Source of the DNA: a virus
Taxonomy: Duplodnaviria > Heunggongvirae > Uroviricota > Caudoviricetes
IMG/VR virus record: IMGVR_UViG_2585427783_000004
Strand: one strand, 5' to 3'
Length of the DNA: 13,994 nt
In this document: piece after piece, positions 1 through 13,994 of the stretch
Layout of the letters: each line of letters begins with the position of its first letter
How positions within the stretch are numbered: the first letter of the stretch is position 1
Notes under the pieces: model-generated
Database searches by the model: none
Told to the model about the DNA's origin: nothing
Seen by the model: the letters and a program-made list of their open reading frames with translations, nothing else
Position numbers and translations under genes: made by a program

Positions 1-1614
1 TTATTTATTGGTGAGTACTACGTTCCATGGCAGGAGTTCATCAACTCGGTTGGAAGGCCATTCCGGCAGTACGCTCAGGATATGGCGCAGATACGCTTCC
101 GGATCGATACCGTTCAGACGGCAGGTGCCGATCAGCCCGTACAACAGTGCTCCACGCTCGCCGCCGTGATCGCTGCCAAAGAACATAAAGTTTTTCTTTC
201 CGAGACAGACTGCACGAAGCGCTCTTTCCGCAGCATTATTATCCGCCTCCGCCAGACCGTCATCACTGTAATAACAGAGGGCATCCCACTGATTCAGTAC
301 ATAGCTGAACGCTTCGCCCAGTCTGGATTTTTTCGACAGCGTACCATTCTTCTCCACCATCCATTCATGCAGCGACGTCAGTAACACTTTGCTTCGCTGC
401 TGCCTGACGGCAAGACGCTCTGACTCCGGTAATCCCCGTATTTCATCCTCGATGGCGTACAGTTCACTGATTCGCTTCAGTGCTTCTTCTGCCGTCGCAC
501 TTTTGCTGCTGATGTATACATCGTGGATTTTTCGCCGGGCATGGGCCCAGCACGCAACTTCTGTCAGTGCACCACCTTCACGTTCTGCACTGAACAACCT
601 GTCGTAACCTGTGAACGCATCCGCCTGCAGGATACCCCGGAAGGGGCGGAGGTGTTGCTCCGGGTGTTTCCCCTGCCGGTTCGGCGAGTACGCGAACCAG
701 ACCGCTGGAGGAGATGACGAACCCACATTGCGATCATCCCGGACATACGTCCAGATACGCCCTGTTTTCGCCTTTTTCTGACCCGGTGCCAGTACCTTTA
801 CCGGTGTGTCATCAGTGTGAATCTTGCGGGTGTTCATTACATAACGGTACAGGGCATCATTCACCGGTGTCATTAACTGGCAGCACGCGTCAACCCAGTT
901 GGAGAGTAAGGCCCGGCTCAGTTCGACACCCTGGCGGGCAAAGATTTCACTCTGACGATACAGTGGCAGATGTTCGCAGTATTTTCCCGTTAACACGCGG
1001 GCAAGTAATCCGGGGCCCGCGATACCACGCTCTATCGGGCGGGACGGCGCCGGTGCTTCAACAATACAGTCACATTTTGTACAGGCTTTTTTTACCCGTT
1101 CTGTGCGGATCACTTTCAGGGCACTGCTCACCAGTTCCAGCTGTTCAGCGCTGACTTCCCCCAGATAATCCAGCTTACCGCCACACTCCGGGCAACAGCT
1201 TTCTTCTGGCTCCAGGCGGTGTATTTCACGGGGAAGGTGTGCCGGTAACGGACGACGATGGCGCGACTGTCGCAACTGGCGGGGAACCTGAGGATCGTCT
1301 TCCCGCCCACTGTAACGATCGCTGTCCTGTTCACGTTGTTTCAGCAGAGCCTCAGCCAGTTCAACTTCACGACGCAGTTTTTCAGAACGGGTACCGAACA
1401 GCATCCGGCGCAGTTTTTCTATCTGAGCCCGCAGATGTTCTATTTCCCGTTCATCTTCTTCGATCTTTTCTTCGGCACGTGTCAGTGCAGAGCGCAGGAA
1501 GGCTTCCGTCTCTTCAACCAGACTCAGTTGCTGGTCTTTCTGACGGAGGGCTTCAGCCTGCTCAGAGAGCAACCTTTCCAGCTCTGCGATGCGAATGAGG
1601 TATTTCTGACTCAT
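1..1614 (-). CDS. IS66-family transposase (TnpC / Orf3), 537 aa
   Basis: ATG at 1614, TAA at 3..1. Translation shows an N-terminal coiled-coil/leucine-zipper region, a CxxC...CxxC zinc-binding motif (CCPECGGK...CTKCDC) and a C-terminal DDE-type region, as in IS66 TnpC proteins (recognised from family signatures, not a search). Confidence 0.9.
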   Translation of the reverse strand: MSQKYLIRIAELERLLSEQAEALRQKDQQLSLVEETEAFLRSALTRAEEKIEEDEREIEHLRAQIEKLRRMLFGTRSEKLRREVELAEALLKQREQDSDRYSGREDDPQVPRQLRQSRHRRPLPAHLPREIHRLEPEESCCPECGGKLDYLGEVSAEQLELVSSALKVIRTERVKKACTKCDCIVEAPAPSRPIERGIAGPGLLARVLTGKYCEHLPLYRQSEIFARQGVELSRALLSNWVDACCQLMTPVNDALYRYVMNTRKIHTDDTPVKVLAPGQKKAKTGRIWTYVRDDRNVGSSSPPAVWFAYSPNRQGKHPEQHLRPFRGILQADAFTGYDRLFSAEREGGALTEVACWAHARRKIHDVYISSKSATAEEALKRISELYAIEDEIRGLPESERLAVRQQRSKVLLTSLHEWMVEKNGTLSKKSRLGEAFSYVLNQWDALCYYSDDGLAEADNNAAERALRAVCLGKKNFMFFGSDHGGERGALLYGLIGTCRLNGIDPEAYLRHILSVLPEWPSNRVDELLPWNVVLTNK

Positions 1615-1644
1615 GACCGTTTTTATAATGCGGTCAGGAGTTTT

Positions 1645-1995
1645 TTACAACATTGTCAGTGAGTTACGGCTGGATGTTTTTGGCTGACGCCAGTCCAGCT
1701 TATCGAGGAGCATTGCCAGTTGCGAGCGGGTAATGGATACCTTGCCGTCACGTACCGCAGGCCAGATAAACTGGCCTTCCTCCAGGCGTTTGGTGAACAG
1801 GCACAGACCATCAGCATCAGCCCAAAGAATTTTGACGGTGTCACCCCGTCGGCCACGGAAGATAAACAGGTGACCGGAGAAGGGATTATCATTCAGCACA
1901 TGTTGTACCTGTTCTCCCAGTCCGTTGAAGGATTTACGCATATCGGTAACGCCGGCAACGAGCCAGATACGGGTACCTGATGGGAGTGAGATCAT
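1645..1995 (-). CDS. IS66 Orf2 (TnpB-like accessory protein), 116 aa
   Basis: ATG at 1995 overlaps the tnpA stop (ATGA), TAA at 1645-1647. The MISLPSGTRIWLVAGVTDMRKSFNGL... N-terminus is characteristic of IS66 Orf2. Confidence 0.85.
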   Translation of the reverse strand: MISLPSGTRIWLVAGVTDMRKSFNGLGEQVQHVLNDNPFSGHLFIFRGRRGDTVKILWADADGLCLFTKRLEEGQFIWPAVRDGKVSITRSQLAMLLDKLDWRQPKTSSRNSLTML

Positions 1996-2417
1996 CTTCC
2001 CCTCCCGGTCAGTTCACGGATCAACACTGTGAGCAGCTCTGGCGATGGATTTTCCAGCGTCATGTTACCGTGACGGAATTCCACCTTGCAGGAACTGGCA
2101 CTGACTCTGGTCTGAGTGGAAGTGGATAAAGACGGCGCAATGGCCGCCACAGGTTCTTTCTGCTCATCCGGCGTTATTTCTACAGGTAATAATTCAACGC
2201 CAGTGTCAGAAGAGGTCGTTACCGGAAGACGCCGCGAAACACGCCCTTCGTTCTGCCAGAGCCTGAGCCATTTGAAAATAACATTATCATTGACGCCATT
2301 TTCACGTGCAATCTGTGCAACACAAGCTCCAGGTTGTGATGCCAGTTCCACCATACGAAGTTTGAATTCATTCGAATAGTTTTTACGAGGTTCTTTTCGC
2401 CAGTCCTGTAATTCCAT
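1992..2417 (-). CDS. IS66 Orf1 (TnpA-like, helix-turn-helix), 141 aa
   Basis: ATG at 2417; first gene of the IS66 triad; N-terminal HTH-like segment (CVAQIARENGVNDNVIFKWLR). Confidence 0.8.
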   Translation of the reverse strand: MELQDWRKEPRKNYSNEFKLRMVELASQPGACVAQIARENGVNDNVIFKWLRLWQNEGRVSRRLPVTTSSDTGVELLPVEITPDEQKEPVAAIAPSLSTSTQTRVSASSCKVEFRHGNMTLENPSPELLTVLIRELTGRGR

Positions 2418-2502
2418 ACTTAGATGTCCGTCTATATCAGATGGGCGTCTAAGTTACCAATTCTCGTCTGATGGCTACATACGGCGGTCAGTTTACGCTT
2501 AC

Positions 2503-3348
2503 GACAGAGTTATAATTTTTGCCAAAATTGGTAATGTCAGAATTTAATCCCTTAATTAAGTCTGCTGACGGCTTACCTTTTTGCCCCAGCTCCATTAGCT
2601 TCAATCCCATCTCATCTGAGTGAATTTGTGCTCGCTGAGCCCTGTCTAGTTGAGCGTTCTGGATATTTGCCCATCCTCTCGCGTTCTCCATGTCAGCCTG
2701 ACGCATACTTTCATCCAGTCGCCCTTGCTCAAGTCGACGACCTTCCATTTGATCTTTGATATCGAAATACTTCTCATGACCGAGAGAAAACAGCGCCAGA
2801 TTACCTGCGAAATGCTGGAAGCCCTGCGGGTCATTAACCTGCATTTCAGCAATAGTTTCTGGAGGGATACCTAAACGACGCATCTCCTGCTCATTATCCA
2901 TCATGAACCTGCCAAATGCGCCCTGACCAAGCGATGAGGCTACCTGTGCTTTGAGCGCCAGATTGCCATAATCATCCCTTTGAGCATCATCGACATAACT
3001 CATCCCTTTACGGACTTCCTCAAACTCTTCTGGGAATGCTGTAATAAGATTACGCATCTGCTCCCTGTCACCGGACGCATAAGCATCTGCATAACCTTTC
3101 TGGAATGCCGCTTTACGTTCCTGCTGTTGCTGCTGCTTATAAATGTCAGCAACTCCAGCCAGACCACGAAGACCTGTCAGAGCAACGTTATTTGCACCTG
3201 AGCGAGCCAGTTCATTGTTTTCGCGGATCAGACCAAGCGTTGCGTTAATGTCGCTTGCCTTTGGCGCATTCTCATTTTGCGCACCGATGCCAGCCAGAAA
3301 ACCACCAGAATTAATACCCTGTTGCCACGTAGCCATAAATTTACCCAC
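2503..3348 (-). pseudogene. Q/E/R-rich, predicted alpha-helical protein of unknown function; 3' end interrupted by the IS66 insertion
   Basis: Open frame from 3348 (alternative ATG at 3334, MATWQQ...) runs without a stop into the IS. The last codons and stop (V-S-V-N-TGA, 2502->2488) are encoded by the IS terminal repeat itself, so the native C-terminus is missing from the window. Poly-Q tract (QQQQQ) and coiled-coil-like composition. Confidence 0.55.
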
Positions 3349-3514
3349 GTCCAGTTAAAGTGTAAGCCAGCGCCTTATCCATTAATCCCCGAGCAATTTC
3401 GTGGATCGTTGGCGCAACTCCTACCTCTGATTTTTTACGCTGCTCCTCCTGAATTTTCTTTATCGCTTCCATTTGCTTCTCACTTATCAATACTGGCTTT
3501 ACTGAAATAGCCAT
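3341..3514 (-). CDS. Small protein (57 aa), possible DNA-binding regulator; first gene of an operon with the downstream helical protein
   Basis: ATG at 3514 preceded by AAGGGGGG about 5 nt upstream; 8-bp overlap with the next ORF (3348). The longer ORF-track version (start 3643) runs through a terminator hairpin, so the internal start is preferred. Confidence 0.45.
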   Translation of the reverse strand: MAISVKPVLISEKQMEAIKKIQEEQRKKSEVGVAPTIHEIARGLMDKALAYTLTGRG

Positions 3515-3548
3515 AACGCCCCCCTTAGAACTGTATAAAACAACAGTC

Positions 3549-3577
3549 ATTATAGTTTCATAAAACGCAACATTCAT
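3549..3577 (-). promoter_or_regulatory. Candidate sigma70-type promoter for the 57-aa/286-aa operon
   Basis: Perfect TATAAT on the minus strand (plus coordinates 3554->3549) about 35 nt upstream of the ATG at 3514; the -35 is weak (ATGAAT at 17-bp spacing), so it may be activator-dependent. Confidence 0.3.
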
Positions 3578-3610
3578 CATTGTGATTGCAAAATATGAAA
3601 CAAATAGCAC

Positions 3611-3642
3611 AAAAAAATGCCACCGTTCAGTAGCTGGTGGCA
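3611..3642 (-). terminator. Rho-independent terminator for minus-strand transcription
   Basis: On the minus strand: stem UGCCACC / GGUGGCA (7 bp, 3642-3636 and 3624-3618) with an 11-nt loop, immediately followed by a run of 7 U (3617->3611). Confidence 0.5.
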
Positions 3643-4008
3643 TCGTTCTGTATGTCAGGTTTTGACAGTTTTTTTATGGACTCTAAAAACTATATTTATG
3701 GAGTCGCATTACTCTTCACGGCAGGCGCTTTCCAGTTCTGCCCTTGCTTCTGGCTCCATTGGTAATTTGATTCGCGATCAGCTATGCGGATGGTTTGCTG
3801 AACAGGCATAACAACATCTCAGAGGCTATTTTTTGAACTACGAAAATTTCGTAGTGCTCACCTTCAAAAACGTCACGCCCTTGTACACTGGATTTTACAA
3901 AAGTCTCGTAAAACTCTTTGCTGTTCTGGGCTATGTGCCAAACCGCAGCGAATACCTCCGTCTGCCAGATGAGCAAAACATACCTTATAAAGAAAATCGC
4001 TGTTTTTG

Positions 4009-4112
4009 CTGTACCACCTGTACCACCATGTCACAAACCCTTGTGTGGCGCGGCCTGCAGGTGGTACAGGTGGGTAAAAATGACCTCTCCCCACCTGTAC
4101 AGACCTGTACCA
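4009..4112. repeat. Iteron array B: direct and inverted copies of GGTGGTACAGGT / tandem 9-mers TGTACCACC; candidate crr/ori-like site
   Basis: Tandem CTGTACCACC-TGTACCACC at 4009-4027, GGTGGTACAGGTGGGTAAAAATGACC at 4060-4085, ACCTGTACAGACCTGTACC at 4094-4112. Same core motif as array A, 1.1 kb away. Confidence 0.5.
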
Positions 4113-4117
4113 TTTAT

Positions 4118-4855
4118 TTAATTTTTACCCATAGCAGCACATAATCCCTTTTTTGAAATATTGAAAAATGCGTTCATTCTTCCCGCTGGCTTAACCTTGT
4201 AGCCGCTTGCCACCATCGCCGCAATAAATGCTCCGTTGGGGATATAGTGCGGGTGATCACTGTGCTGGTGGTTTATCTGGTTATATCGCTCCACTTCATG
4301 CTTCAACGTGTCAGATGTGGGGTTATCCTGCGGGAAGCTCTCAATCTGGGCATTACTCATCCCGTTGTCTCTGATCCATCTCAGGCAGCTTTTCGCCGAT
4401 ACGATAAATGACGGGTTATCAAGCGGGTTTTCCCAGTCCGCATTCCGGTTGTGGAGCGCCAGTCCGTCAAGGTTAAATTGTGGGTATTCAGCGGTAATTA
4501 CTGTCACTGCGTGGCGGATTTCAGTCTCGTCACAACATGGCTCATCTCCCACACCAGCAGGGTAATAATCTGAACCACCGGGACTGATACAGCGTTTACC
4601 ACTGAAAGGCCATTGCTTCGCCATTTCGGGTGTTGAGTGATTACCGTCGCTCCGTTCGCGCTGTGCCTCTGTCCACTGGCTGGCATATTCAGTAAATGAA
4701 ACTCTTTGCCCCTGGCGCATCCAGTGCGCAATCATAATTAAAGTGCGTTCCAGACTTTGGATGTCGCCAGCATTCCCGCACTGTGTAGCGAAACTTTTTA
4801 ATTCTTCGCGCTCCGTTCTGGTCATTCCCTGCAGTATGCAATAGTTATTGTTCAT
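4118..4855 (-). CDS. Hypothetical protein, 245 aa (His-rich segment QINHQHSDHPHY); function unknown
   Basis: ATG at 4855 preceded by AGAGGT 4 nt upstream; 11-bp overlap with the upstream 76-aa gene; no stop for 245 codons. I do not recognise the family. Confidence 0.7.
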   Translation of the reverse strand: MNNNYCILQGMTRTEREELKSFATQCGNAGDIQSLERTLIMIAHWMRQGQRVSFTEYASQWTEAQRERSDGNHSTPEMAKQWPFSGKRCISPGGSDYYPAGVGDEPCCDETEIRHAVTVITAEYPQFNLDGLALHNRNADWENPLDNPSFIVSAKSCLRWIRDNGMSNAQIESFPQDNPTSDTLKHEVERYNQINHQHSDHPHYIPNGAFIAAMVASGYKVKPAGRMNAFFNISKKGLCAAMGKN

Positions 4856-5075
4856 GTTTTACCTCTCTGATTTCTGCTGCCATATCTGTTGGCTCTATAC
4901 AGCCGTCCCGACTTGCCACGCAGGGAATAATGATTTCAACGGTATCGCCGTCAATACACATTTCAACATTCGCCCATGCCGCAATGGGTAGCCAGTCTGA
5001 ACGCCCCTCAAACCGTAGCTGCCAGCCAGAGGAAGAAGCTAACTGGCGCACTTTGTAAAATGGTGTGCTCATCAT
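4845..5075 (-). CDS. Hypothetical small protein, 76 aa; first gene of a two-gene operon
   Basis: ATG-ATG at 5075/5072 preceded by GAGGG about 8 nt upstream; overlaps the following 245-aa gene by 11 bp. Confidence 0.6.
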   Translation of the reverse strand: MMSTPFYKVRQLASSSGWQLRFEGRSDWLPIAAWANVEMCIDGDTVEIIIPCVASRDGCIEPTDMAAEIREVKHEQ

Positions 5076-5118
5076 TGGTTGTTCCCTCTCAGCCAGCCAG
5101 AAGAAATGCGTTTGTTAA

Positions 5119-5222
5119 TGGTATAGGTGGTACAGGTCTGGTATAGGTAAGATATTGACCTGTACCACTATAACGCATTGTTTTTAATGCTGAATTAGCA
5201 AAGTGGTATAGGTGGTACAGGT
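5119..5222. repeat. Iteron array A immediately downstream of the primase gene: two direct 18-bp copies GGTATAGGTGGTACAGGT plus an inverted partial copy; candidate origin of replication
   Basis: GGTATAGGTGGTACAGGT at 5120-5137 and 5205-5222; GGTATAGGT again at 5140-5148; inverted ACCTGTACCACTATA at 5158-5172. The array begins 30 bp after the primase stop. Confidence 0.5.
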
Positions 5223-5251
5223 AAAAACGATCTTCTTGTAAAAAGACTATA

Positions 5252-7603
5252 TTAAAAAACATCATAACCCCCCATACCGATCAGACGGGCAAACGCAGCC
5301 TGTAGAACTCCGACCTCTGGTAGTTCGTAGAACACGCCATTCCCTCGGTCTGGTCTTCCATGCTTCACCAGCCCCATTTGTGCAAGTGATTTACCCAGTA
5401 GTGATCTGGCAGCTGGTTCTTTAAGCTTTTCCCCACGCTCAAGCGACCACGCTACAAATCGACTAACCATATCCTTTGCAAACAAACGGACTTCGCCATT
5501 AAACGGAGGTTCATTGATTAGCTCGCCATAAAGAAACAATTCAACGCCAGACAGCCCCAGCAAGATTTCTTCACGTAAGGCATCGGTCTGTGGCGCTCGT
5601 TGAGGGTCAAAACCTGAGAGATCCACCCCTTTAAGATGCCAAAGCAACTTTGCGGCACCGCCATCATTAAGCCAACTGTACAGCCGATCAAAATACTCCC
5701 GGCTCTGTGCTTTTTCAGGAGATGGCTCAAGCACGAGATAGCGGCGCTCTCTTATCCCTGCCTGTAATACCTGTGTGCTGTTACTGGCAAATATCAACCG
5801 GGCAAAATTCGGCATTGGTTCAGCATCAATTCCCTTGCGCTCAAGGTTAAACGTCGGTTCGCTAATAATCGCTTTAAGTCTGTCAGCTTCAGACGGCTTG
5901 TGGATCGTCACTTCGTCAGCAAATACCAGTAGCTTGTTAGCAAGTATTGAATTGAAGCGCCCTGAAATATGTCCCGCCCCGTTAATGTGGGCGGCGTACT
6001 GCCCCAGTATTTGCAGCAGCGGTTTAACCGTTGTGCCTTTCCCTGTGCCCGGGACAGATTTCATCACGATTGCCACGGACGGTTTTTCATCAGGCTTTTG
6101 GATAATGTGCGCCATCCACTGGATAAGATATTGGTATGCCTCTTCATTACCGGCACAGACAACCTGCAACAGGTGATTAAGGTATACCGTGCAATCTCCT
6201 TCAATTGGTTCCAGTGCCAGCCCCTCATACAGATTAAAAACATCGTCAGGGCATTTGTCTGGTACTGGATAAAATCCTACGCCTCCTGGCTTGTAGTTCT
6301 TCCCACTCCATGACAGCCACGCCGATCCCGCCAGCTTTCTGGCGACTCTCGGTTTATGATGAAAATAATGCTGAAATTGTGATAAATCCTCGAAAACGTG
6401 CGATACACCGCCGGTTTGAGAAGGCTTTAGCGACACCCCCTTGTGTTTCCCGCCGATGGTGACATGCGTAAACGTCCGGTTGATTTCTTCGAGGACAGCA
6501 ATTTCATCATCGCTTAACACCTCGCCAGAACTGATCTCATTCAGCGCCCCGACTGACTGTTTGTGATTTTTCACCTGCGCCCCTTTCCCCCGTGGCTGGT
6601 ACATCGAATCTTTAAATGCTGCTGTGGCTGCCGCCAGCCCGTGTTGTTGGTGATAGTCGTTCCAGTCGGCTTTATAGTCAGTCGGTGGCAGAGACACCCA
6701 GCCAGCTACGGAAATAGCGGCCCTCTCTGCGGCATCTTTCCCCGTGTTGATCCCTCCACTTTCGGAGTTTCCTTGCTGGTGATCGTTATCTGCGGCAATG
6801 ATGATTTGTGCCTGTGGATATGTTCTGCGCATGACTTCCGCTACTGGCAACAGGTTGCCAGCGTCGATTGCTGCCACTGTCATTGCGTCAGGGCGAATTA
6901 AATGGCACGACAGGGCGGTAGCCACCCCCTCAGCAATTATGATGCTGTGAGGTCGTTTCTGTGCGTTTATGGCGTGATATGCCCCTCGCTTTGCTGAACC
7001 TGTCAGGAGTCTTTTTTCACCATGTGAGGTAATAGTCTGTGCTGCTGTGACTGCGCCGGATTTATCCACCAGCGCCAGCAACAGAGATCCATCGGGCAAC
7101 ACAGGGAATGTAAAATCACCTACCCCTTTCGCAACCAGATAATCAGATTTGCCGTTTACAGCCTTTCTGCGCATGTCATCAAACTGACGGGAAAACGTAT
7201 CCCGTCTTTGTTGTTCGTCCTTCTCTGCCCTTTTCAGGCGCTCCTGTTCGCGTCGCTGGCGCTCGGTTTCCAGTTGTTCCCGTTTCTGGCTGGTGGCTTC
7301 TGGTGTTTCCGTTGTCCGGTAATCAATACCCAGAACATCAGCGGCAAGAAGCGCCGCCTCTGTTGTGTCGCAGTTATTTACGCGTTTAATTAAATCCAGC
7401 CCATCACCAGCGCCGCACTGATTACAGATGAAGCTACCGCGCCCGTTGTCATCGAACCGGAATCGATCTTTGCCCCCACATGCAGGGCAGGGAGCATGAC
7501 GGCGCGGAGAGTCAGGGACATTTATGTTCAGGCAGTCCAGCACATGAGGCCAGTTGTTTTCAGACGCACTGATAACCTGACGGATAAGATCAATGTTTCG
7601 CAT
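5252..7603 (-). CDS. P4 alpha-like bifunctional primase/helicase (zinc-binding primase N-terminus, TOPRIM-like middle, P-loop NTPase C-terminus), 783 aa
   Basis: ATG at 7603. Zinc-ribbon motif CPACGGKDRFRFDD...CNQCG near the N-terminus, Walker A-like VPGTGKGTT, overall size close to P4 alpha (about 777 aa). Recognised from family signatures. Confidence 0.9.
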   Translation of the reverse strand: MRNIDLIRQVISASENNWPHVLDCLNINVPDSPRRHAPCPACGGKDRFRFDDNGRGSFICNQCGAGDGLDLIKRVNNCDTTEAALLAADVLGIDYRTTETPEATSQKREQLETERQRREQERLKRAEKDEQQRRDTFSRQFDDMRRKAVNGKSDYLVAKGVGDFTFPVLPDGSLLLALVDKSGAVTAAQTITSHGEKRLLTGSAKRGAYHAINAQKRPHSIIIAEGVATALSCHLIRPDAMTVAAIDAGNLLPVAEVMRRTYPQAQIIIAADNDHQQGNSESGGINTGKDAAERAAISVAGWVSLPPTDYKADWNDYHQQHGLAAATAAFKDSMYQPRGKGAQVKNHKQSVGALNEISSGEVLSDDEIAVLEEINRTFTHVTIGGKHKGVSLKPSQTGGVSHVFEDLSQFQHYFHHKPRVARKLAGSAWLSWSGKNYKPGGVGFYPVPDKCPDDVFNLYEGLALEPIEGDCTVYLNHLLQVVCAGNEEAYQYLIQWMAHIIQKPDEKPSVAIVMKSVPGTGKGTTVKPLLQILGQYAAHINGAGHISGRFNSILANKLLVFADEVTIHKPSEADRLKAIISEPTFNLERKGIDAEPMPNFARLIFASNSTQVLQAGIRERRYLVLEPSPEKAQSREYFDRLYSWLNDGGAAKLLWHLKGVDLSGFDPQRAPQTDALREEILLGLSGVELFLYGELINEPPFNGEVRLFAKDMVSRFVAWSLERGEKLKEPAARSLLGKSLAQMGLVKHGRPDRGNGVFYELPEVGVLQAAFARLIGMGGYDVF

Positions 7604-7615
7604 TCTGGCCCCCGT

Positions 7616-8218
7616 TTAGTGCGTCACTGGTGCTTCTGGGATGCCGTTTTCGTTTAGTTCGGCAATAAAGCTGTTGTGAAGATCGGCAAGCACTTCTCGC
7701 CCAAACGAAGTGAGTGTTCCCTGTTCGACATCGAACATGTTGCTGTAAAAAATGATGGCATTCTTTGTTCCGACATCAACACCATATTTCTCGATCATTG
7801 CGCCCTCAATGTTGTTTGCCATAGCGAGGCGCTCTGCTACTGGATACAGCGGCATGGCGACGATGCCATTGGAATAAACAGAAACCACGGAATGATTGCC
7901 ACTGTCATCAATAATGCTGACGGTGCCGTTTTCCTCTCTCATTTCCAGCATGAATACTGTTGCGATCAGCCATCTCCACATAATGACGTTATGCTGTGAT
8001 GTGTAATCGAAATATCCCTGGTTGCCGCCATCGGCAATAGCGAGATGTATTGACATACCTTCATCTGGTTTATCGTCATAATCCCCGGCATCCAGACGAT
8101 TTACGGCATCAATATATGAGACGGCCTCAACGCGTTCTGTCATGCCATCGTTGCTGCGGTACATGATGTTTACGCCGCCAGGCGTTGCTTCTGCATGGAA
8201 AGTTAAGAAATTATTCAT
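7616..8218 (-). CDS. Hypothetical protein, 200 aa, immediately upstream of and co-oriented with the primase
   Basis: ATG at 8218 (MNNFLTFHAE...) with GAGG 7 nt upstream; 8-bp overlap with the preceding small gene. The ORF-track start at 8323 is an upstream extension that would overlap the previous gene by more than 100 bp. Confidence 0.6.
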   Translation of the reverse strand: MNNFLTFHAEATPGGVNIMYRSNDGMTERVEAVSYIDAVNRLDAGDYDDKPDEGMSIHLAIADGGNQGYFDYTSQHNVIMWRWLIATVFMLEMREENGTVSIIDDSGNHSVVSVYSNGIVAMPLYPVAERLAMANNIEGAMIEKYGVDVGTKNAIIFYSNMFDVEQGTLTSFGREVLADLHNSFIAELNENGIPEAPVTH

Positions 8219-8432
8219 GTTTCGCCTCGCCTGAATGATTCTGTAACTCATATTTGCCCAACAATTCGTCCGCTTCCTGAATAGCTTCTGGTACGCCATT
8301 GAGCAGTGACATAACCGCGCCAATCATTAACTTGTCTCTGTTGCTTGGGCTGGCCCCTTCAAGCCAGAACCCTAAAACAGTCTGAACCTGTTCGATGCGA
8401 CATTGCGCTTCAATGAGCTGGATGTTGGTCAT
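8211..8432 (-). CDS. Hypothetical small protein, 73 aa
   Basis: ATG at 8432 with GGAGAG 6 nt upstream; ATGA overlap with the preceding gene stop (8429-8432). Confidence 0.55.
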   Translation of the reverse strand: MTNIQLIEAQCRIEQVQTVLGFWLEGASPSNRDKLMIGAVMSLLNGVPEAIQEADELLGKYELQNHSGEAKHE

Positions 8433-8692
8433 TTCGCACTCTCCACATCGATTAAACTGATATCTATCAGGGAGGTAACTTTTTGTAGCCAGCTATTGAT
8501 TACTGTCGCCTGTTCCCCTCCCACCGAGGGAATAATCTCATTCATCACATGAACCAGACCTGTGCGCGCTCTGGTAAGCCGTTCAGTCGCGCAATCTGCG
8601 GGAGTGAATGTGTCTGGATATGGCTCTTCGCGCCCCAGCAATGATTCAATTTCCAGCTCACACGGATGACGATAAATTAAGTTGATATTCAT
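8429..8692 (-). CDS. Hypothetical small protein, 87 aa
   Basis: ATG at 8692; ATGA overlap with the upstream gene stop; part of the chain of overlapping genes. Confidence 0.55.
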   Translation of the reverse strand: MNINLIYRHPCELEIESLLGREEPYPDTFTPADCATERLTRARTGLVHVMNEIIPSVGGEQATVINSWLQKVTSLIDISLIDVESAK

Positions 8693-8883
8693 TTTTCACC
8701 ACCAAGAATTACCAGCTCTGCACGGGCATCGTTAACCAAAGATGAGCACGCTTTAATCGCATCCACGACATCAGCAGCGTCCATTTCTTCAGCCGAAAGA
8801 CTGACAGCAACCAGGACAGCCGCTGCTTGCTCGATTAATTGAAGTGCGGACGTAAGGCGAGGGGTATTAATTGAGTTATTCAT
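8689..8883 (-). CDS. Hypothetical small protein, 64 aa
   Basis: ATG at 8883 preceded by GGGGG about 6 nt upstream; 8-bp overlap with the upstream gene. Confidence 0.5.
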   Translation of the reverse strand: MNNSINTPRLTSALQLIEQAAAVLVAVSLSAEEMDAADVVDAIKACSSLVNDARAELVILGGEK

Positions 8884-9094
8884 TGGTTGCCCCCGTTTTT
8901 ACTGGCATTTCGCCACCTTCCAGCAGGAAATGAACGTCACGAACGGCGAGATCCAATATCGCGAGTAACGCCTTCAGTCTTTCGTCTCGTGAGGGAGAGT
9001 TGCTCACCAGAATGTCGTTAATCACTTCTGTCAGTGTGATGATCTGGCTTGTGCGTTCGAGGGGATCCATATGCACATCGTAGGTTTTAATCAT
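8876..9094 (-). CDS. Hypothetical small protein, 72 aa
   Basis: ATG at 9094 preceded by GGAGGTG at ideal spacing; the start overlaps the stop of the upstream 64-aa gene (CATGATTAA). Confidence 0.55.
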   Translation of the reverse strand: MIKTYDVHMDPLERTSQIITLTEVINDILVSNSPSRDERLKALLAILDLAVRDVHFLLEGGEMPVKTGATNE

Positions 9095-9281
9095 GTGCCA
9101 CCTCCATGCGGATACGACCAGCAAAAAAGCAGACGTGATCGCGCACCAGAGAACGGCGAGCATCGCGTTCAGACTCGGCAGCAATATGATGAATTTTGGC
9201 GGTAATTGTCGGGCAATCGCGGCGAACTGCGGCGATAATCCAGATAAATTGCGTTTTTTGGGTAGGGGTAGTAGCCAGCAT
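9087..9281 (-). CDS. Hypothetical small protein, 64 aa; first gene of the early operon that ends with the primase
   Basis: ATG at 9281 preceded by a perfect AAGGAGG 7 nt upstream. All seven Arg codons are CGC/CGT and Leu is CTG, whereas the overlapping frame of the 355-aa ORF is full of CTA/TTA/ATA/AGG/CGA here. Confidence 0.55.
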   Translation of the reverse strand: MLATTPTQKTQFIWIIAAVRRDCPTITAKIHHIAAESERDARRSLVRDHVCFFAGRIRMEVAHD

Positions 9282-9477
9282 GTGGCAGCCTCCTTCAGAT
9301 AGCAGGTTACGCTACCACCGGAAACGCCAATTTCGCTGGTGGTAGCCCAGACAGGGTTGGCGTAACCGGCTCTGAAGGATACCGGCGCTTCCGAAGAAGC
9401 CCCCGCCTGAGCCACCATTGATTGACAAAGGCGCTGGATTATACACCAACGCCCAAAAAATGGGTGAGTCAGACCTA
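9282..9477 (-). promoter_or_regulatory. Promoter plus structured 5' leader of the early operon
   Basis: Minus-strand TATAAT at 9443->9438 (no good -35). Downstream leader has a UUCG-tetraloop hairpin (GCUUC-UUCG-GAAGC, 9400->9387) and a 9-bp stem hairpin (GCUACCACC ... GGUGGUAGC, 9346->9311) before the SD at about 9290. Confidence 0.35.
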
Positions 9478-9513
9478 CGACATAAAAAAAGACGCTTGGC
9501 GCGTCATATGTCG
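9478..9513 (-). terminator. Candidate rho-independent terminator at the end of the alpA-side transcription unit
   Basis: Minus strand: stem GACGC / GCGUC (5 bp, 5-nt loop) followed by U7 (9490->9484), nested inside a larger inverted repeat CGACAT ... ATGTCG (9478-9483 / 9508-9513). Confidence 0.4.
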
Positions 9514-9943
9514 CCTTCAGAATTTTTAGGACGCCAATCCCGGCACCCGTTTTATGAGGTGCCTTATAACCATAAACCGTGTTGCCGCATAACGGCAAGC
9601 TCTTTTTTATGGACTCCGAAAACTCACTATTGGAAGAACCAGAAGCACAGTACATCGCGCTCATTTCGTTAACGTCACGCGCGTGGACGAAGGTTTTTGT
9701 GGAGTCACTACACGAGCAGAGAAAGCCATCTACGACCAGAAATTCTCTGGCATAGCCGCTGACCTTCTCAACGCTAACACCATCGACCGTAATTTCTGAC
9801 ATAGTTAAGGCATCCGCTCCTACCACCAGCAAATGATAAACTTTGCTTGTATCTGCTGTATTAATGTCTGACTTTGCTGTCATATTGCTGGATTTTGGCG
9901 ACATACCAGCCAGTGAAAATATCTTCTTCTGGGCGGTTAGCAT
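9514..9943 (-). other. Open frame with a plausible start (GGAGG + ATG at 9943) but no in-frame stop before the terminator and promoter; possible decayed gene or chance open frame
   Basis: SD GGAGG 7 nt upstream of the ATG at 9943 and protein-like composition for about 120 codons, but the frame runs through a terminator, a promoter, leader hairpins and a better-supported gene in another frame without any stop. Confidence 0.25.
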
Positions 9944-10119
9944 TTGTTAACCTCCGCGAACTCCTTCATGAAACGTGCCAGCGGTTGTACGCATGGCGAT
10001 TGATACCCGTCGCGATAAAACGTCACTCGGTTGTGAGACACGCTTTCGACAGTAACGAGTGCTCCGTGGGCATCTTTGTAGCGTTTTTGAGGTTGTGGTG
10101 TTCCTGTCGGCTTAAACAT
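9937..10119 (-). CDS. Hypothetical small protein, 60 aa
   Basis: ATG at 10119 (MFKPTGT...) preceded by GGAGG 6 nt upstream; the start overlaps the stop of the antirepressor-like gene (ATGTTTAA). The ORF-track start at 10206 is a non-coupled upstream extension. Confidence 0.45.
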   Translation of the reverse strand: MFKPTGTPQPQKRYKDAHGALVTVESVSHNRVTFYRDGYQSPCVQPLARFMKEFAEVNKC

Positions 10120-10945
10120 GGACCGCCTCCAGACGCTTGGCGAGCCAGCGTTGCGACAGGCGGGGGAGTTCTCCTTTGCGCTGCTCATATTCCATGCCCA
10201 TATCAATTAACGTGATATTGGTGCTTTCGAGATATGAGAGGTGCTCAAGCTGTTCTGCGTTCATATGGTCGCGAGGTTCGCCAGAATAGCCATTTATCCG
10301 CGCCCACTGCTTAGCAGTTAGCCCACCAAGAACGATACGAGAAATCATATTGCTCTCGTTTGTGTAGTGGTGTTGCTGCGTCGTTTTCCCCATCTCGGCA
10401 CGGGCCATATTCAGCGCATCGCACATTGGCTTGAAGTTGTTTGCGGCACTGATACGGGCTTTTAGCTGGCGACGATAGCGGGCGGCGATTTCAGGCACGC
10501 TACGCTGTAATTCTTTCTCGCACTGGATGAAATAACGGCGGATAGCGCGACCCTGATCATTGCGTTCGATCATTGCCAGTTCTTTCGCCATTCCGACACT
10601 TAACAGATAGTCTTTGCCGGGTCTGCCAGACTGCTTAATCTTGCTGTAAGCCGCGTCATTCGGGCTTTTCCCCAAATTTGGGGAAATTGTTTTATGGACT
10701 GAGTAATCGTGCCCAATGGTGAAGTCATATTCAGAGATGCGATCAGTGATCCATGTAGAGAAGTCTTTTCCCACGCCCAACGCTTTGTGTAACGCTTTTG
10801 CGCTAACAATATTGGTTTCACGCCCGCCTATATGACCAGAAATAACCGGGACAATTGCGGCAAATTCATTACCGTTAATTGTGCCCAGAGAGGCGTTCAG
10901 ATGAGGGGCGGCCTCAGAAATTAATCTGCTTTTTTCGATGTTCAT
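10112..10945 (-). CDS. Phage antirepressor-like protein with N-terminal AntA/AntB-type domain, 277 aa
   Basis: ATG at 10945 with GGAGA 6 nt upstream. The N-terminal region (SAKALHKALGVGKDFSTWI...GRPGKDYLLSVGMAKELAMIE...GRAIRRYFIQCE) matches the conserved AntA-domain pattern as I recall it. Confidence 0.65.
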   Translation of the reverse strand: MNIEKSRLISEAAPHLNASLGTINGNEFAAIVPVISGHIGGRETNIVSAKALHKALGVGKDFSTWITDRISEYDFTIGHDYSVHKTISPNLGKSPNDAAYSKIKQSGRPGKDYLLSVGMAKELAMIERNDQGRAIRRYFIQCEKELQRSVPEIAARYRRQLKARISAANNFKPMCDALNMARAEMGKTTQQHHYTNESNMISRIVLGGLTAKQWARINGYSGEPRDHMNAEQLEHLSYLESTNITLIDMGMEYEQRKGELPRLSQRWLAKRLEAVHV

Positions 10946-10957
10946 TTTTAGTCTCCG

Positions 10958-11389
10958 TTAGGCGGCGTTAAACGCGTCCGGGTAGAGTTTCAGAATGTCG
11001 GCAATTTCCTGCTGAGAAAGTCCGTTGTGATCATTTATGTTCGCAAGATGGTTAACATGAGTGATCACTTTCAGAACATCACCACGGCAGGAGAAACGGT
11101 AGCGAAGGTGTGTTCCGATACCATCAGGATTCTTTTCGTCGATACGCTCCAGAGTGATTCCAAGCTGGCGTTCTAACTCTGTTGCATAGTTACGACCAGA
11201 AGACAGACGGCAGTAGCGAAGAATGTCATTTTCTGTCCATCCCTCTATACCAGTACGCAGCATATAGACTCGGGCACGATGCTTTTTCGGTGTGCGCTTT
11301 GGTGCTTGAAGGGATTTTGTAAGGGGCGTAATATCAGATACGCGAATATCTGAATTAGCCGCCTGTAATGGGCGGTTTTTCTTTTCCAT
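10958..11389 (-). CDS. Hypothetical protein, 143 aa, basic N-terminus; function unknown
   Basis: ATG at 11389 overlaps the alpA stop (ATGA); no stop for 143 codons; conventional codon usage. Confidence 0.6.
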   Translation of the reverse strand: MEKKNRPLQAANSDIRVSDITPLTKSLQAPKRTPKKHRARVYMLRTGIEGWTENDILRYCRLSSGRNYATELERQLGITLERIDEKNPDGIGTHLRYRFSCRGDVLKVITHVNHLANINDHNGLSQQEIADILKLYPDAFNAA

Positions 11390-11607
11390 CAGGCCACCTT
11401 CCCGCGGCGTTCTGCCAGCCAGTTATTAATTTCCACCGCATCAAACGCAGTCACGTTATCTGTTAGCTTCACTGGGCGTGGAAGAGTGCCATTTTTAACC
11501 CATCTATCAATAGTAGGCAGTGAAACACCTAGCAATTCCGGCATGCGAAAGCGACGGATGTATCCAGTTGTTGGGATAGCTGATGATGCTGGCTTGTGTA
11601 CTGTCAT
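11389..11607 (-). CDS. alpA: AlpA-family (excisionase-like, MerR-type HTH) transcriptional regulator, 72 aa
   Basis: ATG at 11607. Small protein with the motif MPELLGVSLPTIDRWVKNGTLPRPVKL...AFDAVEINNWL typical of AlpA/Xis-type regulators found next to P4-type integrases. Confidence 0.75.
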   Translation of the reverse strand: MTVHKPASSAIPTTGYIRRFRMPELLGVSLPTIDRWVKNGTLPRPVKLTDNVTAFDAVEINNWLAERRGKVA

Positions 11608-12078
11608 GTCTCTAGTAACCTCTCTGATAGCTCATGAAGTTACTTAAAGTTTAGTGGTTGCCCATACAGTATTTCTATTAAGACTAGAATCTATTGAAAG
11701 AAATTATAAATCTATTGAAAAAATACCGATCCACTGAAAGATTGCAAATGCAGGTGGGATAATTATTTTCTTTATTTTCAATTAGTTACCAGTTTAAAAA
11801 ATCATTGTTTTATCAAAGAGTTATATCTTTCATCGTCATTCATCATGTTTTTACATTTCTTTTTATCTTTTATTATTCAATTGGTTGAGTCGGTTTATAA
11901 TGGCTCATGATGGCTTAAAATGGCTAATGATAGCTGGCGTATCTTTTAGAGATGGGGTGATTACAGATGAACTAAGCCGAACAGATATAGCAATGGCTAG
12001 GCATAGAATTATCTATGCTGGTGGAGATGGGTAAACAGGTAATGCCCCGCCATTGCTTTGGAGGGGCGTGAAAAGTGA
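11608..12078 (-). promoter_or_regulatory. AT-rich intergenic control region upstream of alpA, carrying repeat motifs
   Basis: 470 bp with no ORF of 60 aa or more, strongly AT-rich with A/T tracts. Contains direct repeats AATCTATTGAAA (11688-11699 and 11709-11720), a 7-bp-arm palindrome GCATAGA-atta-TCTATGC (12001-12018) and the phased array at 11901-11938. Confidence 0.4.
11901..11938. repeat. Helically phased tandem 10-bp repeats TGGCTnAnnA (3 good copies plus 1 degenerate)
   Basis: tggctcatga / tggcttaaaa / tggctaatga / tagctggcgt read directly from the sequence; 10-bp periodicity places copies on one DNA face. Confidence 0.45.
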
Positions 12079-12729
12079 TTAGTCGAGATCGTGGACAGCT
12101 AATAAAGCCCGTGAGATTTTTTCTAGGAATGTGGCTTTTGCTATTCCTTTATGGGATATCCCTTCATCCTTGATTAAGGTTTCTATGTCACGGTATATAG
12201 CTGTGCGATTAGGTTTCCCATTTTGGATGTAGGAAGATGAGCCTGATTTTTTTATCAGCAGATGTACTATCAACCCCATCATTTTCATTGTCCCGTTTTC
12301 CTCATCCTGCTTTCTATGCTGCCCACGTCCGCTGCGGTTGGTTTCTTTGATGTAGTTTACTAACTGGAGTCCTCCAAGGTTTCGGGCTTTTTCTTCCCAG
12401 CCCTTGGTGCCACGCAAATCATCAATCGCTTCTGATATTTTCTGAACAATTATTTCTGGTGTATTTGTGTCAATAAATGGGTAAGAAGCTAAGAAAATAT
12501 CAAGGGCATGGCAAGGCTCATCTTTACTAGTTTTTTCACCTCTGTACACCTTGATAGCTCTGGCAAGATGAGTTCTGACAAAATCGACATATTCGAAATT
12601 TTCCTCAGGCACATCGCTAATGCGCATAGATGGGTTTAGGCCAGCCAAGGCCACAGCCATTTCATGAGGGGTAATCGATACAGATGAACAAAGCCGTTCG
12701 ATTGGCGATTTTCTCAAGATGTTGTTCAC
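12079..12729 (-). CDS. Hypothetical protein, 216 aa, translationally coupled to the integrase; AT-rich cargo gene of unknown function
   Basis: GTG start at 12729 overlapping the integrase stop (GTGA) with a strong GGAGG 5 nt upstream; TAA at 12079-12081. Visibly lower GC than neighbouring genes. No family recognised. Confidence 0.6.
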   Translation of the reverse strand: MNNILRKSPIERLCSSVSITPHEMAVALAGLNPSMRISDVPEENFEYVDFVRTHLARAIKVYRGEKTSKDEPCHALDIFLASYPFIDTNTPEIIVQKISEAIDDLRGTKGWEEKARNLGGLQLVNYIKETNRSGRGQHRKQDEENGTMKMMGLIVHLLIKKSGSSSYIQNGKPNRTAIYRDIETLIKDEGISHKGIAKATFLEKISRALLAVHDLD

Positions 12730-13994
12730 ATTTGCCTCCGGGCTTTATCGAATGGCGTTACGTTGTAGTCTTTCCCGCTTTCCAGTGCCACCAGCAGATC
12801 TGCCCACTGTGCCAGTGCTGCTTTACGCTCATCAAAATACTGATGACGGTTATAAATCCCCTCTACGCCCTTAATGCGATGATTGAGGCATCGTTCCGCC
12901 ACGACAGGATCAACACCCAATGCTGCTAAATGAGTACGTGCGGTGCGTCGGAAGTCGTGAATCGTGAAATTAGGCACATCCGGCATTTCGGCGCGAACCT
13001 TAGCCAGTGCTACGGGTAAAGTGCTTTCCTGAATATGTGGGATCATTCTGTTTTGCATCTTCCTGGCCGGAAGCACCCATGCGCTATTACATGAAAAGGT
13101 GTGTAGCTCTCTCAACCATTCAACGGCTGGGGAAGGTAGAGGTATATCAATAGGGTCTCCGTTTTTGCTGCGTTCTTCCGGCAAATGCCATACCGCACCA
13201 TCTAAATCAAACTCTTCCCATCGTGCGGCGCATAACTCCATCTTACGAACGCATAGTGCCAGCAATAGCTTAAATGTCAGTTCGTTCTGGCGGCTGAATC
13301 CTTTTGCGGTGCGCATAGCCTCGAATAGCCTGATAAGCTCATCGCGAGTTAGCCAACGGTCGCGGGAAACCTCTTTACCACCAGCATCAGATACTTCAAA
13401 CGCTGAACAAGGGTTTATCTCCAGAGCGTGGCGTTTTATCCCATAGTCAAAGATACGGCGTGTCCAGCGTAATACATCTGTTGCTATCGTTGGTGCTCCT
13501 CGGTCAACGATACCTTTTAACATGTCGTCAATGTGACGTGGCTTAACGTCCTCTACCTTCATATGCCCAATGCAGGGGTTAATATCCTTATCAATTCTCC
13601 GGCGAAGGATATCGGGATGTTTCCATCTCGGAAGTATCTGTCGCTCGAAGTATTCGGCGGCCAGATCTGAAACGCGCATGGCGTTTTTCTCAGCCTCCAT
13701 TTTTGCCAGTGCTTCAGCTTTTCGTTCCTGTTTTTCTGCTGCTACGTCATAGCCAAGAGCAACTCTGGCTGACAGCTCTTTTGCTGTTTCTCTGGCTTTT
13801 GATAGTGACAGTTCGGAGTAAGAGCCGATAACCATAGCCCGCTGTTTTCCTGCGAGCTTATATCGGAATCGCCAGAACGGGACTGTGTAGTTTTTGGGGT
13901 AGCAAATATAAAGGCCGTTGCCGTCTGCCTTGCCATCAAATCTGTCTCCCGCCTTTATCCATGCGCGGATCTGCATATCTGTGAGTTTTGGCAT
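12726..13994 (-). CDS. int: Tyrosine recombinase, P4-type phage integrase, 422 aa
   Basis: ATG at 13994 (window edge). N-terminal arm-binding region with RFRYKLAGKQRAMVIGSY...LSKARETAKEL, and C-terminal catalytic region with HDFRRTARTHLAALGV and a conserved Tyr (YNRHQY). Confidence 0.9.
   Translation of the reverse strand: MPKLTDMQIRAWIKAGDRFDGKADGNGLYICYPKNYTVPFWRFRYKLAGKQRAMVIGSYSELSLSKARETAKELSARVALGYDVAAEKQERKAEALAKMEAEKNAMRVSDLAAEYFERQILPRWKHPDILRRRIDKDINPCIGHMKVEDVKPRHIDDMLKGIVDRGAPTIATDVLRWTRRIFDYGIKRHALEINPCSAFEVSDAGGKEVSRDRWLTRDELIRLFEAMRTAKGFSRQNELTFKLLLALCVRKMELCAARWEEFDLDGAVWHLPEERSKNGDPIDIPLPSPAVEWLRELHTFSCNSAWVLPARKMQNRMIPHIQESTLPVALAKVRAEMPDVPNFTIHDFRRTARTHLAALGVDPVVAERCLNHRIKGVEGIYNRHQYFDERKAALAQWADLLVALESGKDYNVTPFDKARRQM

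Follow-up and report, generated by a model that had tools for sequence, protein, structure and literature searches.

The 13,994-nucleotide stretch of viral DNA analysed here (IMG/VR record IMGVR_UViG_2585427783_000004; hereafter the window) raises the question of what kind of mobile element occupies positions 2503-13994, and whether it represents a satellite lineage of its own. Open reading frames, translations and genome matches revealed that every credible gene of this region lies on the minus strand, in the order int, a 216-aa gene, alpA, AntA/B, DUF4222, the 'Ash' region, small open reading frames and the primase, which is followed by two iteron clusters. The initial annotation had recognized this one-direction arrangement with its int-alpA-primase order as resembling phage-inducible chromosomal islands (PICIs), and had described a satellite with a P4-related replication gene; both points were borne out. 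We conclude that the region is probably most of a Gram-negative PICI-type satellite of the EcCIMP1-like lineage.

The first 2502 nucleotides (minus strand) are not part of the island but an IS66-family insertion sequence whose other end lies beyond the window. It carries tnpC (1-1614), tnpB (1645-1995) and tnpA (1992-2417), all on the minus strand, and a terminal inverted repeat of the IS66 family at 2486-2502 that reads ...GGTCAGTTTACGCTTAC. The junction is exact, as the complete-genome matches all begin at 2503, so the distal end is indeed interrupted by IS66 as had been proposed. The island part is matched at 99-100% identity in 46 complete E. coli genomes, and in each of them it lies between yicC and dinD. 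Intact copies are ~18 kb long (17,977 bp) and inserted at the yicC 3' end, and that of strain PA45B is wholly intact. As the window ends inside the insertion sequence, the content past this point is read from these intact relatives, where it comprises P22-type ejection genes (gp20-like and gp16-like), perC and accessory genes, among them those of a CapP/ImmA-like protease and of a PerC/ANR regulator. The initial annotation had noted the lack of sid, psu and delta and allowed that canonical genes might lie beyond the insertion sequence. Pfam and PHROGs searches, together with tblastn of P4 proteins against the complete island, revealed no homologue of Sid, Delta, Psu or Epsilon, and a search for the P4 cos end gave none. 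Similarly, no terS, rpp, pac, capsid or capsid-size gene was found, and the intact relatives past the insertion point are likewise devoid of sid, delta, psu and of terS-, rpp- or capsid-type PICI packaging genes.

At the proximal end, a tyrosine integrase with an arm-binding domain (12726..13994, minus; Pfam Arm-DNA-bind_3, Phage_int_M and Phage_integrase) has its start codon at the window end. Comparison of an intact copy with K-12, which has an empty site, placed the arm-type TGTACA repeats and the att core 35-190 bp past the window, and gave a duplicated core of 12 bp. The att site consists of the last codons and the stop codon of yicC; the tRNA once expected beside it beyond 13994 is absent, and the yicC 3' end stands there instead. 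In intact copies, the att repeats enclose the ejection genes together with perC. Between int and alpA lies the gene of a 216-aa protein of unassigned function (12079..12729, minus; phrog_30524, 3e-34), which had zero matches in PADLOC, NCBIfam or Pfam. It accompanies a related int at two other loci (L014 and L016), travelling with that integrase type. The AlpA/Vis-family regulator (11389..11607, minus; PF05930, 26.4 bits against a cut-off of 21) is a probable excisionase, sharing 34% identity with the AlpA of EcCIMP1 and 32% with P4 Vis. Upstream of alpA, an AT-rich region (11608..12078, minus; 35% GC) holds two TTTCAATAGATT repeats and four AGCCAT repeats, a composition and sequence consistent with a control region.

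Next comes a 'Bro zone' on the minus strand, which encodes a 143-aa protein (10958-11389), an AntA/AntB antirepressor-family protein (10112-10945; Pfam AntA 1.2e-21; phrog_5817 'anti-repressor Ant' 5e-39) and a DUF4222 protein (9937-10119; Pfam 6e-25). These proteins (9937-11389) are 97-100% identical to their EcCIMP1 counterparts. For most of its length, the following 355-aa 'Ash family' open reading frame (8876..9943, minus) probably does not encode a genuine protein, as the Ash domain, PF10554 on residues 124-232 (nt 9248-9574), is the translation of an immunity-RNA region and spans both Rfam RNA matches. The frame shares 42% identity with the obsolete 'cI protein' open reading frame of P4, and is annotated as a pseudogene in MP1, ECO-104 and FORC_031. 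The P4-type RNA immunity region inside it (9318..9562, minus; Rfam) consists of an isrK/seqA-like leader (9485-9562; 60.5 bits against a gathering threshold of 50) with its own terminator at 9491-9505, a C4/CI-type RNA (9335-9422; 79.9 bits against 45) and a seqC-like target (9318-9330), all minus-strand. Two complementary pairs, 9354-9363/9531-9540 and 9318-9330/9357-9369, link these elements, and the C4 and isrK pair is likewise present in P4 itself and in EcCIMP1. The 'PICI-type regulation' assigned initially is thus incomplete, since a P4-type CI/seqA RNA pair is carried too; the regulation is more P4-like than had been supposed. In another frame of the 'Ash' open reading frame lies an Icd-like small protein gene (64 aa; 9087..9281, minus; NF033153, 71.6 bits, cut-off 25), annotated thus in FORC_031 and MP1. 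It is followed by four small to medium genes of unassigned function (7616..8883, minus), encoding proteins of 200 (phrog_1515), 73, 87 and 64 aa, which are kept in EcCIMP1, some with identical protein accessions.

The 783-aa primase-helicase (5252..7603, minus; Pfam Zn_Ribbon_Prim, Toprim_3 and DUF5906; phrog_2249, 1.3e-92) is a mosaic. Its N-terminus, with the Zn-ribbon and Toprim domains, resembles P4 alpha and EcCIMP1, whereas the C-terminus combines a DUF5906-type NTPase with a presumed origin-binding part. The earlier designation 'P4 alpha-like' holds for the N-terminal 335 residues (33% identity, E 9e-41) but not for the C-terminal half, which has no BLASTP similarity to P4 alpha and reached 20 bits with the C-terminal model of P4-family primases, for which the cut-off is 108.7. 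Compared to the EcCIMP1 primase, 6582-7603 is 87.5% identical and 5252-6581 unrelated. Across loci, three different C-terminal types are joined to one primase N-terminus, and the DUF5906 type travels with its own iterons. Cluster A (5119..5225), six copies of GGTAYAGGT directly downstream of the primase stop, resembles P4 crr in position (crr/ori layout); cluster B (4009..4112), with direct and inverted copies of GGTACAGGT, forms the distal half of a putative origin. The iteron clusters noted initially are real: all nine exact copies of GGTAYAGGT fall in 4016-4111 and 5120-5222, compared to 0.13 expected, and none of 200 shuffles reached nine. Between the clusters lie two minus-strand genes of unassigned function, encoding 245 aa (4118-4855) and 76 aa (4845-5075). 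Neither protein matched anything in Pfam, NCBIfam or PADLOC, the former giving only a weak match to phrog_9576 (E 7e-4), and homologues stand beside a DUF5906-type primase C-terminus at loci L010 and L011 only.

The late zone opens with a control region (3515..3651, minus), delineated by terminator scan and sequence. A terminator-like hairpin with a T-run (~3608-3651) closes the replication unit; after it come dyads of the TTTCA..TGAAA type, a conserved TATAAT and a Shine-Dalgarno sequence, motifs that are kept in an alignment of 14 sequences (11 named genera). The segment 3366-3917 is 93-99% identical among islands with differing flanking modules. The first gene encodes a 57-aa ribbon-helix-helix protein, RHH57 (3341..3514, minus), and overlaps or abuts the 5' part of a P22 gp20-type ejection protein gene (2503..3348, minus; codons 1-282 of 447), which is cut by IS66. 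Its full-length 447-aa equivalent in an intact copy (L002, 11491-12834) matches PF16928 Inj_translocase (2.5e-73) and phrog_917 (4e-132), and is 74.7% identical to gp20 of the P22-like phage Kapi1 over the full length. The gp16-like protein is 41% identical to that of Kapi1, and 1,267 bp of the ejection genes share 89% nucleotide identity with this phage. Both genes are full-length and phage-like in intact copies. The terminator-promoter-RHH-ejection layout is found again at a second att site (tRNA-Thr), next to either of two primase types, and also in Serratia and Leclercia. Across Enterobacterales, a small RHH gene and a conserved promoter head the late zone, with virion DNA-delivery proteins usually next.

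The closest known system is EcCIMP1, a PICI of E. coli MP1 (Pick, Stadel & Raivio 2025, ISME J 19:wrae258; PMC11773190). It excises as a single 19,963-bp unit, was excised and transduced only with the P22-like helper Kapi1, transfers at low frequency, and contributes to superinfection immunity; deletion of int or alpA abolished both excision and transfer (PMC11773190). The two islands share, in the same order, int, alpA, the 143-aa protein, AntA/B, DUF4222, Ash/C4-RNA/Icd, the small open reading frames, primase, RHH, P22-type ejection genes and perC; the RHH/promoter block is 93% identical and several proteins are identical. They differ in the att site (tRNA-Thr for EcCIMP1, the yicC 3' end here), in Int (29% identity) and AlpA (34%), and in the additional 216-aa gene. 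The primase C-terminus and iterons are swapped as well (DUF5906/GGTAYAGGT here versus DUF927/GTTGGTTCA), as are the two flanked genes, and the different iteron of EcCIMP1 goes with its different primase C-terminus. Unlike EcCIMP1, the present island has no gp14 or gp7 homologue and no second alpA_1, and its gp20/gp16 alleles differ, being nearer to Kapi1 than those of EcCIMP1 are. The suggestion of an undescribed or intermediate lineage is not supported, because the 3.8-kb core 7618-11399 has 94.6% DNA identity with EcCIMP1, a known helper-mobilised PICI. Moreover, the common P4/PICI gene pool and the four-zone plan of Gram-negative PICIs, comprising integration, Bro/immunity-RNA (with C4/isrK RNAs), replication and captured late genes, have been published (Tommasini et al. 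2023, PMC10111431), and the island conforms to this plan.

IS66 splits the gp20-like gene, and therefore the late zone of the window copy is damaged. Other copies that match the window at 100% identity have IS1 (L1_E925) or IS3 (FORC_031) in their ejection genes, the gp16-like gene being hit by one of these plus a group II intron, which suggests that this zone is dispensable or decaying in this clade. Accordingly, the window copy could be an immobile, decaying remnant of an EcCIMP1-like satellite, a genomic island eroded by insertion sequences; we regard this as a real though rather doubtful possibility. The int, alpA, primase, iteron and immunity-RNA regions are intact and 100% conserved, the former two being those whose loss abolishes EcCIMP1 mobility, and the PA45B copy is wholly intact. 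It is improbable that the locus is a phage-independent, non-satellite integrative element, such as a defence/regulatory island or a mobilisable element, sharing int, alpA and primase genes; the lack of recognisable packaging genes, the protease and regulator among the accessory genes and the superinfection immunity of EcCIMP1 would fit, but no relaxase, oriT or conjugation gene was found in the element, which carries virion ejection genes and P4-type immunity and has a close relative whose helper dependence is proven. About equally improbable is a chance neighbourhood or fusion of a P4/PICI-type island with a P22-like prophage remnant. The ejection genes are ordinary P22-like virion genes, 1.27 kb of them closely matching Kapi1 DNA, as such debris would be; however, their junction with the terminator, promoter and RHH gene recurs at two att sites, other prophage genes are absent, the att repeats enclose the module with perC, and EcCIMP1, which has this module too, is excised in one piece. 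A strict P4-like satellite with a P2-like helper is hardly credible: it would account for the alpha-homologous primase N-terminus, the CI (C4) RNA and seqA (isrK) leader that lie upstream of replication genes, the Vis/AlpA homologue, the P4-type integrase fold and the two short-iteron clusters, one directly after the primase gene, but P4-family membership in the strict sense is refuted by the absent sid, delta, psu, epsilon and cos, the sub-cut-off primase C-terminus and the P22-type late genes. The P4 iteron, TGTTCACC, and helicase/origin-binding half also differ, and AntA/B and related genes sit between alpA and the immunity RNA in the island.

The island also agrees with Gram-negative PICIs of the EcCICFT073 type in the unidirectional int-alpA-pri order, the origin downstream of pri, the Bro/immunity-RNA zone, the captured late genes and a length in the 10-20 kb range. 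It differs from them in that Rpp/TerS/Ppi-type packaging redirection or capsid genes were not found, and that the presumed helper is a P22-like podovirus rather than a lambdoid siphovirus. Its gp20/gp16 homologues are full-length and share gene order and overlapping gene ends with the P22-like phages Kapi1, SEN22, Sf101 and E212, but stand behind an RHH gene and a promoter of their own, with no coat, portal or terminase genes.

For the yicC island, we infer from these similarities its mobility, the type of helper, the signal for packaging and what the ejection proteins do, and propose the following life cycle, which as a whole we hold to be likely. The integrase and AlpA would integrate and excise the element via the 12-bp core and the TGTACA arm sites. 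In the resting island, by homology with P4, the CI/C4 RNA may pair with the seqA- and seqC-like leader sites, stopping transcripts short of the Icd-like gene and the primase operon. Lytic growth of a P22-like (Lederbergvirus) helper would induce alpA and excision, as shown for EcCIMP1, and the mosaic primase-helicase would then replicate the element by acting on the two GGTAYAGGT clusters. The late zone, a separate terminator-bounded unit with a probably activator-dependent promoter, would provide the small ribbon-helix-helix regulator and then the gp20-/gp16-type proteins, which may be loaded into helper procapsids, with island DNA leaving in helper particles.

Altogether, the initial observation is confirmed and its interpretation partly supported: rather than a new lineage, the island is a further, new representative of a known family, placed elsewhere in the chromosome than EcCIMP1 and interrupted by an insertion sequence. 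The RHH gene and conserved promoter at the head of the late zone may be a new observation.

The island is a new member of the EcCIMP1 branch of the Gram-negative PICIs, one that differs in att site, integrase/AlpA pair and replicon module. EcCIMP1, a 19,963-bp island at tRNA-Thr of E. coli MP1 (Pick, Stadel & Raivio 2025, PMC11773190), encodes an integrase, AlpA, an antirepressor, Ash, a primase, "DNA transfer" genes and PerC (PMC11773190). It requires int and alpA, lacks terminase and capsid-morphogenesis genes, and was assigned by its authors to "type C" of the SatelliteFinder PICI scheme (PMC11773190). Its circular form arises only with the P22-like phage Kapi1 present and induced, and Kapi1 transduces it (PMC11773190). 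Helper-induced excision and transfer have been shown only for this relative, with Kapi1 (PMC11773190); for the present island we infer the helper, how its DNA is packaged and what its ejection proteins do.

Whole-element comparison with satellites revealed three blocks shared with EcCIMP1, namely 7618-11399 (the Bro zone through the 200-aa gene, including the Ash/C4 region) at 94.6% DNA identity, 6582-7603 (the primase N-terminus) at 87.5%, and 3366-3917 (the 57-aa gene and 400 bp upstream) at 93.3%. The AntA proteins are 97% identical, and several proteins have identical accessions in both islands. By contrast, int (29% protein identity) and most of alpA (34%) are not shared by the two islands, nor are the 216-aa gene, the unrelated primase C-terminus together with its two flanked genes and iterons, or the ejection-gene alleles; variation of int among EcCIMP1-like elements is also reported by Pick et al. 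(PMC11773190). Gram-negative PICIs are organized in four zones: integration (int, AlpA), Bro, replication, and a late zone that is dynamic and contains late genes captured from helpers (PMC10111431). Tommasini, Mageeney & Williams 2023 (PMC10111431) used the Rfam models C4 and isrK to detect immunity RNAs in the Bro zone, and the island in the window matches this plan zone for zone. The initial annotation had suggested an intermediate or undescribed satellite lineage, which the 94.6% block and the four-zone plan overturn in favor of a described family. Its core zone (7616-11400) is covered to at least 80% in 481 of 5,426 complete E. coli genomes.

Positions 1-2502 belong to the IS66-family element, which has tnpA/B/C on the minus strand and ends in the inverted repeat ...GGTCAGTTTACGCTTAC (2486-2502). 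A megablast search of the 5,426 complete E. coli genomes revealed 46 that match exactly 2503-13994 at 99-100% identity, none of which carries an IS at the 2502/2503 point. The junction is thus an IS insertion point inside a longer island, in agreement with the earlier view that IS66 interrupts the distal end. Intact copies were read in L1_E925, PA45B and FORC_031, in which yicC and dinD flank the island, and comparison with the empty site of K-12 gave 17,977 bp for the whole element, a length that describes the intact copies and not the window copy; the PA45B copy spans NZ_CP021288 4,076,054-4,094,030. In K-12 the flanks join at the 12-bp TTATTCGATGTT, whose complement gives the final three codons and the stop codon of yicC. 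Imperfect copies of this 12-bp core, TTATTCAATGTT and TTATTCGATATT, stand at the two island ends, at 5704-5715 and 23681-23692 of L002 (an intact yicC-type copy); the core overlaps the yicC stop codon. The attachment site by K-12 comparison is therefore the yicC 3' end, and not a flanking tRNA past 13994 as had been expected; the window itself contains no tRNA. On either side of the core, within the element, are clustered (A)TGTACA(C) repeats (L002 5783-5806 and 23527-23573; 35-190 bp past the window end). These are likely arm-type integrase sites, in agreement with the Arm-DNA-bind_3 domain of the integrase. A 24-bp ATTATGTACACC..TATGTACACG repeat was also considered as att and was rejected, as the K-12 comparison assigns it to internal arm-type sites and limits the core to 12 bp.

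Class membership was judged by the PICI criteria of Fillol-Salom 2018 and Tommasini 2023 and the EcCIMP1-like criteria of Pick et al. 2025. As seen in the intact copies, the element is discrete, falls within 10-20 kb and has att direct repeats at a specific site. As first described, 2503-13994 is one-directional, every credible gene lying on the minus strand in the order int, alpA, primase; int (12726-13994) and the co-oriented alpA (11389-11607) both score above their Pfam cut-offs. In transcription order, int is followed by a 216-aa gene (phrog_30524), a 470-bp AT-rich control region, alpA (PF05930), a 143-aa gene, an AntA/AntB antirepressor-family protein, DUF4222, the "Ash" region and four small or medium ORFs without assigned function. 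Then come the 783-aa primase (Zn-ribbon, Toprim, DUF5906), iteron cluster A, a 76-aa and a 245-aa gene, and iteron cluster B, so that iterons lie 3' of a primase with the expected domains. The order ends in the window with a terminator-like hairpin, the 57-aa gene and a gp20-type ejection protein (PF16928, 2.5e-73; phrog_917). Past the IS point, the intact copies continue with a 705-aa gp16-type "DNA transfer protein" (phrog_770, 9e-51); next come a small membrane protein, then an ImmA/IrrE (CapP-like) protease and its partner, and last a PerC/ANR-family regulator. The intact copies thus agree with EcCIMP1 in having ejection genes 3' of the primase and perC at the distal end, with the gp20-like gene cut in the window; the site of EcCIMP1 is tRNA-Thr (proA/yagU), whereas the present island sits at the yicC 3' end. 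Lysis genes and a complete virion module are absent, and the gp20- and gp16-type genes are the only virion genes.

Some further features of these regions were recorded. In the AT-rich segment upstream of alpA (11608-12078), TTTCAATAGATT occurs twice as a direct repeat and AGCCAT four times at intervals of ~11-12 bp; these are candidate regulator-binding sites. The accessory end (L002 6192-9369) is strain-variable and encodes the PerC/ANR-family regulator, a membrane protein of 131 aa, and a CapP/ImmA-like metalloprotease together with its 125-aa partner. The 131-aa protein occupies a sieA-like position after the gp16-like gene; a SieA-like identity was rejected, the protein having no phage homologue. 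Tail-assembly-inhibition (Tai) systems (PMC11364771), which are unrelated small proteins, were likewise rejected as an explanation for the genes beside pri. The 216-, 143-, 200-, 76- and 245-aa genes had no match in PADLOC or NCBIfam scans.

The island is neither a canonical P4 nor a canonical Rpp/TerS PICI, as had been proposed. For the latter, no ORF of the window or the intact island matched terS, rpp, ppi or a capsid gene in Pfam or PHROGs, and no terminase, portal or lysis gene is present in the island; EcCIMP1 is equally devoid of packaging-hijack genes (PMC11773190). For P4, we used the core set int, alpA, alpha, epsilon, sid, delta and psu plus cos. The reported absence of sid, delta and psu was borne out by Pfam/PHROG searches and by tblastn of the P4 proteins against the whole island, which returned nothing at E <= 1e-5. 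The region past the IS, where the initial annotation had envisaged that these genes or PICI packaging genes might be found, proved free of both in the intact copies by the same Pfam/PHROGs and tblastn searches. Neither profile searches nor tblastn with the P4 protein against the whole island revealed an epsilon homologue, a profile search found no Delta/Ogr-like protein, and the P4 cos end was not found in the island with up to 3 mismatches, the P4 record serving as positive control. P4 itself has been placed in the PICI gene-sharing group (PMC10111431).

Two P4-like features, an immunity region and part of the primase, are nevertheless present. Rfam models identified a C4 antisense RNA at 9335-9422 (79.9 bits) and an isrK-type RNA at 9485-9562 (60.5 bits), the latter ending in a hairpin and U7 terminator. 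The same two models match, in the same order, P4 (the CI RNA and its upstream leader) and EcCIMP1. The C4 loop is complementary both to a site in the leader (9354-9363 versus 9531-9540) and to a site just downstream at 9318-9330, which together reproduce the seqA-seqB-seqC logic of P4 immunity. CI RNA/seqA immunity upstream of the replication operon is thus predicted, as in P4-like elements. Accordingly, the earlier label of PICI-type regulation holds for AlpA and is otherwise incomplete: regulation combines AlpA with P4-type RNA immunity. Both RNA matches fall within a 355-aa "Ash family" ORF (8876-9943), where they coincide with its Pfam domain (residues 124-232, nucleotides 9248-9574), and a 64-aa Icd-like gene (9087-9281; NF033153, 71.6 bits) is nested in another frame. 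The ORF resembles the obsolete "cI protein" ORF of P4 and is annotated as a pseudogene in several genomes. Because the RNAs coincide with the Pfam domain and the Icd-like gene is nested, the "Ash protein" would be largely an annotation shadow of the RNA immunity region, and its annotation here is probably for the most part spurious. For annotation practice, "Ash family protein" calls at this position cover P4-type immunity RNAs and mask an Icd-like gene.

The primase (5252-7603) had been described as P4 alpha-like, which holds for its N-terminal part only. Residues 1-335 share 33% identity with P4 alpha (BLASTP, E 9e-41), whereas the remainder has no BLASTP similarity to it, and the C-terminal half scores 20 bits against TIGR01613, the P4-family C-terminal model, for which the cut-off is 108.7. 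The protein is a mosaic, with an N-terminal Zn-ribbon/Toprim part common to EcCIMP1 (19422-22178 in the MP1 locus L007) and homologous to P4 alpha. Among the Enterobacterales loci L010-L033, this N-terminus is joined to three unrelated C-terminal types: DUF5906, DUF927 and the P4-alpha type. The iteron clusters reported earlier were recovered as nine exact copies of GGTAYAGGT in both orientations, confined to 4016-4111 and 5120-5222, against an expectation of 0.13; none of 200 shuffles reached nine. A two-cluster layout with one cluster just after the primase gene recalls crr/ori of P4, in which the iteron is TGTTCACC instead of GGTAYAGGT. The origin region of EcCIMP1 has yet another iteron, GTTGGTTCA, in six copies. 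Iterons thus differ between both origins compared, as expected if the primase C-terminus and the origin swap as a single module, and the island offers a clean case in which the primase N-terminus is retained while C-terminus and iterons are exchanged together.

The ejection genes of the late zone (L002 9389-12834 in the yicC-type island) encode full-length gp20-like and gp16-like proteins that are closest to those of Lederbergvirus phages. The gp20-like protein is 74.7% identical to that of Kapi1 and 72.5% to that of SEN22, and the gp16-like protein is 41% identical to that of Kapi1 and 62% to that of Sf101 over the C-terminal 70%. Across the gp20/gp16 junction, 1,267 bp share 89% DNA identity with Kapi1. 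These similarities point to recent exchange with Lederbergvirus phages, which would make such phages likely helpers. When the complete Kapi1 genome was compared with the island by blastn for a possible pac site, only the ejection-gene matches and one 60-nt stretch emerged, and nothing in terS. EcCIMP1 has gp14 and gp7 homologues that are absent from the present island; the 100-aa and 245-aa ORFs were tested as gp7 analogues and rejected. Sister islands at tRNA-Thr carry either gp20 and gp16 or a full gp14-gp7-gp20-gp16 set, and such modules also occur in Serratia and Leclercia relatives. Between EcCIMP1 (L007 13481-17517) and Kapi1 (L009 29086-32582), gp20 is 26%, gp16 24%, gp14 83% and gp7 57% identical. 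As the gp20 and gp16 of EcCIMP1 have diverged from those of its proven helper, a satellite and its helper need not share an ejection-protein type.

The same two genes are repeatedly interrupted. IS66 cuts gp20 after codon 282 in the window copy. In the 100%-identical copies of the ETEC clade, the gp16-like gene is hit by IS1 in L1_E925 (L001 9010-9707) and by IS3 plus a group II intron in FORC_031 (L044 1189-4672); both genes are intact in the PA45B copy at 99.2% identity. Three independent insertions in one pair of genes suggest that, in the ETEC clade, selection on the late zone is relaxed or negative. The integration, immunity and replication zones are intact in the copies with ejection-gene insertions.

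The late zone begins with the 57-aa ribbon-helix-helix (RHH) gene at 3341-3514. An alignment of 14 sequences from 11 named genera revealed that its upstream region keeps a terminator, a pair of TTTCA..TGAAA-type dyads, and a strong TATAAT that lacks a good -35 and precedes a Shine-Dalgarno sequence. From this pattern we infer a late promoter under separate control, probably dependent on an activator, with the RHH protein as putative autoregulator. AlpA is unlikely to be the direct activator, because it varies (34% identity) whereas the late promoter is 93% conserved. Compared with phage late-promoter and pac regions, the block upstream of RHH gave only 39-110-nt matches that are at chance level or to unrelated DNA.

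The backbone extends well beyond E. coli. A primase scan of species-representative genomes returned 24 loci, almost all from Enterobacterales, most of which share much of the backbone and none of which has P4 sid, delta or psu. The RHH family comprises 391 clusters, and all its named members belong to Enterobacterales. We tabulated the genes directly after RHH in ~18 sampled contexts, a small sample with no background control. P22-type ejection proteins follow in Escherichia, Serratia and Leclercia; tape-measure proteins in K. michiganensis, Buttiauxella, Lonsdalea, Pluralibacter and Erwiniaceae; transglycosylase-bearing internal virion or "lytic tail" proteins in K. pneumoniae (very common), Klebsiella sp., Enterobacter and Cedecea; a baseplate hub in Pantoea and Salmonella; and tail-fibre/baseplate-type proteins (phrog_817) in Apirhabdus (L031). 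Long myovirus structural clusters follow in two contexts, one from Hafnia and one from a second E. coli lineage, and in one, Citrobacter youngae, no virion protein was recognized. Virion DNA-delivery or penetration proteins stand directly after RHH in ~15 of the 18 contexts (window 3341-3651; relative loci L011-L043). The very common K. pneumoniae satellite (L035-L037) consists of int, alpA, Ash, a DUF927 primase, SSB and RHH, followed by three large podovirus-type internal virion proteins (898 aa with SLT, 575 and 855 aa) and a Rap1a-domain protein. Its RHH protein is indexed in ~1,300 collection blocks, and one copy has IS66 between RHH and the virion genes. On such a sample, the bias toward conduit proteins behind RHH is a lead only. 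General late-gene capture by satellites is already published (PMC10111431); our literature search found no direct description of satellite-encoded ejection or tape-measure proteins, and no paper on a bias to envelope-penetration/DNA-conduit proteins behind a conserved RHH gene.

We tentatively propose, with low confidence, that the late zone of this P4-related satellite superfamily is a dedicated, swappable "DNA-delivery cassette", in which RHH and its promoter are followed by helper-type conduit proteins. The conduit through the cell envelope would be formed by gp20/gp16, with or without gp14/gp7, matched to P22-like helpers, and for other helpers by baseplate hubs, tape-measure proteins or internal virion proteins with a transglycosylase domain. 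Virions of the helper would be refitted with conduit proteins from the satellite, and virions so equipped might get past superinfection exclusion in recipients already carrying the helper. Leavitt et al. 2024 (PMC10883804) show that P22 escapes SieA exclusion when gp16 and gp20 are altered, that these two must be a cognate pair, and that foreign E-proteins assemble into P22 virions. These P22 results make exclusion bypass in helper-lysogenic recipients a concrete hypothesis for the joint carriage of gp20 and gp16. Alternatively, the conduit proteins of the satellite might spoil the helper's own particles.

Taken as one more att site, integrase/AlpA pair and replicon module in a common family, the island matters little. 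If the proposal of a delivery cassette is true, satellites would have a strategy other than capsid resizing, terminase redirection and capsid formation. The reason why these satellites carry cognate gp20/gp16 pairs, or tape-measure and hub proteins in other genera, behind a conserved regulator but no packaging genes bears on how satellites enter exclusion-protected cells.

Follow-up and report, generated by a model that had tools for sequence, protein, structure and literature searches.

What is a short DNA element that occurs twice, far apart and in the same orientation, in a phage satellite, and which protein reads it? The question was raised by a first-pass annotation of the DNA analysed here, a single stretch of 13,994 nt (the window), in which a repeat next to the starts of two operons was taken for a shared cis-regulatory site, possibly one for an activator encoded by the satellite or its helper. 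Comparison with phage genomes gives a different answer. The repeat is a near base-for-base match to a stretch of the small-terminase gene (terS) of P22-like E. coli phages whose DNA sequence does not vary, and the likeliest role for it is therefore that of a packaging (pac) signal.

An EcCIMP1-like phage satellite of E. coli

The whole window belongs to a phage satellite of E. coli that is of the same kind as EcCIMP1: it encodes an integrase, alpA and a primase, has RNA immunity of the isrK/C4 type and carries genes for P22-like ejection proteins. All of its genes are carried on the minus strand, in the following order:

12726-13994, minus strand: integrase, first in the gene order
11389-11607, minus strand: AlpA-family regulator (alpA), after the integrase
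between alpA and the primase, minus strand: antA, then a DUF4222 protein, a long 'ash family' ORF and an icd-like gene
5252-7603, minus strand: P4-type primase, after the icd-like gene
after the primase, minus strand: orf245, an unannotated 475-bp gap, orf57 and a P22-type DNA-ejection protein gene

The DNA-ejection protein gene is interrupted by IS66. The gp7-, gp20- and gp16-like ejection proteins of the satellite are 58-86% identical to those of the P22-like phage Kapi1. Using Pfam, PHROGs and tblastn over the ORFs, we found no terminase in the window, and no TerS-like or Rpp-like satellite protein was found there either. The same or nearly the same elements occupy the yicC/dinD locus in many E. 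coli genomes, and roughly 870-1,130 of 5,426 complete E. coli genomes match the window element. Relatives exchange both the primase type and the downstream module, the latter consisting either of gp7/gp20/gp16-like ejection genes or of SSB and PerC.

EcCIMP1 itself (OR778291) is an E. coli PICI that is mobilised by Kapi1; it has no terminase or capsid genes, and its packaging mechanism was called unknown by the authors who described it (PMC11773190). The window element shares with it int, alpA, the primase, homologues of DUF2824 and of the DNA-transfer protein, the lack of terminase and capsid genes and a P22-like helper, and two EcCIMP1-like relatives, L006 and L007, carry PerC as EcCIMP1 does. 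It differs in being another mosaic variant, with an IS66 insertion. Among these elements, helper dependence has been demonstrated for the relative EcCIMP1 only (PMC11773190).

A 22-nt direct repeat lies at two distant sites

The repeat had been described as about 30 bp long and about 80% identical. A same-orientation repeat is indeed present, but it is shorter: 3670-3691 and 9603-9624 agree at 20 of 22 positions, and the agreement falls to about 21/30 over 30 bp (hand count on the aligned strings) and to 25/38, or 66%, between 3667-3704 and 9600-9637. The copies and the smaller features belonging to this comparison are as follows:

3670-3691, minus strand: copy 1 of the terS-derived motif, AGTTTTTAGAGTCCATAAAAAA on the gene strand, given in the repeat comparison as TTTTTTATGGACTCTAAAAACT
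9602-9624, minus strand: copy 2 of the terS-derived motif, AGTTTTCGGAGTCCATAAAAAAG on the gene strand; 9603-9624 is given in the repeat comparison as TTTTTTATGGACTCCGAAAACT
3654-3668, no strand assigned: small inverted repeat TGTCA-N5-TGACA adjoining copy 1, seen directly in the sequence
10689-10701, minus strand: partial third copy, CAGTCCATAAAAC, inside antA and in the same orientation

Past the 22-mer, the regions of copy 1 and copy 2 have no collinear similarity. When the window was shuffled 60 times with its dinucleotides preserved, one shuffle contained an equally good 20/22 direct repeat, so the window by itself gives modest evidence, and it is the comparative data that carry the case for the repeat. 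The partial copy in antA is a match of only 11-12 nt within conserved coding sequence.

Two further details had been noted at copy 1. The internal direct repeat TTTATGGA(C/G)TC is there, although its units start 22 nt apart and not 21 bp, and in most relatives the second unit reads TTTATGGTGTC or TTTATGGTATC. The TGTCA...TGACA inverted repeat was confirmed at 3654-3668; it is retained in close relatives and in L007, is missing from L142 and L144, and is probably not part of the element.

The two copies differ in their transcriptional setting

Copy 2 lies next to a module of two RNAs, both located within the 'ash' ORF according to Rfam. The isrK RNA and the C4/CI-type RNA constitute a P4/P1-style RNA immunity module. 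The promoters, RNAs and terminators around the copies are:

9569-9598, minus strand: core promoter of isrK and the early operon, the equivalent of P4 P_LE, with -35 TTGCCG (9598-9593), an 18-nt spacer and -10 TATGGT (9574-9569)
9485-9562, minus strand: leader RNA of the isrK type that carries a terminator of its own (Rfam RF01394, 60.5 bits, E 3.8e-11)
9505-9491, minus strand: terminator of the isrK-like RNA (terminator scan)
9335-9422, minus strand: C4/CI-type antisense immunity RNA (Rfam RF01695, 79.9 bits, E 1e-14)
3611-3642, minus strand: intrinsic terminator closing the primase operon, a hairpin at 3618-3642 followed by T7 (terminator scan)

Promoter positions were deduced by placing +1 at 9562, where the Rfam match to isrK has its 5' end. 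On this scale copy 2 extends from -62 to -41 (9603-9624) or, at its full 23 nt, from -62 to -40 (9602-9624) of the isrK promoter. Across more than 50 relatives, CTTGC and TATGGTTATA are conserved and the spacer between -35 and -10 is fully variable. The hairpin reported at copy 2 turned out to be this spacer, and it is not kept in relatives. Similarity to SfV, Stx phages, P1-like phages and P4 starts at +1. From -46 to -38, the A-run of copy 2 (AAAAAAGAG) agrees with the consensus of the proximal UP element, which is AAAAAARNR as reportedly defined by Estrem et al.; the distal subsite does not fit. Because AAAAAAGAG fits this consensus, the A-run third of copy 2 may contribute to the promoter.

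Copy 1 has another setting. It is followed by the TGTCA..TGACA repeat and by the intrinsic terminator, and the orf57 promoter (-10 at 3554-3549) comes about 115 nt further on. With a terminator intervening and the promoter at that distance, copy 1 is not immediately 5' of a promoter. The first-pass picture, in which each copy sits just before a hairpin and a promoter, therefore applies to copy 2 and its isrK promoter but not to copy 1. No second promoter in register was found at copy 1, no Rfam family was found around it, and its region showed no phage similarity. In relatives the terminator at 3611-3642 is either kept or swapped for another terminator, and the distance from copy 1 to the orf57 promoter varies.

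Three other candidates in these regions were rejected. A nut-like site (boxA plus boxB hairpin) was discarded as copy 1 and copy 2 have different hairpins, neither of which is conserved among relatives. A target of the isrK or C4 RNA was discarded with three of four duplex energies within the shuffle range; the isrK-copy 1 duplex is nominal only (2.3% of shuffles are as low), and isrK with copy 2 gave no signal. A minus-strand ORF at 3696-3809 has a Trp codon that is a stop codon in L003 and most relatives (hand reading of the alignment).

Both copies match the terS gene of CUS-3-type phages

An exact-pattern scan of IMG/VR with TTTTATGGACTCNNAAAACT returned 120 loci among the matches listed. 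Ninety-five of these 120 fall in one gene family, the reverse strand encoding ..W K L D Y P K F S E S I K K G K..; the rest comprise 16 copy-2-type loci, 2 copy-1-type loci and 7 other contexts. This family encodes the small terminase (TerS) found in P22-like E. coli phages of the CUS-3 type. Its product shares 100% identity with the protein of phage vB_EcoP-720R6 and 99% with that of CUS-3, and has the same C-terminus as Sf6 TerS. The gene immediately precedes terL and portal, a position that confirms it as terS.

Copy 2 is identical at 23/23 nt to the commonest CUS-3-type terS allele, and copy 1 at 22/22 nt to the 'FLESIKK' allele. The bases at which the two copies differ fall in a single unconstrained codon of terS; the two differences therefore amount to the Ser/Leu codon that is variable among terS genes. 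By our own estimate, about 2e-7 matches of 23 nt are expected by chance between a 14-kb window and a 440-nt gene. Copy 2 matches vB_EcoP-720R6 at 22/23, this phage holding the TCT variant of the motif, which is non-palindromic and occurs there a single time, within terS.

In the window, stop codons stand just upstream of copy 1 in the terS frame, so copy 1 is non-coding here and the likeness is at the level of DNA, not protein. No terS-like flanks were found around the satellite motifs, which retain just the 22-26 nt under constraint in terS.

The matching codons form a nucleotide-level island in terS

TerS homologues were gathered by protein similarity, one genome per species and with no nucleotide bias (n = 16); they range from Enterobacterales to Bacteroidota and Planctomycetota. 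The constrained codons are TTT nnn GAG TCC ATA AAA, and their use among the 16 homologues is:

Phe codon of the motif: TTT in 15/16
Glu codon of the motif: GAG in 13/14
Ser codon of the motif: TCC in 13/13
Ile codon of the motif: ATA in 10/10
Lys codon of the motif: AAA in 15/16

At the neighbouring conserved residues of TerS, all synonymous codons are in use. Within the portion of terS that codes for the DNA-binding domain, the motif codons thus stand out as an island under selection at the nucleotide level. The island holds an in-frame A_AAA_AAG heptamer, and part of its conservation could thus reflect ribosomal frameshifting and not pac; frameshifting is no explanation for the non-coding satellite copies.

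A pac site within terS has precedents. In Sf6, the pac site was reportedly placed by Leavitt et al. in 2013 within the DNA for the TerS DNA-binding domain, so that domain and site move together. The pac site of P22 is a 22-bp asymmetric sequence in gene 3, its terS (PMC9611059, PMC8022706), and is annotated at positions 4-25 of AF527608 as 'pac site; packaging recognition by terminase'. The candidate motif resembles the P22 site in being short (~22-26 bp), asymmetric and inside a P22-like small-terminase gene. It differs in belonging to the CUS-3-like TerS type, in sharing no sequence with the P22 site, and in that its putative pac role is deduced from codon invariance.

Occurrence of the motif among relatives

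We assembled a set of 66 satellite loci that is anchored on isrK and independent of the motif. In these 66 loci the promoter block A5-6 GGGCTTGC ... TATGGTTATAG is universal, and the GAGTTTYNNGAGTCCAT part is confined to 'group A' satellites, all of which have copy 2. Groups B, C and D have the same isrK-type promoter without the motif (its GAGTCCAT part). Loci with the orf57/ejection module also carry copy 1, and the motif in satellites stands in gene orientation without exception. No covariation of the motif with alpA or antA alleles was seen: the motif is absent from L196, L198 and L200, whose alpA is 85-87% identical to that of the window, and present in L201-L203, whose alpA is 55-56% identical.

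Copy 1 survives replacement of the upstream flank in L137, of the downstream hairpins in L144/L128 and of both in L142. It has one substitution in L003, is decayed in L143 and L145, and is missing from L007 and more distant relatives. The persistence of the motif with both flanks replaced (L137, L142, L144), in one orientation, suggests that the copies in satellites are under selection.

A 34-nt query around copy 2 matched 984 places in 5,426 E. coli genomes. Among the matches listed (60 of 883 records), every one is either the satellite 'ash/Icd-like' site or a gene adjoining the large terminase, and two matches to a 'hypothetical protein' that we opened are the terS genes of P22-like prophages. 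As the listed matches are all satellite sites or terminase-adjacent genes, the motif is not scattered over the genome. The first-pass annotation had named many unrelated positions as the outcome that would speak against a specific element, and no such scatter is seen among the matches listed (60 of 883 records). Among the matches listed in IMG, one genome combines a window-type satellite with an Sf6-type terS prophage, and none combines the satellite with a CUS-3-type terS.

Sequences from P22-type and Sf6-type terS occur at the same locus

Beyond copy 2, on the strand opposite to the satellite genes, lies sequence derived from another type of small terminase:

9651-9795, plus strand: remnant of a P22-type small-terminase gene (gene 3, ~nt 243-374)
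9689-9710, plus strand: counterpart of the 22-bp P22 pac site GAAGGTTTTTGTGGAGTCACTA, aligning to positions 4-25 of AF527608

The remnant is identical to the P22-type gene at 91/107 positions (blastn, E 1e-30; tblastn, E 6e-12), is matched by 115 phage records under 'terminase small subunit', and was found in all window-type satellites. Its counterpart of P22 pac agrees with the P22 site at 16/22 positions (hand count on the alignment), and window-type satellites share their own variant of it. A diverged copy of the P22 site stands in the satellite at a distance of 65 nt from copy 2. The remnant is oriented opposite to the CUS-3-type motif. Near copy 1, a possible second P22-terS remnant (repeat D7) was not significant (p = 0.05).

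A third type is represented in relatives. The TerS of Kapi1 is Sf6-type, and Kapi1 terS contains TTTCGNGACMAGTACGCG exactly. In both CUS-3-type and Sf6-type TerS, the Phe that opens the motif is seven residues past a conserved Trp (W+7 = F); the Sf6-type codons at the equivalent position are TTT CGC GAC AAG TAC GCG. Using an unbiased sample of 19 sequences of <85% identity, we found a weaker codon island in the Sf6-type family, with TAC in 19/19, GCG in 15/16, GAC in 10/11 and GAG in 9/9. In many satellites the Sf6-type sequence TTTCGNGACMAGTACGCG occurs once or twice, with 0-4 mismatches, at a distance of 94-181 nt on the upstream side of the isrK region; the E. coli loci L006 and L007 are among those that have it upstream of the isrK promoter. 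There it is always in gene orientation, with its frames broken by stop codons. Given the CUS-3-type motif, the P22-type remnant and the Sf6-type sequence, three TerS types leave terS-internal sequence in the same satellite region.

Pac-site mimicry and competing explanations

Judging from these sequence comparisons, the two copies are probably, though we hold this with modest confidence, mimics of the pac site of a P22-like helper with a CUS-3-type TerS. The motif is very probably read by a helper-phage protein, and the evidence points to the helper small terminase, acting in packaging, as the reader in place of a transcription activator. We infer that the terS island would be the pac site of the CUS-3-type TerS family, and that TerS would bind the satellite copies and start packaging from them. 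Of the initial proposal of a shared cis-regulatory site for a helper or satellite activator, the part that stands is a cis-acting DNA site in one orientation; the transcription activator falls away given the terS identity, the promoterless copy 1 and the lack of tracking with alpA.

A satellite without a terminase of its own would rely on helper packaging. After excision and replication, the DNA-binding domain of the helper TerS would recognise GAGTTTYNNGAGTCCATAAAAAAG on satellite DNA, TerS would recruit the large terminase, and a cut nearby would lead to helper capsids being filled by the headful mode. The DNA upstream of the isrK promoter may be an exchangeable cassette of packaging signals, which here would hold the CUS-3-type motif together with a P22-type terS remnant across P22 pac, and in EcCIMP1-like relatives the Sf6-type terS sequence. 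A mixed cassette of this kind would broaden the range of usable helpers among mosaic P22-like phages, and in the same reading the TerS DNA-binding domain and its site would travel as one module. The wider claim, namely a multi-specificity cassette of pac mimics (CUS-3-type twice, P22-type and Sf6-type) combined with a codon-invariant island serving as pac for a very large TerS family across phyla, is put forward only tentatively, as somewhat less likely than not.

Several observations count against the pac reading. The ejection proteins of window-type satellites are closer to those of Kapi1, which has an Sf6-type TerS, than to those of a CUS-3-like phage; the motif varies, with the TCT variant in vB_EcoP-720R6, a substitution in L003 and decay in L143 and L145; and the P22-type remnant runs opposite to the CUS-3-type motif. 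Moreover, because copy 2 overlaps the UP-element position, it may have a second or a different role.

The copies might instead be non-functional relics, that is, terS fragments left at mosaic junctions by recombination with a helper and without a present role. A clear P22-type terS relic adjoins copy 2, both copies lie at homology breakpoints (that with L007 ends at the T-run by copy 1, and those with L006 and L007 end at ~9627), and the decay in L143 and L145 would be expected of a relic. We nevertheless regard this explanation as unlikely, since what remains is just the 22-26 nt constrained in terS, without terS-like flanks. Each element has two copies, whose orientation never changes and which are kept in four or more flank contexts; they differ at the unconstrained codon only.

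A site for an activator or antiterminator, either AlpA or a late protein of the helper, acting on the early and the orf57/ejection operons would fit the position of copy 2, since -62 to -41 of the isrK promoter is typical of activators, and it would fit the common direction of both copies relative to transcription. AlpA is a master regulator in PICIs (PMC11773190). This reading is rather improbable, however: copy 1 has no -35/-10 in register and is separated by a terminator and a variable distance from the orf57 promoter, groups B, C and D use the same promoter without the motif, alpA and antA alleles do not covary with it, and the terS identity would be left unexplained. Of the features looked for in an AlpA/Vis-type operator, neither a fixed promoter position nor covariation with the regulator allele was found, and a literature search on P4 Vis sites gave nothing relevant.

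All of the sequence evidence for the pac reading would equally suit a TerS decoy, whose sites divert or block helper packaging instead of, or besides, starting that of the satellite, and many satellites do interfere with helper packaging. Yet EcCIMP1 is described as aiding and not harming its helper (PMC11773190), and we consider a decoy quite improbable.

It is very improbable that the A-run is simply a UP element and the remaining likeness a coincidence. The fit of AAAAAAGAG to the proximal consensus, the A5-6 GGGCTTGC block common to all promoter variants and a within-window p of only ~0.02 would allow this for copy 2, but copy 1 is not at a promoter, and the non-A part (GAGTCCAT plus TTTT) is common to both copies and terS. 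Finally, the starts of short plus-strand genes (MDSKN.., MDSEN..), which the first-pass annotation had kept in view and which would include a small hydrophobic toxin at 3676-3765, are hardly credible: both ATGs exist, 3676-3765 encodes a hydrophobic 29-mer and two substitutions in close relatives are synonymous, but a Shine-Dalgarno sequence is missing, L003 has TTG in place of the ATG, the C-terminal halves are wholly different in L128/L144 and L137, giving three unrelated C-termini, and the copy 2 ORF is cut to 10 codons in relatives.

Relation to known packaging systems

Satellites that carry a helper packaging signal include P4 with P2 cos, cos-type SaPIs, EcCICFT073, and PLE with its own pac and TerS. 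In all of these, a helper-dependent element that has no terminase, or a modified one, is packaged via a site recognised by terminase, and the window element would be a further case. In contrast to them, the proposed signal is a headful pac copied from within the helper terS and present in two copies, and it shares a single exchangeable locus with pac-like sequences that belong to other TerS types. The proposed headful pac mimic from inside the helper terS, with two copies in one element and with pac-like sequences of other TerS types beside it, appears to be new.

If the pac reading is true, a pac mimic of 22-26 bp would explain the mobilisation of terminase-less PICIs of the EcCIMP1 type, and the TerS type would predict which P22-like phages serve as helpers. 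Candidate pac sites would be pinpointed for two widespread TerS families, for which specific DNA recognition has proved difficult to demonstrate in vitro (PMC9611059), the satellites reading out which site belongs to which TerS type.

The surroundings of copy 2 resemble the P4 P_LE leader with its CI RNA and the isrK-orf45 region of Gifsy-1 (STnc1160), in that isrK and C4 RNAs were detected and copy 2 is directly upstream of the promoter of the module. They differ from both in the motif, which is not in the phage versions of the module, where similarity starts at +1. With regard to annotation, the remnant at 9651-9795 on the plus strand means that a terS relic lies antisense to the start of the long 'ash family protein' ORF, over its N-terminal third; the two RNA genes overlap what remains of this ORF.

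Sf6-type terS sequences and codon islands

Many related satellites carry, upstream of the isrK promoter, one or two copies of TTTCGNGACMAGTACGCG, a sequence internal to Sf6-type terS, the small terminase gene. These satellite copies stand in gene orientation, reading along the satellite genes, and their frames are non-coding. The terS gene of Kapi1, the P22-like helper phage of EcCIMP1, contains TTTCGNGACMAGTACGCG exactly.

Satellite L006, about 7155: TTTCGNGACMAGTACGCG site
Satellite L007, about 11417 and 11513: TTTCGNGACMAGTACGCG sites
Satellites L182-L204, -94 to -181 relative to the isrK region: TTTCGNGACMAGTACGCG sites

Two large TerS families, spread across bacterial phyla (terS genes in L153-L170 and L549-L628), each have a near-invariant codon island, and the islands of both lie at the same structural position, seven residues past a conserved Trp. 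The codon island is a candidate for the site by which terS DNA is itself recognized for packaging (pac). An in-frame A_AAA_AAG heptamer is also found within the CUS-3-type island.

P22-type terS remnant and RNA immunity module

The window also holds part of a P22-type terS gene, which covers the annotated 22-bp P22 pac site, and a pair of RNA genes that forms an RNA immunity module in the style of P4 and P1.

9335-9562, minus strand: isrK-like leader RNA and C4/CI-type antisense RNA
9651-9795, plus strand: P22-type small-terminase gene remnant
9689-9710, plus strand: counterpart of the P22 pac site, within the remnant

Since the remnant is antisense to the ORF annotated by PGAP as 'ash family protein' (8876-9943), the N-terminal third of this ORF is probably no real gene. 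The Phage_ASH domain (Pfam) of this long ORF occupies the same place as the isrK-like and C4/CI-type RNA genes.

Further elements related to the motif and its surroundings

Part of the motif core recurs a third time inside antA, in the same orientation as copies 1 and 2, and is followed there by the palindrome TTTCCCCAAATTTGGGGAAA; this partial copy may be due to chance. The stretch adjoining copy 1 is more conserved than its flanks and occurs together with varying primase and iteron types, and it showed no conserved ORF and no Rfam match. The iterons lie on both sides of the orf58-orf245 genes, and in relatives their sequence differs according to primase type, a switch which suggests that the two sets are an ori/crr-like pair.

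10689-10701, minus strand: partial motif copy CAGTCCATAAAAC
3692-3917: conserved stretch of ~225 bp, in an unannotated gap
4003-4117 and 5119-5226: iterons GGTGGTACAGGT, direct and inverted copies
3549-3591, minus strand: orf57 promoter, perfect TATAAT without a -35

The orf57 promoter, with a conserved inverted repeat (TTGCAAT..ATTGCG) upstream of its TATAAT, is retained in relatives as far as 64% protein identity and looks activator-dependent.

Ejection-protein genes

It is unusual for satellites to bring their own ejection proteins. The satellite homologues are DUF2824/gp7-like, gp20-like and gp16-like, and are 58-86% identical to the Kapi1 proteins. In the window, IS66 splits the gp16-like gene, leaving 286 aa compared with 447 aa in intact relatives.

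Window 1-2487: IS66, three ORFs (1-2417)
Window 2488-3348; satellites L003 63-1195 and L009 418-2971: P22 ejection protein homologues

Follow-up and report, generated by a model that had tools for sequence, protein, structure and literature searches.

Organization of the Island

The window, which is the whole stretch of DNA that was analyzed (13,994 bases), is an E. coli PICI-like integrative island that is transcribed on the minus strand. In the gene order of the island, its principal genes are as follows.

12726-13994: integrase (int), the first gene
11389-11607: AlpA-type regulator (alpA)
Between alpA and the primase-helicase gene: an AntA/B and "Ash" region, then small ORFs
5252-7603, minus strand: alpha-type primase-helicase of 783 aa (Pfam PF08273, PF13362, PF19263)
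5255-5713, minus strand: candidate iteron-binding winged-helix domain, the C-terminal 153 residues (631-783) of the primase-helicase
4845-5075, minus strand: 76-aa gene between the two putative origin units
4118-4855, minus strand: 245-aa gene between the same units, with a possible winged-helix subdomain
Last in the gene order: P22-type ejection-protein genes, one interrupted by an IS66 element (window 1-2502)

The region of the island that contains both iteron arrays described below is 100% identical to the chromosome of E. coli ETEC H10407, and the two-array region is carried at an identity of at least 98% by 130 of 5,426 complete E. coli genomes. Of the replicon features of Gram-negative PICIs, the island has int, alpA, and a pri-rep gene within an operon that is transcribed in one direction. 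No sid, psu, or delta gene and no P2-type cos site were found among the ORFs of the window or in the annotated H10407 island. A Citrobacter relative (L012) carries P2-capsid and Ogr/Delta genes, and SSB and PerC genes are located downstream in relatives. It should be noted that the island is partly degraded, the cargo gene disrupted by IS66 being a case in point.

Structure of Arrays A and B

The original prediction described two iteron arrays on this stretch; both are present, as are all of the sequence features listed for them. The 18-bp-type direct copies and inverted copy ascribed to array A are found, with TGGTATAGGTGGTACAGGT occurring twice at 100% identity (5119-5137 and 5204-5222), and the array, said to begin about 30 bp past the primase gene, lies 29 nt from its stop codon (5252-5254). 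The tandem 9-mers of array B and the occurrence of the core in both orientations within it were likewise all found. The elements of the two arrays are listed here.

5223-5251: linker, AT-rich and including an A/T run, that extends from the primase stop codon to the tandem pair of array A
5119-5222, minus strand: array A, an ori-type unit, from motif search and layout match to P4 ori
5213-5221 and 5204-5212: tandem direct iterons of array A, read in the primase direction
5168-5203: spacer of array A, 36 bp, AT-rich (31% GC)
5159-5167: inverted iteron CCTGTACCA of array A, followed by an 11-bp gap
5139-5147, 5128-5136, and 5119-5127: other direct iterons of array A
4008-4112, plus strand: array B, a crr-type unit, inverted relative to array A
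4008-4016 and 4017-4025: tandem iterons of array B, with CTGTACCAC at 4009-4017 and 4018-4026
4026-4061: spacer of array B, 36 bp, 63-64% GC, which holds GGCGCGGCC at 4047-4055
4062-4070: inverted iteron of array B, within an opposite-strand copy, GGTGGTACAGGT, at 4060-4071
4094-4102: degenerate iteron CCTGTACAG of array B
4104-4112: last iteron CCTGTACCA of array B
3918-4007: flank of array B that is specific to the module and contains the run GAAAATCGCTGTTTTTG

A single architecture of about 105 bp is present in both arrays, in opposite orientations: an A/T run is followed by a tandem pair of iterons spaced at 9 bp, then by a 36-bp spacer, an inverted iteron, a short gap, and two to three direct iterons. 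They are separated by 1006 bp, and their outer ends form a 24-nt inverted repeat that is 88% complementary, the two halves being 1176 nt apart. Between the end of array A and the start codon of the 76-aa gene, which lies downstream, there are 43 bp, and only 5 nt separate array B from the stop codon of the 245-aa gene. The 40-bp segment at 5223-5262, next to array A, has a GC content of 20%, among the lowest in the window. A promoter and terminator scan revealed no σ70-like promoter and no intrinsic terminator in or beside either array. In Gram-negative PICIs the origin is located directly 3′ of pri-rep and has sets of iterons around an AT-rich region (PMC6092414); array A has this location, beginning 29 nt past the primase stop codon, and has iterons on either side of its 31%-GC spacer.

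Distribution of the Iteron

The repeat unit is the 9-bp sequence TGGTAYAGG (CCTRTACCA on the other strand) rather than a 12-bp sequence; it is written here as CTGTACCAC, with the core CTGTACCA. There are six copies in array A and five, one of them degenerate, in array B. When a 12-mer was searched with up to two mismatches, 9 matches were obtained in the 13,994-base window, as compared with 0.63 expected, and a count of 9 was reached in none of 200 shuffles; eight of the nine matches are inside arrays A and B. The composite unit, composed of two tandem iterons, an interval of 33-39 nt, and an inverted iteron, did not occur in 20 shuffles of 516 kb. In 596 Gb of species-representative genomes (one for each of 185,579 species), the unit pattern was found in 33 stretches, and in IMG/VR in 11; by our own estimate, about 0.1 would be expected by chance in the exact-pattern scan. 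No element contains more than two copies of the unit, and about 112 kb of other E. coli DNA contained one isolated exact 12-mer. The refuting condition that the motif be common genome-wide, in the manner of a REP-like element, does not hold, as the unit pattern is present in only 33 stretches of 596 Gb. A dispersed repeat of the REP/BIME or MITE type was also considered for the arrays and was rejected on copy number (33 and 11 stretches, at most two units per element). Literature searches produced no description of a TGGTAYAGG iteron, which is absent, as is H10407, from the supplements of PMC6092414.

The Primase-Helicase and the Genes between the Arrays

The 783-aa protein is composed of a Zn-ribbon, a Toprim primase domain, a DUF5906/D5-like P-loop helicase domain, and a C-terminal winged-helix-like domain. 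Its N-terminal 335 residues are 33% identical to P4 alpha (BLASTP, E 9e-41) and match the Pfam families Zn_Ribbon_Prim and Toprim_3. The helicase region, for which BLASTP gave no alignment to alpha, matches DUF5906 at E 1.4e-19, and the score with TIGR01613 ("primase, P4 family") is 20.4 bits, as against a cut-off of 108.7. No sequence similarity of the C-terminal half to P4 alpha (by BLASTP) or to the EcCICFT073 primase was detectable. A sequence search of the PDB did not match the P4 origin-binding domain; the matches obtained with Foldseek against the PDB were weak (E of 0.04 or higher), and the P4 origin-binding domain, 1KA8, was absent among the top 60 structural matches of the C-terminal model.

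Neither the 76-aa nor the 245-aa protein has a match in Pfam, PHROG, NCBIfam, or PADLOC, and the model of the 245-aa protein (pLDDT 88) gave only weak structural matches to winged-helix proteins. The two genes accompany this primase type in Enterobacterales, the 76-aa gene following it in E. coli, Raoultella, Salmonella, and Xenorhabdus, and are missing in more distant relatives that have both units; loci that lack the 245-aa gene also have the arrays. Since the distant relatives retain both units without them, the two proteins are therefore not the readers of the iterons.

Linkage of the Arrays to the C-terminal Half of the Primase-Helicase

Because the iteron is constant within the primase family, a module swap with sibling islands was used in place of the covariation of protein and iteron. 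A mosaic junction with these siblings is present at about position 3915 of the window, and about 330 E. coli genomes match only positions 3800-3914/3917 and then diverge. The primase of the sibling islands is 86% identical over residues 1-351 and is then not alignable, DUF5906 being replaced by DUF927, and the sibling loci (L002 and L003) continue with another origin and another primase. In the siblings, the origin consists of GTTGGTTCA iterons that are grouped compactly about an AT-rich core. Since the siblings share only the flanks and residues 1-351, the block that was swapped extends from about residue 351 of the primase through array A, both genes, and array B to about position 3915.

All 15 loci that were retrieved by protein similarity alone (45-90% identity) have clusters of the CTGTACCA type beside the primase, and the core CTGTACCA is invariant within the family down to 45% identity. 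These loci are from E. coli variants, Raoultella, Salmonella, Xenorhabdus, Citrobacter, and IMG/VR contigs (45-50% identity in the C-terminal domain). Conservation statistics were calculated with these loci only, the loci derived from the pattern having been left out as selected for intact iterons. The iteron columns of array A are 90-96% identical, as compared with 35-54% for the other columns. For array B the iteron columns are 93% identical in Salmonella (61% elsewhere) and 80% in Citrobacter (32% elsewhere), whereas in the Raoultella locus L007 their conservation does not exceed that of the DNA around them (76% and 72%); in a further locus, L010, the arrays, including array B, are degenerate. 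The conservation in L007 and the degeneration in L010 suggest that some lineages may be able to dispense with array B.

Of the 44 stretches found with the pattern, 23 encode, in the fetched DNA, a protein homologous to the C-terminal half of the primase; the homologues often have a different N-terminal domain and are from taxa as distant as Methylococcales. In 17 pattern-derived stretches, mostly from Xenorhabdus and Photorhabdus, there is no alpha-type primase within the fetched DNA; some units of Xenorhabdus and Photorhabdus are in prophage-like DNA that has none within 5-7 kb. Two of these 17 that were examined closely are in prophage-like contexts, and probing of the primase-less units of Xenorhabdus and Photorhabdus with four primase types and the proteins of the X. 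ehlersii island accounted for only some of them. These three independent comparisons, which extend across genera and a module swap, tie the iterons and both units to the C-terminal half of the primase-helicase.

Arrangement of the Paired Units

Wherever two units occur together they are convergent, with the ends that carry the tandem pairs outermost. The distance between them, and what lies in it, are variable.

About 20 bp, nothing between the units: Citrobacter, Buttiauxella, Hafnia, Rahnella, Methylobacter, EcCICFT073
0.3 kb, only the 76-aa gene between: X. innexi
1.0 kb, both genes between: E. coli, Salmonella, Raoultella
4.8-8.6 kb (4.8, 6.9, and 8.6 kb), the replication operon or other genes between: X. 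ehlersii, L017, and L042; also P4

The range from 20 bp to 8.6 kb is consistent with sites that cooperate at a distance and is the tolerance that would be expected of ori and crr. The B-type units retain intact iterons, the 36-nt spacing, and the motif GGCGCGGC in the GC-rich spacer across genera; the motif was seen in E. coli, Salmonella, Buttiauxella, Hafnia, Rahnella, Erwinia, Citrobacter, and EcCICFT073.

Layout of the Origins of P4 and EcCICFT073

An analogy with the ori and crr of P4 had been drawn from the sequence, together with the statement that both contain TGTTCACC octamers. The statement agrees with the annotation of NC_001609, and the analogy extends to the internal layout. Read in the direction of alpha, the iterons of P4 ori have the strands + + − + + + and start-to-start spacings of 10/43/22/11/10 (NC_001609 annotation); array A, read in the direction of the primase, is near-identical, with the strands + + − + + + and spacings of 9/44/21/11/9. 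Like P4 ori, array A has a T-run flank, a 36-bp AT-rich spacer, an inverted iteron, and three direct iterons, and a T-run precedes the tandem pair in both the ori and the crr of P4, as does the linker of array A. The crr units of P4 are inverted relative to ori, the same relationship as that of array B to array A. The P4 type I iteron, TGTTCACC, is not the repeat of this island, which is CTGTACCA(C).

In EcCICFT073, an A-type unit (14009-14114 in locus L059) is located directly 3′ of the primase together with a unit of the B type (14140-14236), which is inverted and has a GC-rich spacer. The likeness to the present island includes int, alpA, the unidirectional operon, the primase, and an origin directly 3′ of it, as well as the pairing of a unit that has an AT-rich spacer with an inverted unit that has a GC-rich spacer containing GGCGCGGC. 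The pri-ori segment of EcCICFT073 drives the replication of a plasmid, which is lowered by deletion of ori (PMC6092414, Fillol-Salom et al. 2018), and the "Primase-Ori" works as a primase-dependent conditional origin (PMC11338833). The agreement of the layout with those of both P4 and EcCICFT073 suggests that the window carries the same two-unit origin, with its halves 1006 bp apart.

Discussion

The arrays were originally proposed to be a candidate bipartite origin, analogous to ori and crr, and this proposal is supported by the layout of P4, by the units of EcCICFT073, and by the linkage to the C-terminal half of the primase. The replication origin of this PICI-like chromosomal island probably has arrays A and B as its two cis-acting halves, being built on the plan of P4 ori plus crr and of EcCICFT073 and acting through binding of the primase-helicase; we assign a probability of roughly 0.75 to this reading. 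In the proposed mechanism, the 783-aa primase-helicase would, after induction and excision of the island, bind the CTGTACCAC iterons through its C-terminal winged-helix domain. At array A, where the iterons bracket the 36-bp AT-rich spacer and abut the 20%-GC linker, the DNA would be melted, the SF3-type helicase would be loaded, and the Toprim domain would prime on its own for host polymerase III; as in P4, DnaA, DnaB, and DnaG would not be needed. The same protein would also contact array B, as a second and crr-like site, by looping of the DNA over the 1.0-kb insert that holds the two genes. A positive role for array B is tentatively favored because the convergence of the units is strict and because a B-type unit is present inside the validated origin region of EcCICFT073.

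The main rival explanation, which is unlikely, is that array A alone is a complete origin and that array B is a negative copy-number locus similar to incA of P1, which titrates the initiator or handcuffs the origin. Negatively acting iteron clusters that flank a rep gene are established for the P1 and F plasmids, array B lacks an AT-rich spacer (64% GC, as compared with 31% in array A), and its degeneration in L007 and L010 would be expected of a nonessential element. However, the layout is that of P4, whose crr is annotated as required in cis, the intergenic region of EcCICFT073 whose cloning yielded a functional ori includes a B-type unit, and simple titration does not necessitate strict convergence. 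It is quite improbable that array B is instead a decaying relic without function, a duplicated or displaced half of the origin that was left when the pair of 76-aa and 245-aa genes was inserted. Such decay would accord with the iterons of L007, which are no better conserved than their flanks, with the degenerate arrays of L010, and with the partial degradation of the island itself through IS66 in a cargo gene, but it would not lead one to expect that intact iterons, the 36-nt spacing, and GGCGCGGC are kept across seven genera and in EcCICFT073, where the iteron is different, nor that the iteron columns stand at 93% against 61% in Salmonella and 80% against 32% in Citrobacter.

The alternative offered in the original prediction, that the arrays are operators flanking the enclosed operon, is not supported. 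This reading, in which a regulator or the primase would control or insulate the two-gene operon and the arrays would be mainly transcriptional elements, accounts for the position of array A, which ends 43 bp before the 76-aa start codon, and of array B, which abuts the 245-aa stop codon, and could draw on the weak winged-helix-like matches of the 245-aa protein. Operator and terminator readings were nevertheless dropped because the scan of the arrays for promoters and terminators was empty. In addition, the units directly neighbor each other, enclosing no genes, in many taxa (six listed cases, including EcCICFT073), lie on either side of the entire replication operon in Xenorhabdus and P4, and are present where the 245-aa gene is missing, and the role as operators is thus very improbable. 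The variable distance and content between the units also argue against a small mobile or invertible cassette of two genes with the arrays as its terminal inverted repeats, to which, in spite of the 24-nt, 88% complementary inverted repeat of the outer ends 1176 nt apart, a negligible probability is given: there is no transposase or invertase between the arrays, the units stay linked to the primase while their separation and content vary from 20 bp to 8.6 kb, and the repeat consists of iterons in the layout of P4 ori and is not dispersed in genomes.

If arrays A and B are the halves of an origin, then a widespread E. coli/ETEC island family would have been given a concrete origin, with its iterons defined exactly and its two halves separable. 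The ori/crr of P4 and the "ori" of PICIs follow one architectural plan, which also serves a primase-helicase that is not related to theirs by sequence in its origin-binding half. The spacings found in nature, which range from 20 bp to 8.6 kb, would provide a handle on action at a distance of the crr type. Orthogonal conditional replicons for payloads delivered by phages are already based on primase/origin pairs of this type (PMC11338833), and a pair with the distinct iteron specificity of CTGTACCAC would be a ready-made orthogonal addition. A more tentative idea, about which we are inclined to doubt, is that the convergent pair of a unit with an AT-rich spacer and a unit with a GC-rich spacer may be a general, previously unformulated grammar of alpha-type (SF3 primase-helicase) replicons, common to P4, the PICIs, and the present helicase family, unrelated to theirs by BLAST, from Enterobacterales to Methylococcales. 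If this were so, the halves would act through a protein-mediated loop, for example with two helicase hexamers loaded head to head, the separation would be free from 20 bp to more than 8 kb so that genes could be carried inside the origin, and the two genes embedded here, for the 76-aa and 245-aa proteins, would be coupled to the firing of the origin.

Comparison with Known Replicons

P4 alpha combines origin-binding, 3′-5′ helicase, and primase activities, and P4 crr has been reported to be required in cis. In NC_001609, crr is annotated as "cis required region for replication." The island resembles P4 in having a second unit and in the tolerance of a separation of kilobases, but differs in its iteron (CTGTACCAC here and CTGTTCACC in P4) and in having a helicase/origin-binding half that cannot be aligned with that of alpha. 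The units of P4 flank the alpha operon and are 4.7 kb apart, whereas here both lie downstream of the primase and are separated by 1.0 kb of DNA that contains two genes; the crr of P4 is a tandem duplication of the unit, whereas array B is single. The island also differs from P4-like satellites in having no sid, psu, delta, or cos module. EcCICFT073 differs in its iteron, CTGTCTACC, and in having its two units adjacent within about 230 bp, in contrast to the units here, which are split by two genes, and the C-terminal half of its primase is P4-alpha-like (40% identity) and unrelated by BLAST to the one here.

The SaPI origins, described in part in PMC6092414, are located directly 3′ of the rep gene, have sets of iterons that flank an AT-rich region, and are served by a self-loading helicase initiator. 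The resemblance of the present origin candidate lies in its position 3′ of the initiator gene and in the iterons around an AT-rich region, whereas the initiator family, iterons, and host of the SaPIs are different and no separated second unit has been described for them. Like the incC and incA loci of P1, the arrays consist of one iteron in two clusters around a replication gene, with the second cluster outside the melting region, which here is a predicted one; however, incA is a dispensable negative regulator that functions with a RepA-type initiator, whereas the layout here follows that of P4, for whose second site the annotation gives a requirement in cis. The comparisons provide good support for the view that the two arrays are a new example of the known P4/PICI kind of origin, and not of a new mechanism, distinguished by the C-terminal family of the initiator and by the specificity of the iteron.

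Mosaic Junctions and Cargo of the Island

The comparison with sibling islands places two mosaic junctions in the window, the first of them inside the primase gene.

Window ~6550, mosaic junction at primase residue ~351
Window ~3915, mosaic junction

Residues 1-214 of the primase are essentially identical to those of the sibling-island DUF927 primase, and residues 1-351 are 86% identical; relative to the sibling islands, the part of the protein beyond residue ~351 has been swapped together with the origin module. The left end of the window carries ejection-protein cargo and an insertion element.

Window 1-2502, IS66-family element with ORFs of 537, 116, and 141 aa
Window 2488-3348, P22 gp20-like "Inj_translocase" ejection-protein gene, broken by the IS66-family element

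The Inj_translocase gene is uninterrupted in other strains, and related islands hold the full P22-type ejection/injection protein set of DUF2824, Inj_translocase, and gp16-like proteins (L002, 5985-8538; L004, 9258-12343). Satellite-like islands do not usually carry such a set, and its presence is a hint that the helper phage may be P22-like.

Two Rfam matches fall within the ORF at 8876-9943 (355 aa, "ash family").

Window 9335-9422, minus strand, C4 antisense RNA, gathering-level match, 79.9 bits
Window 9485-9562, minus strand, isrK, gathering-level match, 60.5 bits

These sequence matches point to an RNA immunity module of the P1/P4 type, and where they lie, the predicted "ash family" protein may be an annotation artefact, at least in part.

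Folding and Distribution of the Iteron Units

When folded as single-stranded DNA, window 4000-4120 (array B) and window 5110-5230 (array A) form hairpins far more stable than those of shuffled controls (z of -4.7 and -4.6, respectively) because of their inverted iterons; the predicted hairpins could matter after the origin is unwound.

Intact units are also present in two Xenorhabdus loci, in which no alpha-type primase was found within 5-7 kb of the unit.

L016 1977-2037, intact iteron unit
L051 7206-7266, intact iteron unit

Both are flanked by conserved ORFs of 183 and 105 aa and lie beside phage capsid and baseplate genes, and L051 has an SF2-helicase/Toprim protein instead of the primase; the two units could be phage-borne copies of a satellite-type site. 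A lone exact GGTGGTACAGGT at position 47106 of L058, in the major capsid gene of the CFT073 lambda-like prophage and outside any array, is probably due to chance.

Comparison with EcCICFT073 and Other B-type Units

The spacer of array B contains a GC-rich motif that recurs in B-type spacers of several genera, with its reverse complement in Methylobacter; it was not found in P4 crr or in the Xenorhabdus units.

Window 4047-4055, GGCGCGGC(C), spacer of array B
L059 ~14186-14196, GGCGCGGC(C), B-type spacer of EcCICFT073

Downstream of array B, the window has the ejection-protein cargo in place of the SSB and PerC genes that follow the array in relatives (L005-L009). In EcCICFT073, SSB and PerC genes likewise come after the origin, and its B-type unit has the GC-rich motif and a different iteron.

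What the first reader, a model, noticed from the sequence alone, without database searches (positions are those of the whole stretch)
4118..5075. Two-gene operon (76 aa + 245 aa) of unknown function sitting between two matching iteron arrays
Both genes have good ribosome-binding sites and overlap by 11 bp, so they form one translationally coupled unit. They lie between the primase-proximal iteron array and a second array sharing the motif GGTGGTACAGGT(GG)GTAAAAA. Neither protein resembles any satellite function I can name (Sid, Psu, Delta, epsilon, packaging redirection). The position just downstream of the replication module is where PICI-type elements carry accessory and helper-interference genes, making this a candidate undescribed interference or defence module.
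Basis: partly seen in the sequence, partly recalled or inferred. Interest (0 to 1): 0.6.

Follow-up and report, generated by a model that had tools for sequence, protein, structure and literature searches.

The report
Two orphan genes inside satellite replication origin
The two genes and the repeat arrays around them are real, but they sit inside the swappable replication-origin cassette of a known type of E. coli phage satellite, so they look like replication-linked accessory genes of unknown function rather than a defence or interference module.

Summary
A 76-aa gene (4845-5075, minus) and a 245-aa gene (4118-4855, minus) overlap by 11 nt and both have good ribosome-binding sites. The 10-mer TGGTAYAGGT occurs 9 times, only in two clusters that bracket the genes (0.01 expected by chance).

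The interpretation as a defence or interference module is not supported.

- **The island.** It is an EcCIMP1-like phage-inducible chromosomal island (PICI). EcCIMP1 itself and about 400 E. coli genomes carry a different helicase half and different iterons, and lack both genes.
- **The swapped cassette.** It spans window 3924-6581: the helicase/origin-binding half of the primase-helicase, both iteron arrays and both genes.
- **p76.** It occurs only with this helicase half and its GGTACAG iterons.
- **p245.** This is an unannotated two-domain protein (helical N-domain, winged-helix-like C-domain). In 12 of 14 distinct loci its relatives follow a replicase, across at least five replicase architectures. 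In 7 of 12 they precede an SSB gene. Its sequence tracks the host genus, not the replicase or the iterons.
- **Negative evidence for defence.** There are no PADLOC, Pfam, NCBIfam or PDB matches, and the slot shows no cargo variability.

Best reading: a P4-like split origin with a cassette-specific small protein, plus a replicase-independent, host-directed replication accessory. The biochemical function is inferred, not shown.

The parts
5252..7603 (-). Primase-helicase (783 aa): Zn-ribbon and Toprim primase N-half, DUF5906 SF3-type helicase C-half. The N-half (window 6582-7603) is shared with the DUF927-type replicase of EcCIMP1 and E. coli 042. The C-half (5252-6581) belongs to the swapped cassette.
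   Evidence: Pfam and PHROG matches. 33% identity to P4 alpha over aa 7-337 only. blastn against L019/L020 gives 88% for 6582-7603 and nothing for 3924-6581.
5119..5222 (.). Primase-proximal iteron array. It has six TGGTAYAGGT units: five on + (5119, 5128, 5139, 5204, 5213) and one on - (5158-5167). A 19-nt doublet repeats at 85-bp spacing. An AT-rich stretch at 5200-5259 (GC 0.28) is adjacent.
   Evidence: The position matches that of crr directly after alpha in P4.
4845..5075 (-). p76: an acidic (pI 4.6) small protein, predicted all-beta, with the invariant motif P-C...G-x-I-E-P-T-D. It is found only together with this helicase half and GGTACAG iterons.
   Evidence: (pLDDT 65).
4118..4855 (-). 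p245: a two-domain protein. The N-domain (about 10-100) is a four-helix unit with the motifs ERE, HWxRQ and FxEYAxQW. The C-domain (about 109-245) is winged-helix-like with the motifs SYGLKHxVE, YIxNGxFIxA and NAxFNIS. Each domain also occurs as a stand-alone protein.
   Evidence: (pLDDT 88, pTM 0.81).
4009..4112 (.). Distal iteron array. GGTACAG cores lie at 4009(-), 4018(-), 4063(+) and 4105(-). The array starts 5 nt after the p245 stop. An AT-rich stretch at 4120-4179 (GC 0.30) is adjacent.
3924..6581 (.). Exchangeable origin-specificity cassette: helicase/origin-binding half of the replicase, array 1, p76, p245 and array 2. In EcCIMP1 and E. coli 042 it is replaced by a DUF927 half plus GTTGGTTCA iterons with no embedded genes.
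3619..3634 (-). Terminator-like hairpin followed by a T-run, about 480 nt downstream of p245 and upstream of the next gene. It is a possible 3' end of the primase-p76-p245 transcript.
   Evidence: consensus scan only. No terminator-like site was found between the primase and p76.

Best explanation
The window carries an EcCIMP1-like phage-inducible chromosomal island. Its replication module is a mosaic: a shared primase N-half fused to a DUF5906 helicase/origin-binding half.

**The arrays (inferred).** The two TGGTAYAGGT arrays are the cognate binding sites of that half. They form a split origin, like ori plus crr of satellite P4.

**The two genes have different histories.**
- p76 is a small protein specific to this origin cassette. 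It always travels with this helicase half and its iterons, and always lies next to an array. It most likely modulates the replicase-origin complex (inferred, low confidence).
- p245 belongs to a widespread family with no Pfam, NCBIfam, PADLOC or informative PHROG annotation. The family's usual place is right after a mobile-element replicase and origin, and often right before an SSB gene, whatever the replicase type. Its sequence follows the host genus rather than the replicase or the iterons, and it is mildly acidic. It therefore probably does not read the iterons. It more likely acts as a replicase-independent accessory of element replication that contacts a host component such as SSB or the replisome (inferred).

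**Expression (inferred).** No terminator-like site was found between the primase and p76, so both genes are probably expressed by read-through from the primase operon after helper induction.

**What is shown:** gene reality, repeat statistics, cassette boundaries, synteny and the fold class. **What is inferred:** the function of the arrays as an origin and the roles of both proteins.
For: **Island identity.**
- 94-95% DNA identity to EcCIMP1 and E. coli 042 over the int-proximal genes.
- EcCIMP1 is an experimentally mobilised PICI (PMC11773190).

**Cassette.**
- Window 3924-6581 has no counterpart in L019/L020, which carry a DUF927 half, GTTGGTTCA iterons and no embedded genes.
- About 130 E. 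coli genomes carry the cassette, and all listed matches include both genes.

**Iterons go with the replicase C-half.**
- GGTACAG with the window-type C-half.
- GTGTTCAT with D5_N/Pox_D5.
- GTAGGGATA in L012.
- AAAGTGGGGAG with AAA_25.

**Split arrays with variable content between them.**
- p76 plus p245 in the window and L005.
- p76 only in L011.
- The whole primase operon plus p76 in L002, with the arrays 4.9 kb apart.
- P4 has crr directly after alpha and ori about 4.5 kb away.

**p76.** It is present in all four lineages with the window-type C-half and in no other locus. This includes L011, whose primase N-half is of another type.

**p245 context.**
- The upstream neighbour is a replicase in 12 of 14 distinct loci (DUF5906, D5_N/Pox_D5, AAA_25, DUF7146, VapE-like).
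- The downstream neighbour is SSB in 7 of 12.
- Distant stand-alone C-domains lie next to PriCT_2/VapE, AAA_25+DUF7146 and Prim-Pol replicases.

**p245 tracks the host.**
- L002 versus L009: p245 is 94.6% identical, while the replicases share only the N-half at 46% and have different iterons.
- Window versus L003: p245 is 67% identical, with an unrelated AAA_25 replicase.
- Window versus L002: same replicase type, but p245 is only 44% identical.

Against: - No experiment and no homology links either protein to a replication activity.
- EcCIMP1, which lacks both genes, is a functional PICI, so neither gene is generally required.
- p245 relatives also occur in two Mu-like transposable prophages that have no iteron origin. 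A few contexts are unrelated to replication.
- The co-occurrence of p76 with the helicase half may be no more than physical linkage inside the cassette.
- Tracking of the host genus by p245 could reflect local recombination pools rather than a host partner.
- The winged-helix similarity is weak (best Foldseek PDB E-value 1.5).
- Neither array has been shown to act as an origin.
Confidence: 0.45

Rival explanations
1. Helper-interference or host-takeover factor. p245, with or without p76, would block helper-phage or host chromosome replication, or another early process. It would be placed in the early operon so that it is made as soon as the island is induced.
For: - It is co-directional with, and directly follows, the induced replication operon.
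- It occurs in the early regions of Mu-like prophages, which hold host-takeover genes.
- It tracks the host genus.
- It is acidic and has no DNA-binding signature.
- It is dispensable for the PICI life cycle, as judged from EcCIMP1.
Against: - The slot is invariant, not variable.
- The recurrent replicase-X-SSB order across unrelated replicons is more easily explained by a replication role.
- It does not resemble any known interference protein.
Confidence: 0.25
2. p245 is a winged-helix transcription regulator that controls the downstream operon (orf57 and the ejection-protein genes) or helper genes.
For: - The gene precedes a terminator-like site and a separate downstream operon.
Against: - The helix in the recognition position (NGAFIAAMVA) is hydrophobic, and the protein is acidic at pI 6.1.
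- The downstream genes differ completely among loci (SSB, ProQ, DUF2786, ejection proteins), while p245 stays conserved.
Confidence: 0.12
3. An anti-phage defence or toxin-antitoxin/abortive-infection pair carried as satellite cargo.
For: - It is a small gene overlapping a larger gene in a satellite.
- Satellites often carry defence cargo (general knowledge; PMC13586616 is listed).
- A few distant C-domain homologues lie near Abi, SieB or Cap4-nuclease genes.
Against: - PADLOC gives no match for either protein.
- p245 occurs without p76 in most loci, and the two are separated by an iteron array in Xenorhabdus, so they are not an obligate pair.
- There is no cargo turnover at this position in about 130 genomes.
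- The pair lies inside the replication cassette.
- No enzymatic or toxin motif was detected.
Confidence: 0.06

Closest known systems
EcCIMP1 (E. coli PICI mobilised by the P22-like phage Kapi1; Pick et al. 2025, ISME J, PMC11773190)
   Same: - Same island family: AlpA-like regulator, AntA antirepressor, DUF4222, Ash, the same small ORFs, the primase N-half, orf57 and P22-type ejection-protein homologues.
- 94-95% DNA identity over about 3.8 kb of EcCIMP1 (L020) and about 4 kb of E. coli 042 (L019).
   Different: - EcCIMP1 has a TOPRIM+DUF927 replicase, a single GTTGGTTCA iteron cluster and no p76 or p245.
- It integrates at tRNA-Thr, not next to yicC.
Satellite phage P4 replicon (alpha primase-helicase with ori and crr)
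   Same: - The Zn-ribbon/Toprim primase N-domain is 33% identical to that of alpha.
- One iteron cluster lies directly after the replicase gene and a second lies at a distance.
- The spacing and the content between the clusters are flexible.
- A DUF5375/Cnr-like gene lies upstream of the primase in relatives.
   Different: - The helicase/origin-binding half is unrelated to that of alpha.
- The iteron is a 10-mer, TGGTAYAGGT, not TGTTCACC.
- The arrays are about 1 kb apart and bracket two genes.
- There are no sid, psu, delta or epsilon homologues.
- The cis requirement for both arrays is untested.
SaPI/PICI Rep-ori modules (the C-terminal part of the replicase matched to its cognate iterons; established knowledge from Ubeda et al. 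2007 PNAS, recalled and not read here)
   Same: Origin specificity is exchanged as a cassette made of the helicase C-terminal part plus iterons placed just 3' of the replicase gene.
   Different: SaPI-type origins are compact: two iteron sets flank a short AT-rich spacer, with no genes inside. Here genes are embedded between the sets.
PHROG families phrog_9576 and phrog_17839 (C-domain) and phrog_4935 (N-domain), all of unknown function
   Same: Weak to moderate profile matches of p245 or its stand-alone-domain relatives.
   Different: These families have no functional annotation. The match of p245 itself is marginal (E 7e-4, residues 184-238).

Membership tests
Phage-inducible chromosomal island, EcCIMP1-like | Integrase at one end, with an AlpA-family regulator downstream of it | tested here: met
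   The integrase ORF is 12726-13994(-) and the AlpA-like HTH is 11389-11607(-). RefSeq annotates both. In L005 the integrase is 88.5% and the AlpA-like protein 88.9% identical to the window's, and they carry Phage_integrase and Phage_AlpA (weak) hits. The window HTH matches P4 orf88/Vis at 9e-6.
Phage-inducible chromosomal island, EcCIMP1-like | Own replicase (primase-helicase) with an adjacent origin | tested here: met
   Pfam Zn_Ribbon_Prim, Toprim_3 and DUF5906. Iteron arrays lie next to the gene. Origin activity itself was not tested.
Phage-inducible chromosomal island, EcCIMP1-like | Sequence relatedness to the experimentally defined element | tested here: met
   blastn gives 94.6% over window 7618-11399 and 93% over 3366-3917 against EcCIMP1 (L020).
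Phage-inducible chromosomal island, EcCIMP1-like | Excision, replication and packaging induced by a helper phage | not testable with these tools
   This was shown for EcCIMP1 with Kapi1, not for this variant.
P4-type bipartite origin (ori + crr) | Two separated clusters of the same iteron, one directly 3' of the replicase gene | tested here: met
.
P4-type bipartite origin (ori + crr) | Replicase homologous to P4 alpha over its helicase and origin-binding domains | tested here: not met
   Only the primase N-domain aligns (aa 7-337, 33%).
P4-type bipartite origin (ori + crr) | Both clusters required in cis and bound by the replicase | not testable with these tools
   This needs replicon assays and EMSA.
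Known anti-phage defence systems | Match to a defence-system protein model | tested here: not met
   PADLOC-DB gives 0 families for either protein at E up to 0.1.
Satellite defence hotspot | Variable cargo between conserved flanks in closely related elements | tested here: not met
   All listed E. coli genomes with the cassette carry the same two genes at 97.6% identity or more. The alternative state is a whole-cassette swap without genes.
Type II toxin-antitoxin pair | Obligate two-gene unit whose partners co-occur | tested here: not met
   p245 occurs without p76 in L003, L007, L009, L025-L029 and L031. In L002 and L011 an iteron array and about 245 nt separate the two genes.
Winged-helix DNA-binding proteins (for the p245 C-domain) | Winged-helix topology | tested here: inconclusive
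Winged-helix DNA-binding proteins (for the p245 C-domain) | Polar or basic recognition helix and DNA binding | tested here: not met
   The helix at the recognition position is NGAFIAAMVA, and the domain pI is 6.15. Binding itself was not tested.

The most novel reading that the evidence does not exclude
p245 would define a new, widespread class of mobile-element replication accessory. It would be a two-domain, host-adapted adaptor encoded between replicase/origin and SSB, and it would couple otherwise unrelated self-loading replicases (SF3, AAA_25, Prim-Pol, VapE-type) to the host replisome or SSB, or divert the host or helper replisome to the element. p76 would be a dedicated regulator of one particular helicase-iteron pair, encoded inside a split origin.
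Probability: 0.3. Interest if true: 0.6.

Novelty: new variant of a known kind. Interest (0 to 1): 0.36.

Why it matters
**Effect on the original finding.** The result removes a tempting but unsupported "new defence module" call. It replaces that call with a concrete picture of how this PICI family swaps origin specificity. The recombination point lies inside the replicase gene, and the helicase half, the iterons and two embedded genes move together.

**What it flags for follow-up.** It identifies an unannotated protein family with 837 hits at E up to 0.001 in the representative library. Members sit beside mobile-element replicases of several architectures, often before an SSB gene.

**If p245 proves to be a host-replisome adaptor or hijacker.** It would explain how diverse satellite and island replicases plug into the host machinery. 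It would also be a useful marker for replication modules.

**If it proves to be inert for replication.** The interference reading would then gain weight.

Tried and rejected
**Sequence searches that gave nothing.**
- Pfam, NCBIfam, PADLOC and PDB sequence searches, with single sequences and with profiles, found nothing for either protein.
- PHROGs gave only a marginal hit to a family of unknown function.
- tblastn of p245 found no match in 50,697 phage records and only two partial matches in plasmids.
- A literature search for the RefSeq accessions found no paper.

**Structure searches.**
- afdb50 was unavailable.
- The p76 model was too poor (pLDDT 65) for a fold search.
The same restriction ruled out a fused co-fold of the pair, which I did not attempt.

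**Other leads that failed.**
- Domain-fusion ("Rosetta stone") scans of longer relatives gave no informative partner domains.
- The search for related loci with the diverse C-domain alignment failed because it had no conserved stretch.

**Hypotheses considered and rejected.**
- *p245 or p76 is a P4 Cnr, epsilon, Sid, Psu or Delta analogue.* There is no similarity. The Cnr/DUF5375-like gene is instead the ORF upstream of the primase.
- *p245 is the iteron-binding protein.* It stays 67-95% identical across loci whose iterons are unrelated.
- *The pair is a TA module.* The two genes are not obligate partners.

Full report
**1. Observation**

The window holds two co-directional minus-strand ORFs: 4845-5075 (76 aa, "p76") and 4118-4855 (245 aa, "p245"). 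On the coding strand, GAGAGGGA precedes the p76 ATG by 7 nt and AGAGAGGT precedes the p245 ATG by 5 nt. The p245 start and the p76 stop share ATGAACAATAA, an 11-nt overlap. RefSeq annotates both as hypothetical proteins.

Both have homologues in other Enterobacterales. For p245 these reach down to 41% identity. For p76 they reach 40-47% with in-frame gaps only. They are genuine genes.

The 10-mer TGGTAYAGGT occurs 9 times in 13,994 bp. All copies lie at 4016-4112 or 5119-5222, with 0.01 expected and 0 of 200 shuffles reaching 9.

**2. What the element is**

The window reads as follows on the minus strand:
- integrase (12726-13994);
- an AlpA-like HTH protein;
- an AntA antirepressor;
- DUF4222;
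- an Ash-family protein;
- several small ORFs;
- a 783-aa primase-helicase (Zn_Ribbon_Prim, Toprim_3, DUF5906);
- the two genes of the finding;
- a 57-aa ORF;
- a P22-type ejection-protein gene cut by an IS66 element.

The intact island lies next to yicC in about 130 complete E. coli genomes.

It belongs to the family of EcCIMP1. EcCIMP1 is a PICI shown experimentally to be induced and transduced by the P22-like phage Kapi1 (PMC11773190). The window is 94-95% identical to EcCIMP1 and to the E. coli 042 island over the regulatory genes.

**3. The pair lies inside an exchangeable origin cassette**

EcCIMP1 (L020), E. coli 042 (L019) and about 400 other genomes share window 3366-3923, 6582-7603 (the primase N-half) and 7618 onwards. 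They have nothing similar to 3924-6581. In its place they carry:
- a DUF927 helicase half;
- a single cluster of GTTGGTTCA iterons;
- no embedded genes.

The recombination point is therefore inside the replicase gene. The unit that moves is the helicase/origin-binding half plus both arrays plus p76 and p245. Within E. coli, every listed genome that has this cassette has the same two genes. This is the opposite of a cargo hotspot.

**4. The arrays behave like a split origin**

Each replicase C-half type comes with its own iteron in the same place:
- GGTACAG with the window-type half;
- GTGTTCAT with D5_N/Pox_D5;
- GTAGGGATA in L012;
- AAAGTGGGGAG with an AAA_25 helicase.

This co-variation is what is expected if the arrays are the replicase's origin sites. 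It matches the SaPI Rep-ori principle, which I cite from established knowledge and did not test here.

In the four lineages with the window-type half there are always two arrays, but what lies between them differs:
- p76 plus p245 in the window and L005;
- p76 alone in L011;
- the entire primase operon plus p76 in L002, where the arrays are 4.9 kb apart.

P4 has the same logic: crr lies directly after alpha and ori lies about 4.5 kb away. The window replicase shares only the primase N-domain with alpha (33%). The resemblance is therefore architectural and does not make this a member of the P4 replicon family. Each array has an adjacent AT-rich stretch. Origin activity and the need for both arrays remain untested.

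**5. p76**

- It has no family, PDB or defence match.
- Only 12 relatives were found among 5.8 billion clusters.
- It is acidic (pI 4.6).
- It is predicted to be all-beta, but at low confidence (pLDDT 65).
- tblastn finds it in exactly the loci that carry the window-type helicase half and in no other. This includes L011, whose primase N-half is of a different type.

It is thus part of the origin-specificity cassette and always abuts an array. My inference is that it modulates this replicase-origin complex. The co-occurrence could equally be mere physical linkage.

**6. p245**

*Structure.* AlphaFold gives a confident model (pLDDT 88, pTM 0.81) with two parts: a four-helix N-domain and a C-domain of three helices plus a beta-hairpin.
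- Foldseek finds nothing significant in the PDB or BFVD.
- The helix at the recognition position is hydrophobic and both halves have pI of about 6.1. Sequence-specific DNA binding is therefore doubtful.

*Family.* A profile search of 1.84 billion representatives finds 837 proteins at E up to 0.001. Most are stand-alone N-domains (about 90-115 aa) or C-domains (about 120-140 aa). None of the tested relatives has a Pfam annotation for these domains.

*Context.*
- In 12 of 14 distinct loci the gene upstream is a replicase (DUF5906, D5_N/Pox_D5, AAA_25, DUF7146 or VapE-like).
- In 7 of 12 the gene downstream is SSB.
- Distant stand-alone C-domains lie next to PriCT_2/VapE, AAA_25+DUF7146 and Prim-Pol replicases.

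*Exceptions.* Two relatives lie in Mu-like prophages and a few lie in unrelated neighbourhoods.

*What p245 follows.* It follows the host genus, not the replicase.
- Xenorhabdus L002 and L009 have 94.6% identical p245 but different helicase halves and iterons.
- E. coli window and L003 have 67% identical p245 with unrelated replicases.
- Window and L002 share the replicase type but only 44% p245 identity.

So p245 is not the iteron reader. It is also not an obligate partner of p76.

**7. Mechanism**

Best-supported reading (confidence about 0.45): the two arrays are a split, P4-like origin for the DUF5906 helicase half. p76 is a cassette-specific modulator. p245 is a replicase-independent accessory of element replication that works through a host component such as SSB or the replisome. 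Both genes would be expressed by read-through from the primase operon, because no terminator-like site lies between the primase and p76 and one lies at 3619-3634.

Shown here:
- the genes and repeats are real;
- the cassette boundaries;
- the synteny;
- the fold class.

Inferred:
- origin function of the arrays;
- the roles of both proteins.

Rivals:
- a helper or host takeover/interference factor (0.25);
- a winged-helix regulator of downstream genes (0.12);
- a defence or TA module (0.06).

The defence/TA rival fails three tests made here: no PADLOC match, no obligate pairing, and no cargo turnover. EcCIMP1 functions without either gene. Whatever the two proteins do is therefore specific to this replicon type or is auxiliary.

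**8. Novelty and verdict**

The island family and the replicase-plus-iteron principle are known. Three things were not described in anything I could find:
- the split-array cassette with embedded genes;
- the intragenic swap point in the replicase;
- the p245 family with its replicase-X-SSB synteny.

I rate it as a new variant of a known kind and of moderate interest (0.36).

Noticed in passing
window 1-2502 (IS66 family: ORFs 1-1614, 1645-1995, 1992-2417, all minus) and 2488-3348 (minus): An IS66-type element is inserted into the island's P22-type DNA-ejection protein gene (Pfam Inj_translocase, 8.5e-74). Only about 278 of 448 codons remain, by comparison with the intact island L001, where similarity starts at window 2503.
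   Followed up: partly
L019 6313-10971; L020 5481-10649; L001 8551-11996: EcCIMP1-like PICIs carry homologues of the P22 ejection-protein cassette: a DUF2824 protein, a 225-aa protein, a 'phage DNA ejection protein' of 440-473 aa, and a 700-906-aa protein that has a lytic transglycosylase domain in EcCIMP1. They carry no capsid or terminase genes. Pick et al. 2025 mention these as possible packaging genes. A satellite that supplies its own ejection proteins would be unusual.
   Followed up: partly
window 6582-7603 versus 5252-6581; L011, L009, L012: The primase-helicase genes are mosaics. The Zn-ribbon/Toprim N-half and the helicase/origin-binding C-half recombine independently. The N-half is 88% identical at the DNA level to that of the DUF927 replicase of E. 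coli 042. The N-half of L011 is 81% identical to that of L009, while its C-half is of the window type.
   Followed up: yes
L002 2826-2927: In Xenorhabdus ehlersii one of the two GGTACAG arrays lies 4.9 kb from the other. It falls inside the 5' part of the ORF called as the Ash-family gene (2690-3841), so either that ORF's start is over-called or the array overlaps coding sequence.
   Followed up: no
L002 7495-7521 and 7952-7978: A 27-nt sequence (CAGAAAGCAACCTTTCATTCTCTGGCG, 89% identical copies) sits just upstream of both the p76 and the p245 start codons in Xenorhabdus. It may be a shared leader or operator.
   Followed up: no
window 5087-5105 and 5015-5034 (minus strand); L005 7752, 7820, 8864: The motif CTGGCTGGC recurs just upstream of the p76 RBS and again inside p76 (codons for S-G-W-Q). 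In L005 a degenerate third copy (CTGGCTTGC) lies in the distal array. It could be a second protein-binding site or a coincidence of coding constraint.
   Followed up: no
window 3341-3514 (minus); L003 10272-10445; L009 12178-12354; L019 10988-11149: A conserved basic protein of 53-58 aa (pI 9.5; MAISVKPVLISEKQ...) opens the operon downstream of the replication cassette in several island types, whatever the replicase. It may be a small regulator.
   Followed up: no
window 7616-8218 (minus): The 200-aa acidic protein (pI 4.35, phrog_1515) upstream of the primase is 32% identical to a DUF5375 protein in L002. DUF5375 is the family of P4 ORF106 (RefSeq annotation), which I know as Cnr. This ORF, not p76, is the likely copy-number regulator analogue.
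   Followed up: partly
L007 1748-9955; L038: p245-family genes also occur in Mu-like transposable prophages that have an rve transposase, a MuB-like AAA_22 protein and Mor. In L007 the gene is directly followed by a DUF2786/DUF7168 gene. The same neighbour follows a stand-alone N-domain gene in L014.
   Followed up: partly

What the first reader, a model, noticed from the sequence alone, without database searches (positions are those of the whole stretch)
7616..9281. Chain of six tightly overlapping small genes upstream of the primase, none recognisable
Six ORFs of 64-200 aa are linked by ATGA or 8-bp overlaps and each has a ribosome-binding site, forming one polycistronic early operon that ends in the primase. 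In P4-type satellites the genes ahead of the primase include helper derepression and host-interference factors. None of these six is recognisable to me, so they may represent undescribed helper-manipulation functions.
Basis: partly seen in the sequence, partly recalled or inferred. Interest (0 to 1): 0.45.

Follow-up and report, generated by a model that had tools for sequence, protein, structure and literature searches.

The report
Satellite early operon under antisense-RNA control
The six overlapping small genes are real and form the early operon of a published type of E. coli phage satellite (EcCIMP1-like island): an antisense RNA controls it, two genes have known P4 relatives (Kil/Icd, Cnr), four remain unknown.

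Summary
Six minus-strand ORFs (9281 down to 7616) are linked by 4- or 8-nt overlaps, each with a Shine-Dalgarno, and run into the primase gene. No dinucleotide shuffle out of 500 gives more than three linked ORFs.

"None recognisable" is wrong for two genes.
- Gene 1 (9087-9281) is an Icd-like protein, a homologue of P4 Kil.
- Gene 6 (7616-8218) has a C-terminal domain remotely homologous to P4 Cnr/DUF5375, the copy-number regulator that precedes the P4 primase gene (hhalign 94%, E 1e-7).

Just upstream lie isrK/seqA-like and C4/CI-like RNA genes. The C4 loop is complementary to the icd ribosome-binding site. Loop and target co-vary through 11 sequence types in 16 elements.

The chain is therefore the counterpart of the P4 left operon (kil ... 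cnr-alpha). It sits in an EcCIMP1-like PICI, present in about 9% of complete E. coli genomes. This is not a P4-type satellite: no sid, delta, psu or epsilon was found.

The four middle genes (64-87 aa, acidic) stay unexplained. Two are conserved across Enterobacteriaceae islands. The other two were seen only in this lineage, among the 17 islands compared.

Verdict: ordinary in kind. The open functional question is modest.

The parts
9485..9562 (-). isrK-family leader RNA. It is the counterpart of the P4 seqA leader. It carries the upstream C4 target sites (9537..9531 and 9521..9514) and its own intrinsic terminator (9505..9491 plus a T-run).
   Evidence: Rfam RF01394, 60.5 bits against a gathering score of 50. 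P4 has the same element at the same relative place. Terminator. Target sites. The equivalence with seqA is stated in PMC10111431.
9335..9422 (-). C4/CI-type antisense (immunity) RNA. Its exposed loop is UCCUUCAGA (nt 44-52) and its single-stranded stretch is GGUUACGCCAA (nt 56-66).
   Evidence: Rfam RF01695, 79.9 bits against a gathering score of 45, full length. Fold of -46.4 kcal/mol and target search. Loop and target co-vary in 16 elements.
9291..9330 (-). Downstream C4 target sites. b2 is at 9330..9324 and 9312..9305. a2 is at 9299..9291. a2 overlaps the icd Shine-Dalgarno AGGAGG (9294..9289).
   Evidence: Exact complementarity of 7-9 nt. The a2 site changes in step with the C4 loop in every island compared.
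9087..9281 (-). g6: Icd-like / P4 Kil-like small basic protein (64 aa, pI 9.5). It is the first gene of the chain.
   Evidence: NCBIfam NF033153, E 3.9e-20, 71.6 bits against a cutoff of 25. 42% identity to P4 Kil. PGAP names it an Icd-like protein. pI.
8876..9943 (-). 355-aa 'ash family' ORF, the Eta-like ORF. It starts 7 nt before the stop of the DUF4222 gene and reads through isrK and C4. It crosses icd in the +1 frame and ends as g5.
   Evidence: The Pfam Phage_ASH hit covers aa 124-232, which is window 9248-9574. Annotated as an intact 355-aa protein in several genomes. Its cluster at 90% identity has 1393 members. Frame analysis.
8876..9094 (-). g5: 72-aa acidic ORF of unknown function. 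It is also the C-terminal 72 residues of the 355-aa ORF.
   Evidence: GGAGG, a 6-nt spacer, then ATG; 8-nt overlap with the icd stop. Found only in the closely related islands. Substitution pattern uninformative. Not annotated in several RefSeq records.
8689..8883 (-). g4: 64-aa acidic ORF of unknown function, seen only in this lineage among the islands compared.
   Evidence: Variation is biased to the third codon position, 2/0/5. No Pfam, NCBIfam or PHROG family above noise.
8429..8692 (-). g3: 87-aa acidic protein of unknown function, conserved in related islands of several genera. It is misnamed 'nicotinic acetylcholine receptor subunit beta' in RefSeq.
   Evidence: Homologues at 50-55% identity in 8 of 14 more distant islands, plus three weaker relatives. 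Names. No family hit.
8211..8432 (-). g2: 73-aa acidic protein of unknown function, conserved and sometimes duplicated in related islands.
   Evidence: About 40% identity in 6 of the 14 more distant islands, with a second copy in L004 and L017. phrog_20558, E 2.9e-9, function unknown. Third-position bias 0/1/5.
7616..8218 (-). g1: 200-aa very acidic protein (net charge -19). It has an N-terminal domain of about 73 aa and a C-terminal domain remotely homologous to P4 Cnr (DUF5375). In all 17 related islands fetched with g1 as the query it lies just upstream of the primase, or with one or two small ORFs between.
5252..7603 (-). Primase-helicase (783 aa). The N-terminal zinc-ribbon and TOPRIM part is P4-alpha-like. 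The C-terminal part is of the DUF5906 type.
   Evidence: BLASTP against P4 alpha: 33% identity over aa 7-337, E 9e-41, with no similarity in the C-terminal half.

Best explanation
The six genes are the promoter-proximal part of the early, replication-side operon of an EcCIMP1-like phage-inducible chromosomal island. This operon is the structural counterpart of the left operon of satellite P4.

Shown:
- Directly upstream lie an isrK/seqA-like leader RNA and a C4/CI-like antisense RNA.
- The two exposed elements of the C4 RNA are complementary to sites in the leader and to a site that covers the Shine-Dalgarno of the first gene, icd.
- That pairing is maintained by co-variation across islands.
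- The first gene is an Icd/Kil homologue.
- The last gene is a remote Cnr homologue sitting in front of the primase.
- All junctions are 4- or 8-nt overlaps.

Inferred by analogy with P1 immI and P4 immunity:
- In the resting island, short transcripts from a constitutive internal promoter supply C4 RNA.
- C4 RNA masks the icd ribosome-binding site and provokes early termination.
- Because every downstream gene is translationally coupled to the one before, icd, the four small acidic proteins, the Cnr-like protein and the primase stay off together.
- On helper induction, AlpA-dependent transcription from upstream carries ribosomes along the long Eta-like ORF through the RNA region. This overrides termination, and the whole chain and the primase are expressed.
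- Icd would then block host cell division.
- g1 would bind and tune the primase-initiator, setting replication or copy number.
- g5, g4, g3 and g2 are most likely small protein-binding modulators of host or helper functions. Their targets are unknown.
For: Gene chain:
- Anatomy and RBSs.
- Not chance.
- No internal terminator.

RNAs and their targets:
- RNA genes. The same pair is in P4 and in 14 of 15 related islands.
- Complementarity to the icd SD and to leader sites.
- Eleven different loop sequences occur, and the a2 target in front of icd is exactly complementary in all 16 elements. The b' element and its downstream target co-vary likewise. An upstream a1 match of at least 7 nt was found in 10 of 16 elements.

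Proteins:
- Icd.
- Cnr homology. The score rises from 38 to 47 when the Cnr side becomes a profile. 200 shuffles reach at most 17.8. Both families end in an invariant C-terminal His.
- P4-like elements have the order AlpA, Eta/Icd, one small gene, DUF5375, primase.
- cnr lies between epsilon and alpha in 90% of P4-like elements and controls plasmid copy number (PMC8628076).

Element and its regulation:
- The backbone is conserved in 17 related islands from about 12 genera.
- The same genes are in EcCIMP1, which Kapi1 induces and transfers and which needs alpA (PMC11773190).
- P4 eta/kil logic, and the C4 and isrK models as detectors of CI and seqA: PMC10111431.
- A 12.1-kb circular record of the same element suggests an episomal replicating form.
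Against: - No expression data were examined. The promoters are not mapped: the consensus scan found no convincing sigma-70 site at the expected place, and the TTGCCG-N18-TATGGT I read upstream of isrK is weak.
- The Cnr link is remote: 17% identity, and the Pfam DUF5375 HMM does not hit g1 itself. It hits only 2 of 51 family members, at E 0.16.
- g1 relatives also sit in early-left operons of true temperate phages with no primase next to them.
- The C-terminal half of this primase is unlike that of P4 alpha.
- g5 shows no clear sign of purifying selection. It may be only the tail of the 355-aa ORF.
- Nothing indicates what g2-g5 do. Pfam, NCBIfam and PADLOC give nothing above noise, PHROGs gives only unknown-function families for g2, and tblastn and profile-profile comparison give no informative hit.
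Confidence: 0.72

Rival explanations
1. The four middle genes (g5, g4, g3, g2), and perhaps the N-terminal domain of g1, are accessory effectors aimed at the helper phage or the host. Possible roles are helper interference, superinfection exclusion or anti-defence. They would not be parts of replication or immunity control. They would simply ride in the early operon, as epsilon does in P4.
For: - All are small and acidic, pI 4.2-4.8, which is typical of protein-binding inhibitors. That generalisation is my own knowledge.
- The slot between icd and g1 is a cassette zone, with different small genes in different islands.
- EcCIMP1, which carries the same genes, adds superinfection immunity against Kapi1. 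No known defence system was found in it (PMC11773190). PADLOC also finds nothing here.
- g1 relatives in temperate phages lie among non-essential early-left genes.
Against: - No similarity to P4 epsilon (PF25738) or to any known anti-defence or interference family.
- No tblastn match to g2-g5 in 50,697 phage records.
- g3 and g2 are conserved across genera next to the replication genes, which fits a core function as well as a cargo function.
- No experiment assigns the EcCIMP1 immunity phenotype to these genes.
Confidence: 0.35
2. g5, and possibly g4, are not independent functional proteins. g5 is just the 3' end of the 355-aa Eta-like ORF. The short ORFs matter mainly as a translated relay that keeps ribosomes on the mRNA, preventing Rho-dependent polarity and handing ribosomes on to g3, g2, g1 and the primase.
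For: - g5 is in frame with, and terminal to, the 355-aa ORF.
- It is left unannotated in several RefSeq genomes, or is subsumed in an 'ash family protein'.
- g5 and g4 occur only in the closest relatives of this island.
- The g5 substitution pattern, 4/4/6 by codon position, shows no clear coding constraint.
- In P4, translation of eta is what prevents termination (PMC10111431).
Against: - g5 has its own strong GGAGG at 6 nt from an ATG that overlaps the icd stop.
- g4 shows third-position-biased variation, 2/0/5.
- Both ORFs keep their exact length in hundreds of genomes.
- The numbers of substitutions are too small to decide either way.
Confidence: 0.15
3. g1 is not a Cnr-type regulator of the primase. 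It is a general early phage and satellite protein of another function. Its adjacency to the primase reflects operon order only, and the similarity to Cnr is a shared helical scaffold.
For: - g1 homologues at 31-38% identity lie in phiP27, phi467, Stx phages and Klebsiella prophages, between the repressor and int/xis, with no primase nearby.
- In some islands one or two extra ORFs lie between g1 and the primase.
- g1 accompanies primases annotated in three different ways: DUF5906, P4 family, and TOPRIM plus DUF927.
- The Pfam DUF5375 model does not reach g1.
- The confident model has no fold match that would suggest a function.
Against: - Profile-profile probability is 94%, over 94 columns spanning nearly all of Cnr. 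The score is about 14 SD above shuffles and improves with a richer Cnr profile.
- Both families share an invariant C-terminal His.
- Both have the same position relative to icd and the primase, in P4-like elements and in these islands.
Confidence: 0.3

Closest known systems
Left (early) operon of satellite phage P4: PLE, seqA leader, CI RNA, eta/kil, epsilon, orf151, cnr, alpha
   Same: - The same two RNA families lie in the same order ahead of a Kil/Icd homologue.
- A long Eta-like ORF spans the RNA genes.
- The small genes are tightly overlapping.
- A Cnr-type gene comes last, before a primase with a P4-alpha-like N-terminal half.
- An AlpA-family gene lies upstream.
   Different: - There is no epsilon (PF25738) or orf151 homologue. 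Four unrelated small acidic genes take their place.
- The Cnr-like protein carries an extra N-terminal domain of about 73 aa and a beta-hairpin insertion.
- icd is out of frame with the Eta-like ORF, which instead fuses to g5.
- No sid, delta or psu was found.
- The C-terminal half of the primase is of the DUF5906 type.
EcCIMP1, a PICI of E. coli MP1 mobilised by the P22-like phage Kapi1 (Pick, Stadel and Raivio, ISME J 2025, PMC11773190)
   Same: - The same gene chain is present. g2 is the same RefSeq protein as in strain FORC_031, whose DNA is 100% identical to window 7400-9600. The chain (window 7618-9295) is 95% identical in DNA between MP1 and the window.
- The backbone is the same: int, alpA, a 143-aa gene, AntA/B, DUF4222, ash/icd, the small genes, then the primase.
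- P22-type ejection-protein genes lie downstream in both.
   Different: - The integrase and attachment site differ: tRNA-Thr in MP1, next to yicC here.
- EcCIMP1 has two extra ORFs between g1 and a TOPRIM/DUF927 primase.
- The window copy carries an IS66-family insertion.
- The paper leaves these small genes as hypothetical and does not mention the Icd-like gene (0 occurrences of 'icd').
Phage P1/P7 immI region: c4 antisense RNA, icd, ant
   Same: - The C4 covariance model matches at full length.
- There are two exposed elements, with targets both upstream and downstream.
- The downstream target covers the icd RBS.
- Expression of the genes after icd is coupled to icd translation. For P1 this is my own knowledge; here it is inferred from the overlaps.
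- Specificity types differ between relatives.
   Different: What follows icd here is not an antirepressor but small unknown genes and a primase. The AntA/AntB-family gene lies upstream of the RNA region.
Gifsy-1 isrK-orf45-anrP-isrJ locus of Salmonella (PMC4825925)
   Same: An isrK-family RNA with its own terminator lies ahead of a short ORF whose translation is controlled by RNA pairing.
   Different: There, short IsrK activates translation of the read-through transcript and leads to the antiterminator AntQ. Here the context is a satellite immunity and replication operon. No AnrP or AntQ relative was looked for or seen.

Membership tests
Icd-like host cell division inhibitor (NCBIfam NF033153; P1 Icd, P4 Kil) | Sequence match to the family model above its curated cutoff | tested here: met
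   g6 scores 71.6 bits against a cutoff of 25, E 3.9e-20, covering profile positions 1-48 of 48. It is 42% identical to P4 Kil over 57 aa.
Icd-like host cell division inhibitor (NCBIfam NF033153; P1 Icd, P4 Kil) | Gene lies directly downstream of a C4/CI-type RNA whose target covers its ribosome-binding site | tested here: met
   C4 is at 9422..9335. The a2 target at 9299..9291 overlaps the SD at 9294..9289. This is conserved with co-variation in 16 elements.
Icd-like host cell division inhibitor (NCBIfam NF033153; P1 Icd, P4 Kil) | Expression blocks cell division (filamentation or killing) | not testable with these tools
   This needs expression in E. coli.
C4/CI antisense-RNA immunity system (P1 immI, P4 immunity; Rfam RF01695, with RF01394 and RF03163 as targets) | Covariance-model match above the gathering score for the antisense RNA and for the upstream target or leader element | tested here: met
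   C4 scores 79.9 bits (gathering 45). isrK scores 60.5 bits (gathering 50).
C4/CI antisense-RNA immunity system (P1 immI, P4 immunity; Rfam RF01695, with RF01394 and RF03163 as targets) | The exposed elements of the RNA are complementary to sites upstream and downstream on the same transcript, and the pairing is kept when the sequences differ | tested here: met
   Eleven loop variants occur, and the downstream a2 target in front of icd is exactly complementary in every one. An upstream a1 match of at least 7 nt was found in 10 of 16 elements.
C4/CI antisense-RNA immunity system (P1 immI, P4 immunity; Rfam RF01695, with RF01394 and RF03163 as targets) | The RNA is processed from the leader transcript and causes premature termination or translational block in vivo | not testable with these tools
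   This needs Northern or RNA-seq data and reporter assays.
P4 Cnr / DUF5375 (PF17345) | Match to the Pfam family model | tested here: not met
   g1 has no Pfam hit at E<=1. Only 2 of 51 family members touch DUF5375, at E 0.16. P4 Cnr itself scores 210.9 bits.
P4 Cnr / DUF5375 (PF17345) | Remote homology by profile-profile comparison over most of the domain | tested here: met
   hhalign of A5 against A8 gives 94.3%, E 1.1e-7, over 94 columns, aligning g1 74-186 with Cnr 7-101. The real score is 38.3 against a shuffle maximum of 17.8. Both families end in an invariant C-terminal His.
P4 Cnr / DUF5375 (PF17345) | Gene lies immediately upstream of the primase-initiator gene in the icd-led operon | tested here: met
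   In the window there is a 12-nt gap to the primase. The order is the same in 17 related islands, with one or two extra ORFs in some, and in P4-like elements.
P4 Cnr / DUF5375 (PF17345) | Binds the initiator and limits copy number | not testable with these tools
   This needs interaction and copy-number assays.
[quoted passage not shown] | Presence of the capsid-size and late-control genes sid, delta and psu | tested here: not met
   No Psu, Ogr/Delta or Sid-like family appears among the window ORFs scanned. True P4-like loci do show them next to alpA. Caveat: the window ends in an IS66 element, so the far end of the island is not seen.
[quoted passage not shown] | Integrase, AlpA, a PF10554 hit and an alpha-type primase | tested here: met
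   Integrase at 12726-13994. AlpA at 11389-11607. PF10554 on the 355-aa ORF. Primase N-terminal half 33% identical to alpha.
P4 epsilon, helper derepression protein (PF25738) | Match to the family model | tested here: not met
   None of the six proteins hits PF25738 at E<=1. P4 epsilon scores 170 bits. BLASTP and hhalign are also negative.
Gram-negative PICI, EcCIMP1-like | Unidirectional order int, alpA, Bro/antirepressor zone, replication (primase), helper-derived late genes, at satellite size | tested here: met
   A circular copy of the same element type measures 12.1 kb. The zone scheme is from PMC10111431.
Gram-negative PICI, EcCIMP1-like | Near-identity of the core genes to the experimentally characterised EcCIMP1 | tested here: met
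   The MP1 locus carries the same icd, g4, g3, g2 and g1 genes. The chain is 95% identical in DNA.
Gram-negative PICI, EcCIMP1-like | Excision, replication and transfer only with an induced helper phage | not testable with these tools
   This was shown for EcCIMP1 with Kapi1 (PMC11773190), not for this copy. This copy also carries an IS66 insertion in its late region.

The most novel reading that the evidence does not exclude
In this lineage the Eta-like ORF has been re-framed by a 1-nt change between the icd Shine-Dalgarno and its ATG. It now reads across icd in the +1 frame and fuses to g5.

The same DNA would therefore encode icd and, out of frame, part of a 355-aa 'override' protein. Translation of that protein from the induced upstream promoter would defeat the RNA immunity.

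The +1 frame is stop-free in all nine islands where icd is uncoupled. These represent two lineages with different downstream genes. The frame carries stops in 13 of 15 elements where icd is in frame with Eta (a stop at codon 15 in 12 of them).

Together with this, the four acidic ORFans and the N-terminal domain of g1 would be undescribed helper- or host-directed factors. One possibility is that they cause the unexplained Kapi1 superinfection immunity of EcCIMP1.
Probability: 0.25. Interest if true: 0.55.

Novelty: new member of a known kind. Interest (0 to 1): 0.3.

Why it matters
The chain sits in about one in eleven complete E. coli genomes, and in relatives in many Enterobacteriaceae. Four of its six products still have no known function, and one of them is misnamed in RefSeq.

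Placing the chain under a P4/P1-type antisense-RNA switch, with a Kil/Icd gene first and a Cnr-like gene last, turns an unannotated block into a testable model of how this satellite family keeps replication and a toxic gene silent until its helper is induced.

It also narrows the search for the unexplained EcCIMP1 phenotype, superinfection immunity against its helper, to a handful of small genes.

It is not a new kind of system. Every regulatory element has a described counterpart in P4, P1 or Gifsy-1.

Tried and rejected
1. Pfam, NCBIfam, PHROGs and PADLOC on all six proteins. This gave only Icd for g6, unknown-function PHROGs for g1 and g2, and sub-threshold noise for g4 (TY-Chap1 E 0.005, CARF E 0.008).

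3. Sequence search of the g1 profiles against the PDB gave noise only.

4. The idea that g2, g4 and g5 are paralogous helical hairpins was rejected. BLASTP and hhalign show no relation among the small families. They also show no relation to P4 epsilon, orf151 or cnr, or to the 75-aa family of P4-like elements.

5. Two of the three large protein searches used concatenated queries (g5+g4 and g3+g2). This was a mistake. The tool appears to drop hits much shorter than the query, so it returned mostly fused or mis-assembled ORFs. These results say little about distant homologues. The statement that g4 and g5 are lineage-restricted therefore rests on the 17 islands compared and on tblastn against phages and plasmids.

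6. A search for diverse Cnr sequences in viral contigs returned only near-identical copies. Five useful ones came from the plasmid collection.

7. dN/dS-type counts on nine close relatives give too few substitutions to decide for icd, g5 and g3.

8. The consensus promoter scan found no convincing promoter for the leader.
Full report
**1. What is there**

All genes of the region are on the minus strand. Read in the direction of transcription, the window carries:
- an integrase (13994-12726) and a 216-aa gene;
- an AlpA-type regulator (11607-11389) and a 143-aa gene;
- an AntA/AntB-family antirepressor (10945-10112) and a DUF4222 gene;
- a long 'ash family' ORF that starts at 9943;
- the six ORFs of the finding;
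- a 783-aa primase-helicase (7603-5252);
- further co-oriented genes, including a P22-type injection-translocase gene;
- an IS66-family element at the window's low end.

- icd-like g6, 9281-9087
- g5, 9094-8876
- g4, 8883-8689
- g3, 8692-8429
- g2, 8432-8211
- g1, 8218-7616

The junctions are 8, 8, 4, 4 and 8 nt overlaps, and each start has a purine-rich Shine-Dalgarno. In 500 dinucleotide-preserving shuffles of the region, no chain longer than three linked ORFs arose. No terminator-like hairpin on the coding strand lies inside the chain. The block is at least 95% identical in about 485 of 5426 complete E. coli genomes.

**2. The leader: two RNA genes that control the first gene**

Rfam finds a C4 antisense RNA at 9422-9335 (79.9 bits) and an isrK RNA at 9562-9485 (60.5 bits). 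Both are on the coding strand and immediately upstream of g6. The isrK element ends in the only coding-strand intrinsic terminator in the neighbourhood, at 9505-9491 plus a T-run.

Phage P4 has the same two elements in the same order in front of kil. A published analysis states that these two Rfam models detect the P4 immunity RNA CI and its target seqA, and that they occur in Gram-negative PICIs (PMC10111431).

The predicted C4 fold exposes a loop, UCCUUCAGA, and a single-stranded stretch, GGUUACGCCAA. Exact complements lie at two places:
- in the isrK element, at 9537-9531 and 9521-9514;
- just before g6, at 9330-9324, 9312-9305 and 9299-9291.

The last of these overlaps the g6 Shine-Dalgarno.

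I extracted the same positions from 16 elements: this window, P4 and 14 related islands. The loop occurs in 11 different sequence versions. In every element the stretch abutting the icd Shine-Dalgarno is its exact complement. The second element and its downstream target co-vary as well. An upstream a1 match of at least 7 nt turned up in 10 of the 16.

This is strong comparative evidence that the RNA pairs with the translation start of the first gene. It also shows that the islands come in many immunity specificities. The window and its closest relatives L006 and L007 carry different loops ahead of the same six genes.

**3. The proteins**

*g6.* It matches the NCBIfam Icd-like model well above cutoff. 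It is 42% identical to the 65-residue P4 Kil. RefSeq already names it an Icd-like protein.

*g1.* It belongs to a family of about 470 proteins, 122 clusters at 50% identity, all called hypothetical, mostly from Enterobacteriaceae. It matches phrog_1515, of unknown function.

A faint DUF5375 signal in two family members led me to compare the g1 family profile with P4 Cnr (ORF106):
- hhalign gives 88.7% probability and a score of 38.3 over 93 columns.
- 200 shuffles of Cnr have a mean of 10.9, an SD of 2.0 and a maximum of 17.8.
- With five Cnr homologues from P4-like elements as a profile, the values rise to 94.3%, E 1.1e-7 and a score of 46.8.
- The alignment covers Cnr residues 7-101 and g1 residues 74-186.
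- Both families end in an invariant C-terminal histidine.

In P4 and P4-like elements cnr is the gene just before the primase gene. [quoted passage not shown] From my own knowledge, Cnr acts through the alpha protein (Ziegelin et al. 1997, J Bacteriol).

I therefore read g1 as a Cnr-related protein with an extra N-terminal domain.

There are caveats:
- The Pfam model itself does not hit g1.
- g1 relatives in phiP27, phi467, Stx phages and Klebsiella prophages lie in early-left operons away from any primase.
- Only the N-terminal half of this primase resembles P4 alpha.

*g5, g4, g3 and g2.* They have no informative match in Pfam, NCBIfam, PHROGs or PADLOC. They have no tblastn match in 50,697 phage records. 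Profile comparison finds no relation to each other, to P4 epsilon, orf151 or cnr, or to the 75-aa family common in P4-like elements.

- All four are acidic, with pI 4.2-4.8. Icd is basic.
- g3 is conserved at 50-55% identity in 8 of the 14 more distant islands, with three weaker relatives. g2 is conserved at about 40% identity in 6 of those islands and is sometimes duplicated.
- g4 and g5 occur only in the closest relatives. Other islands have different small genes in that slot.
- Variation among nine close copies is biased to the third codon position for g1, g2 and g4. It is uninformative for g5, g3 and icd.
- RefSeq calls g3 'nicotinic acetylcholine receptor subunit beta', which is a propagated error.

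**4. What kind of element**

The same gene chain is present in EcCIMP1 of E. coli MP1. EcCIMP1 is a PICI shown to excise, circularise and be transferred only with the P22-like helper Kapi1. It needs its alpA, and it adds superinfection immunity against Kapi1 by an unknown mechanism. Its small genes were left as hypothetical (PMC11773190).

Seventeen related islands from Escherichia, Klebsiella, Enterobacter, Kluyvera, Kosakonia, Cedecea, Lonsdalea and other genera share one backbone: int, variable gene, AlpA, 143-aa gene, AntA/B, (DUF4222), Eta/isrK/C4/Icd, small-gene cassette, g1, (one or two extra ORFs in some), primase, SSB.

No sid, delta or psu was found, and none of the six proteins matches the epsilon family. 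This is therefore not a P4-type satellite, although its early operon is built like that of P4. A 12,152-bp circular 'plasmid' record is an excised copy of the same island type.

**5. How it most likely works**

Shown:
- the coupled gene chain;
- the RNA genes;
- the co-varying complementarity to the icd start;
- the identities of the first and last genes;
- the conserved order.

Inferred from P1 immI, from P4 immunity and from the account of eta and kil in PMC10111431:
- In the resting state, short leader transcripts yield C4 RNA.
- C4 RNA masks the icd ribosome-binding site and causes early termination.
- Coupling then keeps the whole chain and the primase silent.
- After helper induction, AlpA-driven transcription from upstream brings ribosomes along the Eta-like ORF through the RNA region.
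- This overrides termination, and Icd, the small proteins, the Cnr-like protein and the primase are made.

The promoters are not mapped. I see only a weak TTGCCG-N18-TATGGT ahead of isrK, and a TATAAT at 9445-9440 between the isrK terminator and C4. The consensus scan reports neither.

**6. Verdict**

The finding is real, but it is a member of a known kind. It is the P4-style, antisense-RNA-gated early operon of a published PICI family.

- Two of the six genes are recognisable. One needs only a routine search. The other needs a profile-profile comparison.
- Four genes remain without function and are reasonable candidates for host- or helper-directed factors. Nothing here shows that.
- Interest is modest.

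Noticed in passing
window 8876-9943 (-); compare L016:3282-4250 and P4 L002:8168-8812 (-): The 355-aa 'ash family' ORF reads through isrK and C4, then crosses icd in the +1 frame and ends as g5.

In P4 and in 13 of 17 related islands, Icd/Kil is instead the in-frame C-terminus of this Eta-like ORF. The difference is 1 nt between the SD and the ATG (P4 GCCATCATG, window GCCACATG).

The +1 frame of icd is stop-free in all 9 uncoupled loci. These represent two lineages, and in L016 the ORF fuses to a different downstream gene. The same frame carries stops in 13 of 15 coupled elements, at codon 15 in 12 of them.

This suggests selection for translation right through icd.
   Followed up: partly
window 9248-9574 (-); P4 L002:8168-8812 (-) and 7888-8175 (-): Pfam PF10554 (Phage_ASH) matches the ORF that overlies the isrK and C4 RNA genes (P4 eta, the old 'cI/ash' ORF). 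It does not match the helper-derepression protein epsilon, which is PF25738.

Among close relatives this stretch shows 13 synonymous against 54 non-synonymous codon differences. That suggests no protein-level constraint, although part of this variation reflects exchange of whole C4 immunity alleles.

PMC8628076 uses PF10554 as the marker for 'epsilon (Ash)'. That marker in fact detects the immunity-RNA region.
   Followed up: partly
window 9335-9422 (-) against L003-L016 and P4: There are 11 distinct C4 loop and target specificities among 16 elements. The window (UCCUUCAGA) and its nearest relatives L006 and L007 (UCCUUGUAC) differ, although the six downstream genes are 96-98% identical. Immunity modules seem to be exchanged independently of the operon they control.
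   Followed up: yes
L028 (NZ_CP148430.1, 12,152 bp, circular): A record deposited as an E. coli plasmid is a complete circular copy of this island type, from int through the six-gene chain, primase and PerC. The island may therefore persist or be captured as an episome, as P4 can.
   Followed up: no
window 1-2417 (-) and 2488-3348 (-): An IS66-family element (TnpC-like 537 aa, TnpB-like 116 aa and an HTH transposase ORF) sits at the low end of the window. It truncates a P22-type injection-translocase gene (ejection protein). That gene is 448 aa in strain FORC_031, which is otherwise identical. This copy of the island may be defective for transfer.
   Followed up: partly
window 8429-8692 (-): g3 and its homologues are widely annotated in RefSeq and UniRef as 'nicotinic acetylcholine receptor subunit beta'. 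This is an evident propagated misannotation of an 87-aa bacterial protein.
   Followed up: no
L025 (phiP27 L06), L026 (phi467), L027 (Klebsiella phage P18-100): Homologues of g1 at 31-38% identity occur in true temperate phages. They lie among unnamed early genes between the repressor and int/xis and are not adjacent to replication genes. Some carry the spurious name '2-polyprenylphenol hydrolase'.
   Followed up: partly
window 9440-9445 (-): A perfect TATAAT lies between the isrK terminator and the C4 RNA, without a good -35 hexamer. It might be a second promoter that makes C4 RNA independently of the leader.
   Followed up: no
L004, L005, L007, L008, L011, L013, L017 (between int and alpA): The Rfam 'int-alpA RNA' motif (RF02996) is present between the integrase and alpA in seven related islands. 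It was not found in the window at gathering threshold.
   Followed up: no

Follow-up and report, generated by a model that had tools for sequence, protein, structure and literature searches.

A 355-codon frame in an Escherichia coli island as the probable counterpart of phage P4 eta, a carrier over an RNA immunity cassette

The 355-codon open frame examined here is probably the E. coli island's counterpart of eta of phage P4, a carrier frame laid over an RNA immunity cassette. It lies on the minus strand of the window, as we call the whole analysed stretch of 13,994 nucleotides of IMG/VR record IMGVR_UViG_2585427783_000004. An isrK-family RNA, a C4 antisense RNA, an icd-like gene read in another frame and a 72-aa gene read in the same frame are contained in it. 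The frame is present as the first-pass annotation had described it (ORF list, translation). That annotation had judged it to be not one protein, which agrees with our analysis, since the carrier encodes no conventional single folded protein and runs across regulatory RNAs and the icd-like gene into a separately initiated 72-aa gene. Its further suggestion, a decayed or fused gene remnant or a frame open by chance, was not borne out. The features, from the upstream operon to the gene that follows the carrier, are:

11389..11607, minus strand: AlpA-family HTH gene (Pfam Phage_AlpA, E 6e-6)
9937..10119, minus strand: DUF4222 gene (Pfam PF13973, E 6e-25; annotation)
9955-9951, minus strand: Shine-Dalgarno sequence (SD) GGAGG of the carrier frame (sequence)
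8876..9943, minus strand: eta-like carrier frame, 355 codons, 1068 nt, ATG start (ORF list)
9569..9598, minus strand: putative internal promoter upstream of isrK; -35 TTGCCG (9598-9593), 18-nt spacer, -10 TATGGT (9574-9569)
9485..9562, minus strand: isrK-family RNA, a seqA-like leader (Rfam RF01394, 60.5 bits against a gathering score of 50, model positions 1-77)
9537-9531 and 9521-9514, minus strand: upstream target blocks in isrK, TTGGCGT and TCTGAAGG, respectively (complementarity to C4)
9505-9491 and 9490-9484, minus strand: stem and T7 run of the isrK terminator (terminator scan)
9438..9443, minus strand: TATAAT hexamer, 21 nt upstream of the C4 start
9335..9422, minus strand: C4 or P4-CI-type antisense immunity RNA (Rfam RF01695, 79.9 bits against a gathering score of 45, model positions 1-87)
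9378-9371 and 9363-9357, minus strand: C4 specificity loops, CCTTCAGA and ACGCCAA, respectively
9282..9334, minus strand: leader with seqC-like downstream target blocks, TTGGCGT (9330-9324) and TCTGAAGGA (9299-9291)
9087..9281, minus strand: Icd/Kil-like gene, 64 aa (NCBIfam NF033153, phage_ICD_like, E 3.9e-20, 71.6 bits against a cut-off of 25)
8876..9094, minus strand: p72, the 72-aa gene nested at the 3' end of the carrier frame, SD GGAGGTG (9105-9099)
8689..8883, minus strand: next gene, 64 aa, with its ATG 5 nt upstream of the carrier stop (ORF list, annotation)

Both ends of the carrier frame are tied to neighbouring genes. The ATG at 9943, which precedes isrK by 381 nt, shares bases with the stop of the DUF4222 gene, and the TAA stop (8878-8876) overlaps the ATG (8883) of the next gene. 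The upstream overlap recurs in at least 64 of 76 loci and the downstream overlap in 75 of the 76. Translation would thus begin upstream of the internal promoter, whose position follows from the alignment described below, and be coupled to the preceding gene, as expected of an eta-type frame. The upstream operon opens with the AlpA-family gene, which corresponds to vis/alpA of P4. Translation of the carrier would be driven by a promoter presumably located in the AT-rich DNA that precedes this gene, where a simple promoter scan did not pick out any single promoter and no P2-type late-promoter motif (TGT-N12-ACA) was found. In public records the carrier frame is named 'ash family protein' (PGAP annotation), and in the nearest genome PGAP labels it a pseudogene. 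Annotation pipelines treat the same stretch unevenly and variously call it a complete gene, a pseudogene or an icd with a frameshift.

Both RNAs exceed the gathering scores of their families. In isrK, two hairpins and a terminator were recognized, the latter also by the terminator scan; the terminator that had been placed inside the frame at first reading is this one. The 'leader hairpins' of the same reading turned out to be the C4 antisense RNA, which is present with its full-length consensus structure. Among 82 aligned C4 sequences, compensatory double changes occur in 14 of the 28 consensus pairs of the stems. The C4 loops are complementary to blocks upstream, in isrK, and downstream, at the ribosome-binding site of the first gene, the arrangement of C4/CI-type immunity. 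In the window, the blocks TCTGAAGG(A) and TTGGCGT face the loops CCTTCAGA and ACGCCAA, and the leader block TCTGAAGGA overlaps the icd SD AAGGAGG (9295-9289). Across 83 loci, the complementarity of loops and cognate blocks extends over 7.8 and 8.7 nt, compared with 5.6 and 5.7 nt for non-cognate combinations. The blocks co-vary with the loops between immunity types, a three-way change visible in an alignment of the window with P4 and two further loci (L002 and L006).

In the same alignment, the putative promoter upstream of isrK is conserved with P4 and Gifsy-1. In Gifsy-1, a promoter upstream of isrK has been demonstrated experimentally (PMC4825925). The promoter of the window, which the simple promoter scan did not flag, would be the counterpart of P4 PLE and Gifsy-1 PisrK. 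A second promoter had been proposed in the first-pass annotation between the terminator and C4. The TATAAT hexamer is indeed there but is conserved at this offset in only 10 of 83 loci, all of the window's subgroup, in which it may serve as an extra C4 promoter. The T7 run of the isrK terminator preserves the carrier frame and is kept in at least 288 of the 292 complete E. coli genomes with the window's spacer type; some database variants have T6 or T8 runs, which break the frame. Pattern scans of viral and metagenome contigs for T6, T7 and T8 variants of the terminator found none. Programmed slippage on the U7 run was considered as an account of the T6 and T8 variants and was dropped for want of support. 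Most of the E. coli genomes searched differ from the window by one base in the terminator loop.

The icd-like gene, with a product 38% identical to P4 Kil by alignment, is read two bases downstream of the carrier phase. Across loci it displays clear codon periodicity in its own frame, and of the 62 codons of this stretch none are rare in the icd frame versus 12 in the carrier frame; the earlier preference for the 64-aa gene over the long frame in this region thus holds. The icd RNA is C-rich and G-poor (C/G 1.27), a composition expected of a Rho entry region like timm of P4, the coordinates of which are 8365-8209 (PMC3177188). The last 219 nt of the carrier frame, recognized at first reading as a separate gene, are p72. 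Its ATG (9094-9092) overlaps the end of icd, and tblastn revealed homologues with 39-50% amino acid identity in four other genera (L011, L014, L018 and L019), always in the carrier frame and each starting 5 nt before the icd stop. The dN/dS of p72 is about 0.1, and no matches to Pfam, PHROG or NCBIfam were obtained.

The frame was compared in 83 loci: a collection with one genome per species contributed 80, and the window, P4 and two relatives from E. coli were added. Of the 80 loci taken from other species, 79 have the isrK and C4 RNAs ahead of icd or kil, as does P4. When read in phase with the C4 AUG, the stretch that begins 60 nt before isrK and runs up to the icd ATG lacks stops in 80 of 83 loci, although many of the loci are related, such that independent observations are fewer than the counts. 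Neither frame +1 nor frame +2 is open in any of the 83, with means of 2.8 and 5.1 stops; since some of these stops lie at conserved RNA positions, the 83 failures are fewer than 83 independent ones. Openness of the carrier frame holds in all but one of the 14 clusters formed at 80% identity and of the 23 formed at 85%. A frame that stays open merely because the RNAs are conserved was rejected as an explanation because even the most variable segments, the isrK-C4 spacer and the 75 nt that precede isrK, are free of stops in the carrier frame and in no other. In the spacer, the other two frames contain 44 and 32 stops, from which about 38 would be expected in the carrier frame, and it has none. 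The isrK-to-C4 distances of 101, 125, 128, 140, 143, 146, 176 and 185 nt are all 2 mod 3. The only deviating distance, 139 nt, occurs in two loci and the frame is broken in both. Eight of nine length classes therefore preserve the frame (p about 0.003).

The full length of the frame is likewise conserved. Records of the exact 355-aa product come from 341 contigs. Its cluster at 90% identity comprises 1393 members and that of a second immunity type 681, and most of the approximately 15 members listed per cluster are 355 aa long. All four relatives that were fetched keep the 355 codons, and in three of them the 250-nt immunity core has diverged by about 40% without insertions or deletions. Orthologues thus encode the same full-length frame, which counts against a decayed or fused remnant. 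An icd out of the carrier frame is found in 11 of 83 loci, a kind that includes the window. In seven of seven divergent loci of this kind, the carrier frame is stop-free over icd, a result of only moderate significance; synonymous resampling leaves the stretch open by chance with a probability of 0.2-0.6 per locus. The five nearest relatives with icd in frame each have one carrier-frame stop over icd.

Translation of parts of the frame only, with the continuity of the 355 codons incidental, is an unlikely reading, though the least unlikely of three alternatives. The product could be a short peptide begun at ATG 9943, the synthesis of which would disrupt the isrK terminator in an attenuation-like manner, or an orf45-like product begun at the C4 AUG (9418) that couples to the downstream gene. 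The latter has a precedent in Gifsy-1, where orf45 begins at the C4 AUG, is in the same frame as the window's carrier, is translated, as revealed by western blotting of an SPA-tagged product, and is coupled to the downstream gene by an overlapping stop and start (Hershko-Shalev et al. 2016, PMC4825925). The Gifsy-1 isrK has its own promoter following antQ and an in-frame stop lies just upstream of the C4 AUG, so that only the portion from the AUG is used and no carrier frame enters from upstream. The C4 AUG, which is invariant in 82 of 82 aligned C4 sequences, and a PHROG family that starts exactly at residue 176 are in line with such an internal start. However, no SD precedes AUG 9418 in the window, P4-like loci are open from the upstream stop to the next start with no internal stop to separate the parts, and an open carrier frame over icd is maintained in just that lineage for which it would be required.

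What is conserved within the frame is not, for the most part, a peptide. Across loci, variation in the carrier frame shows no codon periodicity over promoter, isrK, spacer, C4 and leader, and over icd the periodicity belongs to the icd frame, such that the pattern of an ordinary gene under purifying selection does not extend along the carrier. Protein-like behaviour is limited to the last 72 codons. The first-pass annotation had regarded only the first 120 codons or so as protein-like, which is partly correct: the first 123 codons are under weak constraint only (dN/dS 0.37-0.62), but in codon-usage scoring the long frame came out ahead of the other two minus frames along its whole length apart from icd. 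For the N-terminal 123 aa, homologues were confined to close relatives and provided no functional lead, and Pfam, PHROG and NCBIfam yielded no match. From the open frame, the lack of codon periodicity and the compensatory changes in C4, selection appears to act on the passage of ribosomes, for which the frame is kept open, and not on the peptide.

A genuine protein with a function of its own, for example a regulator of the Ash/Bro network, encoded by a stretch that specifies RNA and protein at once, is distinctly improbable. The database evidence for it is substantial: residues 124-232 match the full profile of Pfam Phage_ASH (PF10554; E 5.9e-34, 117 bits against a gathering score of 26), PHROG matches carry regulator labels, the members in databases number in the thousands, and Phage_ASH is treated as a protein domain of the Bro network (PMC10111431). 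The N-terminal dN/dS below 1 and the conserved protein at the C-terminal end point in the same direction. Yet in the window, in P4 and in SfV the profile coincides, nucleotide for nucleotide, with the promoter -10 element, isrK, spacer, C4 and leader, where no excess of third-position variation is seen and conservation follows the RNA pairs and target blocks. Moreover, the N-terminal extensions of different lineages, about 51 to 615 nt long, are not homologous, and an AlphaFold single-sequence model, which is weak evidence, contains no confident fold in residues 1-283. Because the Phage_ASH stretch is an RNA cassette free of protein-type constraint, the family appears to report the immunity RNAs read in the carrier frame and not a protein fold.

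Least probable of the alternatives is that the frame is never translated as a unit. It would then be a chance product or a fusion in decay, stop-free only because the structured, G+C-rich RNA, the overlapping gene and the true gene at the end all happen to have no stop in this phase. The unconstrained middle, a mean pLDDT of 37, the narrow homology of the N-terminal part, the PGAP pseudogene call and chance openness over icd in 20-60% of resamplings would suit this reading, but not the restriction of openness to one of three frames, the stop-free hypervariable spacer, the phase-preserving length classes, the retention of all 355 codons across the diverged core or a start with SD set on one stop and a stop set on the next ATG.

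As a carrier of the eta type, the frame could function as follows. In the repressed state, the promoter inside the frame would give rise to short transcripts, which would either stop at the terminator of isrK or be matured into the C4/CI-type RNA. The C4 RNA would pair with the blocks in the isrK leader and in the leader covering the icd ribosome-binding site; icd would remain untranslated and Rho would be expected to stop transcription within it. When the AlpA-AntA-DUF4222 operon is transcribed, ribosomes that finish DUF4222 would re-initiate at ATG 9943 and read through the internal promoter, isrK, its terminator, C4 and the leader. Their passage should block folding and pairing of the RNAs and keep Rho off the transcript. 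They would cross icd out of frame, end at the stop of the 72-aa gene and be handed over to the next gene, so that the replication genes would be expressed despite immunity. Based on P4 and Gifsy-1, we infer that the carrier frame is translated and that its translation prevents termination.

Eta of P4 contains an internal constitutive promoter, CI and seqA; full Eta arises only when the late promoter is used, by translation that is coupled to alpA and averts termination, according to the summary in PMC10111431 of the work of Forti et al. (1999). P4 Eta, 199 aa from the ATG at 8767, reads the same RNAs in the same frame, with kil in frame. The window shares with P4 the gene order, an alpA-type gene, the carrier frame and then replication genes ending in an alpha-type primase. 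Shared as well are the content of the carrier (internal promoter, isrK/seqA, terminator, C4/CI and leader blocks over the kil or icd SD), a single open frame across the RNAs and terminator with its phase set by the C4 AUG, the start coupled upstream and the stop overlapping the next gene. The two differ in that C4 and kil are 142 nt apart in P4, where kil is nested in frame in eta, whereas C4 and icd are 141 nt apart in the window; icd is therefore crossed out of frame, and ribosomes would have to traverse 62 codons, 12 of them rare. The gene nested in frame at the 3' end is not icd in the window but the 72-aa gene, which P4 lacks. The N-terminal part comprises 127 codons in the window versus about 25, three extra genes (143 aa, AntA and DUF4222) lie between alpA and the carrier, and the window's subgroup has the possible extra -10 element upstream of C4.

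Rfam C4 and c4-a1b1 have as their type system the immI operon (c4-icd-ant) of phages P1 and P7. Its antisense RNA is processed from the operon transcript and is flanked by target blocks, two on either side; those on the downstream side cover the ribosome-binding site of icd, and a small gene of the icd family is the first after the RNA. The downstream gene is ant in P1 and P7 and replication genes follow in the window. In Gifsy-1, the order of isrK and a C4-like RNA and the phase of orf45 agree with the window, but the downstream gene of the isrK-orf45-anrP locus is an antirepressor, not icd, and IsrK acts in trans as an activator of translation (PMC4825925).

Thousands of 'ash family protein' entries, together with a Pfam family, appear to mirror two small RNA genes kept in a conserved phase. 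The carrier of the window matches the full Phage_ASH profile and is so named in public records. The profile is in use as a protein marker of P4-like satellites, under the label epsilon (PMC8628076), and as a domain of the Bro network (PMC10111431). The comparison of loci also lends population-scale support to the idea, previously tied to one study of P4 from 1999, of a frame kept open purely so that translation overrides RNA-mediated termination, and the window provides a second wiring of the carrier scheme in which icd is not read in frame. We tentatively propose, as a generalization that may well prove too broad, that the isrK-C4 cassettes of P4-like satellites, PICI-like islands and some lambdoid phages are as a rule embedded in a 'translation conduit', a stop-free, in-phase frame that is not under amino acid selection and lets ribosomes from the upstream operon override RNA immunity. 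On this view PF10554 would follow the RNAs and be a protein family in appearance only, and the conduit would have been rewired in the window's lineage by a shift of 1 nt. If this is true, the shift would mean that override transcripts cross the putatively toxic icd out of frame and that the long product ends in the sequence of the 72-aa gene instead of in Icd.

The ATG-initiated, 355-codon open frame at 8876..9943 (-) is present as described in the first-pass annotation, the anatomy of which largely holds. The frame is of a known kind, the carrier frame represented by P4 eta that runs over the CI/seqA immunity RNAs, in a wiring variant. It contains two small RNAs, which have already been equated in the literature with P4 seqA and P4 CI RNA, respectively (PMC3632133):

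9562-9485, minus strand: isrK-family RNA (gathering-level Rfam match)
9422-9335, minus strand: C4 antisense RNA (gathering-level Rfam match)

The hairpin and T7 run previously read as a terminator form the end of the isrK match. The 64-aa gene proposed in another frame (9281..9087) is Icd-like (NCBIfam E 3.9e-20), with a product that can be aligned with P4 Kil, and the separate gene at the 3' end corresponds to the last 72 codons, with its own Shine-Dalgarno sequence (SD) and ATG (9094) and homologues in four other genera (39-50% amino acid identity). At the start of the 355-codon frame, an SD (GGAGG, 9955-9951) precedes the ATG at 9943, which lies on the stop of the DUF4222 gene; at its end, the TAA (8878-8876) overlaps the ATG at 8883 of the next gene. 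The carrier stop overlaps a downstream start in 75 of 76 loci, and at least 64 of 76 have their first in-frame ATG on the stop of an upstream gene. After the terminator, and 21 nt before C4 starts, comes a perfect TATAAT (9438-9443, minus strand). Its offset is kept only in the subgroup of the window, to which Buttiauxella and Symbiopectobacterium loci belong, and the hexamer may serve C4 as a dedicated promoter that P4 does not have.

The interpretation initially attached to the frame, a decayed or fused gene remnant or a chance open frame, is contradicted by its conservation. From a one-genome-per-species collection 80 loci were recovered by Icd/Kil alignment, a search blind to the carrier frame, and isrK and C4 were found upstream of icd in 79 of them. 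In the 83-locus set, the members of which are phylogenetically related and which adds the window, two E. coli relatives and P4, the carrier phase was defined by the invariant AUG at the C4 5' end. Between a point 60 nt upstream of isrK and the icd ATG this phase is without a stop in 80 loci, whereas neither of the other phases is open in any locus (mean stops 2.8 and 5.1). In the spacer between isrK and C4, the most variable segment, there are 0 stops in the carrier phase vs 44 and 32 in the others, and the open phase holds for all but one of the clusters formed at 80% (14) or 85% (23) identity. Of the nine isrK-to-C4 distances observed, 101, 125, 128, 140, 143, 146, 176 and 185 share one remainder modulo 3; the exception, 139, is confined to two loci, both frame-broken. 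A cassette at distance 101 and in the same phase lies within annotated 277-380-aa genes of four lambdoid phages (SfV, 118970_sal3, an Stx2a phage and Ayreon; L088-L091); these genes are situated between cro/cII-like and replication genes and overlap their neighbours at both ends. The frame is broken in three loci, by a stop within C4 (L047) or a 1-nt shift inside isrK (L048, L086), and these may be elements in decay.

Full-length orthologues exist: the fetched E. coli relatives retain all 355 codons, with PGAP giving a full-length "ash family protein". The exact protein is recorded from 341 contigs; the cluster around it at 90% identity comprises 1393 members, and that of the second immunity type 681. 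T6 and T8 variants of the isrK terminator run (T7 at 9484-9490, minus strand) occur among database proteins (P0001, P0008, P0004, P0006, P0013) and shorten the frame to 155, 167 or 210 aa; they may represent assembly errors, decay or slippage-prone sites. Among complete E. coli genomes sharing the spacer type of the window, T7 is retained in at least 288 of 292.

Comparative criteria mark the isrK-C4 RNA system as functional. Among 82 C4 sequences, 14 of the 28 pairs of the consensus structure have compensatory double changes and almost no pairs are broken. For the C4 loops of the window (CCTTCAGA and ACGCCAA) there are complementary blocks in isrK (TCTGAAGG and TTGGCGT), and the same two again in the leader; the leader block TCTGAAGGA overlaps with the SD of icd. 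In the alignment, loops and target blocks co-vary between immunity types, cognate pairs having a mean complementarity of 7.8 and 8.7 nt and non-cognate pairs one of 5.6 and 5.7 nt. In three of four fetched E. coli relatives the 250-nt immunity core differs from that of the window by about 40%, without an indel, compared with 2-5% for the flanking genes, which represents an exchanged immunity specificity.

As judged from the sequence, the 355-codon frame has the arrangement of P4 eta. In P4, a 199-codon frame (ATG 8767) passes through isrK (8692-8615) and C4 (8507-8420) and enters kil in frame; timm (8365-8209) lies inside kil (PMC3177188), and the icd RNA of the window is likewise C-rich and G-poor. 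According to the passages of PMC10111431 that report Forti et al. 1999, a constitutive promoter lies within eta, CI-seqA interactions end transcripts early, Kil is a truncated Eta, and Eta translation prevents termination; the same passages state that full Eta is translated from the upstream late promoter only, coupled to the alpA homologue. In Gifsy-1 (L092; 34076-34330, minus strand) a C4-like RNA lies inside orf45, translation of which and coupling to the next gene have been demonstrated (PMC4825925). orf45 begins at the C4 AUG (nt 107 of the isrK transcript) and is in the phase of the carrier frame, but two codons before this AUG the frame is closed by an in-frame TGA, such that Gifsy-1 has no upstream carrier part. 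By analogy with these systems we infer carrier-frame translation and antitermination: ribosomes arriving from the upstream operon would use the 355-codon frame as a conduit and would thereby override RNA immunity and the terminators.

The wiring over icd differs from that of P4. In 72 of the 83 loci icd/kil lies within the carrier phase, as in P4. The other 11, the window among them, have one nucleotide less between C4 and icd (141 or 138 nt), which places the start of the carrier phase one base after that of the icd phase (icd+1). Most of the 11 frames extend beyond the icd stop, by 172-211 nt in eight, including the window; tblastn found the 72-aa gene in seven of the eight, and the frame ends at its stop. 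The icd+1 phase has no stop in any of the seven divergent out-of-frame loci tested, the chance of an open phase per locus being 0.2-0.6 by synonymous resampling, and one stop in each of the five nearest in-frame relatives. This pattern argues, with moderate confidence, that icd+1 is kept open where it is used.

The carrier frame is conserved as an open phase but without protein-type constraint. Positional entropy revealed no third-position excess in the carrier phase over the promoter, isrK, spacer, C4 and leader, and classic periodicity of icd in its own phase. The N-terminal 123 codons, with homologues in close relatives only, have a dN/dS of 0.37-0.62 vs 0.1-0.3 in neighbouring genes, and the N-terminal parts in other lineages are unrelated (about 51 to 615 nt). 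A single-sequence AlphaFold model was unconfident, the 72-aa gene being a weak exception. Outside icd the carrier phase has the top rank by codon-usage scoring and contains few rare codons; across icd, 12 of its 62 codons are rare, in agreement with the earlier remark on rare codons. The unrelated N-terminal extensions have in common a short motif near the start (…QKK.FSLAGM / …K.F.LAGL…), seen in the window (9900-9943, minus strand), L009, L010, L012, L019 and L006, several with repeated "SKPD/IKPD"; these motifs may represent a signal at the peptide or at the nucleic-acid level.

The window, an integrative island of E. coli, adjoins yicC and is 99.9% identical to strain FORC_031 across 1.7 kb. 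Its genes are, in order, a P4-type integrase, an AlpA-family HTH gene, a gene of 143 aa, the AntA and DUF4222 genes, the 355-codon frame, several small genes, a P4-alpha-type primase, and a truncated P22-type injection gene with an IS66 element. Three regions outside the frame are:

1-2417, minus strand: IS66-family element (orf1, orf2 and a 537-aa transposase reaching the window edge)
2488-3348, minus strand: 286-aa P22-type injection-protein (Inj_translocase) gene, adjoining the IS66 element
11650-12080: AT-rich stretch (31-39% G+C) between a 216-aa gene and the AlpA-like gene

Since the FORC_031 counterpart of the Inj_translocase gene has 447 aa, vs 286 aa in the window, the gene was probably shortened by the IS66 insertion. 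The AT-rich stretch presumably controls the upstream operon; a motif scan of it revealed no P2-type TGT-N12-ACA late-promoter motif, and a simple promoter scan did not single out the promoter of that operon.

The public name of the frame derives from a Phage_ASH (Pfam PF10554) match to residues 124-232 (9248-9574, minus strand), which are exactly the -10 element, isrK, spacer, C4 and leader. The whole profile likewise covers the -10 element to the leader in P4 (8330-8704) and SfV. PGAP calls for this stretch vary among L001 and L002-L006 between a full 355-aa gene, an "incomplete" pseudogene (212 codons, icd separate) and a "frameshifted" Icd-like pseudogene. In a survey of P4-like satellites the profile was taken as an "epsilon" marker (PMC8628076), and elsewhere it is listed as a protein domain of the Bro network (PMC10111431). 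For annotation practice the chief conclusion is that the label "ash family protein" marks an RNA immunity cassette.

Follow-up and report, generated by a model that had tools for sequence, protein, structure and literature searches.

The mechanism of immunity by a short antisense RNA was worked out for the phages P1 and P4 in the 1990s. For P1, the mechanism of C4 is reportedly due to the work of Citron and Schuster in 1990 and of Biere and co-workers in 1992. For P4, Forti and co-workers are said to have established in 1995 that the immunity factor is the CI RNA, and processing, Rho dependence and escape are reportedly described in work by Forti and co-workers of 1995, 1999 and 2002 and by Sabbattini and co-workers of 1995. 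The Rfam C4 family is founded on P1 and P7, in which the immI region has the order a1 b1, c4, a2 b2, icd, ant. There C4 recognises its targets, which flank it on either side, by two single-stranded elements. An Icd-like gene comes first downstream, with b2 lying over its ribosome-binding site, and an antirepressor is the output.

In the satellite phage P4, a constitutive promoter lies inside the eta gene, and Kil is a truncated Eta that is made from read-through transcripts (PMC10111431). Translation of full-length Eta requires the late promoter further upstream, is coupled to the alpA homologue and prevents termination (PMC10111431). In addition, seqA of P4 is needed for establishing immunity, as cited in PMC3632133, and matches to the Rfam families C4 and isrK have been noted in Gram-negative PICIs by Mageeney et al. 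(PMC10111431). In the Gifsy-1 prophage of Salmonella, IsrK of the isrK-orf45(STnc1160)-anrP locus ends at a leaky intrinsic terminator with read-through, and an RNA of ~80 nt, which is complementary to IsrK, is processed from the region downstream (PMC4825925). The downstream genes depend there on whether the first small ORF is translated, and IsrK activates the translation of orf45-anrP in trans, the output being the antirepressor and then AntQ (PMC4825925).

The locus and its relation to P4 and P1

The window, i.e., the whole stretch of 13,994 nt that was analysed, is E. coli DNA, with 100% identity to strain FORC_031 and others over the part compared, and holds an integrative element with all its genes on the minus strand. 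These are a tyrosine integrase (13994-12726), a 216-aa ORF, an AlpA-like HTH gene (11607-11389), a 143-aa ORF, an AntA/AntB-family gene (10945-10112), a DUF4222 gene (10206-9937), the region described here, four small ORFs, and a P4-alpha-type primase-helicase (7603-5252). The region ahead of the four small ORFs is very probably the immunity (early-operon control) region of a P4-like or PICI-type satellite prophage of E. coli, in other words a system of the P4/P1 type.

A BLAST search against phage records led to the P4 immunity region (X51522, 8347-8646) with ~76% DNA identity, and in the pairwise alignment the window and P4 are colinear over the promoter, the IsrK terminator, C4, the downstream hairpin, the Shine-Dalgarno sequence and the first codons. 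In P4, Rfam gives the same two matches as in the window, C4 at 8507-8420 (i.e., the CI RNA) and isrK at 8692-8615 (i.e., the seqA region). Judged by these alignments, the kinship with the immunity region of P4 is one of homology and goes beyond mere resemblance. An earlier note on this DNA had thought of RNA-based immunity or leader-RNA control of the P4 kind, and the ~76% identity to seqA-CI-seqC with the same pair of Rfam families bears this out.

P4 and the window share the C4 scaffold, the seqC hairpin, the position of b2 over the Shine-Dalgarno sequence of an Icd-like Kil gene, an ORF that spans both RNAs and a primase-helicase downstream. Their specificity is different, a' being ACGCCAA and b' CCUUCAGA in the window, UUCUCAC and CCUGUGAA in P4, with the targets changed to match. 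Moreover, the spacer that follows the terminator and leads to CI is ~45 nt shorter in the window than in P4, the window has TATAAT where P4 has TGTGGT, and its upstream genes are AntA/B and DUF4222, whereas P4 has vis. Its eta-type ORF is out of frame with kil, unlike that of P4, and carries an N-terminal extension of 120 aa. The system is already known, and the local copy is an uncharacterised one, which has a specificity pair to itself and departs from P4 in small ways, among them the shorter spacer, the TATAAT and the broken eta-kil frame.

With the immI region of P1/P7 the locus shares the general build and the Rfam C4 family, the two recognition elements with targets on both sides, and the Icd-like first gene with b2 over its ribosome-binding site. 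It differs from P1/P7 in its output, which would be the replication genes of the satellite instead of an antirepressor, and in that the module lies inside an eta-type ORF. In the P1-like phage RCS47, isrK and C4 matches stand upstream of ant. Compared with Gifsy-1, the IsrK-type RNA ends at an intrinsic terminator in both cases, while the module of the window lies in a satellite and that of Gifsy-1 in a lambdoid prophage.

The two RNAs and their pairing sites

The IsrK- or seqA-like RNA occupies 9562-9485 of the minus strand and matches the Rfam model RF01394 over its full length (model positions 1-77 of 77; 60.5 bits, gathering score 50). It consists of two 5' hairpins, a single-stranded tract and an intrinsic terminator. 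Hairpin 1 is under strong covariation, with double changes in 6 of its 7 pairs among 20 relatives, while hairpin 2 of the window contains one mismatch and is weak. Its loop displays the a1 target UUGGCGU (9537-9531), the complement of a', and the b1 target UCUGAAGG (9521-9514), the complement of b', also lies inside IsrK. As a whole, IsrK alone folds no better than shuffled sequence (z -1.0). For this upstream target RNA the applicable model is IsrK rather than c4-a1b1 (RF03163), which has no match at E <= 1 in the window and stays below its threshold in P4 (44.1 vs 46.7 bits).

The terminator of IsrK (9505-9484) is formed by the stem-loop GACGC-GCCAA-GCGUC at 9505-9491 and T7 at 9490-9484, and was picked up independently by a terminator scan. 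Its stem is 100% paired in 20 relatives, and the P4 copy is nearly identical. It is enclosed by the outer arms GCGACAUA/UAUGUCGU of a nested palindrome (-15.8 kcal/mol, z -2.6), which is only partly conserved, i.e., 4 core pairs are kept, 75.5% of positions are paired overall and there is little covariation. The earlier note had located this U7 hairpin within its nested palindrome correctly, but had read it as the end of the alpA-side operon; instead, it belongs to the IsrK/seqA-like RNA, whose predicted promoter lies further upstream, at 9598-9569. This predicted promoter has a -35 element TTGCCG (9598-9593), an 18-nt spacer and a -10 element TATGGT (9574-9569), which stands 7 nt upstream of the 5' end of IsrK and predicts a start at ~9562. 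It aligns with the promoter region of P4, and the motif TTG...TATAGT/TATGGT/TATAAT is kept in the alignment of the relatives. By consensus and homology, 9598-9569 is the conserved candidate promoter of the region, the putative equivalent of P_LE in P4.

The C4 or P4 CI-like antisense RNA lies at 9422-9335 of the minus strand, and its match to RF01695 is likewise full length (model positions 1-87 of 87; 79.9 bits, gathering score 45). A 17-bp closing stem surrounds hairpin 1, GCUUC-UUCG-GAAGC (9400-9387), and hairpin 2 (9386-9365). The MFE fold (-46.4 kcal/mol, z -4.8) is the same as the Rfam structure, the helices are 98.9-100% paired across relatives, and hairpin 1 has double changes in 4 of 5 pairs. 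The closing stem has a conserved CCACCA-type 3' end, a feature that may hint at excision from a longer precursor, for which RNase P cuts the 5' end in this RNA family. The ensemble of motifs is far beyond chance, with Rfam E values of 1e-14 for C4 and 3.8e-11 for IsrK and fold z scores of -4.8 and -6.1, the last being that of the 293-nt leader 9562-9270, which folds far better than shuffled sequence. The highly structured leader, the UUCG hairpin (here the first inner hairpin of C4) and the suspicion of an encoded small regulatory RNA had all been part of the earlier note and are upheld by the folding and by the two full-length covariance-model matches in Rfam; its statement that the sequence was not one to be recognised falls with the same two scores. 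The ORF 9943-8876, the predicted promoter 9598-9569 and the role of the hairpins as parts of two RNA genes had escaped it.

The b' specificity element CCUUCAGA (9378-9371) is displayed by the loop of C4 hairpin 2, and the a' element ACGCCAA (9363-9357) lies in the single-stranded junction that follows this hairpin. The exact complements of a' (7 nt) and b' (8 nt) each occur twice on the same strand, once in IsrK and once ahead of the first gene. Among the latter, the a2 target UUGGCGU (9330-9324) is displayed by the loop of the seqC-type hairpin, and the b2 target UCUGAAGG (9299-9292) overlaps the Shine-Dalgarno sequence AAGGAGG (9295-9289) of the first gene, a motif that had already been pointed out.

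To collect relatives, one genome per species was scanned with a 19-base pattern that fixes only structural parts of C4; on genome contigs it returned 56 stretches, of which 27 were true homologues after an nhmmer filter, all of them Enterobacterales loci. A looser 15-base pattern of hairpin 2 was dropped, as only 2 of the 120 stretches that it returned from viral contigs were true homologues by nhmmer. The alignment for covariation holds 27 sequences, three lambdoid phages among them. In it, the C4 fold together with the a'-a2 and b'-b2 helices is 99.0% paired, against 33-46% for slid controls. The a'-a2 helix by itself is 99.5% paired with double changes in 6 of 7 pairs, and the b'-b2 helix 97.6% with double changes in 6 of 8. 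Among 26 parsable loci there are 6 types of a', 6 types of b' and 12 combinations of them, and in nearly all of these loci both sets of targets match a' and b' at fixed offsets. This evidence is independent of the Rfam models, of which the targets are not a part. Such covariation of the elements with their targets is what one expects of an antisense RNA that owes its specificity to two short elements.

The seqC-type hairpin (9346-9311, minus strand) has a 9-bp stem with the arms GCUACCACC/GGUGGUAGC, where P4 has CUAUCGCC/GGCGAUAG. This stem (z -3.0), which the earlier note had singled out, is present and conserved as well, being 95.7% paired in 26 distinct sequences with double changes in 5 of 9 pairs, against 25-66% in slid controls. 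Its 5' arm doubles as the 3' arm of the C4 closing stem, so that only one of the two helices can exist at a time. When the leader is folded as a whole, the MFE structure has the seqC hairpin and a b'-b2 helix in cis in place of the C4 closing stem. The precursor can therefore take on a form that represses itself and recalls the inactive "structure A" described for the isrK transcript of Gifsy-1.

The Icd/Kil-like gene and the overlapping eta-type frame

The Icd/Kil-like gene (9281-9087, minus strand, 64 aa) has its ATG at 9281, behind the Shine-Dalgarno sequence covered by b2. Its product is matched by NCBIfam NF033153 ("host cell division inhibitor Icd-like protein") with 71.6 bits, the Kil protein of P4 with 76.1 bits, and PGAP gives the same name to the 64-aa product. 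Since NF033153 matches both Kil proteins, P1 (c4-icd), P4 (CI-kil) and this element share a cassette of an RNA followed by an Icd-type gene. By analogy with these systems, the antisense RNA most probably acts directly on the Kil-like gene, the one that is translated first in the early operon.

The promoter and both RNA genes are enclosed by an eta- or 'Ash'-type ORF of 355 aa (9943-8876, minus strand), whose match to Pfam PF10554 (Phage_ASH; E 6e-34) covers aa 124-232, i.e., nt 9574-9248, which are IsrK, C4 and seqC. The ATG at 9943 overlaps the 3' end of the DUF4222 gene (stop at 9937), which is compatible with translational coupling. The ORF continues from the upstream gene chain on the alpA side, and the region is not intergenic. 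It had been taken for a spacer between two operons, whereas it is embedded in an ORF, as is the case in P4 (PMC10111431).

In P4 itself, the ORF 8812-8168 extends across seqA, CI and seqC and has Kil as its in-frame end, which makes the nested pair eta/kil. No stop interrupts the eta-type frame in any of the 18 core relatives, while nearly all other frames have 1-9 stops, and indels of +18 and +45 nt are in frame. The interpretation of PF10554 as a purely spurious translation of RNA genes was rejected on these grounds and on that of its correspondence to P4 eta. In the versions of Rahnella, Serratia silvae and Arsenophonus, the RNAs are kept and the open frame is lost.

The frame continues in frame into Kil in 16 of the 18 core relatives, P4 and Raoultella among these. 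In the window, Kil is not the in-frame C-terminal part of Eta. A 2-nt indel where kil starts (CACATGCTGGCT vs CAC--CATGGCT in Raoultella) puts the 355-aa ORF into a different frame from kil, and the ORF therefore extends to 8876. The out-of-frame state is common to other E. coli carriers, on which PGAP is inconsistent, annotating either a whole 355-aa "ash family protein" or a pseudogene together with an Icd-like gene.

Proposed circuit, alternative readings and specificity

The model builds on the homology, both RNA folds, the co-varying complementarity of three sites, the position of b2 over part of the Shine-Dalgarno sequence and the open frame, all of which can be read directly from the sequence. 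Transcription would start at ~9562 from the constitutive promoter 9598-9569 inside the eta/Ash-type ORF. The first 78 nt would make up the IsrK/seqA-like RNA, with a1 and b1, which would end at the intrinsic terminator. Read-through transcripts would hold the C4/CI-like RNA (9422-9335), which, as in the related systems, would be cut out and accumulate. Its b' in the loop of hairpin 2 and its a' in the junction would then pair with a2 and b2 on further transcripts, and the translation of the Icd/Kil-like gene would be blocked, because b2 covers its Shine-Dalgarno sequence. The untranslated RNA would be terminated early, as in P4 and P1, and the downstream genes, including the primase-helicase (7603-5252), would be off. 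C4 should also be able to pair with a1 and b1 in IsrK. By analogy, transcripts that come from the gene chain on the alpA side would evade this control, since ribosomes would translate the eta-type ORF across the module. We infer the processing of the RNA, Rho-dependent termination and the escape via translation from P4, P1 and Gifsy-1; the transcription start, the processing sites and the termination of this element are likewise predicted.

The P4 model may not transfer in full, since the in-frame link between eta and kil is broken by the 2-nt indel. The IsrK-like RNA may be either a helper of repression, as in P4, or an activator, as in Gifsy-1, where IsrK activates rather than represses. The locus could thus be a positive switch of the Gifsy-1 type, in which the long read-through form is silent and the short IsrK-like RNA, with a1 and b1, acts in trans as an anti-antisense RNA or decoy that frees the ribosome-binding site of kil, so that the main outcome is activation and not immunity. 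We consider this unlikely, though still the most serious of the alternatives. It would agree with the activation of orf45-anrP translation in trans by IsrK of Gifsy-1 (PMC4825925), with a1 and b1 being exact copies of a2 and b2 and so able to compete for C4, and with the full-length MFE fold, in which b' pairs with b2 in cis and the seqC hairpin replaces the C4 closing stem. The closest homologue by sequence, however, is P4, and there seqA is needed for establishing immunity, as far as the citation in PMC3632133 goes; moreover, the two roles are not mutually exclusive, and the positive switch would be an added layer more than an alternative to repression.

The layout proposed in the earlier note is improbable: the U7 hairpin would end the alpA-side operon, the perfect TATAAT at 9443-9438 would be the early promoter, and a cis-acting leader would start at ~9431. 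The hexamer is present between the IsrK terminator and C4 on the minus strand, it sits ~9 nt upstream of the 5' end of C4, and the closest relative, Raoultella, retains it as ATATAAT. It is not significant on its own, because TATAAT occurs 3 times per strand in the window vs ~4 expected; neither a -35 nor an extended -10 element is recognisable at it by eye, it is not among the calls of the promoter scan, and it is absent from P4 and from all aligned relatives but Raoultella. The terminator, for its part, belongs to a full-length IsrK match with a conserved upstream promoter of its own, and the upstream ORF chain crosses the region in an open frame. As the main promoter, the hexamer was rejected, being neither conserved nor statistically unusual; it may be a lineage-specific secondary promoter, a second entry point of transcription, although nothing requires it. 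Another explanation would be that the region is just protein-coding, for an 'Ash family protein' or 'transcriptional repressor', and that the hairpins are incidental, to which we give next to no credence. The PF10554 match (E 6e-34), the repressor or regulator labels of PHROG 6928 and related families and the open frame of the core relatives would speak for it, yet selection on a protein does not predict compensatory double changes in the helices and between sites ~30-160 nt apart, nor the closed frame of the Rahnella, S. silvae and Arsenophonus versions in which the RNAs are kept. Translation of the frame is in any case compatible with the RNA model, and part of it. The name Phage_ASH can be traced to a 137-aa ORF of P4, which is the "cI gene product" in X51522 and the "put. 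ash gene" in X02534. It is apparently this old 'cI/ash' annotation of P4 that gave rise to the 'repressor' label, and a repressor function of the Phage_ASH ORF remains unsupported.

The preferred reading, a repression system of the P4/P1 type, introduces no new principle, and the occurrence of such systems in PICI-type satellites is already on record. Its consequence for annotation is that the same DNA, which public records label inconsistently as "ash family protein", pseudogene or "transcriptional repressor", is very probably the RNA immunity switch of a satellite prophage. The specificity of immunity is modular in this family, resting on two short elements, each of which is mirrored at two target sites, and such modularity predicts which satellites and phages are hetero-immune and which are cross-reactive.

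In this respect the lambdoid isrK-C4 modules are instructive, i.e., those of SfV (orf37, 'immunity region'), of the Stx2a phage LC567842 and of PhiR47_1 ('Rha'). They have the same a-type as the window (a' ACGCCAA, a1 AUUGGCGU), a very similar 5' half of IsrK and the same start of the first gene, SD-ATG-'MAT...'. Their b-types, CCGAUAAC, CCUUGAUC and CCGUAUGC, differ from that of the window, and each matches its own b1 and b2. The sequence of the C4 closing stem is also different, the loop of hairpin 1 is GAAA, and only 24 nt lie between the terminator and C4. Within the P4-like set, the a-type of the window is common only to Raoultella. Since the a-type is lambdoid, the b-types are different and no identical pair occurs in the phage records searched, the module of the window looks mosaic, which fits a modular exchange of specificity elements.

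It is conceivable, though very improbable, that the a and b elements form a combinatorial RNA 'address code' across satellites and full phages, in which the C4 of the satellite, or that of a co-resident lambdoid phage, might partly cross-regulate the other element, since the satellite pairs a lambdoid a-type (SfV, Stx-converting) with a b-type that is common in P4-like satellites. If this were true, the cross-regulated operon would be an icd/antirepressor or a replication operon, which would give an RNA-level channel for sensing the helper or interfering with it, and the P4 circuit would have been rewired further by the lineage-specific TATAAT and by the loss of the link between eta and kil. 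The exact a'+b' segment of the window has no counterpart in the phage records searched, where the best hit is 86.5% over 37 nt; in the 5,426 complete E. coli genomes it occurs in 168 (~3%), always as a single and chromosomal copy.

Protein labels and reading frames over the RNA genes

The RNA genes of the immunity module, that is, IsrK and C4 together with the downstream hairpin seqC, coincide exactly with a match to the Pfam family PF10554 (Phage_ASH) at 9248-9574 on the minus strand, and PHROG 6928 and related families, described as "transcriptional repressor/regulator", likewise coincide exactly with the same three elements (9248-9574, minus strand). The repressor/regulator label seems to derive from the obsolete annotation of a "cI/ash" ORF in P4 rather than from protein data. 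The eta/"Ash"-type ORF (8876-9943, minus strand) and the Icd/Kil-like gene (9087-9281, minus strand) occupy different reading frames in this lineage of E. coli, owing to a 2-nt indel where kil starts; in P4, Raoultella and most relatives, the eta-type ORF is in frame with Kil. PGAP calls for identical architecture (see L183, L184 and L185) differ, giving either an intact 355-aa "ash family protein" without an Icd gene, or a pseudogene plus an Icd-like gene.

The module in distant bacteria and lambdoid phages

IsrK and C4 are kept in Rahnella (loci L157, L137, L142, L153, L152, L127 and L132), Serratia silvae (L158) and Arsenophonus (L148), and matched targets are present in all of these distant versions except that of Arsenophonus. 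The stop-free frame across the RNAs is absent from every one of them, and therefore the eta-type dual coding is not universal. In Rahnella, another gene, beginning "MNDT..." or "MKDK...", stands first downstream. Cassettes consisting of isrK, C4, a Shine-Dalgarno sequence and a gene beginning "MAT..." are also found in an Stx2a-converting phage, SfV and PhiR47_1 (loci L179, L180 and L182, each at 1203-1455), where they lie downstream or upstream of neither but in the interval from cro/ymfL to replication gene O, and the genes enclosing them are annotated as "immunity region", "Rha" or "hypothetical". These three phages share exactly the a-type of the window, and their b-types are all different.

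Mismatched and probably misplaced loci

In Mangrovibacter yixingensis (L176, about 1300-1655, at the end of a contig), the IsrK part has a1 GUAGGAA and b1 CUCAAUGG, while C4 has a' UUUCCAC and b' CCGUUAGA; that is to say, C4 is mismatched to its own a1/b1 and matched to a2/b2. This locus has the appearance of a recombinant whose a1/b1 set belongs to another specificity type. Over the immunity region, the contig titled "MAG: Clostridiales bacterium" (L140) is near-identical to P4, although its a-type is another one. Enterobacterial contamination or wrong binning is the most likely origin of this contig, rather than a Clostridiales element.

Flanks and the IS66 end

The closest relative, in Raoultella (L128), is flanked by a tRNA and has the int-alpA RNA (RF02996) in the interval from int to alpA (612-685 and 2143-2210); the window, where this interval is 11608-12726, gave neither hit. 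Its int is followed by a 216-aa ORF (12729-12079, minus strand), and in the carrier strain FORC_031 the element adjoins yicC. At the other end, three IS66-type ORFs of 141, 116 and 537 aa (2417-1, minus strand) are preceded by a 286-aa ORF (3348-2488, minus strand), whose match to a DNA-ejection family ("released from the phage upon infection") covers only positions 1-275 of a 509-position profile. This late gene was probably truncated by the IS insertion; the equivalent place in FORC_031 holds a 1344-nt version.

Follow-up and report, generated by a model that had tools for sequence, protein, structure and literature searches.

Genes and features of the antA locus

The whole stretch of DNA analysed (13,994 nucleotides; hereafter the window) carries an island whose genes are all co-oriented on the minus strand, among them the gene chain alpA-orf143-antA-DUF4222-ash (Table 1). 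The preliminary description had placed an AntA-domain gene at 10112-10945, and an open reading frame with exactly these ends is found on the minus strand. Its product is labelled 'antA/AntB antirepressor family protein' in RefSeq. The dN/dS of antA is 0.10–0.17 (against orthologues with 59–73% identity), so antA is not a chance ORF; it is under purifying selection, and a decaying or hitch-hiking ORF is ruled out by this ratio together with the synteny described below. Two weak Rfam matches, Plastid-petD inside antA (10511-10586) and CRISPR-DR10 (12032-12074), are far under their gathering scores and were rejected.

Table 1. Position of antA, its parts and the other features of the island in the window
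Feature	Position	Strand	Description and evidence
Integrase gene	12726..13994	-	P4-type tyrosine integrase, integration zone; Pfam Arm-DNA-bind_3, Phage_int_M, Phage_integrase
alpA	11389..11607	-	AlpA/Vis-type HTH, first gene of the operon; Pfam Phage_AlpA, E 6e-6; stop overlaps orf143 start by 1 nt (11389)
orf143	10958..11389	-	RefSeq 'PM1773 family protein', directly 5' of antA
Ribosome-binding site of antA	10953..10956	-	GGAG, 7 nt 5' of the ATG; sequence reading
antA	10112..10945	-	CDS, 277 aa; ORF and translation; ATG at 10945, TAA stop 10112-10114
N-terminal module of AntA	10496..10870	-	aa 26-150: beta-hairpin, winged helix-turn-helix, helix alpha4, helix with conserved RxYFIxCE motif
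C-terminal helical domain of AntA	10115..10495	-	aa 151-277; in no Pfam family, common to Rha-type regulators; pLDDT 90-98
DUF4222 gene	9937..10119	-	small gene, 60 aa; Pfam DUF4222, E 1.8e-24; RefSeq gene boundaries
ash	8876..9943	-	'ash family' ORF (P4 eta-like), immunity RNAs inside; Pfam Phage_ASH at aa 124-232 (nt 9248-9574)
isrK RNA	9485..9562	-	P4 seqA-like; Rfam RF01394, 60.5 bits (gathering score 50)
C4/CI-type RNA	9335..9422	-	antisense immunity RNA; Rfam RF01695, 79.9 bits (gathering score 45)
Primase/helicase gene	5252..7603	-	P4-alpha-like (Zn ribbon, Toprim, DUF5906), replication zone; Pfam

The start codon of the DUF4222 gene overlaps the antA stop by 8 nt (10112-10119, ATGTTTAA), and DUF4222 and ash overlap at 9937-9943. 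The terminator scan gave no minus-strand terminator before 9662, and the first intrinsic one 3' of antA on this strand is of the isrK/seqA type (9491-9505). The overlaps and close spacing of the genes and this terminator agree with the earlier placing of antA in the alpA-side operon, upstream of the terminator that ends it. In related loci orf143 is found upstream of AntA in 21 of 44, with identity levels near those of AntA across species. The loop of the C4 RNA can pair with isrK (9514-9521) and with the ribosome-binding site of an Icd-like ORF (9291-9299). Within antA there is a single complementary stretch, 10 nt long (10157-10166), which matches an apparent stem segment of C4 and is probably due to chance. 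In phage P1, ant also shares an operon with a C4 RNA, but there it lies 3' of c4/icd and under C4 control, while antA lies 5' of the C4 RNA here. Considering this position and the pairing partners of the C4 loop, antA was rejected as the C4-controlled 'ant' of a P1-type immI operon.

The set of genes and RNAs (int, alpA, primase, Phage_ASH, C4/isrK and a captured late gene) is that of a Gram-negative PICI of the EcCIMP1 type. The late zone holds a P22 gp16-like ejection-protein gene and an IS66 insertion, and Pfam annotation revealed no capsid or terminase gene in the window. Moreover, a 3.8-kb block (7618-11399) has 94.8% nucleotide identity to EcCIMP1, a PICI of E. coli that has been validated experimentally and uses the P22-like phage Kapi1 for its mobilisation; helper-dependent excision, replication and transfer were demonstrated for it (Pick et al. 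2025, PMC11773190). The satellite context assumed for antA in the preliminary description is thus borne out. The 'antirepressor' of EcCIMP1 (E. coli MP1, WP_001019374.1) is 97% identical in amino acid sequence across all 277 residues, and the neighbouring orf143 (99%), DUF4222, ash, small ORFs and orf235 are alike in the two islands. The two islands differ in the int and alpA modules (AlpA is only 34% identical), the N-terminal part of the primase, the late zone and the integration site, which is yicC-dinD here and tRNA-Thr in EcCIMP1.

Distribution of antA in bacterial genomes

At least 80% of the stretch 9900-11700 is carried by 507 of 5426 complete E. coli genomes. The search for related loci, with an alignment of 8 closer sequences as the query, gave full-length AntA relatives at 50 species-representative loci (34–97% identity), with a co-oriented integrase upstream in 36 of 39 and a primase downstream in 40 of 44, and no primase was present at the 30 loci matching the AntA N-domain only. 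A C4 RNA lies downstream in 6 of 10 diverse AntA loci. An alignment of 31 representatives shows 29–54% identity. The alignment through the C-domain motifs and the place between alpA and ash/primase assign the protein to a satellite-type two-domain AntA subfamily. AntA is syntenic in four bacterial orders with the int and alpA modules swapped, and just 49 of the 50,697 phage records contain its C-domain. That the full two-domain form is found almost only in satellites, across the four orders, is new here, and EcCIMP1-type islands sampled from these orders share antA beside alpA.

The occurrence of antA in a satellite is itself already known: Gram-negative PICIs have been reported to carry 'Bro network' genes of the AntA type in the interval from alpA to the primase, and antA, which is widespread and has been annotated, belongs to the core genes of an E. 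coli satellite family described before. Gram-negative PICIs possess a 'Bro zone' with AntA/Phage_ASH proteins and C4/isrK RNAs (PMC10111431), and the genes listed for Enterobacter cloacae PICIs and cf-PICIs include AntA/AntB (PMC13612085). As in the window, the 'Bro zone' of Gram-negative PICIs and HE-PICIs has the integration zone (int, AlpA) on one side and the replication zone on the other, and it includes Phage_ASH and C4/isrK. However, in these two papers the zone figures as a set of domains that shuffle, and neither the two-domain form nor its fold or C-domain is singled out. Thus, antA is not unusual in a satellite, as the preliminary description had it, but a standard published part of Gram-negative PICIs (PMC10111431, PMC13612085, PMC11773190); with annotations in hundreds of genomes and the presence in PICIs published, the finding in its first form adds little.

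Domain composition of the AntA protein

Pfam AntA (PF08346) matches aa 47-129 (nt 10559-10807) over the whole profile (1-68) with an E value of 1.2e-21 and 77.5 bits against a gathering cut-off of 27 bits, and the AntA domain read from the sequence at first is therefore confirmed by HMM search. Many prophage proteins combine this N-module with other C-domains. In the Pfam search neither ANT/KilAC nor P22_AR_N, P22_AR_C or any other domain of characterised antirepressors was found in the protein, and BLASTP with Ant1 of P1, a proven antirepressor with an ANT/KilAC domain only and without an AntA domain, gave no similarity (best E 0.23). Domain search and BLASTP thus reveal no homology to an experimentally proven antirepressor, and what the antA product has in common with P1 Ant1/Ant2 and P22 Ant is the annotation word. 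An NCBIfam search gave no family for AntA, orf143, orf216, DUF4222, Ash or orf235. The label 'antirepressor' was given because the Pfam family bears that name, and the antirepressor reading of antA comes from this family name alone. This correction matters, as 'antirepressor' is an inherited family name, not a function, and gives no basis for inferring helper induction.

The sole AntA domain with tested activity is that of AriS from Listeria phage phi10403S, which has an AntA/AntB domain at its N-terminus as in the antA product. For its own phage, this domain means less lytic transcription, less replication and fewer virions, not derepression (PMC9043618). AriS differs in its C-terminus, an ANT/KilAC domain acting as an SOS inhibitor, which is absent from the antA product, and in being phage-borne and Gram-positive.

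Annotation of the C-terminal half (about aa 150-277), which had been suggested in the preliminary description, gave no Pfam family in any of the 27 member proteins searched but did reveal homology to Rha-type regulators of P22-like phages. The C-domain matches the C-terminus of the Rha-family protein of Salmonella phage SI5 (BLASTP E 7e-20, 34% identity over 130 aa), and it carries the conserved motifs GK, HYxNE, RD and RK. The Rha-family regulators of Salmonella phages SI5 and 64795_sal4 have this homologous C-domain and a similar overall size, and gp79 of ES18 has the C-domain in common with the antA product. In contrast, the N-terminal module of the Rha-family regulators is Phage_pRha, not AntA, and the rha-type gene of SI5 and 64795_sal4 follows the lysis genes (and precedes terS in SI5), in the late operon and not in an early one. 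This homology is new here, and the Rha proteins with the C-domain belong to P22-like phages, the kind by which EcCIMP1 is mobilised. In addition, the PADLOC candidate PDC-S22 matches the C-domain only (aa 164-266 against positions 155-259 of the 281-position profile, E 7.7e-11).

The AntA protein has a net charge of +8 and a pI of 9.4. The long helices (aa 130-184) account for +6, while the winged-helix part (aa 26-86) is not basic (net charge -1). Conserved basic residues in the alignments are R136, R164, K187, R225, R256 and K257.

Predicted fold and similarity to DdrC

The AlphaFold2 model built from the 31 diverse representatives has a pLDDT of 85, and a model from a shallow alignment of close homologues (58) was set aside. 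The sole strong structural neighbour of the predicted fold is DdrC of Deinococcus radiodurans (PDB 7qvb, 7udi, 8u0g), a DNA-binding dimer with a winged helix and a helical bundle; both domains align, and the predicted model shows the same combination of winged helix and helical bundle. The TM-scores are 0.35–0.43, low because the domain orientations differ, and the sequence identity is 13–17%. Searching the PDB with the single sequence, the full-length profile and the C-domain profile gave no meaningful match, and no DdrC at E values up to 10. The similarity of the predicted AntA fold to DdrC is structural only, and a DdrC-like fold predicted for an antA product is new here. DdrC is encoded by a chromosomal DNA-damage-response gene described as Deinococcus-specific, and activity on DNA breaks is known for DdrC, not for AntA proteins: it binds nicks and breaks and compacts and circularises DNA (PMC11347143, PMC9303277). 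The motif of DdrC equivalent to the AntA winged helix is thought not to touch DNA, and for the similar motif of DdrC and SKI-DHD a role in binding other proteins is discussed (PMC9303277). The predicted fold, the C-domain shared with Rha proteins and the nearly exclusive satellite context could guide experiments on this conserved gene adjoining alpA.

Possible function of the AntA protein

We assume, with a probability of about 0.5, that the antA product is a two-domain DNA-binding regulator of the 'Bro network', encoded by a 'Bro zone' core gene of an EcCIMP1-type PICI and acting at the satellite-helper interface after activation by the helper. In the predicted fold, the N-terminal AntA module consists of a beta-hairpin and a winged helix, and dimerisation is probably the task of the C-terminal helical bundle, which would also offer basic surfaces for contact with DNA. 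The gene would be co-transcribed and translationally chained with alpA through the series alpA-orf143-antA-DUF4222-ash, and because of this chaining to the alpA operon the protein would be made only after the lytic programme of the helper has switched on the alpA promoter. The AntA dimer would then most likely bind island and/or helper DNA and adjust transcription or replication; probably it does not sequester a repressor. Models for such an action are the AntA domain of AriS and CapR of the Vibrio PLE, a 'Bro network' relative cited in PMC10111431 as repressing a helper capsid gene.

The AntA family, the charge, the Rha C-domain homology, the operon anatomy, the synteny, the selection and the literature speak for the regulator. 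On the other side, the winged helix is not basic, its DdrC equivalent is thought to stay off DNA, and a protein-protein role of the N-domain is possible. The helper-dependent expression of antA is extrapolated from EcCIMP1, where the alpA promoter is turned on only after helper induction (PMC11773190) and whose alpA/promoter module differs from that in the window.

Based on the structural model, one might speculate that the satellite AntA proteins and the Rha proteins sharing their C-domain are the missing relatives of DdrC, which is described as genus-specific and without structural homologues. DdrC could then derive from a 'Bro network' gene of a phage or satellite, or the PICI gene could encode a DdrC-like, domain-swapped dimer binding DNA ends or nicks instead of an operator-binding regulator or antirepressor. 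In that case the PICI protein might capture helper DNA, or it might shield satellite DNA, close it into a circle or compact it. We regard this kinship as possible though unlikely; if it is a true homology, it would also show from where a DNA-repair factor regarded as unique to Deinococcus has evolved.

The protein could also be a structure-specific DNA binder like DdrC, which as a domain-swapped dimer at ends or nicks would hold, protect, compact or circularise satellite DNA, either the linear concatemers packaged by headful after injection or the replicating DNA before packaging. P22-type headful packaging yields linear, terminally redundant DNA that needs circularisation. In favour are the P22-type ejection-protein genes of the island, the mobilisation of its relative EcCIMP1 by a P22-like phage, the basic character of the long helices, the conserved Arg/Lys residues of the C-domain and the alignment of both domains with a protein of known action on nicks and breaks. 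However, a biochemical activity is not transferable from fold similarity and there is no link to DdrC at sequence level, the combination of the N-module with other C-domains in many prophage proteins fits gene regulation better, and expression from an operon that needs the helper for activation would not suit a role immediately after injection into a cell lacking the helper. Such a binder therefore appears doubtful.

A true antirepressor, as the preliminary description proposed, would bind a CI-type repressor of the helper or a repressor of the island through protein-protein contact and inactivate it, with the result that the helper is induced or derepressed faster, like with P4 epsilon. P4 epsilon, the satellite antirepressor of the P2 C repressor, provides a satellite-encoded precedent; this small protein is the product of a gene lying 5' of the primase in the same kind of early (left) operon. 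The likeness is a functional analogy only, that of a satellite gene possibly acting on the helper: no homology was found, and epsilon lies 3' of the CI RNA whereas antA lies 5' of it. The family name and the PHROGs families 'anti-repressor Ant', which match the antA product with E values of 5e-39 and 4e-27, point the same way, and a winged helix that is not basic, like the DdrC/SKI-DHD motif, would suit contact with a protein (PMC9303277). Furthermore, Ant of Stx phage 24B, which speeds derepression on induction, adjoins int at the end of the phage genome, as do AntA-domain tblastn matches in other Stx phages. However, the reported likeness of 24B Ant to P22 Ant is in its C-terminal domain (PMC3064807), which is absent from the antA product, homology to Ant1, P22_AR_N/C and ANT is lacking, and the AntA domain of AriS lowers transcription. 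Deletion of EcCIMP1 left the titre of Kapi1 after induction and the Kapi1 CI-lux signal unchanged (PMC11773190), which speaks indirectly against the helper induction considered before. A helper-inducing role would also be largely redundant, because the alpA operon of EcCIMP1 turns on only after induction, and by analogy with EcCIMP1 antA would not be expressed earlier. Synteny over four orders despite the swaps of int and alpA is not expected for a protein matched to the repressor of one helper. Taken as a whole, this makes the antirepressor unlikely.

An effector of interference or immunity against incoming or competing phage DNA or transcription, which would underlie the EcCIMP1-dependent superinfection immunity of Kapi1 lysogens (raised by the island, with no known defence system found by the authors, PMC11773190) and would fit the match of the C-domain to the candidate defence family PDC-S22 and the repression ascribed to CapR in the paper citing it, is quite improbable, as that immunity is credited to the island as a whole and to no single gene, PDC-S22 is treated as a computed subtype in the only paper found mentioning it and its enrichment near defence genes may be just a consequence of residing in prophages or satellites, and the conserved syntenic place beside alpA in nearly all relatives indicates a core life-cycle gene, not variable defence cargo.

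As to the sites that the proposed DNA-binding regulator would recognise, binding at the repeats of the alpA promoter (TTTCAATAGAT, present twice) is unlikely, since the alpA module is swapped between islands with near-identical antA.

The antA gene and its product

A single minus-strand ORF fills positions 10112-10945, exactly where the preliminary description had placed an AntA-domain gene, with its ATG at 10945, a TAA stop at 10112-10114 and a GGAG motif 7 nt 5' of the start codon. The 277-residue product (AntA) matches the whole Pfam AntA profile (PF08346) with residues 47-129 (E 1.2e-21; 77.5 bits, cut-off 27), and this HMM search confirmed the domain. The PHROGs 'anti-repressor Ant' families also match (E 5e-39 and 4e-27), and RefSeq names the product 'antA/AntB antirepressor family protein'. 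The C-terminal half, whose annotation had been proposed as a check, gave no Pfam family in AntA or in 26 relatives. The C-terminal domain of AntA (10115-10495) is 34% identical (E 7e-20) to that of phage proteins of roughly 229 residues. The latter occur in the Lederbergvirus (P22-like) Salmonella phages SI5 and 64795_sal4, and differ from AntA in carrying Phage_pRha as the N-terminal module; their Rha-family genes follow the lysis genes, in SI5 before terS. Kapi1, the helper phage of the E. coli island EcCIMP1, is P22-like as well. Among 50,697 phage records, only 49 contain the AntA-type C-domain, whose fusion partners are Rha, KilA-N or AntA modules; the full AntA plus C-domain form was seen in only one phage, Edwardsiella phage EPP-1.

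Purifying selection acts on antA: dN/dS is 0.10-0.17 in comparison with orthologues at 59-73% identity, and about 0.36 for copies that are nearly identical. Of 5426 complete E. coli genomes, 507 contain at least 80% of the sequence 9900-11700.

The AlphaFold2 model, built on a diverse alignment of 31 representatives (29-54% identity), is confident (pLDDT 85.2, pTM 0.69). As a whole AntA is basic (net +8, pI 9.4); of this charge, +6 falls on the long helices, and the winged helix is neutral or slightly acidic. Conserved Arg and Lys residues in the helical part are R136, R164, K187, R225, R256 and K257. Viral proteins close to it in fold are KilA-N, Bro-N, T5orf172, 'regulatory' and 'antirepressor' proteins. 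The model also has the build of Deinococcus DdrC (beta-hairpin, winged helix, linker helices, four-helix bundle), and its charge layout resembles that reported for DdrC. DdrC forms a dimer with swapped domains, which binds DNA, detects nicks and breaks in it, and can compact and circularise it (PMC9303277, PMC11347143). Both of these structural studies report that DdrC has neither structural relatives nor homologues beyond Deinococcus. Between DdrC and AntA we found no sequence-level link, and a literature search gave no paper connecting them.

Island layout and comparison with known PICIs

All island genes are co-oriented on the minus strand, and no capsid or terminase gene is found in the window. 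[quoted passage not shown] The window agrees with this scheme in every point, and the satellite context proposed for antA holds: it is an int/alpA/primase island of a published type. AntA/AntB genes are also listed for Enterobacter PICIs and cf-PICIs (PMC13612085); antA itself is already known, as an annotated gene in a published PICI context.

Features of the island, of the AntA model and of related phage loci
Feature	Position	Strand	Remarks
Integrase gene	12726-13994	-	first in transcription order
orf216	12079-12729	-	216 aa, phrog_30524; after the integrase gene, overlapping its stop by 4 nt
alpA	11389-11607	-	after orf216
orf143 ('PM1773 family')	10958-11389	-	between alpA and antA
antA	10112-10945	-	after orf143, before the DUF4222 gene
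DUF4222 gene		-	between antA and ash
'ash family' ORF	8876-9943	-	355 aa in RefSeq; after the DUF4222 gene
isrK (P4 seqA-like) RNA	9485-9562	-	Rfam, 60.5 bits; inside ash ORF
C4/CI antisense RNA	9335-9422	-	Rfam, 79.9 bits; inside ash ORF
Three small ORFs and orf235		-	between ash ORF and primase gene
P4-alpha-like primase gene	5252-7603	-	after orf235
Late zone			P22 gp16-like ejection-protein gene interrupted by IS66 element (1-2417)
Disordered N-terminal tail	aa 1-25		AlphaFold2 model
Beta-hairpin	aa 34-48		AlphaFold2 model
Helix-turn-helix	aa 49-73		AlphaFold2 model
Two-stranded wing with disordered insert	aa 81-116		AlphaFold2 model
Helix alpha4			AlphaFold2 model; between wing and long helices
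Two long basic helices	aa 130-184		AlphaFold2 model
Compact helical bundle	aa 191-276		AlphaFold2 model
Phage Rha-family loci	L092:2722-3411, L093:2674-3360		C-domain common with AntA

EcCIMP1 of E. coli MP1 is a PICI validated by experiment, which excises only in the presence of the P22-like prophage Kapi1, depends on alpA and int for excision and transfer, and is transduced by Kapi1 (PMC11773190). Positions 7618-11399 are 94.8% identical to it, and the similarity stops exactly at the alpA/orf143 junction; the proteins share 97% (AntA) and 99% (orf143) identity with their counterparts, but AlpA only 34%. The antA counterpart is strongly conserved among EcCIMP1-like elements (PMC11773190).

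The island of E. coli 99-3165 lies between yicC and dinD and is otherwise 99.97-100% identical to the window, but lacks a 2.4-kb stretch (window 5875-8270). Since this deletion truncates the primase gene, which is intact in the window, and removes orf235, the 99-3165 copy is probably replication-defective. It has no IS66 element, and its ejection-protein gene encodes 447 residues. In the window the element consists of three ORFs (HTH, TnpB_IS66 and DDE transposase), and the adjoining P22 gp16-like gene (2488-3348, Inj_translocase) is shortened to 286 residues. The annotation of orf216 gives no function and PADLOC gave no match to it; homologues follow the integrase gene in four compared loci (L016, L019, L043, L047), and one is present in L036.

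Distribution and synteny

The large AntA family counted 7564 cluster representatives (E up to 0.001). Sampling one genome per species gave 50 loci with a full-length relative (34-97% identity), from Enterobacterales, Orbales, Aeromonas and Pasteurellaceae. A co-oriented integrase gene lies 5' of the AntA gene in 36 of the 39 loci with enough flank and a primase gene downstream in 40 of 44, while no primase was found at the 30 loci matching the N-module only. The two-domain form is therefore a syntenic core gene of the EcCIMP1-type PICI lineage, and occasional import from a temperate phage was rejected as its origin. AlpA was found in 26 of the 44 loci, an underestimate given the four queries used, and Ash in 18; four contigs looked up separately have the same context. 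Of ten diverse loci, six have a C4 RNA within 0.1-2.3 kb on the downstream side of the AntA gene and four have isrK there; tmRNA or tRNA genes abut several of these islands.

For integrase and AlpA, identity to the window copies varies without following that of AntA. In contrast, orf143, which has no Pfam, PHROG or NCBIfam match, lies directly 5' of the AntA gene in 21 of 44 loci and its identity tracks that of AntA, which suggests that the two may form a functional pair.

Operon structure and RNA immunity module

Base 11389 belongs both to the alpA stop and to the orf143 start, orf143 and antA are separated by 12 nt containing the RBS, the DUF4222 ATG overlaps the antA stop by 8 nt, and the ash ATG likewise overlaps the stop of the DUF4222 gene. 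No minus-strand terminator was predicted from alpA to 9662, the first convincing one being that of isrK (9491-9505). Because the genes are chained in this way, the placement of antA in the alpA-side operon, upstream of its terminator, was correct.

The part of the ash ORF that codes for the Pfam Phage_ASH match (9248-9574) contains the C4/CI and isrK RNAs. The loop of C4 (TCCTTCAGA) shows complementarity to isrK at 9514-9521 and also to the RBS (9291-9299) of a 64-residue ORF (9087-9281, minus strand), equal in size to the EcCIMP1 gene named 'host cell division inhibitor Icd-like' in RefSeq. The 'ash family' ORF overlaps this ORF in another frame, and its long annotation is probably over-extended. 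Judged by these complementarities, the module is predicted to be a P4/P1-type RNA immunity system acting downstream of antA. The P1 order is c4, icd, ant, whereas antA lies upstream of the C4 RNA; antA therefore does not correspond to the 'ant' that C4 controls in an operon of this kind.

In the AT-rich int-alpA spacer, about 80-110 nt 5' of the alpA ATG, TTTCAATAGAT occurs in two exact minus-strand copies (11689-11699 and 11710-11720) 21 nt apart (0.29 expected by chance), a possible operator for transcription from the alpA promoter. The Rfam 'int-alpA RNA' motif (RF02996) was not detected in this spacer, but three related islands have it at the corresponding place between the two genes (L012:5197-5262, L024:5089-5158, L032:4428-4495).

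Possible function of AntA

We consider, with a probability of about one half, that AntA is a DNA-binding regulator working as a dimer. It would be produced from the helper-activated alpA operon, would bind island and/or helper DNA, and would thereby tune transcription or replication. The analysis shows the domains, the predicted fold, the operon structure, the synteny and the selection; DNA binding, dimerisation, the timing of expression and the targets are inferred from them. Modest new points, which make the function of antA more testable, are the DdrC-like fold, the C-domain shared with Rha proteins and the satellite-specific distribution.

An antirepressor acting on the helper repressor, as the preliminary description had proposed, is unlikely. 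The EcCIMP1 authors also drew the antA counterpart as 'antirepressor' (PMC11773190), but the evidence speaks against reading this name literally. Ant1 of P1, a proven antirepressor, carries ANT/KilAC as its only domain, with no AntA domain and no significant similarity to AntA, which itself has neither an ANT/KilAC nor a P22_AR domain. Ant of Stx phage 24B resembles P22 Ant in a C-terminal domain (PMC3064807) that AntA lacks. Activity has been tested for a single AntA domain, that of Listeria AriS: once the AriS phage is induced, this domain reduces the phage's transcription, replication and yield, and the SOS inhibition by AriS resides in its KilAC domain (PMC9043618). Moreover, deletion of the whole EcCIMP1 left the Kapi1 titre after induction and Kapi1 CI-lux unchanged, and an antirepressor from the alpA operon would come late because the EcCIMP1 alpA promoter is active only once the helper is induced (PMC11773190). 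Thus, the gene, satellite and operon observations stand, but the interpretation is supported only in part, the antirepressor role being unsupported.

Equally doubtful is a role like that of DdrC, in which AntA would bind the ends or nicks of DNA and protect, circularise or compact it. Least probable is an effector of interference or superinfection immunity. The PADLOC candidate family PDC-S22, for which a literature search found no experimental test, matches the AntA C-domain (E 7.7e-11).

Follow-up and report, generated by a model that had tools for sequence, protein, structure and literature searches.

A conserved control region upstream of alpA in a P4-like satellite of Escherichia coli carries two modules of phased repeats that are candidate protein-binding sites

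All genes of the window, by which we mean the whole 13,994-nt stretch of DNA that was analysed, lie on the minus strand (ORF map). Along that strand the order is int, orf216, a long intergenic gap, alpA, an ORF of 143 aa, genes for an AntA-type protein and a DUF4222 protein, the C4 and isrK RNAs (9335-9562, minus strand) and a P4 alpha-like primase (5252-7603, minus strand). The integrase is a P4-type tyrosine integrase with an arm-binding domain, as judged by Pfam (12726-13994, minus strand), and its stop codon is overlapped by orf216 (12079-12729, minus strand), which encodes 216 aa and is an all-helical orphan in structure prediction. AlpA, of 72 aa, matches Pfam Phage_AlpA at 26.4 bits (cut-off 21) and PHROG 66, 'excisionase and transcriptional regulator', and is 33% identical to P4 Vis (alignment A3). 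It belongs to the winged-helix excisionase/regulator family, and its gene heads the downstream operon. int and alpA are co-oriented and are followed by an immunity-RNA zone and the primase, as in the PalpA layout of PICIs and P4-like elements. The element that carries the gap is a P4-like satellite, or Gram-negative PICI, of E. coli, because its zones follow the published order of integration, Bro/immunity RNA and replication (PMC10111431). In E. coli 99-3165, an identical segment is found in an island at the 3' end of yicC, adjoining dinD. Furthermore, the 12,152-bp circular record NZ_CP148430.1 has the same int-orf216-gap-orf143-AntA genes joined via a contiguous attP; its gene content was taken from the PLSDB gene table, from which alpA is absent. 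The strain of this record has the gap on its chromosome too. The contiguous attP in a circular record indicates that islands of this family excise.

Since alpA spans 11389-11607 and orf216 ends at 12079, the gap between them covers 11608-12078 (471 bp, read on the minus strand). Its GC content is 34%, versus about 48% in the flanks, and it is the most AT-rich segment of the window; the eight 150-nt windows of lowest GC in the whole 14 kb all start at 11671-11771 and have 23-25% GC. This bears out the strong AT-richness reported in a first-pass annotation made from the letters alone. The same annotation read the A/T tracts as curved DNA. AA/TT dinucleotides at 11740-11900 do show a periodicity of 10.5 bp, which was equalled by 1.4% of shuffles (p ~0.014, before correction for nine periods); as 10.5 bp is one among nine periods tested, this gives curvature weak support. 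The AT-rich spacer between the two repeat modules (about 150 bp, 11742-11896, assigned to no strand, ~23-25% GC) is possibly curved and/or silenced by H-NS. H-NS binds and silences the alpA promoter of Shewanella CP4So, where alpA controls excision of a P4-like element (PMC5148205). By analogy with that locus, binding of a nucleoid protein at the gap, as also proposed at first pass, is plausible.

In 110 complete E. coli genomes the gap is found at 99% identity or more, and none of them annotates it. The gap has no match in Rfam at the gathering score, and a permissive threshold gave weak, chance-level matches (E of at least 0.045). BLAST detected no similar DNA in phage genomes, and among plasmids the sole match was the excised island. 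Just past the orf216 stop codon, an inverted repeat forms a long hairpin (11989-12057, minus strand; RNA fold -28.4 kcal/mol, z -2.9), which is a possible end of the int-orf216 transcript. This hairpin is without a T-run, a terminator scan of the gap found no terminator, and the hairpin sequence is not kept in relatives.

Near alpA, ATCTATTGAAA occurs exactly at 11689 and 11710, 21 bp apart, which confirms the two direct repeats recorded at first pass. A third copy, ATCCACTGAAA at 11729, 19 bp beyond, and a degenerate fourth at about 11672-11683, 16 bp the other way, had been missed. The two AATCTATTGAAA copies are members of an array of four sites on the minus strand, whose GGA/AGA cores are 19/21/16 bp apart: R1 (TCTTTCAGTGGA, 11730-11741), R2 (TTTTTCAATAGA, 11711-11722), R3 (TCTTTCAATAGA, 11690-11701) and the degenerate R4 (TTAATAGAAA, 11672-11683). 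Counted from the putative transcription start site, the centres of R1, R2 and R3 are at about -94.5, -75.5 and -54.5, and R4, 16 bp from R3, overlaps the putative -35 hexamer. As 14-mers, R1-R3 follow the consensus TCTTTCAATAGATT and stand at -134/-115/-94 from the ATG. Each of the three also scores on the opposite strand with a shift of 2 in a PWM, so they are imperfect palindromes, exemplified by TCTWTYRAWAGA in R2. The same PWM detected no further copy in any locus searched, including 29 kb around the island. By-eye comparison of the proximal sites with the IHF, Fis, OxyR, LexA, lambda CII and sigma-54 consensus sequences gave no convincing match.

These sites stand upstream of a predicted weak promoter. 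The putative -35 hexamer TAGAAA (11672-11677, minus strand), whose T and G are invariant in ten aligned gaps (alignment A2), is separated by an 18-bp spacer from the putative -10 hexamer TAAACT (11648-11653, minus strand), in which TAnnnT is invariant in 10 diverged sequences. Transcription would start near 11641. The promoter scores 8/12 against the consensus, below the threshold of a simple scan; a consensus promoter/terminator scan of the gap found promoter-like sites no commoner than in shuffles and missed this conserved weak promoter. Activator-dependent promoters usually combine a weak core with sites farther upstream on one helix face. Judged by this geometry, the proximal promoter would be of the activator-dependent type. 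Between promoter and gene, the alpA leader contains a decamer-like element, GAGCTATCAG (11624-11633, minus strand), in the loop of a conserved hairpin (11614-11644; fold z -2.0) whose pairing takes in the Shine-Dalgarno sequence. In 8 leaders of this AlpA type, AGCTATCA shows no change. Covariation was looked for in the hairpin and none was found, and a 3-nt deletion breaks it in two relatives; the idea of a leader hairpin that sequesters the Shine-Dalgarno sequence was rejected on these grounds.

Farther from alpA, a distal array (11897-11936, minus strand) consists of four tandem decamers one helical turn apart and is a candidate RDF/AlpA operator. On the alpA strand the units read CAGCTATCAT, TAGCCATTTT, AAGCCATCAT and GAGCCATTAT, with RAGYCRTYAT as the general unit. 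TRF reports a period of 10 with 3.6 copies at 11900-11935 and unit starts at 11900/11910/11920/11930, in agreement with the three to four tandem repeats at exact 10-bp spacing described at first pass. An isolated extra decamer-like copy, CTAGCCATTG, lies at 11991-12000 (minus strand, repeat family D1). The significance of the array at this single locus is modest, because the lag-10 self-match is 21/30 versus 19 for the 95th percentile of shuffles (maximum over lags 5-24). The main weight of evidence lies in the comparison with relatives. Most diverged relatives have their strongest self-match at lag 10, alone or tied with another lag, in a stretch 250-360 nt upstream of alpA. Their units have diverged in sequence, for example to AAGTCGTTAT, AAGTCATTAA and TAATCGTTAT, and several relatives have extra 10-bp arrays farther upstream. 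Adjacent units number four in the window and three to more than six in the relatives and EcCICFT073.

Several established site types were compared with the repeats and rejected. Integrase arm-type binding is excluded in the gap because the arm-type sites are GTGTACATAA, unlike either class of gap repeat; they lie beyond the window, four at the island end upstream of int and two at the opposite end, and the crossover takes place within CAGATTCAGA at the 3' end of yicC. The primase-type iteron is CTGTACCAC, of which the gap has none. P2 cox boxes, defined as TTAAA(G/C)NC(A/C) in at least six copies, match at chance level window-wide; the best unit, TTTAAGCCA at 11911-11919, reaches 8/9 with one mismatch, and the other units reach 5/9 by eye. 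For the Ogr/delta late promoter, a TGT-N12-ACA dyad near -55, the sole match of the window is at 3882 and none is in the gap.

Relatives were obtained mostly from exact-protein look-ups. An orf216 profile search of genome contigs gave 2 loci, and a degenerate two-site pattern scan of IMG/VR, which returned mostly chance AT-rich matches, yielded by luck a group that we call subfamily 2. Loci that encode orf216 homologues of 63-83% identity were obtained from Klebsiella, Buttiauxella, E. coli, metagenomes and elsewhere, and in every one the order is int-orf216-gap(386-592 nt)-alpA and the insertion site follows yicC or der. When ten gaps were aligned, about 130 nt adjoining alpA were conserved and the rest was not alignable; the sequence of the AT-rich spacer is poorly kept. 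Comparison with about 18 diverged relatives divides the gap into two modules, proximal and distal. The spacing of R1-R3, 19 then 21 bp (±1 bp), is found in 8/8 lineages, and R4-like sites score in four loci (L004, L005, L007 and L008). An absence of conserved repeat spacing among relatives had been named at first pass as the outcome that would speak against a regulatory role, and both the 10-bp and the 19/21-bp spacing proved to be conserved. By this comparative evidence, we conclude that the gap is genuinely a control region, that it is conserved, and that its phased repeats are of two kinds, both candidate protein-binding sites.

Subfamily 2 (L021, L029, L049, L050, L094, L105 and L134) allows the two modules to be considered separately. 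Its Int and orf216 proteins are 28% identical to those of the window, and BLASTP yields no alignment of its AlpA-family protein (Pfam E 5e-10) with the window's AlpA. These loci keep the proximal set of four, its GGA cores 19/21/16 bp apart (the spacing that includes R4 was read from these sequences), as well as the GCTGG spacer motif, CCACTAATCT as -10 and GCATAAC at the start region. They have GTTCATCA decamers in the gap and four copies of TTCATGC in the P arm. One further locus, L028, has the same proximal module and has lost its upstream side at the contig end. CX21 shows the converse arrangement: its alpA DNA is 96% identical to that of the window, and in place of orf216 and the gap it has another gene and 105 intergenic nt, in which the leader element alone survives. 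The leader element thus accompanies this AlpA type even when the remainder of the gap has been exchanged. Judged from these sequences, the proximal operator is not tied to AlpA, because it is kept with an unalignable AlpA in subfamily 2 and is lost beside 96%-identical alpA in CX21. Since the AATCTATTGAAA class does not follow the AlpA type, AlpA is probably not the protein that binds it; the two repeat classes are different modules and probably have different binders. Conservation of the proximal module across subfamilies could also come from recent modular exchange rather than from a shared trans factor.

Decamer-like sites also occur in the att arms. With a PWM of the window's four units, the best out-of-sample match in 29 kb (~58,000 positions) was GAGCTATCAT, which lies in the P arm between the core and the arm sites and on the same strand as the decamers. 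A PWM built from other islands' decamers only placed AAGTCATTAT at rank 1 and GCGTCGTTAT at rank 5, both in the 200-bp P arm of this island, that is, 2 of the top 5 versus ~0.03 expected. The strict motif RYCRTYAT was observed 5 times in P arms versus 0.67 expected; because the P arms of relatives are homologous, this enrichment represents one or two conserved sites and not five independent ones. The P-arm matches in this family are short and degenerate (7-9/10), and the sequence evidence for decamer-like att-arm sites here is moderate. In EcCICFT073, whose AlpA is 26% identical to the window's, six tandem ACAACGNGNN decamers stand right after int, ~300 nt upstream of alpA. The best out-of-sample PWM match in 16 kb of that element is exact (10/10), ACAACGTGAA in the P arm, and two more phased units follow it by eye; similar decamer copies are seen by eye in the P' arm, and both arm sets adjoin arm sites GGTGTAGTTAAT. 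Neither orf216 nor the four-site proximal module was found at the EcCICFT073 locus. The decamer unit sequence changes with AlpA type, and tandem decamers are found just downstream of int with four AlpA types, P4 included. This suggests that tandem decamers at this place are a recurrent trait of such satellites.

P4 Vis binds both PLL and attP (in part PMC7498355, PMC11963761). RDF operators in general are direct repeats one helical turn apart, with at least three adjacent for cooperativity and like sites at att (PMC7498355). The arrays of 186 Apl (pR-pL, att), P2 Cox (Cox boxes) and P4 Vis (PLL, attP) share with the gap phased direct repeats of which at least three are adjacent, an operon headed by a small winged-helix RDF gene and similar sites in the att arms; the distal array has direct repeats at 10-bp spacing, within the 10-11 bp of one helical turn, and more than the three adjacent units needed, with decamer-like att-arm sites and an RDF gene at the head of the operon. 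The arrays of 186, P2 and P4 lie between or over promoters, whereas the array here would lie ~260-300 bp upstream of the start site; the window unit RAGYCRTYAT also differs from their unit sequences, and the operator here is a candidate. RdfS of ICEMlSymR7A is a winged-helix RDF that binds attP as well as the promoter of its own gene and assembles into filaments on DNA (PMC11963761). It belongs to another element class (ICE) and is without a clear consensus motif, whereas the window has a recognisable decamer. The first-pass view of the phased sites as targets of a regulator or RDF is supported in substance by the conserved spacing, the decamer in the att P arm and the exact copy in EcCICFT073.

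In Gram-negative PICIs, PalpA is induced by the helper and autoactivated by AlpA, as reported for EcCICFT073 and EcCIMP1 (PMC6092414, PMC11773190). In EcCIMP1, a part of the helper induction of PalpA persists without alpA (PMC11773190), and the inducer of alpA expression has been stated to be unknown (PMC6092414). The gap shares with these two islands the int-(cargo)-alpA layout, a long AT-rich gap and an AlpA-family regulator, and with EcCICFT073 a decamer array ~300 bp upstream of alpA with att-arm copies, although the unit sequence differs. This analogy supports the earlier designation of the region as the induction node. Experimentally mapped cis elements of PalpA were not found for any PICI in the literature searched. 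As a regulatory region the gap is of a familiar type, a satellite promoter that an RDF would control, and its layout is newly resolved into two modules.

From the anatomy of the gap, its conservation, its covariation with AlpA type and its relation to the att arms, we infer which proteins would bind where and with what sign. The reading that we prefer, and hold to be somewhat probable, is that the gap serves the alpA operon of a P4-like satellite/PICI as promoter and operator, in the place that PLL occupies upstream of vis in P4, with proximal input sites and distal AlpA decamers. In the resting island, the weak promoter would be off, probably aided by H-NS on the AT-rich tract; the spacer would let the modules communicate and probably keep the resting promoter silent. 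A switch-on signal would act at R1-R4 to start transcription, and the factor, rather than AlpA, may come from the helper phage or the host or be orf216 itself. Such an input step matches the published helper response of PalpA without alpA (PMC11773190). AlpA monomers would then coat the decamers cooperatively, head to tail, like other winged-helix RDFs, and would bend or loop the curved spacer and so amplify or tune their own expression, autoactivation being known from PMC6092414. At ~260-300 bp upstream of the probable start site, the decamers are distant for direct activation, which needs looping or wrapping. On related P-arm sites (attL/attP, from the core to the arm sites), AlpA may steer Int to excision. 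The leader element may cap alpA expression.

An assignment in the opposite sense is unlikely. In that case AlpA would sit on R1-R4 and activate its own promoter, and the decamers would dock a helper-phage RDF, as P2 Cox does at P4 PLL. The geometry of R1-R3 (-54/-75/-94) fits an activator and the autoactivation of PalpA is published (PMC6092414), but the same proximal module is found beside an AlpA that is not alignable with the window's, and it is missing from CX21 despite the 96%-identical alpA DNA. For the decamers, P4 offers a comparison: the gap and the P4 PLL region both lie upstream of the AlpA/Vis gene that heads an operon leading to immunity RNA and primase. P4 has three tandem decamers ~150 nt before vis, just upstream of an activator site near -55. 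The P4 decamers are P2 cox boxes, TTAAAGNCA (PMC3936717), and the -55 site is TGT-N12-ACA for delta/Ogr, whereas neither is present in the gap. A PWM of the P4 decamers gave no top match in P4 attP, and P4 therefore gives no support to binding by the element's own RDF. Because the P4 decamers are P2 Cox sites without a top match in P4 attP, a helper RDF is also a possible binder of the decamers here. However, these decamers are unlike the P2 cox box, which they match at chance level, and decamer-like sites are present in the island's own att arms.

Another reading concerns the nature of orf216 itself. The family is tiny: a word-indexed search gave 19 clusters, and a set of 1.8 billion proteins has 34 representatives of it. 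The protein has no match in Pfam, NCBIfam, PADLOC or PDB sequences. Its AlphaFold model is confident (pLDDT 90) and all-helical, an earlier model having been poor, and it gave no fold match in the PDB or among viral predicted structures. Some segments look HTH-like by our own reading. It was observed that an orf216-family gene and the proximal module occur together in every locus with both sides visible, across divergence to 28% identity, and that they are jointly missing in EcCICFT073 and CX21. This co-occurrence, the partly palindromic sites, which suggest dimers, and the confident fold with its HTH-like segments are consistent with orf216 being a Stl-like master repressor on the four proximal sites, such that PalpA would be off until a helper protein removes orf216. 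We know of no Stl-like factor in Gram-negative PICIs so far. We consider this repressor improbable, since the searches of Pfam, NCBIfam, PADLOC, PDB sequences and folds detected no DNA-binding domain, and only three columns are invariant across the family while the sites are nearly unchanged, a combination that would be unusual if repressor and operator co-evolved. In addition, site centres from -54 to -94 are atypical of a repressor, and the linkage could be mere adjacency, which alone explains it. A broader proposal, in which the four-site operator would be the docking site of the helper switch-on signal and orf216 either the missing Stl-like regulator or a helper-sensing adaptor, is still doubtful, though slightly less so.

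It is very unlikely that the decamers and the AT-rich tract form a replication origin, as iterons with an unwinding element, comparable to the P4 ori between vis and sid. Iterons beside an AT-rich tract are the classical origin layout, the P4 record labels its decamers 'ori type 2 repeats', and GTTCAC-type repeats in the gaps of some relatives resemble P4 type 1 iterons. However, the P4 PLL region contains the origin, whereas the primase iterons of the window are elsewhere: CTGTACCAC has 10 matches at up to 1 mismatch versus 1.75 expected, and 8 of the 10 fall in two clusters, 4009-4113 and 5127-5220, both just downstream of the primase gene, and PICI origins are likewise placed downstream of pri in PMC10111431. 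Iterons would also not be expected to have decamer-like copies in att arms. That the gap is an AT-rich, horizontally acquired spacer of no specific function, silenced by H-NS and with repeats made by slippage, is equally improbable, since the modest single-locus repeat statistics, the poorly conserved AT-rich core and the H-NS binding at the Shewanella alpA promoter (PMC5148205) are outweighed by proximal sites whose spacing and sequence are kept across deep divergence and by a 10-bp periodicity that recurs independently with different unit sequences.

In the preferred reading, the gap offers two separate targets for the study of how such islands are switched on. One is a decamer array that tracks the AlpA type and the att arms and is likely to serve autoregulation and excision. 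The other is a four-site operator that does not track AlpA and is likely to be the input site. Together they provide a testable lead on the induction input of Gram-negative PICIs and P4-like satellites.

The four-site operator (R1-R4), the proximal module in the AT-rich gap upstream of alpA, has orf216 as its constant companion. This orphan ORF (12079-12729, minus strand) overlaps the int stop codon. No family was found for it in Pfam, NCBIfam or PADLOC, and its own family is small: 1.8 billion proteins yielded only 34 cluster representatives. AlphaFold gave a confident, all-helical model (pLDDT 90), which had no structural match in PDB or BFVD. On the other side of the gap, the alpA leader is predicted to fold into a hairpin (11614-11644, minus strand; z -2.0), in which GUAACUUC pairs with GAGGUUAC and the Shine-Dalgarno sequence is sequestered. 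The hairpin sequence is conserved among relatives; no compensatory changes were seen among those compared, and two of them lack 3 nt of the stem. A 49-aa ORF with a TTG start (11885-12034, plus strand) overlaps the decamers, the distal 10-bp repeats of the gap, on the opposite strand. This short ORF is probably not a gene, because it gave no family match and its region cannot be aligned among relatives.

Related loci occur in other records. E. coli CX21 (L140 3720-4800) carries a sister island at the same yicC site, and its alpA DNA is 96% identical. In place of orf216 and the gap, this island has an unrelated gene of 293 aa and a gap of 105 nt containing a terminator-like hairpin; for CX21 alpA, a promoter module of its own could not be recognised. 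An enterobacterial-type yicC-int-orf216-alpA locus with an 83% identical orf216 occurs in CACSKA010000004.1 (L003), which is labelled Chryseobacterium sp.; this assembly is probably contaminated or mislabelled. NZ_CP148430.1, which comes from an E. coli strain of chicken origin and is recorded as a 12,152-bp "plasmid", has the int-orf216-gap-orf143-AntA genes as in the island studied here, but its primase differs. A contiguous attP (about 9220-9560) joins the island genes in this record, and the gap is also present on the chromosome of the same strain. NZ_CP148430.1 looks like the excised form of a sister island, possibly replicating.

At the left end of the window lies an IS66-family element with three transposase-family ORFs (entry coordinates 1-2417 and 2488-3348). 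The element seems to cut short a gene resembling phage proteins of the DNA-ejection type, described as "released upon host infection"; the island copy in E. coli 99-3165 has a longer version of this gene. Two clusters of the 9-mer CTGTACCAC (4009-4113 and 5127-5220), just downstream of the primase gene, flank the ORFs at 4118-5265. The window has 10 matches to this 9-mer at ≤1 mismatch, against 1.75 expected, and the clusters are likely equivalents of P4 ori/crr. A 355-aa ORF (8876-9943, minus strand), annotated in RefSeq as "ash family protein", overlaps the C4 antisense RNA (9335-9422) and isrK (9485-9562). The ORF call is probably, at least in part, either spurious or P4 eta/kil-like leader coding.

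Tandem decamers are also found in related elements. EcCICFT073 of E. coli CFT073 (entry coordinates L018 9188-9247 and 7836-7865; L017 about 4060-4090) has six tandem ACAACGNGNN decamers directly 3' of int. The same decamer recurs in tandem in the P arm of its att site and, by eye, in the P' arm, and these att-arm copies adjoin the arm sites GGTGTAGTTAAT. No description of it as an AlpA or RDF site was found in the searchable literature. In the second subfamily (IMG/VR loci L021, L029, L049, L050, L094, L105 and L134), the gap 3' of the orf216-like gene contains very long 10-bp arrays of CATTCAACAG, GACACGTAAT, GCACCTAACA and GTTCATCA. The copy number of CATTCAACAG ranges from about 3 to 8 and differs among otherwise near-identical loci. 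This suggests that operator number in the second subfamily varies by slippage.

What the first reader, a model, noticed from the sequence alone, without database searches (positions are those of the whole stretch)
12079..12729. AT-rich 216-aa cargo gene translationally coupled to the P4-type integrase
The first gene after int starts with GTG inside a GTGA overlap with the int stop and has a strong GGAGG site, so it is co-expressed with the integrase. It is markedly more AT-rich than the flanking genes and is followed by an AT-rich region, which is the signature of horizontally acquired cargo. I do not recognise its sequence. In P4-like satellites and PICIs, integrase-proximal positions are known hotspots for anti-phage cargo, so this is a plausible single-gene defence or abortive-infection candidate.
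Basis: partly seen in the sequence, partly recalled or inferred. Interest (0 to 1): 0.65.

Follow-up and report, generated by a model that had tools for sequence, protein, structure and literature searches.

The report
Integrase-coupled satellite gene of unknown function
The 216-residue gene is real and is co-translated with the integrase of an E. coli phage satellite. It belongs to a small uncharacterised family that always sits directly behind satellite integrases, next to the spot where defence genes get inserted, so it looks like a fixed part of the satellite and not a defence cargo gene itself.

Summary
**Observation: confirmed.**
- ORF 12079-12729 (minus strand) starts at a GTG inside a GTGA overlap with the integrase stop.
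- GGAGG lies 5 nt upstream.
- GC is 42% against 49% for int, and a 471-bp, 34% GC spacer follows before alpA.

**Interpretation: partly supported.**
- In E. coli islands at yicC with ≥98% identical integrases, this slot is swapped among at least five alleles. These are this gene ("X") and an unrelated mosaic family of 281-321 residues.
- X matches no defence, Pfam or NCBIfam model and no solved or viral fold. The model is confident (pLDDT 90) and all-helical.
- Its only family match is phrog_30524, of unknown function. HMMER found 34 clusters among 1.8 billion representatives; every source-named homologue but one probably mislabelled assembly is from Enterobacterales.
- In all but two of the contexts examined, a homologue down to about 20% identity lies directly after a P4-type integrase. 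The start usually overlaps the int stop, and alpA follows.
- In ssrA-type islands X, int and alpA stay 92-99% identical, while Avs2, PD-T7-5 or Abi/Mrr-like genes are exchanged between X and alpA. There X flanks the hotspot and is not the cargo.

**Best guess (about 0.4):** a fast-evolving binding or regulatory accessory of the integration-induction module. Single-gene defence remains possible (about 0.25).

The parts
12726..13994 (-). P4-type tyrosine integrase, 422 aa. Its stop overlaps the start of X.
   Evidence: Pfam Arm-DNA-bind_3, Phage_int_M and Phage_integrase. 25% identical to P4 Int over the full length. The island is integrated next to yicC.
12735..12739 (-). GGAGG ribosome-binding site for X, inside the last codons of int, 5 nt before the GTG.
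   Evidence: Read directly from the sequence.
12079..12729 (-). X: 216-aa all-helical protein of the phrog_30524 family, translationally coupled to int. Identical to RefSeq WP_001059729.1, annotated as a hypothetical protein.
11989..12057 (.). 16-bp inverted repeat (88% complementary, 37-nt loop) starting about 20 nt after the X stop. It carries the same AGCCAT/ATGGCT word as the decamers.
   Evidence: (I2).
11895..11935 (.). Four tandem units with a 10-bp period (minus-strand reading AGCCATnnnn; ATGGCT at 11900, 11910 and 11920). This is the only such cluster in the window.
   Evidence: Analogous decamer arrays occur in L008, L002 and L017 and in the P4 ori 'type 2' repeats upstream of vis.
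11660..11741 (.). Three to four boxes phased about 20 bp apart (minus-strand TTTCAATAGATT and variants), ending about 50-130 nt upstream of the alpA start.
   Evidence: Conserved in L015, L017, L019, L008, L011 and L002. Absent from islands carrying the alternative slot genes.
11389..11607 (-). alpA (72 aa), the regulator or excisionase gene of the island.
   Evidence: Pfam Phage_AlpA and HTH_17. Its role is taken from PMC6092414 and PMC11773190.
11580..12750 (.). The cassette exchanged among E. coli yicC islands: the last ~8 codons of int, X, the whole spacer and the 5' end of alpA.
   Evidence: blastn breakpoints against L004, L005 and L006. AlpA is only 69% identical across the boundary.

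Best explanation
X is a real gene co-translated with Int. It belongs to a small, fast-diverging family that is specific to phage satellites (PICI-like, capsid-forming PICI and P4-like) and forms part of their int-X-alpA integration zone.

**Shown**
- The position behind int and the stop/start coupling are conserved even at about 20-30% protein identity.
- In one lineage, recognisable defence cargo is inserted between X and alpA while X stays constant.
- In the E. coli yicC lineage, X together with the alpA upstream region is exchanged as one cassette with an unrelated gene family.

**Inferred**
- X is a non-enzymatic binding protein. It is all-helical, has no catalytic motif, is mildly basic, carries a conserved flexible GRGxHRKxDE loop and has a weakly helix-turn-helix-like C-terminus.
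- It is made together with Int.
- It acts on the satellite's own life cycle. The most likely target is the control region in front of alpA (or an origin-like function of that region), which would tune when the island switches from quiescence to excision and replication.
For: - **Conserved synteny and coupling.** Of the contexts checked (window; L002; L007-L021; L028-L030; ten IMG/VR contigs), all but L014 and L026/L027 have an integrase-sized ORF directly before X. In all but L028, that ORF's stop overlaps the X start or lies within 2 nt of it (GTGA, ATGA, TAATG or TAAnATG). L028 has a 95-nt gap.
- **Range of elements.** They integrate at yicC, ssrA or der. Their replication genes differ: D5/DUF5906, DUF927, AAA_25 or Prim-Pol.
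- **Narrow distribution.** 34 clusters among 1.8e9 representatives. The homologues that a source names are from Enterobacterales apart from one probably mislabelled assembly, and all are annotated as hypothetical.
- **X flanks the hotspot in ssrA-type islands.** X is 92-96%, AlpA 94-97% and Int 92-99% identical. The X-alpA interval holds Avs2 (E 0), PD-T7-5 (E 2e-137) or PDC-S47 plus an Mrr-like gene.
- **No enzymatic or defence signature.**
- **Weak hints of DNA binding.** pI is mostly 8.3-9.5. Sub-threshold HTH hits all map to residues ~188-213.
- **Linkage to the alpA region.** X, the repeat-bearing spacer and the alpA 5' part are swapped together.
Against: - No significant DNA-binding domain was found. 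The HTH similarity is below every threshold (hhalign probability below 1%).
- The phased boxes in front of alpA could equally be AlpA auto-activation sites, and the decamers could be origin iterons as in P4. No repeat is tied specifically to X.
- The island already has P4-type CI-RNA immunity (C4 and isrK), so it does not obviously need a protein repressor.
- Islands with 98-99% identical Int and 92-95% identical downstream genes lack X altogether. X is therefore dispensable, or replaceable by an unrelated protein.
- Pairwise identities of X correlate with neither int nor alpA.
Confidence: 0.4

Rival explanations
1. X is a single-gene anti-phage (abortive-infection or exclusion) cargo carried in the 5' accessory hotspot of the satellite.
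For: - The slot is exchanged among at least five alleles on the same backbone: 110, 41 and 77 of 5426 E. coli genomes carry X, a316 and a321, and a281 and a307 also occur.
- X diverges faster than int or alpA and has lower GC.
- PICIs carry immune systems at their 5' or 3' ends (PMC11364771).
- 6 of 8 randomly chosen unknown loci in P4 hotspots protected against phages (PMC13586616).
- In P4, the gene directly 3' of int is cII, a component of the Gop-beta-cII defence system in PADLOC.
Against: - X has no PADLOC hit even at E 0.1, no relation to P4 cII, and no nuclease, NTPase, transmembrane or other effector feature.
- The family is found only behind satellite integrases, with conserved translational coupling. 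Generic defence genes do not behave like this.
- Where recognisable defence genes are present, they lie downstream of a constant X.
Confidence: 0.25
2. X is an accessory factor of the integrase itself. It could be an architectural or directionality cofactor, or an inhibitor, made in a fixed ratio with Int and acting in integration or excision.
For: The stop/start overlap with int is conserved across the whole family and all att specificities. Coupling of this kind usually marks proteins that act together.
Against: - Int proteins 98-99% identical occur without X. They are followed by unrelated genes that are not overlapped with int (18-116 nt gaps).
- X and int do not co-diverge: window against L008 is int 70% and X 24%; window against L017 is int 65% and X 71%.
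- The repeats near X differ from the ATGTACAC arm-type repeats flanking the island ends in L001.
- AlpA already fills the directionality role in related islands (PMC11773190).
Confidence: 0.12
3. X binds a helper-phage or host protein. It would serve helper sensing, helper interference or superinfection exclusion, and its rapid divergence would reflect an arms race with helper proteins.
For: - Very fast sequence divergence with a conserved fold-level architecture.
- The family is satellite-restricted.
Against: Known satellite interference genes lie in the AlpA-controlled operon, not behind int. No partner is identifiable from sequence, and nothing here ties X to a helper type.
Confidence: 0.1
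4. The ORF is a chance reading frame or a decaying remnant with no function.
For: None beyond the lack of annotation.
Against: Full-length conservation without frame disruption across 34 clusters. There are invariant motifs, a confident structure model, and >=99% DNA identity across 112 E. coli records.
Confidence: 0.01

Closest known systems
PHROG phrog_30524 (unknown function)
   Same: Full-length profile match, E 3e-34, residues 11-209 against profile positions 14-213 of 220. X is a member.
   Different: The family has no annotated function, so membership explains nothing about mechanism.
P4 cII (sce7726 family; component of the Gop-beta-cII defence system)
   Same: Same place and orientation: the first gene 3' of a P4-type int, followed by the satellite's accessory region. 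PADLOC recognises cII as a defence component.
   Different: No sequence or profile similarity (hhalign probability 0.2%). cII is 264 aa, lies 66 nt after int without overlap, and works with gop and beta, which are absent here.
5' accessory (immune) region of Gram-negative PICIs and the int-proximal hotspot of P4-like satellites
   Same: Same location between int and alpA. The slot is exchanged among near-identical E. coli islands. Avs2, PD-T7-5 and Abi/Mrr-like genes occupy this interval in related islands.
   Different: In those islands X is the constant flank of the interval, not its variable content. X itself matches no defence model.
SaPI/PICI master repressor Stl (Rpr)
   Same: A highly divergent, element-specific gene between int and the excision/replication operon, co-oriented with int. 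No equivalent is known for Gram-negative PICIs (PMC6092414).
   Different: Stl has a recognisable HTH and sits at a divergent promoter. X has no significant HTH, all genes here are co-directional, and the island carries P4-type CI-RNA immunity. This is an analogy only.
EcCIMP1-like PICIs (helper phage Kapi1)
   Same: The window's backbone (AlpA, AntA antirepressor, DUF4222, Ash, primase, a captured P22-type ejection gene) is of the EcCIMP1-like kind (PMC11773190).
   Different: EcCIMP1 integrates at tRNA-Thr. It carries a small, mis-annotated 'UvrB-like' gene, EcCIMP1_002, which by its locus number lies between intS_1 (_001) and alpA (_003), where the window has X.

Membership tests
phrog_30524 | Significant full-length match to the family profile. 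| tested here: met
   E 3e-34, 119.5 bits, residues 11-209.
Known or candidate anti-phage defence proteins (PADLOC-DB v2) | Match to any of 5027 defence-protein models. | tested here: not met
   0 families at E <= 0.1 for X and for the cf-PICI homologue. The same library recognises P4 cII, beta and gop, and also Avs2 and PD-T7-5 in neighbouring loci.
Hotspot cargo (operational definition) | Presence or absence varies among elements whose flanking core genes are near-identical. | tested here: inconclusive
   Met in E. coli yicC islands: X in 110 genomes, and other alleles in at least 118 with int >=98% identical. Not met in ssrA-type islands, where X is 92-96% conserved and the cargo downstream varies.
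Hotspot cargo (operational definition) | Occurs in varied genomic contexts and hotspots, with its own expression signals. | tested here: not met
   All but two sampled contexts are directly 3' of an integrase, mostly with stop/start overlap. No promoter-like site precedes X.
P4 cII / sce7726 family | Sequence or profile similarity to cII. | tested here: not met
   No NCBIfam hit. hhalign probability 0.2%.
Helix-turn-helix transcription regulators (AlpA/HTH_17, MerR-like and others) | Significant match to an HTH domain model or fold. | tested here: not met
Stl/Rpr-type satellite master repressor | Binds the operator of the induction promoter and is inactivated by a helper-phage protein. | not testable with these tools
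   Needs EMSA or reporter assays and helper-interaction assays. Only positional analogy and linkage to the alpA upstream region are available.
Recombination directionality factor or integrase cofactor | Required together with a given Int, with binding sites in the att arms. | tested here: not met
   Near-identical Int occurs without X. The att-proximal repeats are ATGTACAC, unlike the repeats next to X.

The most novel reading that the evidence does not exclude
The X family, and the unrelated 281-321-aa family that replaces it, could be interchangeable trans-acting control proteins of Gram-negative satellites. Made with Int, they would bind the repeat arrays in front of alpA. That would set which signal or helper switches the island on. 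This would be the missing counterpart of the Gram-positive Stl repressor, on a fold with no known relatives.
Probability: 0.15. Interest if true: 0.75.

Novelty: new variant of a known kind. Interest (0 to 1): 0.45.

Why it matters
- **Annotation of satellite defence loci.** Satellite defence hotspots are now mined for new immune systems. Knowing that the first gene behind int is often a constant, integrase-coupled flank rather than cargo changes how these loci should be delimited. In ssrA-type islands the hotspot is X|alpA, not int|alpA.
- **An unexplored protein family.** X is confidently modelled yet has no fold relative in the PDB or BFVD, and it occurs only in phage satellites of Enterobacterales.
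- **Possible link to induction.** How helper phages switch on Gram-negative PICIs is still unclear. If X acts on the alpA control region, it would bear directly on that question.
- **If it proves to be a defence gene.** It would be an unusual one that is hard-wired to the integrase.

Tried and rejected
- **Family scans of X.** Pfam, NCBIfam and PADLOC gave nothing.
- **Solved-structure sequence searches.** PDB sequence and profile searches gave nothing below E 0.1.
- **First structure model.** Built from 11 close homologues, it was poor (pLDDT 59) and was discarded. The 34-sequence model replaced it.
- **Are the alternative slot genes distant homologues of X?** This was prompted by look-alike 'RxH..(D/N)(R)E' and 'LIV.LLK' stretches. 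hhalign of single sequences and of a 15-sequence profile gave probabilities of 0.3% or less, so the idea was rejected.
- **Homology to P4 cII.** Rejected.
- **An RNA gene in the AT-rich spacer.** Rfam found nothing meaningful.
- **Spacer repeats as integrase arm sites.** Rejected. The island ends carry ATGTACAC repeats, and the spacer lies about 1.9 kb from att.
- **Co-divergence of X with int or with alpA.** No correlation (Spearman 0.25 and 0.29, not significant).
- **The search for related loci with the divergent alignment.** It failed because no stretch was conserved enough. The genome scan with the close alignment returned only two loci.
- **Literature.** A search for the RefSeq accession found no paper.

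Full report
**1. Observation**

The ORF lies on the minus strand at 12079-12729.
- Its GTG (12729-12727) overlaps the integrase TGA (12728-12726), giving GTGA. GGAGG (12739-12735) lies 5 nt upstream.
- Ten homologues of 63-83% identity start at the same position. Residues 7-21 are invariant among them, so the GTG is the real start and not the internal Met24.
- GC is 42.4% for the ORF, 49.3% for int and 48.6% for the window. The 471-bp spacer to alpA is 34.2% GC, with a core of 20-30%.
- No promoter-like site lies between 12730 and 13000 on the minus strand.

**2. The element**

The window is an E. coli phage satellite integrated next to yicC. The gene order is:
- int, then X, then the spacer;
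- alpA, a 143-aa gene, an AntA antirepressor, DUF4222, and Ash;
- a P4-alpha-like primase, 33% identical to P4 alpha over the N-terminal 335 residues;
- a captured P22-type ejection-protein gene, cut by an IS66 element.

A C4 antisense RNA and an isrK RNA lie inside the ash gene. The island therefore has P4-type CI-RNA immunity.

The layout matches the four-zone Gram-negative PICI plan of integration, Bro, replication and late zones (PMC10111431). It also matches the EcCIMP1-like islands mobilised by the P22-like phage Kapi1 (PMC11773190).

**3. What X is by sequence and structure**

- X has no hit in Pfam, NCBIfam or PADLOC.
- Its only family match is phrog_30524, of unknown function (E 3e-34).
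- A word-indexed search of 5.8 billion proteins found only close relatives.
- A full HMMER profile search of 1.8 billion representatives found 34 clusters, nearly all about 205-240 residues long.
- A further profile search returned only 'hypothetical' proteins; those a source names are from Escherichia, Salmonella, Yersinia, Serratia, Buttiauxella and Rouxiella.
- With a 34-sequence alignment AlphaFold2 gives a confident all-helical model of nine helices (pLDDT 90.2, pTM 0.60).
- The most conserved features are TP (90-91), GG (119-120), and a flexible loop GRGxHRKxDE (134-143) followed by a long helix. The C-terminal stretch is P..IY.D...L....IS..G..STFY.K.
- That C-terminus attracts only sub-threshold HTH matches.
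- The proteins are mostly mildly basic.
- Nothing suggests an enzyme or a membrane protein.

**4. Is the slot variable? Yes, in the closest relatives**

The integrase is found in 335 E. coli genomes, mostly at 95-100% identity. X is in only 112 of them.
- Homology to islands without X stops about 25-30 nt before the int stop and resumes at window position 11579, inside alpA.
- The exchanged cassette is therefore the last int codons, X, the whole spacer and the 5' part of alpA. AlpA is only 69% identical across this boundary.
- The other cassettes each carry one co-oriented gene of 281, 307, 316 or 321 residues. The a316 cassette is in 41 genomes and the a321 cassette in 77.
- These four form one mosaic family with a shared N-terminal 'IPP..YF.L.RAA.LL.CE.DDLL' motif and a shared C-terminal block.
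- That family is unrelated to X by profile comparison. It also matches no Pfam or PHROG model, and two of its members tested against PADLOC gave at most a weak PDC-S31 hit at E 0.002.
- These genes are not overlapped with int, and only about 110 bp lies between them and alpA.

**5. Is X cargo? The wider family says no**

Homologues down to about 20% identity sit directly behind a P4-type integrase in all but two of the contexts examined. The start usually overlaps the int stop or lies within 2 nt of it, and alpA follows. The contexts were:

| Context | Loci |
|---|---|
| Capsid-forming PICI vB_KppS-Ant | L002 |
| Ten IMG/VR contigs of the same type | ten of L032-L045 |
| Yersinia and Serratia P4-like elements with Ogr/Delta and a DUF927 primase | L008-L013 |
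| E. coli, Buttiauxella, Klebsiella and other PICI-like islands | L015-L018, L029, L030 |
| An island with an AAA_25 replicase | L019, L020 |
| ssrA-type islands | L007, L021 |
| A more distant 270-aa relative next to int, an HTH_17 gene and a Prim-Pol/D5 replication module (95-nt gap after int) | L028 |

The junction sequences are given. The two exceptions are L014, where int is reduced to a remnant, and L026/L027, where no intact int is nearby.

The att sites differ (yicC, ssrA, der). Int identities range from 23 to 89%, and X does not co-diverge with int or with alpA.

The decisive case is the ssrA-type islands L007, L021 and L014.
- X is 92-96% identical, AlpA 94-97% and Int 92-99%.
- The interval between X and alpA holds three different sets of defence genes: PD-T7-5 plus two small genes; a PDC-S47/Abi_alpha gene plus an Mrr-like nuclease; or Avs2.
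- There the hotspot is X|alpA, and X is its conserved flank.

**6. The AT-rich spacer**

The spacer has three repeat features:
- a 16-bp inverted repeat just after the X stop;
- four 10-bp-period units (ATGGCT at 11900, 11910 and 11920), the only such cluster in the window;
- three to four boxes phased about 20 bp apart (TTTCAATAGATT) ending just upstream of alpA.

The same two-tier layout recurs in L015, L017, L019, L008, L011 and L002. The decamers are lineage-specific and the box is conserved as AAT(A/G)GA(A/T)T. L028 carries an inverted TCCAAATGGA pair at the equivalent place.

Both repeat classes are missing from islands with the alternative cassettes. ssrA-type islands have a different box (TTTCTATCCGGAC, three copies) before alpA.

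In P4 the origin lies just upstream of the alpA homologue vis. It is built from three tandem decamers plus TGTTCACC octamers, and the L002 iterons (TGTTCATC) resemble the latter.

My reading is that the spacer is the alpA control region, possibly doubling as an origin. It is not a compositional scar of acquisition. Which protein binds which repeat is not established. AlpA auto-activation (PMC6092414, PMC11773190), the primase and X are all candidates. The repeats are not integrase arm sites, because the island ends carry ATGTACAC repeats.

**7. Mechanism**

*Shown.* X is co-translated with Int. It is position-locked and satellite-specific, it diverges fast, it has no catalytic signature, and it is dispensable or replaceable on one backbone.

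*Inferred.* X is a binding protein of the integration-induction module. It most plausibly acts on the alpA/spacer region. I give this 0.4 overall: high for 'core-like accessory of the satellite' and low for the specific target.

*Rivals.*
- Single-gene defence (0.25). This has a strong prior from hotspot biology, since 6 of 8 unknown P4 hotspot loci protected (PMC13586616) and PICI 5' ends carry immune systems (PMC11364771). The context evidence of section 5 and the absence of any effector feature weaken it.
- Integrase cofactor (0.12). This is weakened because near-identical Int occurs without X.
- Helper- or host-protein binder (0.1).
- Spurious ORF (0.01).

**8. Comparison with what is known, and novelty**

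- X is a member of phrog_30524, which is uncharacterised.
- It occupies the same place as P4 cII, a defence component recognised by PADLOC, but is unrelated to it.
- It resembles Stl only by position and divergence.
- I found no paper that mentions the protein or a gene class defined by coupling to satellite integrases.
- I rate it a new variant of a known kind: an accessory gene of the satellite integration zone, with a conserved coupling to int, a hotspot-flank role that I did not find described, and a fold without relatives.

Interest is 0.45. The finding is solid and useful for delimiting satellite hotspots, but the function remains unproven.

Noticed in passing
window 9335-9422 (-) and 9485-9562 (-): A C4 antisense RNA (RF01695, 79.9 bits) and an isrK RNA (RF01394, 60.5 bits) lie inside the Ash-family gene (8876-9943). 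A PICI-like island therefore carries P4-type CI-RNA immunity.
   Followed up: partly
window 1-2502 and 2488-3348 (-): An IS66 element (tnpA, tnpB and transposase) has cut the 3' end off a captured P22 gp16-type ejection-protein gene. The ORF is 286 aa here against about 447 aa in strain 99-3165, and homology to L001 starts at window 2503.
   Followed up: partly
window 5875-8270 compared with L001: Strain 99-3165 carries the same island at 99.97-100% identity over the shared segments, but with a 2.4-kb deletion. The deletion removes most of the primase gene and the 235-aa phrog_1515 gene, so that copy is probably immobile.
   Followed up: partly
L004 5023-5973, L005 4921-5886, L022 2613-3458, L023 3111-3956, L024 2081-3004 (all on the minus strand): A second uncharacterised, mosaic protein family (281-321 aa) occupies the int-alpA slot in other E. 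coli yicC islands. Its members share an N-terminal motif and a C-terminal block but have different middles, and the family matches no Pfam or PHROG model.
   Followed up: partly
L007 7995-9167, L014 7847-12319, L021 1963-4895: In ssrA-type (CP4-57-like) islands the interval between the X homologue and alpA is a defence hotspot. It holds PD-T7-5, Avs2, or PDC-S47/Abi_alpha plus an Mrr-like nuclease, between near-identical flanks.
   Followed up: yes
window 10112-10945 (-): The C-terminal part (residues 164-266) of the AntA-family antirepressor matches the PADLOC candidate model PDC-S22 (E 7.7e-11).
   Followed up: no
L001 18396-18583 and 8070-8110: ATGTACAC repeats (four next to int, two at the far end) and a shared 12-bp ATTATGTACACC mark the probable arm sites and att core. 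In that strain they delimit an island of about 10.4 kb.
   Followed up: partly
L029 (contig CACSKA010000004.1): An 83%-identical homologue with an overlapping integrase sits on a 430-kb contig labelled Chryseobacterium sp. The label is unexpected for a family whose other named homologues are all from Enterobacterales, so the assembly is probably mislabelled or contaminated.
   Followed up: no
L031, L033, L036, L038, L042, L046, L047 (IMG/VR contigs): Several predicted viral contigs of the cf-PICI type end exactly at the start of the X homologue and exclude int. The prophage-boundary calls appear to cut between int and X.
   Followed up: no
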